Assembly: GCA_016839745.1 (NCBI GenBank)
Contig: JAEOTS010000010.1
Span: 1-33,352, forward strand
DNA from: Promethearchaeota archaeon
Lineage (GTDB): Archaea > Asgardarchaeota > Lokiarchaeia > Sigyniarchaeales > SOKP01
Length of the DNA: 33,352 bases
Reading direction: 5' to 3'
Notes under the pieces: generated by a model
What the model was told of the DNA's origin: nothing
Databases searched by the model: none
The model's input: only the letters and a program-made list of their open reading frames with translations
Part shown: positions 1-33,352 of the stretch, piece after piece
Numbering within the stretch: position 1 is the stretch's first letter
Layout of the letters: the number at the start of each line of letters is the position of its first letter
Made by a program: the position numbers and the translations under genes

Positions 1-795
1 CCGGGTTGTTTAATTGGAACAGTAATTACATCAATTACAAACTGTCTAAAAGAAAGAGGCCTCACTTCTAAAGATTATGCCATTGTATCTGGCATAGGAT
101 GTACTGGTCGATCTAGTGGCTGTTTTAAAGCACCTGCCTTCCATACTACACATGGGAGAGCCATACCTTTTGCAACAGGTATAAAATTAGCAAATCCTAA
201 ATTAAAGGTCATAGTTCTATCGGGAGATGGAGACCTTTTTGCTATTGGTGGGAATCATTTTATCCACGCGGCTAGAAGAAATATAGAGCTAACTGTTCTC
301 TGCATAAATAATAATATATATGGCATGACGGGTGGGCAAGTAGCCCCTACAAGTCAGATTGGCGACATTACTGCAACAACACCATATGGAAATGTGGAAC
401 CTCCCTTTAATTTGGTAAGTCTGGCAGCTGCGTCAGGAGCGACATATGTTGCTAGATGGCCTGCATATGACACACTTAGATTACAAAAAAGTATTTTAAA
501 ATGTATAGATAATCAAGGATTTAGTTTTATAGAAGTACTTGCTCCTTGTTTTGTCCAATATGGGTCTAAAAATAAATTAGGCGATGCTGTAGAAATGTTA
601 GAATGGTTAAAAAAGCAAATTAGGATTAAGCTTGATTGGCCCCCTCATCAGGCAACTTTTGATTTTAAGAAAGGGATTATTATTTGTGGAGAATTTGTAG
701 AAGAGGAGCGAGAAGGATTTAGCAAAAAAATAGAGCAAGTTCGAATTAATGCACAAAATAAGAAAATAGTAAGAGAAATTAAAGATAGTGACTGA
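1..795 (+). CDS. korB: 2-oxoacid:ferredoxin oxidoreductase beta subunit (KorB-like), 5'-partial
   Basis: Frame 1 is open from base 1: PGC (end of the CPGC motif), SGIGC, HTTHGRA, the TPP motif SGDGDLFAIGGNH...NNNIYGMTGGQ, and EVLAPC. The ORF track start at 325 is internal. Confidence 0.93.
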   Translation, partial: PGCLIGTVITSITNCLKERGLTSKDYAIVSGIGCTGRSSGCFKAPAFHTTHGRAIPFATGIKLANPKLKVIVLSGDGDLFAIGGNHFIHAARRNIELTVLCINNNIYGMTGGQVAPTSQIGDITATTPYGNVEPPFNLVSLAAASGATYVARWPAYDTLRLQKSILKCIDNQGFSFIEVLAPCFVQYGSKNKLGDAVEMLEWLKKQIRIKLDWPPHQATFDFKKGIIICGEFVEEEREGFSKKIEQVRINAQNKKIVREIKDSD

Positions 796-799
796 ACAT

Positions 800-3151
800 A
801 TGACTGAAAGTGATAATACACCTGATATCGAACCTAATATCGGAGTTTTCCTATGTAAATGCGGTAAAAATATCGGTGGAACTGTTGATATTGATCAATT
901 AGCTAGGGAAATTGAAAAAGATACAAGAGTCAAACTAGTTCAAGTTAATACCTATACTTGTTCTGATCCCGGGCAAGTAGAAATCGAAACAGCAATTAAA
1001 GAGCAAGGTGTAGAGAAGATAGTTGTAGCAGCATGTTCCCCGAGATTGCATGGACCAACCTGGAAAAAGCTTTTAAGACGAGTTGGAATAAATCCTTCGC
1101 TAGTAGAAGTTGCTAATCTCCGAGAACAGTGTAGTTGGGTACATCTTTCAGAGAAAGAAGAAGCGACTAAAAAGGCAAAAGAAATCCTTGAAATGGCAAT
1201 CGCTAAAGCTGAGTTATTAGAAGCAATTGATGATATTGTTGTTCCCATTACACGAAGAGTTTTAATTATTGGAGGAGGAGTAGCAGGAATTCAGGCTGCA
1301 TTAGATTTAGCTGATGAATTTGAAGTTATTCTTGTTGAAAAATCACCTACTATTGGAGGAAAGATGGCTCTCATCGATAAGACTTTTCCAACTATGGATT
1401 GTTCAATCTGTATTTTAGGTCCCAAAATGGCTGATGTAGGTAATCATGAAAATATTAATTTAATTTCCTGTGCTGAAGTTACAAATATATCTGGATATAT
1501 TGGTAATTTTGAGATAACAATTAAAAAACATCCCCGCTATGTAGATGAAAACCTTTGTACTGCATGTGGGGATTGCGTTTCAATCTGCCCTGAAAACGTT
1601 ATTGATGAGTACTCTGGCAACTTAGGTTGGAGGAAAGCAATATATATCCCTTATCCTCAAGCAGTACCAGCTTGTTATATAATCGATGAAAAGAGCTGTT
1701 TAGGGCTTTCTCCTTTAGCTTGTGGAAAATGTGTTCCTGAATGCGAAAAAGAAGCTATAATTTATGAGGACTCCGAAAAAACCTTTAATTTTAAAGTTGG
1801 AGCTATTATTATCGCAGTAGGCTTTGAACTTTTTGATGCCTCTAAACTCCCAGAATATGGATGGAATAATTATTCTAACGTTATAACAACCTTTGAATTT
1901 GAAAGGTTAATTAATGCTGCAGGACCTACAAACGGAGAACTTGTACGTCCCAGTGATCTAAAGAAACCAAAAAAAGTTGCTTTTATCAATTGTGTAGGAT
2001 CGCGTGATAAACGATTCAATCCATACTGTTCTAACTTCTGTTGCATGGAAAGTATAAAGGATAGCCTTTTGATAAAAGAGCATTGGCCTGACGTTGAGGT
2101 TACTATATTTTTTATTGATATTAGGGCTTTTGGTAAAGGATTTGAAGAATTATATTCACGTTCAAGAGAAGAAGGTGTTCTTTTTATACGTGGACGCCCT
2201 GGTCAAATTAAGGAAAATCCTATAACTAAAAATCTTAAAGTGAATGTTGAAGATATAAGCACTGGAACAATCCTCTCTGAAGAATTTGACTTAGTAGTCC
2301 TTTCTATAGGAGTGGAAGGCTCATCCGAATCTATTCCTTTTCCTGTTGCCAAGGATTCAAAAGGATTTTATATTGAAGCACATCCTAAACTTCGTCCAGT
2401 GGATACTCCGACTGATGGTATTTTCATTGCTGGGGGAGCAGAATCGCCAAAAGATATTAGGGAAACAGTTACACAAGCTAGTGCTGCAGCAGGACGCTGT
2501 GGAAATCTGCTTTCAGAAGATGAGTTCCATGTAGAACCTTTATATGCATTTGTAGATATAGAAAAATGTACTAGTTGTGGAACTTGTGTATCTCGTTGTC
2601 CTTACGGAGCTATTAGTGTTGATCGAGAAAAAAAATCACCAGCCCGAATCATTCCAGTATTATGTAAAGGTTGTGGTACATGTGCTGCAGATTGCCCTAC
2701 AGATGCTATAACTATGACAAATTTTACAGATGCTATGATCCTTAGACAAATTGATATAGCTCTTCGTGAAAATGCTTCAAAAAAAGTATTGGTCTTCGCT
2801 TGTAATTGGTGCTCATATGCGGGAGCTGATTTAGCTGGGACAAGTCGTATTCAATATCCAACTAATACGAGGATTGTTAGAACTATGTGTTCAGGACGCG
2901 TAAAAGTTTCCTTCATTAAGCACTGTTTTAACCATGGAGCTGGAGCTGTTATGTTGACTGGATGTCATCCACAAGATTGTCATTATATTTCTGGAAATGA
3001 CTTTGCCATAAAACGAGAAAAAAAAATTAGAAGTTGGATGAAGAAAAATAAAATTTCTGATGAGAGATTTGTCATTGAATGGATCTCTGCAGCAGAAGGA
3101 AAAAGATTTGCCGATGTTGTTTCGCAAGTAAGTAAAATTACTCTAAAATAA
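800..3151 (+). CDS. hdrA: Heterodisulfide reductase subunit A fused to a C-terminal MvhD (hydrogenase delta) domain
   Basis: HdrA motifs: FLCKCG, ACSPRLH, NLREQC, FAD motif IGGGVAG, KTFPTMDCSICIL, CVGSRD..YCSNFCC and CxxCxxCxxxCP ferredoxin motifs. MvhD motifs: CNWCSY, RTMCSGR, GCHPQDCHY, WISAAEG. Start is ATG 800 or GTG 788. Confidence 0.95.
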   Translation: MTESDNTPDIEPNIGVFLCKCGKNIGGTVDIDQLAREIEKDTRVKLVQVNTYTCSDPGQVEIETAIKEQGVEKIVVAACSPRLHGPTWKKLLRRVGINPSLVEVANLREQCSWVHLSEKEEATKKAKEILEMAIAKAELLEAIDDIVVPITRRVLIIGGGVAGIQAALDLADEFEVILVEKSPTIGGKMALIDKTFPTMDCSICILGPKMADVGNHENINLISCAEVTNISGYIGNFEITIKKHPRYVDENLCTACGDCVSICPENVIDEYSGNLGWRKAIYIPYPQAVPACYIIDEKSCLGLSPLACGKCVPECEKEAIIYEDSEKTFNFKVGAIIIAVGFELFDASKLPEYGWNNYSNVITTFEFERLINAAGPTNGELVRPSDLKKPKKVAFINCVGSRDKRFNPYCSNFCCMESIKDSLLIKEHWPDVEVTIFFIDIRAFGKGFEELYSRSREEGVLFIRGRPGQIKENPITKNLKVNVEDISTGTILSEEFDLVVLSIGVEGSSESIPFPVAKDSKGFYIEAHPKLRPVDTPTDGIFIAGGAESPKDIRETVTQASAAAGRCGNLLSEDEFHVEPLYAFVDIEKCTSCGTCVSRCPYGAISVDREKKSPARIIPVLCKGCGTCAADCPTDAITMTNFTDAMILRQIDIALRENASKKVLVFACNWCSYAGADLAGTSRIQYPTNTRIVRTMCSGRVKVSFIKHCFNHGAGAVMLTGCHPQDCHYISGNDFAIKREKKIRSWMKKNKISDERFVIEWISAAEGKRFADVVSQVSKITLK

Positions 3152-3321
3152 ATTTTCCTTTTTTGCTTTTCCTTAAATAATTTGAATTTTTAGATATTAA
3201 GGGGATTACTCTACTACAATTTTCAGATATTTTAATTAATCTTTTACAAGGATGTAAAAACTTTTATTCTAAATAATAATATATTTTATTACACCAATTT
3301 TAGAGTCGGGTGAAATTTGAA

Positions 3322-3630
3322 ATGTTGTTTATTATATATTATGAAATAGATCCAAATTTAGATCCAGCAGATATGCTAACTGCTTATCAAAAAGTTCAAG
3401 AAGCTGGAGTTGAATTGGAAAAATGGGAAACAACTGGCTGGTGGATAACTCCAGAAGATTGGGGTGTCGCTATAGTAGAAAGCGACAGCGTGGATGATAT
3501 GATGAAAAATGTCTATCAATGGAAATTAGCATTACCAGGCTTTTTTACTAAATATACTGTCTCCCCCGTTGCAGAAGTAGAACAGGCAGTTCCAATGCTA
3601 GCCAAAATCATAAGAAAATTTAGAAAATAA
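3322..3630 (+). CDS. Small hypothetical protein, DUF3303-like (ferredoxin-like/dimeric alpha-beta barrel)
   Basis: ~102 aa: MLFIIYYE...GWWITPEDWGVAIVESDS..W....VSPV pattern. GGGTG SD-like sequence precedes ATG 3322. The family call is from memory. Confidence 0.6.
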   Translation: MLFIIYYEIDPNLDPADMLTAYQKVQEAGVELEKWETTGWWITPEDWGVAIVESDSVDDMMKNVYQWKLALPGFFTKYTVSPVAEVEQAVPMLAKIIRKFRK

Positions 3631-3674
3631 TTTATTAACAAAGAAAATAATATTTGTTAGTACTTACTTCAAAT

Positions 3675-3700
3675 GTTATTTTTCCTTTTTTTTTATCCTT
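3675..3700 (+). terminator. T-rich archaeal terminator tract between convergent genes
   Basis: ttatttttccttttttttta lies downstream of the 3322-3630 CDS. Confidence 0.4.
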
Positions 3701-5142
3701 TATTTGCTCTTCTTTTTATCTAATTTTTCATTAAAATGTGAGATTTTAGATAATAACGGTAGAAATTCTTGTGGGTCTCCAAAAATGGGTACTTTGTTTT
3801 CTTTAACTTTAGTGAGAAATTCATTAATTGGTTTAGGACGAGTAAGATGCTGTGTAACTAAAATAAGTGGTTTATTGTGTTTGTGACCAAGAGCTAGACT
3901 ATCAAAAAAAATATTGAAAAATCCCTCGGGATCTTTTATCCTCGGAGGCAATGTAAGATAAAATCCAGGTAAATCTATAACGAGTCCATCGATGATATTA
4001 TCTGATAATACAAGATCAATAACTTCTTTAACAATATCAATAGCAAAGAATTGGGCGGCAAAATCGAGTGGATTATTAGGACTTGTGCCAGCCATAAAAA
4101 ACTTCTTTGAAATCTCGCTTTGCATCTCAGGGGAAAACGGAGGGACTTCTAATCCTAATGTTTCAATTAAATCGGCTAAAACAACCCCATAACCTCCGGA
4201 AATACTTATTATAGCTAGACTTCGTAGTTTAAAGACACCATAACAATCAATTAAACGAGCTGCATGAAGTAGCTGCTCTAAAGAATCAACTTCGATGATA
4301 TTATATTGGAGAAAGAAATTTTTCCAGATTTTATTATCACCTGATATTGAAGCTGTGTGAGTTTTAGCTGCAACAGCTCCTCTTTCGCTTTTTCCACCTT
4401 TTAGAACTATTATCGGTTTGGTGTTATTTCTAAGAATTGCTTTTAGGGTATTTATCCGACCTTCTTTAATTCCTTCGAGATAGCATAGAATAATTTCAGT
4501 TTCTGGATCTTCTATTAAAAAAGAGAGAAGGTCAACAAAATCTAGATCAGCGCCATTTCCAAACGAAAAAACTTTTGAAAAATTAATACCTAATTCTATA
4601 GAGGAATAGATAGCAATGTTGCATATTCCCCCAGATTGAGCAATAAATCCAATATTTCCGCGAATTGATGGGAACCCTGGACGCCAAGCGACCCCTATCT
4701 TAGGATAAAATAATCCTAATCCATTCGGCCCTAAAATTCTTACTTTATTTTTGGCTCTTCTTAGCAGTTCTTTTTCTAACTCAACACCTTTCTCTGTTCC
4801 GGCGTCTGAAAACTCTGATGTAAAAACCGTGACCAATTTTACTCCTTTTTCTACGCATTCATCCATCACTTCCAACACCTTCTTTGCTGGAATTGCGATA
4901 AATGCGAACTCTATTGCTTCTGGGATATCGAGGATTGAAGCATAAATATTTTCTTTCGGAAAATTTGGGATTTCTTCAGCATTAGGATGTACCGCGTATA
5001 TATTACCTTTAAACATATATTGGTGGTTTCTTAAAAAGAAATAATCTCTCTTTTTTGAGGCTCCTATAACCGCAATAGATCTAATATTGTTAATAAAAGA
5101 TACATCTTTTACATCGATGTCCTTATTCTCTATGTTCCCCAT
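3700..5142 (-). CDS. acdA: Acyl-CoA synthetase (ADP-forming) alpha subunit / CoA-binding protein
   Basis: IAVIGAS CoA-binding fold, RILGPNGLG, IAQSGG, SFGNGADL, YLEG, LKGG, phospho-His motif KTHTASISG, SISGG.G, NPLD. Confidence 0.88.
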   Translation of the reverse strand: MGNIENKDIDVKDVSFINNIRSIAVIGASKKRDYFFLRNHQYMFKGNIYAVHPNAEEIPNFPKENIYASILDIPEAIEFAFIAIPAKKVLEVMDECVEKGVKLVTVFTSEFSDAGTEKGVELEKELLRRAKNKVRILGPNGLGLFYPKIGVAWRPGFPSIRGNIGFIAQSGGICNIAIYSSIELGINFSKVFSFGNGADLDFVDLLSFLIEDPETEIILCYLEGIKEGRINTLKAILRNNTKPIIVLKGGKSERGAVAAKTHTASISGDNKIWKNFFLQYNIIEVDSLEQLLHAARLIDCYGVFKLRSLAIISISGGYGVVLADLIETLGLEVPPFSPEMQSEISKKFFMAGTSPNNPLDFAAQFFAIDIVKEVIDLVLSDNIIDGLVIDLPGFYLTLPPRIKDPEGFFNIFFDSLALGHKHNKPLILVTQHLTRPKPINEFLTKVKENKVPIFGDPQEFLPLLSKISHFNEKLDKKKSK

Positions 5143-5222
5143 TATTATTTTAAAATTAAAGATGAGATTAATAGTTTATAAAAAAAAAAAATAAAATGTA
5201 AAATAGAAAAAAGGTCTCAAAT

Positions 5223-5918
5223 CTAGCTTCTGAAAATTTCTTCGGACAGTTTCTGAATAAAATCGTCAAATTGTTCTGGGTGATATTCTACACCCAGAAA
5301 GGGTTTTATTAGTAATGGGATCTCAGAGGGGTTTACAAATACTGGCAGAAGTCTAATTCTTTCTTCTTGACTCAATTGTATTGCCGCTCCCCTCTCTAAT
5401 TTAACTGATTTTGAATCGTAAGAATGTTGAGAACAAAAGAGTACAAACACTTTTGACTTTTCTAGATTATCCTCCATATATTCTATAATATTTTGACCAC
5501 TATCTTTTTCCCAGTAATAAACATTAGATATTTCTGGATGACCTTCTAATTTTTTGGCAATCTCTTTAATTCTGAAGAAATCTGTATCTACAGTTGAATA
5601 GCTCAGAAAGATGTTAAAATCAAGTTTAGTTCCTGTTACTGCAGCTTTTACTATTCGAGCGAATTGTTGTACCCGAACGGTAGCTTCTCCTAATGCCTCT
5701 TGATTTCCGGTTTTTAAGAATTCACCTAGTTTTCCTAATACTTTTTCCATCAATTTTGCTTCTTCGATCAATACACGATTACTACTAGCTTTACACGCAT
5801 ATATCACATCGACTAACCAAAATAATTGGTCTCGAAATTGTCCCTGCGGAGGTCTTGTTTCTAATAATTTAGAAATTTTTTCCAGTGATTTGTCAGCCTG
5901 ATTTGAGTTCTCTTCCAT
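5223..5918 (-). CDS. TIR-domain protein with N-terminal helical domain
   Basis: The C-terminal ~130 aa carry IFLSYS, SKVFVLFCS..S..SKSVKLE (conserved TIR Glu position), LLPVF and IPLL. Confidence 0.85.
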   Translation of the reverse strand: MEENSNQADKSLEKISKLLETRPPQGQFRDQLFWLVDVIYACKASSNRVLIEEAKLMEKVLGKLGEFLKTGNQEALGEATVRVQQFARIVKAAVTGTKLDFNIFLSYSTVDTDFFRIKEIAKKLEGHPEISNVYYWEKDSGQNIIEYMEDNLEKSKVFVLFCSQHSYDSKSVKLERGAAIQLSQEERIRLLPVFVNPSEIPLLIKPFLGVEYHPEQFDDFIQKLSEEIFRS

Positions 5919-6019
5919 AATATATTAACTTTAATTAATAATTTAAGAGATTCAAAATTCTTAATTCATTTAAAAAATATATAGTTAATATTAAAAGGTT
6001 GATTATTCAATAACTGATC

Positions 6020-6940
6020 ATGATTACTAAGCCAATTTATCGCATGATTCGCGATTTGCATCTAGATAAAACATCTGGAGCGAGTGAATTAATTGATATT
6101 GCCTTAGATATATTAAAAATCCTGCTTGATTCCATAAAAGACCCACAAATGGATATTAAAGATGTCATACTTGAATTATCTCGTGAATTACTAAATGTAC
6201 GTCCCAGTATGGCACCTATTATCAACACTATAGGATATTTCCTTCATGATCTGGAGTCGTATACTAAAAAAGATCTTCTAGAAAGATTTACCGAATTTCC
6301 TCAATGGAGAGAACGAAGTAAAACCGCTTTATTATCGTCATTTCGTTCATTCTTGGATAATTATAGGGGAAAACGCCTTAATATTATGTTAATTTCTTAC
6401 AGCACGACAATTATTAAATGTCTAAAAGAAGAAAAAACAAGCGATTTTACTTTTTATGTTTTAGAGGCGCGCCCTTTACTTGAAGGACGTCGAACAGCAG
6501 AAATATTATCTTCAGATTATGAAACTCATCTAATTACAGATTCCTCAATGGGCAAGTTTATTAAATCTGTGGATATCGTACTTCTCGGGATTGATAGCAT
6601 ATTGCGAGACGGCTCGATTGTAAATAAAATAGGAAGTCATCCTTTAGCGTGTATAGCCGCGAATAACAACAAAAAAGTTTTTGCAGTTGGAGATTCTTAT
6701 AAATATAATCTAAAAAGTCATTATGGAAAAGAAATTATAGTCGAAGACAAGCCAATTTACGAGGTTTATAGTAAAAAGATTAAAAAACAATTATTACATG
6801 TTCATAATTATTATTTCGATATAACTCCTTCAAAATATCTAAGCGGCATAATCTCTGATTTAGGCACGTTAACAATACCTGAGTTCTTAGGAAAAGTAGT
6901 AAAAGTTATTCCATTGAACTGGTTTAAATCCTTTCTTTAA
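6020..6940 (+). CDS. eIF2B alpha/beta/delta family protein (aIF2B-like; R15P-isomerase/MtnA superfamily)
   Basis: D..SGASEL, RPSMA, EARPLLEG, LITDS, LLGIDSI..DG.IVNKIGS, NYYFDITP, IISDLG. Confidence 0.88.
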   Translation: MITKPIYRMIRDLHLDKTSGASELIDIALDILKILLDSIKDPQMDIKDVILELSRELLNVRPSMAPIINTIGYFLHDLESYTKKDLLERFTEFPQWRERSKTALLSSFRSFLDNYRGKRLNIMLISYSTTIIKCLKEEKTSDFTFYVLEARPLLEGRRTAEILSSDYETHLITDSSMGKFIKSVDIVLLGIDSILRDGSIVNKIGSHPLACIAANNNKKVFAVGDSYKYNLKSHYGKEIIVEDKPIYEVYSKKIKKQLLHVHNYYFDITPSKYLSGIISDLGTLTIPEFLGKVVKVIPLNWFKSFL

Positions 6941-6972
6941 TGTAAGGAGTGCTTAGGTTTGAATATGCTTAA

Positions 6973-8364
6973 TTATGTATCTACTTTTTCAGCCATATAA
7001 GACTTCAAAGCTTTAATCGCAATAGCGTATAGAGGTATGACTGATAATTCGATAAAGATTGAAATTACAAAAGGTGCAGTTGGACCAATACTATCATAAG
7101 CAAATCCTCCGATTATGGGACCTAAAACCGCACCGAGCAAACTTAACCACTGAGCCGCTCCAAAAACCTTTCCACGATGAATTTTTGATATGCGGCTAAG
7201 AATATTCTGTAAAATCAAGTTTCCTCCCCACGCAAAAGTTGAATCGAAGAGTAAAAGAAGTCCAAACATATAACCCGATGTTGAATTAATTATTAACCAT
7301 GTCACAAATGCACCTAGGCTACTCACAAAAGCCATTCCTAGTACAGGATTAATTTTATCAGCAATCTTGCCTAATTTAGGTGCTAATAAAAGTGAGATAA
7401 TTTGACTTGGGAAATAGATTATCATTACGAGCGTGGGATCTAAAACCTCTAATTCTTCGATTAAATATACTTGAAAGTAAGGATACGCTAACGATTGATT
7501 AATGTTGCTGGTCATAAAAGCAAGGACTAAAACGCTGAATCCGATAAAGAATCCAATTGCTAGATTATTTCTAGACTTCAAAAGAGTCTCAGATATGACT
7601 GGCTCCTTGGAGACTATACTTGATTCTACCGAAGAGGGAAATAAATTAAATATGTGCTTATCGAATGTTAATTTTTCGTCCACTTTCAAATTGAATACAA
7701 TTCCTCCAAAAATATTTGATGCGGCGAATATTAATAAAGGACTGTAAACTAAAAACAGATTCTCCGGAACAAACAAATTCGCTAACCAAAATATAATAAA
7801 ACTTATGATTGATCCAACCGCGTTTCCTTTACCTATCATTCCTCCACGTTTTCCGAAAGCGAATGAGCGATTAGCTTTATTTGATTTTTCCGAAATTAAT
7901 GTATCTAAAGGTGTCCAAAAAAAACCAACAAAAAAACCTAATACAAACATACCTGCAGTAAATAAAACAAAAGAGGAAACGAGAATTCCTATATACATAA
8001 GAATATAACAAGTACCACGTCCAAAGCTACCAATCAAGATTAACACTTTCTTTGAAACGCGGTCAGTCAAATAACCTACAATCGGCGCACTAAGCAACCC
8101 CCCGATCATTTGTATTGAAAAAGCAACACCTAATTCCGTTTTTGAAACTCCTAATAATTGAACTGTGACATAAGGTATTAAAAATGAAAAAAAGAAGAAC
8201 CCCATACTATTCCAAAAGATAATTTTTATCATTGGTATAAAGTCTGGAGTCATTTTTGCATTATTTTCATCCTCTTGTCCATTAGGCTTAATGTTGTCTA
8301 ATTTTAGCTCATTGGGAGTGCTAATCGTATCAGAATGATTTTCAATATTCGAATTTTTTACCAG
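6973..8364 (-). CDS. MFS transporter (start ATG 8253, or more likely upstream CTG 8364)
   Basis: About 12 hydrophobic segments; motif A GYLTDRVSKK and GKIADKINP. The frame stays open for 37 codons upstream of ATG 8253 to a CTG preceded by GGTG. Confidence 0.85.
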   Translation of the reverse strand: MVKNSNIENHSDTISTPNELKLDNIKPNGQEDENNAKMTPDFIPMIKIIFWNSMGFFFFSFLIPYVTVQLLGVSKTELGVAFSIQMIGGLLSAPIVGYLTDRVSKKVLILIGSFGRGTCYILMYIGILVSSFVLFTAGMFVLGFFVGFFWTPLDTLISEKSNKANRSFAFGKRGGMIGKGNAVGSIISFIIFWLANLFVPENLFLVYSPLLIFAASNIFGGIVFNLKVDEKLTFDKHIFNLFPSSVESSIVSKEPVISETLLKSRNNLAIGFFIGFSVLVLAFMTSNINQSLAYPYFQVYLIEELEVLDPTLVMIIYFPSQIISLLLAPKLGKIADKINPVLGMAFVSSLGAFVTWLIINSTSGYMFGLLLLFDSTFAWGGNLILQNILSRISKIHRGKVFGAAQWLSLLGAVLGPIIGGFAYDSIGPTAPFVISIFIELSVIPLYAIAIKALKSYMAEKVDT

Positions 8365-8534
8365 TTAGAAAGCACCATTTTTACTATTATATTTGAAAAA
8401 GAGCCATATCCTAAATACTTCATCATTTCAGCACAAAAAAGATGATTATCAATTAAAGTGAATAAACTTTTTTTGGTAGTTATACTAGTCTTATTACAAT
8501 TTGATATTTTGAAAATAAAAACGTGAAAATTCAA

Positions 8535-9536
8535 ATGTTAACTCCAGAACACATAAAAGAAGTATTAAAAGACTATACTATTAATCTAAGATTCCATGCC
8601 CGTGGGGGACAAGGAGGCGTAACCGCTTCGAATCTCTGCGTGGAAGCATTCTATGGTTACGGTGTTTGTCAACCAAAATTTGGCGCAGAACGGATGGGAA
8701 GCCCAACTGAAAGCTATGTTCGACTTTCTGCGAACGCTGATCTAGTAAGATCAAACGAACAAGTTTATGGACCTCATTTTGTTTCGGTTTTAGATCCTTC
8801 TTTATTAACAGAAGTAGATGTGACGGCAGGTATACCAAAAGGAGGTTGGTTAATTGTCAATACAGAAATGGATCAATTAACTATTCAAGATGCAGTTAAA
8901 CGGAAGGATATAAATGTTGCAACAATTGATGCAACTCGAATTGCTCTCGATGTTCTAGGGAGAAATATTACGAACACCATTATATTGGGTGCTTTAATTC
9001 GTGTTTCTCATCTCTTCACGCTTGAGGAATTATCTGACGCCATAATGAAGCGATTTAAAGGAGAAGTTGCTGGAAAAAATATTCAAGCTATTAAACAGGC
9101 AATTGAAGAAACATGCGTTTACGATATGGGGATTGAACCAGATTTCACCGTGGATAGTAAAGTACCGTGGCAGCAAGTATATTTAGGGTTGCCCGGATAC
9201 AAAGATTTAGATAAAGCTGGTGTTTGGTATTGTGATGAAGATATAATCCCTGTTGGAAGTGACCTAGTAAATACGGGGTCGTGGGGAGAATGGGAGATAA
9301 TATGGGACGAAGAAACATGCACTAATTGTGCGCAATGCTGGTTTATATGCCCTGATTTTGCAACTCTTAGAAAATTAGGAGATGATGGCCAATATCACAT
9401 GGCTGGAATCGATATTCTTCACTGTAAAGCGTGTCAAAATTGCCTTAATATCTGTCCCGTTCAAGCCATAAGTAAACGAGCGAAACAAGGTCCTGCCGCT
9501 TGTGCAGTACCAGAAGAAGAAGGAGGTAGTAATTAA
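8535..9536 (+). CDS. porCD: Pyruvate/2-oxoacid:ferredoxin oxidoreductase gamma-delta fusion subunit
   Basis: Gamma motifs HARGGQG, FGAERMGSP, IDATRIA..VLGR.ITNT.ILGA, followed by delta motifs NTGSW, CTNCAQCWFICP, CKACQNCLNICP. Start is ATG 8535 or GTG 8523. Confidence 0.9.
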   Translation: MLTPEHIKEVLKDYTINLRFHARGGQGGVTASNLCVEAFYGYGVCQPKFGAERMGSPTESYVRLSANADLVRSNEQVYGPHFVSVLDPSLLTEVDVTAGIPKGGWLIVNTEMDQLTIQDAVKRKDINVATIDATRIALDVLGRNITNTIILGALIRVSHLFTLEELSDAIMKRFKGEVAGKNIQAIKQAIEETCVYDMGIEPDFTVDSKVPWQQVYLGLPGYKDLDKAGVWYCDEDIIPVGSDLVNTGSWGEWEIIWDEETCTNCAQCWFICPDFATLRKLGDDGQYHMAGIDILHCKACQNCLNICPVQAISKRAKQGPAACAVPEEEGGSN

Positions 9537-9537
9537 A

Positions 9538-10761
9538 ATGTCAATAGAACCAATGAAAATTTTCTTTAAGGAAATTAAAGAACCAACCCAAACCGCTATG
9601 ATTGGAAACTATGCAGTAGCTGGGGGGGTCACTCAAACGGATCCCGATGTAATTTGCGCTTTTCCTATTACACCGCAAACGCAATCAGTAGAGGGATTAT
9701 CCGATGTGGTTCATCAAGGAAGGTTGAAAGCAGCATTCGTTAACGTTGAATCTGAATTAGCTGCCATGAGTTATTCTACTGCTGCCTGTGCAGCGGGAGC
9801 AAGAACTTTTACTGCAACAGCATCTCAAGGTTATTTATTAATGTCAGAAGCTTTACCAATGGCTGTGGGTTGGCGAGTTCCTTTAACGATGATGATCTCC
9901 GCCCGAGCTTTCAACTCCCCAAATTTGTCTATCTGGAATAGCTGGGAATACGTTATCACTGATTATGGGTGGAACTGTATCGTTTCAGAAAATGTTCAAG
10001 AAACTTACGATGCGGCGATTTTGGCCGTAATGATATCTGATAAATCCTTATTTCCAACTATGTTTGTACACGATGGATTTATAATTTCTCACTCGGTTCA
10101 AAAACTATGGTTAAGTCCCGATGAGGTTATACGTAAATTAACGCCAAAGATGCCTCGTCATACAATATCACCTGACCATCCAGGAGTATGGGGTGGAATT
10201 GTGACTCCCGGTTATTTTATGGAGGGAAGAATGGGCCTTGATATTGCCAAAAAATCTGTACTTAATGTAATGAAAAATTCCTTTGAAGAATTCGGAAAAG
10301 CAACTGGTCGCCATTATAAGTTAATTGAGACGTATAACTTAGATAACTCATCAAAAACTGCGTTTATTACAATGGGTAGTATGTGTGGTAATATTATTAG
10401 TTGGATGACGAAGAACAAAGATATAGGGTTAATCAAAATTAGAGCCTACAGACCTTTCCCTTACGAAGAATTACAAAAAATCGTTCAAGAGCACAATATT
10501 GAAAAATTAATCATCTTAGAGAAATCAGACGCACTAAATAATCTCTTACCACCGTTTTCTACCTCGATAGCAACGGCATTATATCCACTTAATACAATAT
10601 TTAGAACTTATATTGTAGGATTAGGTGGAAGAGATGTTACAAGAGATGAATTTGATGTAACTAAAAAGAAGATGAAATCAGTGAACGACATGAAAGGGCA
10701 ACTTTACACATATCTAGGTGTAAGAGAAAGCAAAGATAAAATACATGAGGTGGATCGATAA
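9538..10761 (+). CDS. porA: Pyruvate/2-oxoacid:ferredoxin oxidoreductase alpha subunit
   Basis: GNYAVA, FPITPQT, VESE, TATASQG, DGFIISH, RPFP, GLGGRDV. SD GGAGGT precedes ATG 9538, one base after the porCD stop. Confidence 0.93.
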   Translation: MSIEPMKIFFKEIKEPTQTAMIGNYAVAGGVTQTDPDVICAFPITPQTQSVEGLSDVVHQGRLKAAFVNVESELAAMSYSTAACAAGARTFTATASQGYLLMSEALPMAVGWRVPLTMMISARAFNSPNLSIWNSWEYVITDYGWNCIVSENVQETYDAAILAVMISDKSLFPTMFVHDGFIISHSVQKLWLSPDEVIRKLTPKMPRHTISPDHPGVWGGIVTPGYFMEGRMGLDIAKKSVLNVMKNSFEEFGKATGRHYKLIETYNLDNSSKTAFITMGSMCGNIISWMTKNKDIGLIKIRAYRPFPYEELQKIVQEHNIEKLIILEKSDALNNLLPPFSTSIATALYPLNTIFRTYIVGLGGRDVTRDEFDVTKKKMKSVNDMKGQLYTYLGVRESKDKIHEVDR

Positions 10762-10762
10762 A

Positions 10763-11848
10763 ATGTCGAAACCAGAAAGAAATGTCATTCCATTTGAAGA
10801 CATTCTCGCAAGAGATGAAAAATGTACTGTATTATTCCTTAACTACGATAACGAAGCTTTTATGAACACTGGTATTCAGGAATCGGGAGGAACTCCGCCT
10901 TACGCATCAACAACGACTGGCCCGGGAGGTGAGAAAATACCAGGAAAAATCGGTGTTAAGCAAGATCTTGTCACTCCTTTTGCTTTTTTTGGCACAAAAT
11001 CTTTATTCTTAGCCAGTGCTAATCCTGCCTATCCTGCAGACTTCATGGGAAAATTCGCTGATGCAATGAAATCAAATGGATCTGCTTTCATTCAAACCTA
11101 CTCAGATTGTATGCGAGGATGGCGACATGACGCCGGTGATGCGGCAAGTATTTCAAAACTAGCTACAGATTGTGGGTATTGGCCTCTTTATACTATTAGA
11201 GTAAAAGATGGTATTCCAACTTTTTCTTATTATCGCGGATTAGATATTGATAAAGAAAAATTCGTAGAATATCTCAAATCCATGGGAAGATTCAAGCACC
11301 TCTTTAAACCAAGATTCATGGAAAAAGAAATTGACGAGATAATTTATTATACGGAACAACGAAACCTCAAAATAAAAGGACTCATAGAACAATTCGGAGC
11401 TGAAAAACCTGTAGATTTCTATAAAGTTAATCGAAGAACTTTAAAGCCTCAAACTCATCTACACCCCGGGTACGGAACATGTCCAGGTTGCGGTGCTGGA
11501 ATGGTATTAAATCAAATGGCAACTGTAGCATCTGCTATAGCTGGTAATAACATTATTTACGTAAATAATACCAGTTGCGTTGAAGTTTCTACCTCAAAAG
11601 ATAATGTAGCATCATGGAAAGTTCCTTGGGTACACCACTTATTTGAATCGGGTGCTACCGTGGCAGATGGGATAAGCACTACCTACAAAATCTTAAAAGC
11701 CAAGGGATTATACAAAGGTGAAGTGCCATATGTAATCCACATCGGTGGAGATGGATCTACGTACGATATCGGTTTTCAATTCCTTAAAGCTGCCCTCATA
11801 AGAACAAGTTCGTTCGTTGAAATGAATGAATATCTGAAACAAAAATAA
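10763..11848 (+). CDS. porB: Pyruvate/2-oxoacid:ferredoxin oxidoreductase beta subunit, circularly permuted
   Basis: All PorB motifs are present but in swapped order: YDNEAFMNTGIQ..TP / C..GW / WPLY / GRFKHL come first, then CPGCG / NNTSCVEV / PWVH.LFE / GGDG..YDIG. SD GAGGTGG precedes ATG 10763. Confidence 0.92.
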   Translation: MSKPERNVIPFEDILARDEKCTVLFLNYDNEAFMNTGIQESGGTPPYASTTTGPGGEKIPGKIGVKQDLVTPFAFFGTKSLFLASANPAYPADFMGKFADAMKSNGSAFIQTYSDCMRGWRHDAGDAASISKLATDCGYWPLYTIRVKDGIPTFSYYRGLDIDKEKFVEYLKSMGRFKHLFKPRFMEKEIDEIIYYTEQRNLKIKGLIEQFGAEKPVDFYKVNRRTLKPQTHLHPGYGTCPGCGAGMVLNQMATVASAIAGNNIIYVNNTSCVEVSTSKDNVASWKVPWVHHLFESGATVADGISTTYKILKAKGLYKGEVPYVIHIGGDGSTYDIGFQFLKAALIRTSSFVEMNEYLKQK

Positions 11849-11871
11849 TCTATTTTTATTCTTTTTTATTT
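11849..11871 (+). terminator. T-rich terminator of the por operon
   Basis: tctatttttattcttttttattt immediately follows the porB stop. Confidence 0.5.
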
Positions 11872-12075
11872 AAAATTATTGCTAATCCTCCAGTATGTCT
11901 ATTTCATCTAGAAAAATTAATTATTCCTACGTAAAAATTTCTAATTAATTGTCTATTTTCAAAATAAACAATAATTTATACATATAAGTCTTTAAATATT
12001 GATTTAGCTTATTTATCTTTATTGAAATCTCTCATAAAAAAGGATTCTATAAATAATGATTTAATGTATAATAAA

Positions 12076-13299
12076 ATGAATAAAAGAATTTGGGCAACTT
12101 TATTCATACTTTTCGCATTTATAGGGCAGATCGTTGGAATAGGGTTTGTAAAAGTTGAATATATTCAAGCTAGAGAAAATGTCAACAAACTTCTGGAAGA
12201 CCGAAATTCTAGCTTGCATTCTGCTTCTACAGAATTTATAATTCCCTCAGTTCCACACTACTACCAAACAACAAGTTACTATTGCGGACCTGCAAGTTTA
12301 GAAATGGTGTGTGATTTTTATGGACCTGATATTGCACAATTAGAGATAGCAGATGTTGCTCGAGCAGACGTATCTTATGGAGCTTACACAAGTGATCTGA
12401 GACGAGCAACTCATTTTAGTAATTTAAGTATATCTTTAGGTAATGATATGGGTGGAAATATAACGGGATATACAAATAGATCAATTGGATATGGTGCTTT
12501 TGAAGCACATTTAACAAATGTTAATCATCTAGTCGATTTAATTGGAGACGGATACCCGATCGTGGTTTTGCAACATTATGATGAATCACATATTACTGGG
12601 CATTTTAGAGTAGTTATAGGCTATGTTAGAAATGGTGATATTTCTCAATTAATAGTACATGATCCTTGGTATTCTGGATTTTACTCAGGACCTAATGTTT
12701 ACATTAGTTATAATACATTTGTTGATTTATGGACTCGTTATTCAAATTGGACACTTTTTATTTGTCCATGGGAAATAACCGTAAGTTGCTCATCAATAGT
12801 AACAATAAATTCAACCTTTACAATAAGCGCTAATGTTGAATATATACGTCCAACATATTATAGTCCAGCGTATTCGGCTTCTTCATGTCAAGCGACTATA
12901 CAGCTACCATTGGGTTTTTCTCTTGCACCTGGTGAGATGTATACTAAAAATCTTAATCCAGCAAACCTCCTATCGGGAGAAAATGGAACAATTACATGGC
13001 AAGTGGTGGCAGACGTTATTAATAGTACAGGACTTATTTCCGTAAATGCTAGCGGTTTAGTATCAGGTACTGCATATGCTCGTCCACCTGTGTACCCTAC
13101 TGGATATACTTATAATGATTTGATTGGAGGTAATGGAAGTAAATCAGTTACAATAGTAGAAACAATAGTAGAACCATTACCAGAGGATGAGAATATACTT
13201 CCCATTATTATCATCTCAACTGCTATAACAGGTGCTGCTATTATAAGTATTGTTGTTGTATTTAAAGTACGTAAAGCTAAGAGAAAAACTCCAGAGTAA
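12076..13299 (+). CDS. Secreted, membrane-anchored C39-like cysteine peptidase with Ig-like domain
   Basis: N-terminal signal-like hydrophobic stretch; VPHYYQ...YCGPASLEM (Gln/Cys), GHFRVVIGY (His), VHDPW (Asp); beta-rich domain (..LPLGF..L..GE..TITWQV); C-terminal TM helix plus basic tail. Start uncertain (12064 or 12076). Confidence 0.8.
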   Translation: MNKRIWATLFILFAFIGQIVGIGFVKVEYIQARENVNKLLEDRNSSLHSASTEFIIPSVPHYYQTTSYYCGPASLEMVCDFYGPDIAQLEIADVARADVSYGAYTSDLRRATHFSNLSISLGNDMGGNITGYTNRSIGYGAFEAHLTNVNHLVDLIGDGYPIVVLQHYDESHITGHFRVVIGYVRNGDISQLIVHDPWYSGFYSGPNVYISYNTFVDLWTRYSNWTLFICPWEITVSCSSIVTINSTFTISANVEYIRPTYYSPAYSASSCQATIQLPLGFSLAPGEMYTKNLNPANLLSGENGTITWQVVADVINSTGLISVNASGLVSGTAYARPPVYPTGYTYNDLIGGNGSKSVTIVETIVEPLPEDENILPIIIISTAITGAAIISIVVVFKVRKAKRKTPE

Positions 13300-13452
13300 A
13301 ATAAAAATTTATCTTTTTTTTCTTTTTCGAAGCAAATAAAAGTATAGAAAAAATTGAAATGAATGAATATTGAACTAATCAGAAATAGTCTTACAATATT
13401 TTTTTATATTTAATTAATTATAGTAAATATTATTAGGAAATGAGGATCATTT

Positions 13453-14613
13453 ATGACTCTAACTAAGCGTGAACGTGTATTTAGAACTTTAGAACTCGAT
13501 GGCGAACCAGATATGGTTCCAATACACTATTTTGGATTTGAACAAACTGGGAGCTCGTTCCAAGCTTTCAAAGAATCGGGAGAAATGGATAAATATCGTA
13601 CTTATGTAGAAAATAAAGCTACTAATATTAAGCATTATATCACGGAGCAACGCTTTTGGAACGTTGATCTCTTCAGGATGGATCCTTTTGGAGAAACCAA
13701 AATCAAAGTTAGATACGAAAATGCACCTCCAGAATATCCAAACTGTCGTTTAAATAGAATGGATGGCAGATTATATAGAACTGAAAAGCAACCAAACACC
13801 GGTTTAGAATATGCTTGGTATGTTGGAGGTTATTTTACAACCCCTGAAATCTTACATTCTTATTGGGACCGATATGGAAAGCCAATAGAATGGATTAACA
13901 ATAGAGTTAAGTACTCTTCTCAAAAATGGGAGCGATTTGTTGAAGCTGTTGCGCCATATTTCTATCCTTTGGTAAATTTACCCATAGATCTCTCTGAATT
14001 TTTGATAGGGGGGATAACATTTACTCGCTTTGCGTATTATATACGAAAAAATCCCAGTTTTATACAGGAAATTATGGACGAATACACTAAAGTTAACATC
14101 GAAATTTTAAAACGCTTAGCTGAAGTGGGCGTCGATATTGTTATGTTTGGAGACGATTTAGGTTACAAAGAAAATCCTTTTTTCTCTTTAGATGTTTTCC
14201 GTAAATTTATCCTTCCATACCATAAAAGAATATATCAGGCATGTAAAAAAATGAGTGTGTTCATAATCTTACACTCTTGTGGAAAAATAGATCAATTTTT
14301 ACCGGATTTAGTTGATGCGGGGTTGAATTGTATTCAATCTTTAGAGGCAACAGCGGGTGTGGACTTGCCTGGGCTTAAGGAATCGTTAGGGGATAAGTTA
14401 TGCTTTATGGGGGGATTAGATTCTTCTGGTGTTTTAACATACGGTACTCCTAAAGATGTTGAAGAAAATGTAAGAAATACTATTAAAAGTGCCGGTAAAG
14501 GTGGAGGTTATTTCGTAGGACCAAGTCACGATATAATAAACATCCCTTGGGAGAACATTCTAGCCATGAGAGCCGCAATCGAAAAATACAGAAAGTATCC
14601 ACTTAGAGCATGA
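13453..14613 (+). CDS. URO-D / MtaA-CmuA family TIM-barrel protein
   Basis: MT..KRERV..TL...EPD.VP start, GDDLG, LHSCG, G.NCIQSLE..AGVD, FMGG.D, L..GTP.DV, GGGY..GPSH, PWEN. Confidence 0.88.
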   Translation: MTLTKRERVFRTLELDGEPDMVPIHYFGFEQTGSSFQAFKESGEMDKYRTYVENKATNIKHYITEQRFWNVDLFRMDPFGETKIKVRYENAPPEYPNCRLNRMDGRLYRTEKQPNTGLEYAWYVGGYFTTPEILHSYWDRYGKPIEWINNRVKYSSQKWERFVEAVAPYFYPLVNLPIDLSEFLIGGITFTRFAYYIRKNPSFIQEIMDEYTKVNIEILKRLAEVGVDIVMFGDDLGYKENPFFSLDVFRKFILPYHKRIYQACKKMSVFIILHSCGKIDQFLPDLVDAGLNCIQSLEATAGVDLPGLKESLGDKLCFMGGLDSSGVLTYGTPKDVEENVRNTIKSAGKGGGYFVGPSHDIINIPWENILAMRAAIEKYRKYPLRA

Positions 14614-14774
14614 TCTTATTCAAAATTTTCGAATTCTTGAAATAATTCTAAAAGAATTGAGTTATCTTTTACATCTTACTCCAAAAATAAATTTCAATTT
14701 TATTCGTTTATCTATTTTGTTATTTAGTTATATTTTTACTCTTTATTTGAATGGTAAAAATTATTCTTTTTTTC

Positions 14775-14796
14775 TACAAACAAACGTTTGTTGGTA
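14775..14796. promoter_or_regulatory. Palindromic operator, probably bound by the downstream TetR
   Basis: Perfect 14-bp palindrome AACAAACGTTTGTT (14779-14792), extendable to 22 bp with one mismatch, directly upstream of TATA-like TTTAAATA at 14800-14807. Confidence 0.7.
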
Positions 14797-14881
14797 AGAT
14801 TTAAATATCAAAATTTATTTTAGAACATTAAATATAAAATTATTTTCTTTCATCAAACATAGAGATTATAGCGTAAAGAAC

Positions 14882-15538
14882 ATGAAAAGTTCAACCAAGG
14901 ATAAAAAAACTAATGAAAAAAAGAAGAAAGGAACTAAGGAACGGATTAGGGATGTGGCTATCGATCTATTCTCACAGAAAGGATATAATGCCGTCTCTAT
15001 ACGAGATATAGCTCGTTTAGTAAATATACACGAGAGTTCTATCTATAATCACTTTAAAGGTAAAGAGGATATTATGGATCACATTATCGAATTCCTCATT
15101 GATGAGTTTAGATATGATCCAAATGAAATATCATTGGATGATTTACTTGACCAATATGATCCCGAAATGCTCTTGAATAATGCAATTAGACCAATGATAG
15201 AACAATTGAAGGTTCCACACATCCGAAAGATATTAAGACTCATGTGTATTGAGCTCTACCAGAATGTAAAATTCTTAGATTTTTTTAAAAACCAATTTAT
15301 GAAACCTTCTTATATTTTCTGGAATCAAATTTTCCAGAAAATGATGAATAAAGGATACATTATGGAATATGATGCTAAAATACTAGCTGATGAATTTTTC
15401 AATTACTGTATTTACTTGTTCTTCGAATGCTTTATTCTTAATTACAACGAGACTTCCTATGAGTTGTTAATTGACGATTTGATAAACAAACTATCTAGAC
15501 ATGTTAAGTACATTTTCGATATGATAAAGAATAAATAA
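14882..15538 (+). CDS. TetR/AcrR family transcriptional regulator
   Basis: TKERI...A.DLFS.KGY..VSIRDIA..VNI..SSIYNHFKGKEDI helix-turn-helix. Confidence 0.95.
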   Translation: MKSSTKDKKTNEKKKKGTKERIRDVAIDLFSQKGYNAVSIRDIARLVNIHESSIYNHFKGKEDIMDHIIEFLIDEFRYDPNEISLDDLLDQYDPEMLLNNAIRPMIEQLKVPHIRKILRLMCIELYQNVKFLDFFKNQFMKPSYIFWNQIFQKMMNKGYIMEYDAKILADEFFNYCIYLFFECFILNYNETSYELLIDDLINKLSRHVKYIFDMIKNK

Positions 15539-15564
15539 TTATACAATATGGAGGTGAAAAAATA

Positions 15565-15753
15565 ATGAGAAAAGAAAAAAAATGGGCGATAGTTACTGGA
15601 GTTCTTCTCCTACTTTCACTTGTTTCTGGCGGTGCGGCAGCTATCTTAGCCGGAGGAGTGCTTTACGATATAATCTATGCAATCCATAAGATATCATCGG
15701 TTCTAACAGCCATTTTTTTTATAGTGTCAATTCGTTTTAGTGGAAAGAATTAG
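15565..15753 (+). CDS. Small two-TM membrane protein (62 aa)
   Basis: Strong SD GGAGGTG; two hydrophobic helices with an IHK motif; followed by a T-tract; co-oriented with tetR. Confidence 0.7.
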   Translation: MRKEKKWAIVTGVLLLLSLVSGGAAAILAGGVLYDIIYAIHKISSVLTAIFFIVSIRFSGKN

Positions 15754-15860
15754 TATTTTTCATTTTTTTTACAGATTATATTTCTAAGAAATATACTTCA
15801 GTTGAAAAAAATCGAAAATATCCTTTAAAATTTTAAAAGCAGGCTGCTAATTGCATACTC

Positions 15861-17117
15861 TTAATAATGCCATTGTCTTGAAAAATTACTGAAGATCTCT
15901 TTAAGTAAATCCTTTCGATACTTATTATCTATTTCTAAATTTTTAGAAAGGATGAAGCTATCCAATGACTCCTTGGTGATTTTGGTTTCTCCTTGTTCTT
16001 CTAACCATTTTATGACTTCAAACACTATTCCACCCTCACGACCACCAGCAAATTTCGGTAAATACTCATTTGCGATGTATTCAGATCGATAGAAAGTCCG
16101 TACATACAATCCTTTTGGATCTAAATTTTTATAAAGGTGTGAAATATTCTCTGGAGCCGCATCAATAACTAAGTTTTTACCAGCGTTTTGAATTTTCTTA
16201 TACAACGGTATCCAATCTTTTGAGCCCATGGGTGAATTACCCGCTCCTGGGACCCATTGAATTCCTGTAATACTCGGTTCGTTTAAAAAGGAATCTAAAA
16301 ATGGTAGCGCGTCGGGGCCATCTAAATGATAAATTGAGTAATTCATATGCTCTGCCTGCGCTACAACATCAGGTAGAACAAATCTTTTAAACCATACGGG
16401 ATTTAACATAGCGCTAAAGTCACTTTGTAGAGCATACCATCTTTTTTTACTCCATACGCCTAGCCAACAATTGCAACCATCACAATATTGCGAGATTGTC
16501 CCCTGTAAATCATCGTAAACTTTTAGTAATTTCTCTAAAATTATTGTTCGGCATGTATCTATAATGGTAGGATTTCGTTTCATCGTAAGTATTATGTTGG
16601 TTGGTCCTAAAAACGATGAAAGTATGTCTAGAACACCACCAATATCGGTTACTGATACTAAATAGTTCTTTCTAGCTCTTTTCGCGGCAATTTCAGTTAT
16701 TCTGAGTAATCTTGAATACCAAACATTATTTTGATTTAGTTTGATATTTTCTAAATGTTCTATGATATTTTCTGGTTTTATAGGAAGACTATACCAAACT
16801 GTGTTTGTTTTAAATAGAGGAATTACTCCAAATACTGCAGCCATTATTCCCGGACCATAATTGGGAAAATAAAAAGGGATAGATTCTCCTCCAAAATAAG
16901 TTTCTTCAACTCGTTTTTCATATCCATTCAGAGCATTATCAATGTCCTCGTGATTTTCGGCTAAAGTCCAATCTTCACCAACTGTATCCAAGAAAGTACC
17001 AAGTTTACCTCTTTTTTTTGGATAATAATAGCTAATAACTGGGCGATCAATAATTTCGTGATCCCACCACGCACTCATTCGTTCTTTCGCGTCTTCAATA
17101 TCCTCCTTATACTCCAT
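15861..17117 (-). CDS. URO-D/MtaA-like TIM-barrel protein (family often labelled 'trimethylamine corrinoid protein 2')
   Basis: ER..AWW....DRP, NYGPG..AA, TD.GG..DIL, LQSDFSAM..P..F..FVLP, YHLDG, IQWVPGAG, YKKIQ.AGK. True start is taken as ATG 17117 (MEYKED...). Confidence 0.75.
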   Translation of the reverse strand: MEYKEDIEDAKERMSAWWDHEIIDRPVISYYYPKKRGKLGTFLDTVGEDWTLAENHEDIDNALNGYEKRVEETYFGGESIPFYFPNYGPGIMAAVFGVIPLFKTNTVWYSLPIKPENIIEHLENIKLNQNNVWYSRLLRITEIAAKRARKNYLVSVTDIGGVLDILSSFLGPTNIILTMKRNPTIIDTCRTIILEKLLKVYDDLQGTISQYCDGCNCWLGVWSKKRWYALQSDFSAMLNPVWFKRFVLPDVVAQAEHMNYSIYHLDGPDALPFLDSFLNEPSITGIQWVPGAGNSPMGSKDWIPLYKKIQNAGKNLVIDAAPENISHLYKNLDPKGLYVRTFYRSEYIANEYLPKFAGGREGGIVFEVIKWLEEQGETKITKESLDSFILSKNLEIDNKYRKDLLKEIFSNFSRQWHY

Positions 17118-17233
17118 AAAAAAAATATTAAAACAAGATAAATTAATCTTATCATTATTTAGTTTTATATAGTTTGGAAGTATTTCTATTCGCAATGGAT
17201 GAGAAATAATTTTAGAAATTTGAGGTAAGTAAA

Positions 17234-17803
17234 ATGGAAAAAAATAAAGTTTTGATCGTTTATGGTACCCGATATGGAGCAACGAAAAGCACAGTCGAAG
17301 AAATCGCTAGGGTTCTTCAGGAAGAGGATTATGATGTTAAAATCGTCAATGTAAAAGAAGAAAAGGTCCGAACCATAGCGGAATTTGAACTAGTTATTAT
17401 TGGAAGCGGAATGAGAATGGAGAGATGGGTGAGCAAGGTGGAAGGATTTTTGAAAAAGTACAATGAGGAACTCAAGAAAAAGAAAGTAGCAATTTTTGTA
17501 TCTTCAGGTGGACTAGCACTCATGGAATATAAAGGAGAGCTTGAAGAAATTGAGAGGGTAACAAAAAAATATCTTGAAGATAAATCTTCTAAGTATGCCT
17601 TGCATCCAATTTCAATGACGATGTTTGGTGGTGTATGGGATTATAATCAAATGTCCAAAATTTTCATAAAATTCCTAGAGGCTGAAAGGGAAAATTTCAT
17701 CGCCGCGGGGTTTAAAGAGACAGAACCTGGAGTTTATGATACAAGAAACTGGGACGATATTCGAAATTGGACGAGAGAATTAATTGAAAAAGTGCGGATG
17801 TAG
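17234..17803 (+). CDS. Flavodoxin-domain protein (HemG/flavodoxin_5-like)
   Basis: LIVYGTRYGAT FMN-binding loop, VIIGSG, FGG, DTRNWD.IR.W. Confidence 0.88.
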   Translation: MEKNKVLIVYGTRYGATKSTVEEIARVLQEEDYDVKIVNVKEEKVRTIAEFELVIIGSGMRMERWVSKVEGFLKKYNEELKKKKVAIFVSSGGLALMEYKGELEEIERVTKKYLEDKSSKYALHPISMTMFGGVWDYNQMSKIFIKFLEAERENFIAAGFKETEPGVYDTRNWDDIRNWTRELIEKVRM

Positions 17804-17876
17804 GTAAAAATAATCTGCTTGATCCGAAATTTTTAAGATATTTCCGATATTATATAAGATTATTCGAGGAATTATA

Positions 17877-20627
17877 ATGACAAGCGATTTAACTAAAATT
17901 TACGATCATCGCACAATTGAAAAGGAATTATACGAGTGGTGGGAAAAAGAGGGTTTCTTTGCTCCTGAAAAGTCAAAAGAATTGGGCATTACCAATGAAA
18001 AATCAGAAAGATTTTGCATTACAATACCCCTTCCAAATGTAACGGGGCAACTCCATTCAGGTCATGCTTTAGTGATTTCACTCGAAGATTTGATGACACG
18101 TTATGAGCGGATGCGACAAAAAGAAACACTTTATATACCGGGCACCGATCATGCCGGGATTGCGACTCAAAGTGTCGTTGTTAGGGAATTACAAAAACAG
18201 GGAATAAATCATAAGGAGTTAGGACGCGAAAAATTCGTAGAAAAAGTTTGGGAATGGAAACATAAATACCACGCCCGAATTACTGAGCAGTCAAAAAGAA
18301 TGGGTATAAGTTGCGATTGGAGTCGAGAGTATTTCACCTTGGACCCAAATTTATCAAAAGCCGTCCGAGAAGCCTTCTACAGATTATATCATAAAGGTTT
18401 GATATATCGAGGAGAATATATGGTTAATTGGTGCCCTGGAAGGTGCGTTACAGCAATCTCAGACTTAGAGACTGAGGCTATTGATGAACAAGGGCAATTA
18501 TGGTATATCAAATATCCAATCATTACCAAAGATTGGAAGGGTCCCCAGTATTCTTGGGCAAGCGGTAAATGGGCTGAAGGTGCTACAGATTTTATTATTG
18601 TTGCTACGACAAGACCTGAGACGCTTTTAGGTGATAGCGCTGTGGCTACGATTAAATCCCATCCCAAATATGCAAAATATATTGGTAAGCAAGCAGTTAT
18701 CCCTGCTGTTAGCCGATCCGTTCCAATAATTGCCGATCCATATGTCGATCCTGAATTTGGAACTGGAGCTTTAAAAATTACGCCTTCTCACGATCCTAAT
18801 GATTTTGAAATTGGAAAAAAGCATAATTTGGAATTCATAAACATTTTTAATGAGAACGCTCAGATTCTCCCTGGGTTTGTTGAGTCTTATACAGGTCTAG
18901 ATCGATTTGAGTGTCGGAAAGTAATAATTAATGATCTTGAAAAGGAAGGCTTAATAACCGAAATTGAGCCATATATTCACGCTGAACCGCACTGTCAACG
19001 ATGTCATTCAACCATTGAACCTCGTGTTTCTATTCAGTGGTTTGTGAAAACAAAGCCACTTGCTGGACCTGCAATGGAGAAAGTTCGGAACGGTCAGACA
19101 ACAATAATTCCTGAAAGAGAACAACTGCGTTTTTTTCAATGGATGGAAAACATACACGATTGGTGCATATCGCGTCAACTTTGGTGGGGCCACCGGATTC
19201 CTGTATGGTACTGTGATGATTGTGGAGAAGAAATTTGCCCCGAACCTGATGTGGAAGCGGTTTCAACTTGTCCTAAATGTAAAAGTTCTAAGGTTCGTCA
19301 AGATGAAGATGTGTTGGATACTTGGTTCTCAAGTGGTTTATGGCCTTTTTCAACCTTAGGTTGGCCTAATACCGATCATCCAGATTATAAACGCTTCTAT
19401 CCAACCGATACTAGGGAAACGGGTTACGATATTCTTTTCTTTTGGGTTGCAAGAGAAATGATGCTGGGAATCGAACTTACAGGACAAGAGCCATACCATA
19501 CCGTTTATTTACACGGTATGATTCGAGATGAAAAAGGACGAAAAATAAGTAAATCTATGGAAAATATTAATCAGTATGATCCTCTTGTAATTATTAAAGA
19601 ATATGGTGCGGATTCCCTCCGGTATGTAAATATATCAAATAGCGTTCCAGGATTAGACACTAATTTAGATCCAAAAAATATTGAGGTTGCTCATAGATAT
19701 TGTAATAAGATTTGGCAAGCGTCTCGTTATGTTTTAACAAACATTTCTAAAGATGATAAAATTAGTAAAATAAGTGAATTAGAATTAGATAAGTTAAAAT
19801 TTCCCGATAGATGGATACTTTCTCGTTTAAATTCCGTAATACGAGAAGTTCAATCTTACATGGATGATTACGATTACTTACGTATGACAAGAGTAATAAA
19901 GTCGTTTTTTTGGAGTGAATTCTGTGATTGGTACATCGAGATGAGCAAGATTTTTCTATACGATGATAACTATATCGATAAACATATTCATAAATCTATT
20001 TTATTACATGTATTAGAAACCTTTTACAAATTACTACACCCCGTGATGCCCTTCATTACAGAAAAATTGTGGCAGACTCTCCCAAAAAACCTTAAAGATA
20101 CTCCCACAATAATGTATGCTCCTTGGCCAGAAGCACAAGAATCATTTATCGATCCAAAAATTGAAGATAGTTTTGTATTGATGGCTGATTTTGTCCGTGA
20201 GGTGCGTCGGGCAAAACATGACTTTGGAATTCCTTTAAATACCCTTGTACCTTTACACATAGAGACAGATACTAATCGAGAATTGTTTGAATTATGTAGG
20301 AATGAATTAATCAAAATGGGATTTATAGACGAAGATAAATTCGTAATCGATAAAAAAATTGTTCCACCCCCCCATTCAGCCAAAATTGTCCTCCGTGGAA
20401 TACCTGCATTTGTTCCTTTGCCTGATACGGTTGATTTCGAGAAAGAAAAAGCAAGAATTATAACCGCGTTAGAGAAAGCTAAAAAGGAGGCTAATAAAAT
20501 TGAAAAGAAGCTTCAGAGTCAATTCGCTGAGCGAGCTCCAAAAGAATTAGTCGAGAAAGAAAGGCAAAACCTTGAAGAGTTAAGGATTAAAATTGAACAA
20601 CTTGAAGATCAATTAGAGATTCTTTAA
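17877..20627 (+). CDS. valS: Valine--tRNA ligase
   Basis: PNVTG.LHSGH (HIGH), GTDHAGIATQ, ATTRPET, GTGALKITP.HD, DWCISRQLWWGH, DVLDTWFSS, KISKS (KMSKS), FCDWYIE, LHP.MPF.TE, C-terminal coiled coil. Confidence 0.97.
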   Translation: MTSDLTKIYDHRTIEKELYEWWEKEGFFAPEKSKELGITNEKSERFCITIPLPNVTGQLHSGHALVISLEDLMTRYERMRQKETLYIPGTDHAGIATQSVVVRELQKQGINHKELGREKFVEKVWEWKHKYHARITEQSKRMGISCDWSREYFTLDPNLSKAVREAFYRLYHKGLIYRGEYMVNWCPGRCVTAISDLETEAIDEQGQLWYIKYPIITKDWKGPQYSWASGKWAEGATDFIIVATTRPETLLGDSAVATIKSHPKYAKYIGKQAVIPAVSRSVPIIADPYVDPEFGTGALKITPSHDPNDFEIGKKHNLEFINIFNENAQILPGFVESYTGLDRFECRKVIINDLEKEGLITEIEPYIHAEPHCQRCHSTIEPRVSIQWFVKTKPLAGPAMEKVRNGQTTIIPEREQLRFFQWMENIHDWCISRQLWWGHRIPVWYCDDCGEEICPEPDVEAVSTCPKCKSSKVRQDEDVLDTWFSSGLWPFSTLGWPNTDHPDYKRFYPTDTRETGYDILFFWVAREMMLGIELTGQEPYHTVYLHGMIRDEKGRKISKSMENINQYDPLVIIKEYGADSLRYVNISNSVPGLDTNLDPKNIEVAHRYCNKIWQASRYVLTNISKDDKISKISELELDKLKFPDRWILSRLNSVIREVQSYMDDYDYLRMTRVIKSFFWSEFCDWYIEMSKIFLYDDNYIDKHIHKSILLHVLETFYKLLHPVMPFITEKLWQTLPKNLKDTPTIMYAPWPEAQESFIDPKIEDSFVLMADFVREVRRAKHDFGIPLNTLVPLHIETDTNRELFELCRNELIKMGFIDEDKFVIDKKIVPPPHSAKIVLRGIPAFVPLPDTVDFEKEKARIITALEKAKKEANKIEKKLQSQFAERAPKELVEKERQNLEELRIKIEQLEDQLEIL

Positions 20628-20632
20628 ATTTT

Positions 20633-21538
20633 CTAATAAAAGGATAGATCCTTAATATCTGGAATCTGTATTTGAGGAGCATTTTTTCTTATATATTCGA
20701 TAGATTCTATAGTTTCATCCTTCGTCAACTCGAAAACAACAGGACCATCAAAATTCTTCCGATCTATCAGATTTAAAAATTCGGGAGGAAAGTTCTTTCC
20801 AGTTCCTAATGCGCTATGATCAGAGAATAAACTCTTATCGTCGTAGTCTTGAAGGTGTATTTCAACGGTTTTATCCAAATATTTTTCTGTTATTTCGAGG
20901 AGATCGTGATTTCCTGAAAAGCCACCAAGAAAATGTGCCGTATCTATACATAACTTTGTCCCTAACTTATTAATGATTTTCATTGTTGCTTCAAAAGGGA
21001 ACTCTATATTTTCTATGGCAATTTTATTTTTATTGATATTAGTTTCTTCGATAAATCGCTCAATACTCTGAATAGCATTAACACTGAATAATTCTGCTGT
21101 AATTTCCTGAATCTGCCGGTTTTCAATAAAATTGATGACGCTTGCGACCGTTTCGCCAGTGGGATGCAATACAAATACATCTACATCATCTTCAAGTTCT
21201 ACAATAGAATTATAGGAGTGGATTAAAGCATTAACGCTTCCTTCGCGTATAAATTCATTTGGACCTCCAAGATCGAGGCTCAAGAAAGGAAGATGAGCCG
21301 AATAAGTGATGTCATATTCGTTTTTAATGTCTTGTAATATTCTAATTTGACGATTATTCATCGGAATCGGAAAAACTTGGAACAAATCCAACTCAATTTC
21401 AAAATGTTGATATCCCGATTCAGCAGCCCTCTTAACCAAGTCAGAAAACTGAAATTCTGATATTCCTTCCAACCCTTTTTTGGCAAGGATACCATCAATT
21501 AATAGATCATAAGTCATGGGTGAAATTCCAAATCTCAT
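20633..21538 (-). CDS. AP-endonuclease-2/xylose-isomerase-like TIM-barrel metalloenzyme (possibly CbiR-like)
   Basis: SAHLP, VLHP, IAIEN, CIDTAH, IHLQD, DH.ALG.G and VVFE metal-ligand pattern. Confidence 0.8.
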   Translation of the reverse strand: MRFGISPMTYDLLIDGILAKKGLEGISEFQFSDLVKRAAESGYQHFEIELDLFQVFPIPMNNRQIRILQDIKNEYDITYSAHLPFLSLDLGGPNEFIREGSVNALIHSYNSIVELEDDVDVFVLHPTGETVASVINFIENRQIQEITAELFSVNAIQSIERFIEETNINKNKIAIENIEFPFEATMKIINKLGTKLCIDTAHFLGGFSGNHDLLEITEKYLDKTVEIHLQDYDDKSLFSDHSALGTGKNFPPEFLNLIDRKNFDGPVVFELTKDETIESIEYIRKNAPQIQIPDIKDLSFY

Positions 21539-21727
21539 ACTATATGGTCAACAATTTTCTACAATTTTATATAAATTGTTAAAAGGGGCTTAATTTTTAA
21601 ACTTTAATTTCTTTTTTACATTACCATAATATTAGGAACATTTATCATGAATTTATCAAAAAGAGAAAGAGTGATTAGGACATTAGAACTCGATGCTAAT
21701 ATTGACAAGCTCCCCGTTCATTATCTG
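21497..21727. repeat. Direct repeat copy 1 (~230 bp) of the bidirectional promoter region and both gene 5' ends
   Basis: Aligns without gaps to 23503-23733 (offset 2006). A hand count gives about 33 mismatches in 228 bp (~85% identity). Confidence 0.92.
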
Positions 21728-21781
21728 CAAATTGCTATTTATATATATTTATATATAAATACAACTTATAGTCTCATATGA
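21647..21781 (+). pseudogene. Truncated 5' remnant of a URO-D-family gene
   Basis: MNLSKRERVIRTLELDANIDKLPVHYL matches the first 27 aa of the CDS at 23653, then runs into unrelated AT-rich sequence and stops. Confidence 0.85.
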
Positions 21782-21825
21782 GATTAAACATGGTGTTTTA
21801 ATCCAACCCACACAGGAGATGAAAA

Positions 21826-23463
21826 ATGGCAAACTTGAATAAGGTCACACCGCCCATAGAAATCGAGGGAGGCAAGATAACCGGTACCTACGAAGAGAAG
21901 GGTAAAGTAGCTGTCTTTAAAGGAATTCCTTTTGCCAAACCACCGGTTGGCGAATACCGCTGGCAGCCGTCCCAACCGGTGGAACCGTGGGAAGGGGTGA
22001 AAGCAGCCAAGGCGTTTGCTCCATCCGCCTATCAAACAATGATGGACATAAAAACATTTTTTAACACCCTGATCAACGGCCAAGGCTGGGGAATTGTTAG
22101 AAAATCTTTAATCAAACTAATGCTGGCAATTATGCCGCTTTCTCCCAGCCAGAGTGAAGATTGTCTATATTTAAATATTCGCACCCCAAACCTGGATGGA
22201 AACGACAAACTGCCTGTAATGGTGTGGATACATGGTGGGGACCATCTGGATGGCGGGGGTGCAGAGGTTTTTTATCAAAGCAATGTTTTAGCACTCCGTG
22301 ATGTTGTCCAAATAACTTTTAACTACCGTTTGGGTATAATGGGTTACTTCGCGCATCCGGAATTAAGCCGGGAATCAGATCAAGGCGTTTCTGGCAACTA
22401 CGGAACATTGGACCAGATTGCGGCACTCAAATGGGTGCAGAATAATATCTCCATGTTCGGCGGCAACCCGGATGATGTGACGATCTTCGGCCAATCCGCC
22501 GGCGGAGAATCAGTGGCCCACATGCTCACATCGCCTCTGTCTCGCGGTCTGTTTCACAAGGCTATAATGCAAAGCCCAGCCAATAGCGGTCAGATGATCC
22601 ATTTAAAACACCCTTTTATGAAACACAAACCACTGGAGGAATCCGGGAAAATTTTCGCCGATCTGTTTGTGGAACCAGGCGAAAAACAGCTGGACGCCTT
22701 GAGAGAGGTTCCCGCCGAGAAAATGTACCAGACATTACGGAAAAATCCGTTATTAAGCGAGTTTTTCCCAAATATTGATGGGTATGTTTTAGAAAAAAGT
22801 CCTTTTGAAGTATTTCTAGAGGGCGAACAGGCCAAGGTTCCACTATTGGTGGGCAGCAATTCCGATGAAGCCTCAGTAATTTATCCCTTATTTCCATCTC
22901 CTTTGATTGAATTCAAACATCGTGAATTCTTACCAGCCAACATTGCTGATTTGATACAGGAGGAATTTGGAACAGATGCTGAAAAAATTTTTGAACTCTA
23001 CCCAGGTGCCAATGAGGGTAATACCGATGCCCTGACTGACATGCTTGGAGACAGTATGTTCGGTGCGAAGGCTTTTTTCTATGCGGTTCAGGCCGCAAAA
23101 AGCGGACAACCTGCTTTTCTTTACTTTTTCTCCCAGACGCTGCCGTCACCTAAACAAACAATTGGAGCATTTCACGCCATTGACGTTCCACACTTGTTCG
23201 CAAAGAACACGCCCATCGTTCCTTTGAATAAAACGGCTCTTGAACTTTCAGAAATAATGGGTGATTACTGGACTCAGTTCGCCAAAACCGGTAATCCGAA
23301 CAAATCCCCCAGACCGGAATGGCCGCAATTTTCATTTGATAATCAGGAGTATATGGTCTTACGGGGGTCTTGCCATAAAGCACCTGTGGAAAGAGCCGCC
23401 AAGTACGAAGTGATTAATAACCGTCTCTTGCGGCAGATTGAGCAAATGAAGGCGATGTGGTGA
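21826..23463 (+). CDS. Type-B carboxylesterase/lipase (COesterase family)
   Basis: FKGIPFA.PP.G..RW, SEDCLYLNI, VWIHGG, NYRLG, GNYG.LDQ.AAL.W, FGGNP..VTIFGQSAG (nucleophile Ser), N.DE, GAFH. SD CAGGAGA. Visibly GC-richer than its flanks. Confidence 0.95.
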   Translation: MANLNKVTPPIEIEGGKITGTYEEKGKVAVFKGIPFAKPPVGEYRWQPSQPVEPWEGVKAAKAFAPSAYQTMMDIKTFFNTLINGQGWGIVRKSLIKLMLAIMPLSPSQSEDCLYLNIRTPNLDGNDKLPVMVWIHGGDHLDGGGAEVFYQSNVLALRDVVQITFNYRLGIMGYFAHPELSRESDQGVSGNYGTLDQIAALKWVQNNISMFGGNPDDVTIFGQSAGGESVAHMLTSPLSRGLFHKAIMQSPANSGQMIHLKHPFMKHKPLEESGKIFADLFVEPGEKQLDALREVPAEKMYQTLRKNPLLSEFFPNIDGYVLEKSPFEVFLEGEQAKVPLLVGSNSDEASVIYPLFPSPLIEFKHREFLPANIADLIQEEFGTDAEKIFELYPGANEGNTDALTDMLGDSMFGAKAFFYAVQAAKSGQPAFLYFFSQTLPSPKQTIGAFHAIDVPHLFAKNTPIVPLNKTALELSEIMGDYWTQFAKTGNPNKSPRPEWPQFSFDNQEYMVLRGSCHKAPVERAAKYEVINNRLLRQIEQMKAMW

Positions 23464-23502
23464 TATGCAAGCCATCGCAATTTTAAGTGTACAAATTTGA
23501 AA

Positions 23503-23544
23503 AATTAATAGCTCATAAGTCATGAGGGAAATTCCAAATCTCAT
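23503..23544 (-). pseudogene. 14-codon 5' remnant of the TIM-barrel gene at 20633-21538
   Basis: MRFGISLMTYELLI here versus MRFGISPMTYDLLI in the intact gene. Confidence 0.8.
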
Positions 23545-23733
23545 ACTATATAGTCAACAAACTTATACAATTCTATATAAATTGTTAAAAGGGGCTTAAT
23601 TTTTAAAGTTTAATTTCTTTTTAACATCAATAATGTATTATAAGCTTTTATTATGAAATTATCAAAAAGAGAAAGAGTAATTAGAACGCTAGAGCTCAAC
23701 GATAATATTGACAAGTTACCCATTCATTATTTA
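23503..23733. repeat. Direct repeat copy 2
   Basis: Matches 21497-21727; contains the intact start of the URO-D gene at 23653. Confidence 0.92.
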
Positions 23734-24825
23734 GGTTTTGAGTTTACTGCCAGCGCTTATCAGAAATTTCTAAAAACTGACGAATATACCAAAAATAAAA
23801 CAATAGTAGAAAATGATTTTTCTAGGGTAAAATATTGTTGGGCAGGTGATATTACTGAACTACGATTCTGGAATGTTGATTGCCATTCAATGGATCCATG
23901 GGGTCCCAAAAAATTCAAAGAACCTGTAAAGCGCGCTCCTCCGGAATATCCAGAATGTAATATTAGTGCGTTAGACGGGAGGTTGTGGAAATGGGTTAAA
24001 CAGGTTGATACTGGTATGGCTTATCTATGGTATGTTGATGGTTACTTCACGACTCCGGAGAGAGCACATCATTACTGGGATAAATATGGAAAGCCTTCAG
24101 AGCAAGTCAATGATAAGCTTAACTATACACCCCAGATATGGGATGGATATGTAGATTCTTTAAAAGACTATGTATATCCGATGGCGTTCGTACCTATCGC
24201 TATTCACGAATCTTTGATTGAAGGAATGACGATGGGGCGAGTAGCCTACAATATGCGAAAAAATCCCCAATTCATCCATGAAGTTCTTAGTGAATATACT
24301 AAATTAAACATAGAAGTTATTAAACGCTTTCACGAAGCAGGCGTAGACATAGTTTTCTACTCGGACGATTTGGGTTATAAAAGACGGTCAATGTTATCGA
24401 TTGAGCAATTTAAGGAGTTCATTCTTCCCTATTATAAACAATTGTATAACGCTTGTGCGCAAAGAGGAATGTTTATCGTTCAACATTCTTGCGGATACAT
24501 CGACAACAATTTACCCTATATGGCAGAAGCAGGACTTAACTGTATCCAAGCACTTGAACCTGCTGCCGGTGTTGACTTGGCTAATTTAAAGCAAACACTC
24601 GGAGATAAATTAAGTTTTATGGGAGGAATAGATTCAAGTCCGATTCTCAACTTTGGCACACCGGATGACATTGTACAGGAAGTAAAACGCTGCGTAAGAG
24701 CAGCAGGGTATAATGGGGGATATTTTGTAGGCCCCTCACATAACATTTTAACTACTCCGTGGGAAAATCTTAAGGTGTTAAGAGATGCGATTGAAAAATA
24801 CCGAAAATATCCAATTGCATTTTAA
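23653..24825 (+). CDS. URO-D / MtaA-CmuA family TIM-barrel protein (paralog of 13453-14613)
   Basis: KRERVIRTLEL, RFWNVD..MDP.G, APPEYP, SDDLG, QHSCG, GPSHN, PWEN, KYRKYP. Confidence 0.88.
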   Translation: MKLSKRERVIRTLELNDNIDKLPIHYLGFEFTASAYQKFLKTDEYTKNKTIVENDFSRVKYCWAGDITELRFWNVDCHSMDPWGPKKFKEPVKRAPPEYPECNISALDGRLWKWVKQVDTGMAYLWYVDGYFTTPERAHHYWDKYGKPSEQVNDKLNYTPQIWDGYVDSLKDYVYPMAFVPIAIHESLIEGMTMGRVAYNMRKNPQFIHEVLSEYTKLNIEVIKRFHEAGVDIVFYSDDLGYKRRSMLSIEQFKEFILPYYKQLYNACAQRGMFIVQHSCGYIDNNLPYMAEAGLNCIQALEPAAGVDLANLKQTLGDKLSFMGGIDSSPILNFGTPDDIVQEVKRCVRAAGYNGGYFVGPSHNILTTPWENLKVLRDAIEKYRKYPIAF

Positions 24826-26957
24826 TTCTTAAATATACCAATTATTGGAGATAATGGGGGAATTTCAAACTCAATCTTAAATACATCTTTAGAATTTTGA
24901 TTCAAATCTAAGGTTTCCAACTTCTGATTTGTCCCATCGTAAAGATCTATACTCCTTATTTTAAGATTATATCGATGTGGATCAATACGAATTTCTACTT
25001 TTTGAACTCGACTATTAAGATTATAAACCGTCAAAACTCCTAATTTATTTCTTTCATCCACATGAAGATGAACTTTTTGGTTAATCCCATAAAATGTTCC
25101 TCGAGTGAAGAAAGGTTTCAGTTTTTTATAAAGAATCATAGCATTTTTCAAAGCTTTATATTTTCTATCATCTTTATTACTCAATCCCCCAATTCCTAGA
25201 TGCCTTGCTAGAGAGGCGAAATACCAGAATTGTAGCATGTTTTCGTTATCACTATTTTCATTTATGTGTAAGTAGAGAGGAATTGAATAGGCTAAGTTAT
25301 ACTCGAAAAGTTGTAATGCTCTTCCTGATAATATATCCTGCATAGGATTCCACATGCATTCAAATCCCCAATTCTCGTCAAAACTATGAGGGAGATTATG
25401 TTGGAAATACAATGGGTGCCTTGGCTTTACTCCCCGATCATGTGCTTCTATTAGAATGTTTGGATATTCCTTTTTAACATTCTGGATAACCTTAAGAATA
25501 TTTTCAACATGGGTTTGTCTTCTCATCGGGACTTCATGACCGTGTTCCTTGCTAAAACACCCAAGATCTTCAAACATAAAATTTGAGAGATCAGTGAAGT
25601 CAAACATGAAGAAATCTATTCCTTCCTTGGCTAATGTTAATAGTCTCCTCGTTTTTTCCTGAATCCAATGTTCATTGGCGCATAATGAAAAAAGATTAAT
25701 ATATGGATCTGCAACAACCTTTACTCCTGTTTTTGATATAAGGTACCATTCTTCAGGAGCATTCTTACCCTCAAAATTCATCATTAGATGCAAAGCTAAT
25801 TTCAATCCATATTTGTTGTGAATTGTCTCAGAAAACTCTTTTAGAGGACCAAAGCGTTCTTCATTCCAAATTTCAGAACCTAGTGCCGTATTCCAGCCTG
25901 GATCGAGATATAAACATTCTGCTCCAATATCCTTAGCTAAAGCTGCCTCTTCATACAATTGCTTTAGTGTATAAACTTCAAAATCTATCCCTTCGACAAA
26001 AAAACCAGTTTTTTCTGAAATCCATCCTAAGTTATACAATTCGTTCCAATGAACAGGGGGATCGTAATCTTGTTTAAAATTGTGTCCATGTTCCTCAAGA
26101 TGATTTCTATAAAGATAAAATCCCTCTTTGTAATCCCCCTTATAGCTAGCATACCGCGTGGTACCAAATGCATAATTTTGATTAGGTTTAAGGGTTGTAG
26201 CGAGTTCTGGATTGCCTTCGTAAAGTGAAACACCTCCAAATACAATGGCAACATCTTCTGCACCTCTTCCTGGCAAAGTAGTTGGAAGTCTATTAAATCG
26301 AGAATATTCCATCTGCGTTGGATTATATTTGCATATAAGTAATCCTCCCTCCACATTACCCCATAACCAGCCTTCGGCGCAAAAACCGGGCATTTCAGCT
26401 TCCTTAGCAACCCAAGCTCCAAATAAGATATCATTAGCACTAAATTTCTCCTTTTTTCGATCATCTCCATATCCGATATATCTTCTAGTTGGGATTGATG
26501 TAAGGGTAAATTCGTCCAGGTGATCAACCCAACCAGAATATTGCTTATAAAAAGCTTTCTTAAATCCAAAATTGAGTAGTCCAAATCTAACTTTTTTATT
26601 ACCGCAATTAGTTAATGTGATCTTTTCTTCTAACCACTGGCTATCTTCTTCAAGTTTAAACTCATGAGTAATTTTAATATCAGTTTCTTCGAATCTTCCT
26701 TCTATAATTAGCGTATTAGAACCTTCCTGACGAATATCCCTTGATGACAATTTTTTAGCTTTATGTTCTGATCCTAAGTGGAGTAGATAGATATAACGAG
26801 ATCCTCTCTTACTCGAAGTTAGAATTCTATAATGATAGTCCTCATCGGCATAAATTAAATCATCTACTTTGCTATGAAGTATATAGCGGATTCCTTGAGT
26901 TTCATCTTTTTGGATTTTCAGCTTCCAATATTGATTTTCTAAAATATATTCGACCAT
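24822..26957 (-). CDS. Putative glycoside hydrolase, alpha-galactosidase (GH36/clan-D)-like
   Basis: N-terminal beta-rich domain, then a barrel with PVHWN, A...GAE.LYLDPGW, WNEERFG, GLKL.L, GIDFFMFDF, P.ILIE, and a C-terminal beta domain. The similarity was recognised by eye only. Confidence 0.55.
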   Translation of the reverse strand: MVEYILENQYWKLKIQKDETQGIRYILHSKVDDLIYADEDYHYRILTSSKRGSRYIYLLHLGSEHKAKKLSSRDIRQEGSNTLIIEGRFEETDIKITHEFKLEEDSQWLEEKITLTNCGNKKVRFGLLNFGFKKAFYKQYSGWVDHLDEFTLTSIPTRRYIGYGDDRKKEKFSANDILFGAWVAKEAEMPGFCAEGWLWGNVEGGLLICKYNPTQMEYSRFNRLPTTLPGRGAEDVAIVFGGVSLYEGNPELATTLKPNQNYAFGTTRYASYKGDYKEGFYLYRNHLEEHGHNFKQDYDPPVHWNELYNLGWISEKTGFFVEGIDFEVYTLKQLYEEAALAKDIGAECLYLDPGWNTALGSEIWNEERFGPLKEFSETIHNKYGLKLALHLMMNFEGKNAPEEWYLISKTGVKVVADPYINLFSLCANEHWIQEKTRRLLTLAKEGIDFFMFDFTDLSNFMFEDLGCFSKEHGHEVPMRRQTHVENILKVIQNVKKEYPNILIEAHDRGVKPRHPLYFQHNLPHSFDENWGFECMWNPMQDILSGRALQLFEYNLAYSIPLYLHINENSDNENMLQFWYFASLARHLGIGGLSNKDDRKYKALKNAMILYKKLKPFFTRGTFYGINQKVHLHVDERNKLGVLTVYNLNSRVQKVEIRIDPHRYNLKIRSIDLYDGTNQKLETLDLNQNSKDVFKIEFEIPPLSPIIGIFKN

Positions 26958-27150
26958 CTTCCTTCCCTTTCGAATATTATAATGATATGAAATCTAACAT
27001 ATCAAATTTATGCTTGTTTTCACTTTTGGTAAAAGTACTCATTAAAAAGGGAAATATTAAAAACAAAAAAAGTTGATTAGTATTAATCAAAATTTTTTAA
27101 AAAGAAATAACAAATAAGCAATTATTTAAAAATCTAAATTTGGTGTTTTT

Positions 27151-28587
27151 ATGACTGAAAATGAAGAAACAACTTCAAGACATTCTTTTTCGACATATCT
27201 CTCTTTTGGTAGCTACAATATCCTATGGACAATTCCAACGGCAACACAGAGTCTTTTTATGTTTTTTTTTTATCATACAGTTGTCGGTCTTGACCCTCTT
27301 TGGATATTAACTGTCGTTGCTATAAACACAATATGGGCAGGTCTTAACGATCCTTTAATTGGTTACCTAACGGATAAAAATTTCAAGTGGACAAGAAAAT
27401 GGGGTCGACGCTTTCCGTGGATAGCAATCGCTTTTATTCCACAATCTTTATCTTTAATTATGATATTTTCCCCTCCAGATATTGATGCTACAGTAAATCC
27501 CTTGCCAATAATGCTTTGGCTTTTGCTCTCCTTGTTTGTGTTTGATTTATTTATTACGACCGTAGAAATCCATACTTCTATACTTCGTGCGGACAAATTC
27601 CGAACTGAAACAGAAAGAAGGAAATATGCAGGTTCTTGGGGTGTCTTTGACATGATTGCTCAAGTTCTTGGTATGCTTCTTCCACCGCTTTTTCTGTTTT
27701 TTGGAGAGACCATTAGATCTTACGCTGTTATGGCAGCAATTGTGGCTATAATAATGATTATCTTTGGCGTGTTATTCGTCATGAAAGGCGCTCGAGAGGA
27801 TAAGATCATTATTGATCGCTATTACTCAAGAGACTACGAAAGATTGCATATATTTAAAGGGGTAATGATAGTTGTTAAACAGAGAAGTTTTTTTGTTCTC
27901 TTTATTCATTATGTTCTATGGCTTGCAGCTACAGCATCGTTGATGACTGGAATGGTAGCATATTTAGTAGCATTTATTTTTCGATCTGAGGATCCGGATG
28001 CCATGATCCCATTTCTCGCTTTATTTCTCTTAGGATCATTAATCTCTATTCCAGTTTGGCTTAAAATACTAAAAAAAATGAATAACAATAGGAAAACGTA
28101 TCTTATCGGAAGCTTTATCTTAGTTGCCATTACCGTTCCAATGACTTTCTTCGTGGGTGATATTGATTTGCTGATTCTCATGTTTTTAGTGGGTTTCGCA
28201 AATGGATGCGTGTGGACTATTGGAATGCCGGTATTGTATTCGAACGCACAAGATGACTTTGTTGTGCGAACTGGGAAGAACCAGAAAGGTATCCTTGTTG
28301 GTACTTGGGCAGTAATAGGACTCGCTACAGCCTTTATTGACGAAGCATTAATAGCATTGGTATTCACTATAACGGGTTTCAAAGAAGGATTTCCGACATA
28401 TGCTCTATTAGAAGCGGAAGTTGGTGCCGCTGCTATGGTATCTATTCAGTGGGGAATTCGTTTCCTTATGGGAGTTATACCTGCGATGCTCATTTTAGTA
28501 GGTACATTGATCTTTTGGAAATACTATCCCCTCACTCAAGAAAAAGTTCTAGAAAACAAAGCTAAGCTACGTGAACTTGGCTTCTAA
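27151..28587 (+). CDS. GPH-family (MelB-like) glycoside/sugar:cation symporter, MFS_2
   Basis: W...NDPLIGYL.D....RKWGRRFPW, ERR, D....TGK...G, and C-terminal IR....IPA......FWKYYPLT. Confidence 0.9.
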   Translation: MTENEETTSRHSFSTYLSFGSYNILWTIPTATQSLFMFFFYHTVVGLDPLWILTVVAINTIWAGLNDPLIGYLTDKNFKWTRKWGRRFPWIAIAFIPQSLSLIMIFSPPDIDATVNPLPIMLWLLLSLFVFDLFITTVEIHTSILRADKFRTETERRKYAGSWGVFDMIAQVLGMLLPPLFLFFGETIRSYAVMAAIVAIIMIIFGVLFVMKGAREDKIIIDRYYSRDYERLHIFKGVMIVVKQRSFFVLFIHYVLWLAATASLMTGMVAYLVAFIFRSEDPDAMIPFLALFLLGSLISIPVWLKILKKMNNNRKTYLIGSFILVAITVPMTFFVGDIDLLILMFLVGFANGCVWTIGMPVLYSNAQDDFVVRTGKNQKGILVGTWAVIGLATAFIDEALIALVFTITGFKEGFPTYALLEAEVGAAAMVSIQWGIRFLMGVIPAMLILVGTLIFWKYYPLTQEKVLENKAKLRELGF

Positions 28588-29735
28588 CTTAATTTTTTTT
28601 TTAATTTTAAAGGATATTCCCCATATTTCTTTGTCGTAGAGATCATCGTTAATACATTTTCCAGTTTACAAGAATTTGTAATATCCGTGCAAGGGCTTAA
28701 CATGTATCCCCCGCCCTCCCCAGCATCGCGAATACACTTTTTCACGGCATTCACTACATCGTTTTTTGAACCATAAGGTAATAATTGCGAAACATCAATA
28801 TTTCCAATCAAGCATAGCTTATCACCATATGTCTCTTTCAAGTGTTTCAAATCCATTCCTGCCATTGGTTCTAAAGACTCTACAGCATCAAAACCTGCTT
28901 CGATCAATCCTTCAAAGTATGGTTCCGTGAATCCATCTGAGTGAAAGCACACATATTTACCCGCTTTTTTTAAAATTTGGATTGCCTGCTTATAAGCAGG
29001 TATAATAAGTTCTCGATGGTATTTTGGATTTATCATAGTTGTATTTTTTAAAGCACTATCGTCCATTATGAAGAAAATGTCAAAATCCGTTTCTGCGTTT
29101 AATTTAGCGGCCCTTAATAGTTTTTTCGCTCTAAGTTTAATATAGTGTTCTATTTTGTTCCTTTTTTTTCTTATTAATTTTATGAGTAAACCCAAACCCA
29201 AACCTTCCCAAAGAGGTTCTAAAATAGGTTCGAGCTCGCAACATGGTACAAATTCGTCCATAGGAAATTTCTTTAACCATTTATTTATATTTCTCGCGAA
29301 ATCTGGAGCTTCCTCCCATTCTACAGCAAAATATGTCTCGTAAAAATAATCAGCTTTTTCCTCCGTATCAATATAATTTCCTAAGTAATAAGCGTCAACC
29401 CAACCCTCTTTTCTTTGCTTCAAAAAAATTCTACCGTGATAATCAACGTATTTATTTTCATCAGGTAATTTAGGTAATGGATGCTCTCGCATATGATTTG
29501 TAGGGATAAATATGGGAAATGAGTTGAATCCCCATCCAGAGATATCAAATCCGAGTTTATGCTCCATATTATAATCTCTATAAGCTAGCTTAAATTTCCT
29601 TTCCGGAGTGAATGAATCCCCCCAATAATTCAGAAGCTCTTTTTGAAATCCAGGCATAATAACTTGACAAAATAGAGGAATACGATCTGGTTCTTCGTGG
29701 TTTAGCGCTTGCAATACTCTTTTTCGAGCACTCAT
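28584..29735 (-). CDS. URO-D / MtaA-CmuA family TIM-barrel protein
   Basis: MSARKRV..ALNHEEPDRIP, MDD.A, FHSDG, GFD...LEP.AGMD, LIGNID, GGGY.LSPC, KYG.YP. Confidence 0.88.
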   Translation of the reverse strand: MSARKRVLQALNHEEPDRIPLFCQVIMPGFQKELLNYWGDSFTPERKFKLAYRDYNMEHKLGFDISGWGFNSFPIFIPTNHMREHPLPKLPDENKYVDYHGRIFLKQRKEGWVDAYYLGNYIDTEEKADYFYETYFAVEWEEAPDFARNINKWLKKFPMDEFVPCCELEPILEPLWEGLGLGLLIKLIRKKRNKIEHYIKLRAKKLLRAAKLNAETDFDIFFIMDDSALKNTTMINPKYHRELIIPAYKQAIQILKKAGKYVCFHSDGFTEPYFEGLIEAGFDAVESLEPMAGMDLKHLKETYGDKLCLIGNIDVSQLLPYGSKNDVVNAVKKCIRDAGEGGGYMLSPCTDITNSCKLENVLTMISTTKKYGEYPLKLKKKLS

Positions 29736-29814
29736 ATTTTAACACTTTCAAAATTTAAAATAAATTTTATATCCCAAAATTAAATTTATCAATCTTCTAA
29801 ATCTAATAAATTAC

Positions 29815-30582
29815 ATGGTAGTATTAATTGAGAAGAATTATCCCGTTTTTACCGTTGTCATTGACAATCCCGAATCTAAAAACGCTGTTGATGGACCTAC
29901 AGCTCAAAAACTAAGTTCTGCTTTTAGAGAATTTGAAAACGACAATCAAGCCTTAGTAGCTGTGTTATGGGGTGCGAATGGAGCTTTTTGTTCGGGTGCG
30001 AATTTAAAAGCGATTTCCGAAGGACGAGGAAATAAAGTAGAAAAAAAGGGAGATGGTCCAATGGGTCCGACCCGATTGAGGTTAAGCAAACCAGTTATTG
30101 CGGCTATCGCTGGACACGCTGTTGCTGGAGGCTTAGAACTTGCCTTGTGGTGTGATATGCGCGTTGTTGAAAAAAATGCGATATTTGGGGTATTTTGTCG
30201 TAGATTTGGAGTGCCTCTTGTAGATGGGGGTACAGTAAGATTACCGAGACTTATTGGTTTAAGTCGGGCTATGGACATGATTCTTACCGGACGCCCTATT
30301 GGCGCTGAAGAAGCCTTAGCTTGGGGGCTTGCTAATCGATTAGTAGATAATGGCCAATCAAGAATAGAAGCAGAAAAATTAGCTAGAGAAATTGCTGTAT
30401 TCCCTCAGATTTGTATGAGAAACGATCGAAAATCTGCATATGAACAGTTCGGACTTAATATTGAAGAAGCAATGGCAAAAGAATTCAAATTCGGTCTAAA
30501 AACGCTTGAAAGTGGAGAGTTTCTAAAGGGTAGTAAAGCATTCATCAACGGTAAGGGAAAACATGGGGATTTTACCAATTAA
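29815..30582 (+). CDS. Enoyl-CoA hydratase/isomerase (crotonase family)
   Basis: FCSGANL, KPVIAAI.G.AVAGG.ELALWCD.R, RRFGVPL.DGGTVRLPRLIG. Confidence 0.93.
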   Translation: MVVLIEKNYPVFTVVIDNPESKNAVDGPTAQKLSSAFREFENDNQALVAVLWGANGAFCSGANLKAISEGRGNKVEKKGDGPMGPTRLRLSKPVIAAIAGHAVAGGLELALWCDMRVVEKNAIFGVFCRRFGVPLVDGGTVRLPRLIGLSRAMDMILTGRPIGAEEALAWGLANRLVDNGQSRIEAEKLAREIAVFPQICMRNDRKSAYEQFGLNIEEAMAKEFKFGLKTLESGEFLKGSKAFINGKGKHGDFTN

Positions 30583-30615
30583 ATAAAATTAACCATTATT
30601 AGAAGAGGTGAAAAC

Positions 30616-31035
30616 ATGATAATTTTTGAAGAATTTAGAGTGAAAACTCCGCAGAGAGAAATTTTGATGGAGATCACCAGTGATATAAAGATGATTGTAA
30701 GAAGTTCTAATATTAAAGAAGGAGTTTGTCGAGTTTTTGTTCCTCACACTACTGCGGGAATCACTATAAACGAAAACGCCGATAAATCTGTTATGAAAGA
30801 TGTTGCTAATTATTTAAGCAAGTTAATCCCAAAAGGTGGAAGTTTAGGATATTCTTTTAAGCATATAGAAGGAAACTCTGACGCACATATTAAAAGCTCA
30901 TTAACGGGACCCTCGATTGAAATTCTAATTCACAAGGGAAACTTAATGCTTGGTACATGGCAAGGAATTATGTTTACAGAGTATGATGGTCCCAGAAACA
31001 GAAAAGTGTTAGTTCAAGTCGAGGGAGAGAGTTAA
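30616..31035 (+). CDS. yjbQ: YjbQ/UPF0047 family protein (secondary thiamine-phosphate synthase)
   Basis: PHTTAG.TINENAD, H.EGNSDAHIKSSL.G, LGTWQGI...E.DGPR.R. SD GAGGTG. Confidence 0.93.
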   Translation: MIIFEEFRVKTPQREILMEITSDIKMIVRSSNIKEGVCRVFVPHTTAGITINENADKSVMKDVANYLSKLIPKGGSLGYSFKHIEGNSDAHIKSSLTGPSIEILIHKGNLMLGTWQGIMFTEYDGPRNRKVLVQVEGES

Positions 31036-31039
31036 GCGA

Positions 31040-32254
31040 TTAGTATTTCTTATCAACTTTGAATTGGAAAATAACGAGACTAATAATCATCATTAACATA
31101 ATAACATAAAATGGGAGTGCGATGTCTATTTCACCTAATGGACTCATGATCATTGGAGCAATTGCGCTACAGAAAAACCCAATCGCATTGTTGAATCCAA
31201 TTCCCGAACCCTTTAGATCTGATTGAATATCTTCAATTACTTCTAGTAAGAGCGTATTTCCTGCCGGATCAATGAGAGCAATTCCAATCCCGATAAACGA
31301 AATGATAAATAGAAAAATAGGTAAATTTAACGCAAACGCAGGAAAAAAGAAAAAAATTCCAAAACCTAATACTATTATCTGTCCAACCATACTTATTCTT
31401 CGAGATCTAAATCGATTTATTAGCTTACTAGCAATATACACAAAAACAACATAGAGCGCTAGAACCCCCAACATTAAATAACTTGAAATTATTTCACTTA
31501 AACCAAATCCTCTTACATTATCTTGGAATATCCAAATTAAGTATGCAGTAATAAATCCAAAAATGAACCATCTCACGGAATTAAATAGAAGTGCTAGAAA
31601 ATATTGTTGATCTTTAAGTAGTATTTTAATGTTTGTCAAACTGAAATCCATATTGTTATTTTGGTCTCCCATCGTTTCGTCTTTATCTTTTTCTTTTAGA
31701 ACGATAAAAATAATTAAAAAACTAAAGCAAATCAAGATCCCCTGCACCATAAAAATGCTTCTAAAACCTAAAAAACTCGAAATAAATCCTCCTAGTACAA
31801 ATCCAAGGAAGTACCCAACATTCATGTATAGAGTGTAGTATCCCATTCCCTTACTATGCTGATCTTTTTTGTAGATATCCCCTATAATTGCCTGAAGAAT
31901 TGATGTATATGCTCCTGCTCCTTGAATTGCTCTGTAAATGATAAGTAGAATTATATTTGGAGCAATAAAACACAGAATGGTTCCTATAAAATATATCACC
32001 ATCCCGAATAATATTATTTTTCGCCGTCCTAATTTATCTGAGACTGCAGCATATGGATATTGAAAAATACACTGTGTTAACGAAAACATACCAACTATAA
32101 TCCCATATGATGTAAGAGTACCAGCTAAACTCTCAACAAATGAAGGTAATCCTACTTGGACGATGCTCATTCCCATACTTCTAAAAGCTGTAGACAATAA
32201 GACAACAATTAAAAGATTTTTTGCATGCCTCCCTAATCCCGTTTCTAAAGAAAT
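31040..32254 (-). CDS. MFS transporter (probable ATT start at 32254; the track start TTG 32197 lies within TM1)
   Basis: Motif A SDKLGRRK, RAIQGAG, many TM segments. The frame is open up to a stop at 32267-32269, and GAGGAGG sits 5 nt before an in-frame ATT. Confidence 0.85.
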   Translation of the reverse strand: MSLETGLGRHAKNLLIVVLLSTAFRSMGMSIVQVGLPSFVESLAGTLTSYGIIVGMFSLTQCIFQYPYAAVSDKLGRRKIILFGMVIYFIGTILCFIAPNIILLIIYRAIQGAGAYTSILQAIIGDIYKKDQHSKGMGYYTLYMNVGYFLGFVLGGFISSFLGFRSIFMVQGILICFSFLIIFIVLKEKDKDETMGDQNNNMDFSLTNIKILLKDQQYFLALLFNSVRWFIFGFITAYLIWIFQDNVRGFGLSEIISSYLMLGVLALYVVFVYIASKLINRFRSRRISMVGQIIVLGFGIFFFFPAFALNLPIFLFIISFIGIGIALIDPAGNTLLLEVIEDIQSDLKGSGIGFNNAIGFFCSAIAPMIMSPLGEIDIALPFYVIMLMMIISLVIFQFKVDKKY

Positions 32255-32384
32255 TTTAGCCTCCTCTCAATGTATCCCAGTTTATTAAGGAAATTCAGTA
32301 ACCAATATAAATTTATTTTTCCTAATATTTACCCTTACGAACCACACTAACAATTAAAAATAATAAATTAAGGGATATCTATTT

Positions 32385-33352
32385 ATGAAAATTGGAATGA
32401 ATTCTCTAACAAATTTAGCTCGAATTAATAAAGATGTAAAGAGGAAGCGAATTTCTAGTTATGACAAGACGGGAGCAAACAGAGATGCCATTAAGTTAAA
32501 ACCTAATGAAGTCAATCAAATATGCGACATACAGAGCGCTGGAATAATTAAGCATATTTGGATGACTATATCCTCTTCTGATCCTGATTATCTTCGTAAA
32601 CTAGTTTTGAGAATGTGGTGGGATGAAGAACTATCTCCTTCAGTAGAAGTTCCTATAGGAGATTTTTTCGGAATAGGTCATGGTAAAACTGTAAATTTTT
32701 GGAGCCTTCCATTTGCTAACGGTCCAAATGATGGCAAAGGATTTAATTGTTTCTTCCCAATGCCATTTGCTACTCGCGCTAAAATAGAAGTAAAAAACGA
32801 ATCAGAGGGCGCTACTGTTTTATATTTCTATATAGATTACGAAGAATATGTTGATATTCCTAATGATCTCGGTAGATTCCACGCGTTTTGGAATCGACAG
32901 AATCCATGCGATGGAAAACCTTATGGGACCGGCAATAGAGTAGAGTTTTTTACAAAAAAGAATCCAACACATGAGGGAGACTATTTAATTCTTGACGCGG
33001 AAGGAGAAGGACACTTTGTAGGTTGTCATTTAGACATTCATAATTTAATGACTCCTGAGAATACGATACAAAAAGACGGTTGGTGGCCTGGAGAAGGTGA
33101 TGATTATATCGAGATTGATGATGGAGAAATTATATTGTATGGTACAGGTACCGAAGATTATTTTTGTGGAGCCTGGTGTCCCACACAATATTACTGCTCT
33201 CCATATTTTGGGGTAACTTTACCTGGTGGAGACAAATGGAGTGGTAAGATTTCCTATTATAGGTATCACATTGAAGATCCTATATATTTTCACAAAAATA
33301 TTAAGATCAAGATTGAACACGGACATGCTAATCAGCGTTCTGACGATTTTTC
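32385..33352 (+). CDS. DUF2961 / glycoside hydrolase family 172 protein, 3'-partial (absent from the ORF track)
   Basis: ISSYD.TG.N.D, G.IKHIWMT, LRMWWD....PSVEVP.GDFFG.GHG, NCFFPMPF, GRFHA.W, GEGDD, GTGTEDYF, YRYH..DPI.F, IEHGHAN. The frame is open to the window end. Confidence 0.92.
   Translation, partial: MKIGMNSLTNLARINKDVKRKRISSYDKTGANRDAIKLKPNEVNQICDIQSAGIIKHIWMTISSSDPDYLRKLVLRMWWDEELSPSVEVPIGDFFGIGHGKTVNFWSLPFANGPNDGKGFNCFFPMPFATRAKIEVKNESEGATVLYFYIDYEEYVDIPNDLGRFHAFWNRQNPCDGKPYGTGNRVEFFTKKNPTHEGDYLILDAEGEGHFVGCHLDIHNLMTPENTIQKDGWWPGEGDDYIEIDDGEIILYGTGTEDYFCGAWCPTQYYCSPYFGVTLPGGDKWSGKISYYRYHIEDPIYFHKNIKIKIEHGHANQRSDDF

Follow-up and report, generated by a model that had tools for sequence, protein, structure and literature searches.

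A circularly permuted PorB gene conserved across the Lokiarchaeia

Can the signature motif with which a thiamine-diphosphate enzyme holds its cofactor be split between the two ends of a polypeptide chain, and if so, is a gene encoding such a chain a genuine and maintained one? The question is raised by the last gene of a 2-oxoacid:ferredoxin oxidoreductase operon in the 33,352 nucleotides of a lokiarchaeial contig analysed here (the window), whose product was described in an earlier note, made from the letters of the DNA, as a circularly permuted beta subunit. The best overall explanation, which we regard as very probable, is that this gene encodes a natural circular permutant of PorB (domain VI) of a pyruvate-type 2-oxoacid:ferredoxin oxidoreductase.

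The open reading frame extends from the ATG at 10763 to the TAA at 11846-11848 and encodes 361 residues with zero internal stops (Table 1). It is thus uninterrupted, as had been noted before, and it is also coupled to porA, because it starts 1 nt past the porA stop and is preceded by its own Shine-Dalgarno-like GAGGTG. Similar GGAG or GAGGTG motifs are found in front of the start in three other loci (L055, L056, and L061). The ATG at 10745 was considered as an alternative start and rejected, because the homologues begin at the MS(K/Q)PE position and because GAGGTG precedes 10763. The T-runs behind the stop codon are consistent with a putative archaeal oligo-T terminator. Concerning the partner genes, the single open reading frame of porGD matches Pfam POR at residues 28-195 and the Fer4 dicluster at residues 259-316, and porA matches Pfam POR_N with an E-value of 2e-53 and, in addition, PFOR_II.

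Table 1. Positions in the window of the operon genes, of the segments of the permuted porB, and of putative signals
Feature	Position	Strand	Remarks
porGD	8523..9536	+	gamma (POR/CoA-binding domain) and delta (2x[4Fe-4S] ferredoxin), one 337-aa ORF
porA	9538..10761	+	alpha subunit, domains I and II, 407 aa from ATG 9538
Shine-Dalgarno-like GAGGTG	10747..10752	+	within porA end, 10 nt 5' of the permuted porB start; read from sequence
Permuted porB	10763..11848	+	circularly permuted beta subunit, 361 aa plus stop; profile matches, alignment, genome survey
Head, residues 1-19	10763..10819	+	extra N-terminal segment, no counterpart there in canonical PorB
Residues 20-197	10820..11353	+	canonical PorB C-terminal part (9bt4_C 117-287)
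Linker, residues 198-226	11354..11440	+	connects old C-terminus to old N-terminus
Residues 227-346	11441..11800	+	canonical PorB N-terminal part (9bt4_C 5-115)
Tail, residues 347-361	11801..11845	+	extra C-terminal segment outside the profile matches
Two T-runs after the stop	11853..11867	+	T5 11853-11857, T6 11862-11867; read from sequence

Order of the PorB halves and conservation of the ligands

The permutation rests on two profile comparisons, both of which give the matches in reversed order. Against the NCBIfam PorB model NF008819 (300 positions), residues 22-192 correspond to model positions 120-284 and residues 230-352 to model positions 11-122. The earlier note had proposed to compare the halves separately with such a profile and had expected the hits in reversed order, which is what was obtained, with E-values of 3e-35 and 1e-23 for the two stretches alone. 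The entire protein reaches 203.5 bits, the cut-off being 405, in two stretches of swapped order and with no collinear match. The profile of a 24-member family, aligned to the solved PorB of M. acetivorans (9bt4 chain C), places residues 227-346 on chain residues 5-115 and residues 20-197 on chain residues 117-287. At the level of sequence comparison the reversed order of the halves is confirmed, far beyond chance. Because of the two reversed matches the new termini are located between residues 115 and 117 of the solved chain, in sequence terms after the GDG helix and before the DNE-bearing strand, and therefore inside the GDG-X(24-27)-N motif as had been claimed. A contiguous motif of this kind is absent; its two parts are located at residues 330 and 30.

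The first of the two matched stretches contains the DNE strand (N30), the NTG loop, the fourth cluster cysteine (C116), WPLY, and GRFKHL, and the second one contains CPGCG (C240 and C243), NNTSC (C272), PWVHHLFE, and GGDG (D330) together with its helix. The approximate motif positions given in the earlier note proved exact, since 10844 is the position of Y28 in YDNEAFMNTGIQ, 11480 that of C240 in CPGCG, and 11744 that of G328 in GGDGSTYDIG. The linker sits between the two profile matches, in a region where the model has a long helix (residues 187-211), and the head, outside both matches, is modelled as a strand (residues 6-10) followed by a helix (residues 11-15). All ligands that were said to be retained are indeed present in the canonical ligand columns and invariant in 24 aligned homologues spanning 53-92% identity, namely the four cluster cysteines C240, C243, C272, and C116, the GDG aspartate D330, and the DNE asparagine N30, the latter two being the thiamine-diphosphate/Mg ligands. 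Invariant are also G329-D330-G331, N27-Y28-D29-N30-E31, and N35-T36-G37, whose asparagine we take to be the counterpart of the pyruvate-contacting asparagine in the D. africanus PFOR. Given the four cysteines, the protein is predicted to bind a [4Fe-4S] cluster.

The halves score highest against PorB and next against oxalate and VOR-type models. In contrast, the complete protein is easily missed in annotation. The Pfam domain TPP_enzyme_C (PF02775) obtains 21.8 bits, just below its gathering cut-off of 21.9, and it is only the second half of the model (positions 70-150 of 151) that is matched, by residues 18-111. Because this domain matches half of its model and under the cut-off, the homologues are labelled "hypothetical protein" at NCBI. 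The low Pfam and NCBIfam scores are explained by the reversed halves, since each half alone scores well. Metabolic reconstructions of Lokiarchaeia can therefore miss the beta subunit of this oxidoreductase.

Of the known systems, the PorB of the four-subunit M. acetivorans enzyme, the family of NF008819, is homologous to both halves (profile E-value 2e-55, about 30% identity) and shares the thiamine-diphosphate/Mg ligands, the four cysteines of the proximal [4Fe-4S] cluster, and the alpha, gamma, and delta partners. It differs in that the halves are swapped in the lokiarchaeial protein, which in addition has about 65 extra residues in head, linker, tail, and one insertion. The canonical PorBs of the other Asgard classes and of Bathyarchaeia (L038-L054 and the P0126 and P0128 clusters, which are named "pyruvate ferredoxin oxidoreductase beta subunit") have about 320-335 residues and are the nearest relatives. 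They occupy the same last place in porG-porD-porA-porB operons and are 37-45% identical per half, but their halves are in canonical order and, unlike in the permuted operon, gamma and delta are separate. The beta subunit of the Moorella thermoacetica oxalate oxidoreductase (5c4i chain C) is likewise homologous in both halves (profile E-value 7e-55, fold Z 10.8), but it has the canonical order, another substrate, and another operon. In 2-oxoacid:ferredoxin oxidoreductases and other thiamine-diphosphate enzymes whole domains have been fused, split, or reordered. Those shuffles reuse the same catalytic modules, whereas the lokiarchaeial protein is broken within a single domain, in the very signature motif of that domain.

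Two canonical PorBs, P0124 (852 aa, Altiarchaeales) and P0136 (859 aa), contain an intein with a LAGLIDADG endonuclease (Intein_splicing at residues 133-667). It is inserted in the same thiamine-diphosphate motif, between the GDG helix, which ends near residue 121, and YDNE at residue 673, within about 10 residues of the permutation cut.

Distribution, selection, and origin in the class

In total 400 genomes of the phylum were searched, a full-length collinear match being defined by an E-value below 1e-120. Collinear homologues, for which the earlier note had suggested a search, are encoded in about 130 of the 160 sampled genomes of Lokiarchaeia and in all seven families. These are about 108 of 134 genomes in the window's own family, and 1 of 1, 12 of 14, 4 of 4, 1 of 3, 2 of 2, and 2 of 2 genomes in the other six. 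In about 240 genomes of other Asgard classes no collinear homologue was found, one probable contaminant (G075) aside, and these genomes have only half matches of 36-45% identity, which represent canonical PorB. G075 was rejected as a true carrier and is treated as probable contamination, because its 84%-identical copy is a fragment on a short contig and ends at residue 266 at the contig edge. Among 1.84 billion representative proteins, clustered at 50% identity and searched exhaustively with HMMER, the family makes up one cluster, with P0122 from a Helarchaeota MAG as its only full-length collinear entry besides fragments, and all other matches listed have the canonical order. In a protein search the best 120 of 268 matches are almost all collinear, have 359-368 residues and 53-92% identity, and come exclusively from Asgard assemblies. 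Exact members of the family, all labelled hypothetical, are encoded by Promethearchaeum syntrophicum (QEE14985.1, DSAG12_00808, on a 4.32-Mb contig), Lokiarchaeum ossiferum (UYP46588.1, on a 6.04-Mb contig), and Harpocratesius repetitus.

The reading frame is intact, and purifying selection on it is strong. Compared to the five closest orthologues the Nei-Gojobori dN/dS is 0.05-0.08 at dS 0.5-0.9, and it is low in both halves as well as in the linker (0.015-0.29). Together with the class-wide conservation these values support the earlier view of an evolved functional gene, the function itself being deduced from sequence. The gene is missing from about 20% of the class, in part through assembly effects and in part genuinely. 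In G207 porA ends 22 bases from the contig end, which accounts for part of the absences. Others are real because the whole operon is absent from G267 (100% complete, same genus) and because the gene is shortened in G270. The operon is thus dispensable in some relatives.

In G270, also of the same genus and 100% complete, the permuted gene (L067, G270:C54, 2450-2878) breaks off after about 24 codons, and AT-rich non-coding DNA comes behind it. The porGD and porA genes remain. This looks like a recent loss of the beta gene. Another deviating locus, L023 (G258:C34, 418-2535), has a 705-aa open reading frame in which PorA residues 1-317 are in frame with residues 19-361 of the permuted PorB. Either a natural fusion of alpha and beta accompanied by a deletion or a mistake of the assembly could explain this frame, and at 3055-3264 the same locus has another partial match that is beta-like.

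The window and 10 of 12 distant class loci share the operon order porGD-porA-permuted porB. The gamma-delta fusion is present in each of the 12 class loci examined. In seven loci of other Asgard classes gamma and delta are encoded separately, and porG, porD, porA, and a canonical porB follow one another in the corresponding order. In one genome assembled as a single contig (G279:C1) the permuted porB (1502548-1503603) is separated by about 540 kb from porGD-porA (2045967-2048108), and all three genes are intact.

For the phylogenetic tree the family was de-permuted by script and combined with 64 canonical PorBs, the canonical Asgard sequences being chosen as best query matches. The permuted clade has 100/100 support and a stem of 1.24 changes per site. 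It groups with the canonical PorBs of the other Asgard classes and a Bathyarchaeia cluster (84 bootstrap, 97 SH-aLRT), support for the exact sister group being moderate. The two canonical PorBs encoded in the genome of the window fall outside this group. Because the other Asgard classes share the operon order with a canonical porB that is the nearest relative, the permutation probably belongs at the stem of the Lokiarchaeia and within the operon. The simplest reading of the sequences is that there was probably one event, in place, at the class stem, which replaced the ancestral ortholog. It most likely happened once, in the last gene of an ancestral porG-porD-porA-porB operon, and together with, or close to, the fusion of gamma and delta.

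Relics of a tandem duplication were searched by comparing profiles of the head (residues 4-20) and the tail (residues 347-361) with every ungapped window of canonical PorB. With the in-register GDG helix the head takes rank 3-4 among about 277 windows (z 2.7-2.8). With the old N-terminus (TLKDLAKKPD) it takes rank 2-3 among about 310 windows (z 3.3), and a higher score was obtained for an unrelated amphipathic helix. For the tail an in-register signal was not found among the canonical PorB windows.

Predicted structure and subunit pairing

The AlphaFold2 model of the permuted protein is a single compact domain with a pTM of 0.84 and a mean pLDDT of 76, poor confidence being confined to the cofactor loops (residues 32-65 and 274-281, pLDDT below 50). 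VIA-align superimposes the model on PFOR domain VI and on 9bt4 chain C with Z-scores of 11-12 over about 180 residues (11.1 over 179 residues for the M. acetivorans chain), and Foldseek yields TM-scores of 0.41-0.50 with about half of the model covered. Coverage of about half is expected for a permutant because both programs are sequential aligners.

The domain of PorB has a Rossmann-like architecture, in which the helix-to-strand loops lie across the sheet from the cofactor. The cut would lie in such a loop, between the helix and the next strand of a beta-alpha-beta unit. Because this is the side away from the cofactor, the reordered chain should be able to rebuild the thiamine-diphosphate/Mg and [4Fe-4S] sites. 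The chain begins at the strand with the DNE asparagine, continues through the old C-terminal part, passes via the linker of about 29 residues into the old N-terminus, and ends just past the GDG helix, and the split motif would be restored in space.

In co-folding, PorA and the permuted PorB reach an ipSAE of 0.80, while the best control has 0.00. The runs share at least 96% of the contacts and the partner pLDDT is at least 86. Among solved complexes 58 of 80 come up to the mark of 0.80, and among mismatched pairs 2 of 110 do so. Since similar complexes have already been solved, the prediction may reflect likeness to these and not binding. The predicted PorA interface comprises residues 262-358, including residues 347, 351, 355, and 357-358 of the tail. 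PorA itself is 58-93% identical across the class, with T45, E71/E73, and R123 invariant. If the permuted subunit pairs with PorA and works with the gamma-delta fusion, the enzyme would consist of three polypeptides instead of the four of M. acetivorans, because gamma and delta are fused. From its sequence it would be expected to oxidise pyruvate or a related 2-oxoacid to the acyl-CoA while reducing ferredoxin.

The PorAs of the permuted operons have two class-wide fixed peculiarities. At residues 71-76 there is ESEL where canonical PorA has ESEH, and at residues 128-140 there is LSIWNSWE[FY] where the canonical relatives have NIH.DHSD.

Competing explanations, significance, and neighbourhood

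The unusual order of the halves could in principle have been produced in the computer and not in the cell, if the halves of a normal porB had been joined in the wrong order during assembly or binning. The genome of the window is fragmented into 192 contigs and 89% complete, which would suit such an error. However, the same order recurs in more than 120 independent assemblies and in about 130 class genomes, some of which are closed or nearly closed and come from cultured species, and purifying selection acts on the linker as well as on both halves. An artefact is refuted in practice and has next to no probability. It is also highly improbable that the gene is a remnant, either in decay or non-catalytic, whose product has become a pseudo-enzyme and has lost the binding of thiamine diphosphate through the splitting of its motif. 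The scores below the curated cut-offs, the presence of two canonical PorB operons in the genome that could cover the function, and the loss or breakage of the operon in some relatives might be taken as signs of decay, but the low scores are due to the reversed order, with each half good alone. The low dN/dS, ligand residues that are invariant down to 53% identity, and the conservation of the PorA and gamma-delta partners, even where they are unlinked in a closed genome, do not fit a remnant.

A further possibility is that the permuted enzyme has been neofunctionalised and has a different substrate, electron partner, or regulation than its canonical ancestor, with the new termini contributing to a new interface. 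Such a change is possible because the stem is long and PorA has lineage-specific substitutions, which are near the active-site region. The predicted contact of the C-terminal tail with PorA and the coexistence with two canonical POR/VOR-type operons point in the same direction. However, all known thiamine-diphosphate, Mg, and cluster ligands have been kept, as has the asparagine of the NTG loop. In addition, the genome itself does not encode a canonical gene of the sister subgroup, and the permuted gene therefore looks like a replacement and not like an addition, so that we consider neofunctionalisation quite unlikely. Unlikely is also a broader proposal, that the permutation was not neutral and that, in combination with the fused gamma-delta gene and the altered PorA, it gave rise to an oxidoreductase specific to the Lokiarchaeia, in which the chain ends at the alpha-beta interface alter assembly, oxygen sensitivity, substrate range, or the electron partner. 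If true, this would be a lineage-defining change in the central fermentative enzyme of the archaea closest to eukaryotes. The reading to be preferred is the natural permutant of PorB. The permutation is, from the sequence data, real, old, and selected, and an enzymatic function is the expected one.

A search of the literature in full text, including locus tags and accessions, found no description of a permuted PorB, subscription journals being largely outside its coverage, and within this scope the novelty claimed before stands. As far as could be found, this would be the first circular permutation in nature to interrupt the diphosphate-binding domain of a thiamine-diphosphate enzyme, and it would demonstrate that the residues of the signature GDG...N motif can be separated in the sequence. 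For the class Lokiarchaeia the permutation is, moreover, a clean synapomorphy. The permuted gene and its canonical relatives in the same operon form a natural pair in which the in-place origin of a permutation and its cost can be studied. The gene should therefore be of interest to specialists in thiamine-diphosphate enzymes as well as in Asgard metabolism.

The window contains further genes around the operon. At positions 1-795 a second oxidoreductase beta gene, which is canonical (TPP_enzyme_C, 115 bits), is present with its 3' part. It is overlapped by the gene (788-3151) of an HdrA-like flavoprotein of 787 aa, which has Fe-S domains and, at its C-terminus, an MvhD/FlpD domain. An ADP-forming acyl-CoA synthetase-like gene is located at 3700-5142 on the reverse strand. 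This gene and the other oxidoreductase beta gene fit a fermentative use of 2-oxoacids. A TIR-domain gene (5223-5918, reverse strand) and an IF-2B family gene (6020-6940, forward strand) are arranged head to head. Just 3' of the operon, at 12022-13299, a 425-aa protein is encoded that has a Peptidase_C39_2 domain, an N-terminal membrane segment, and a C-terminal membrane anchor.
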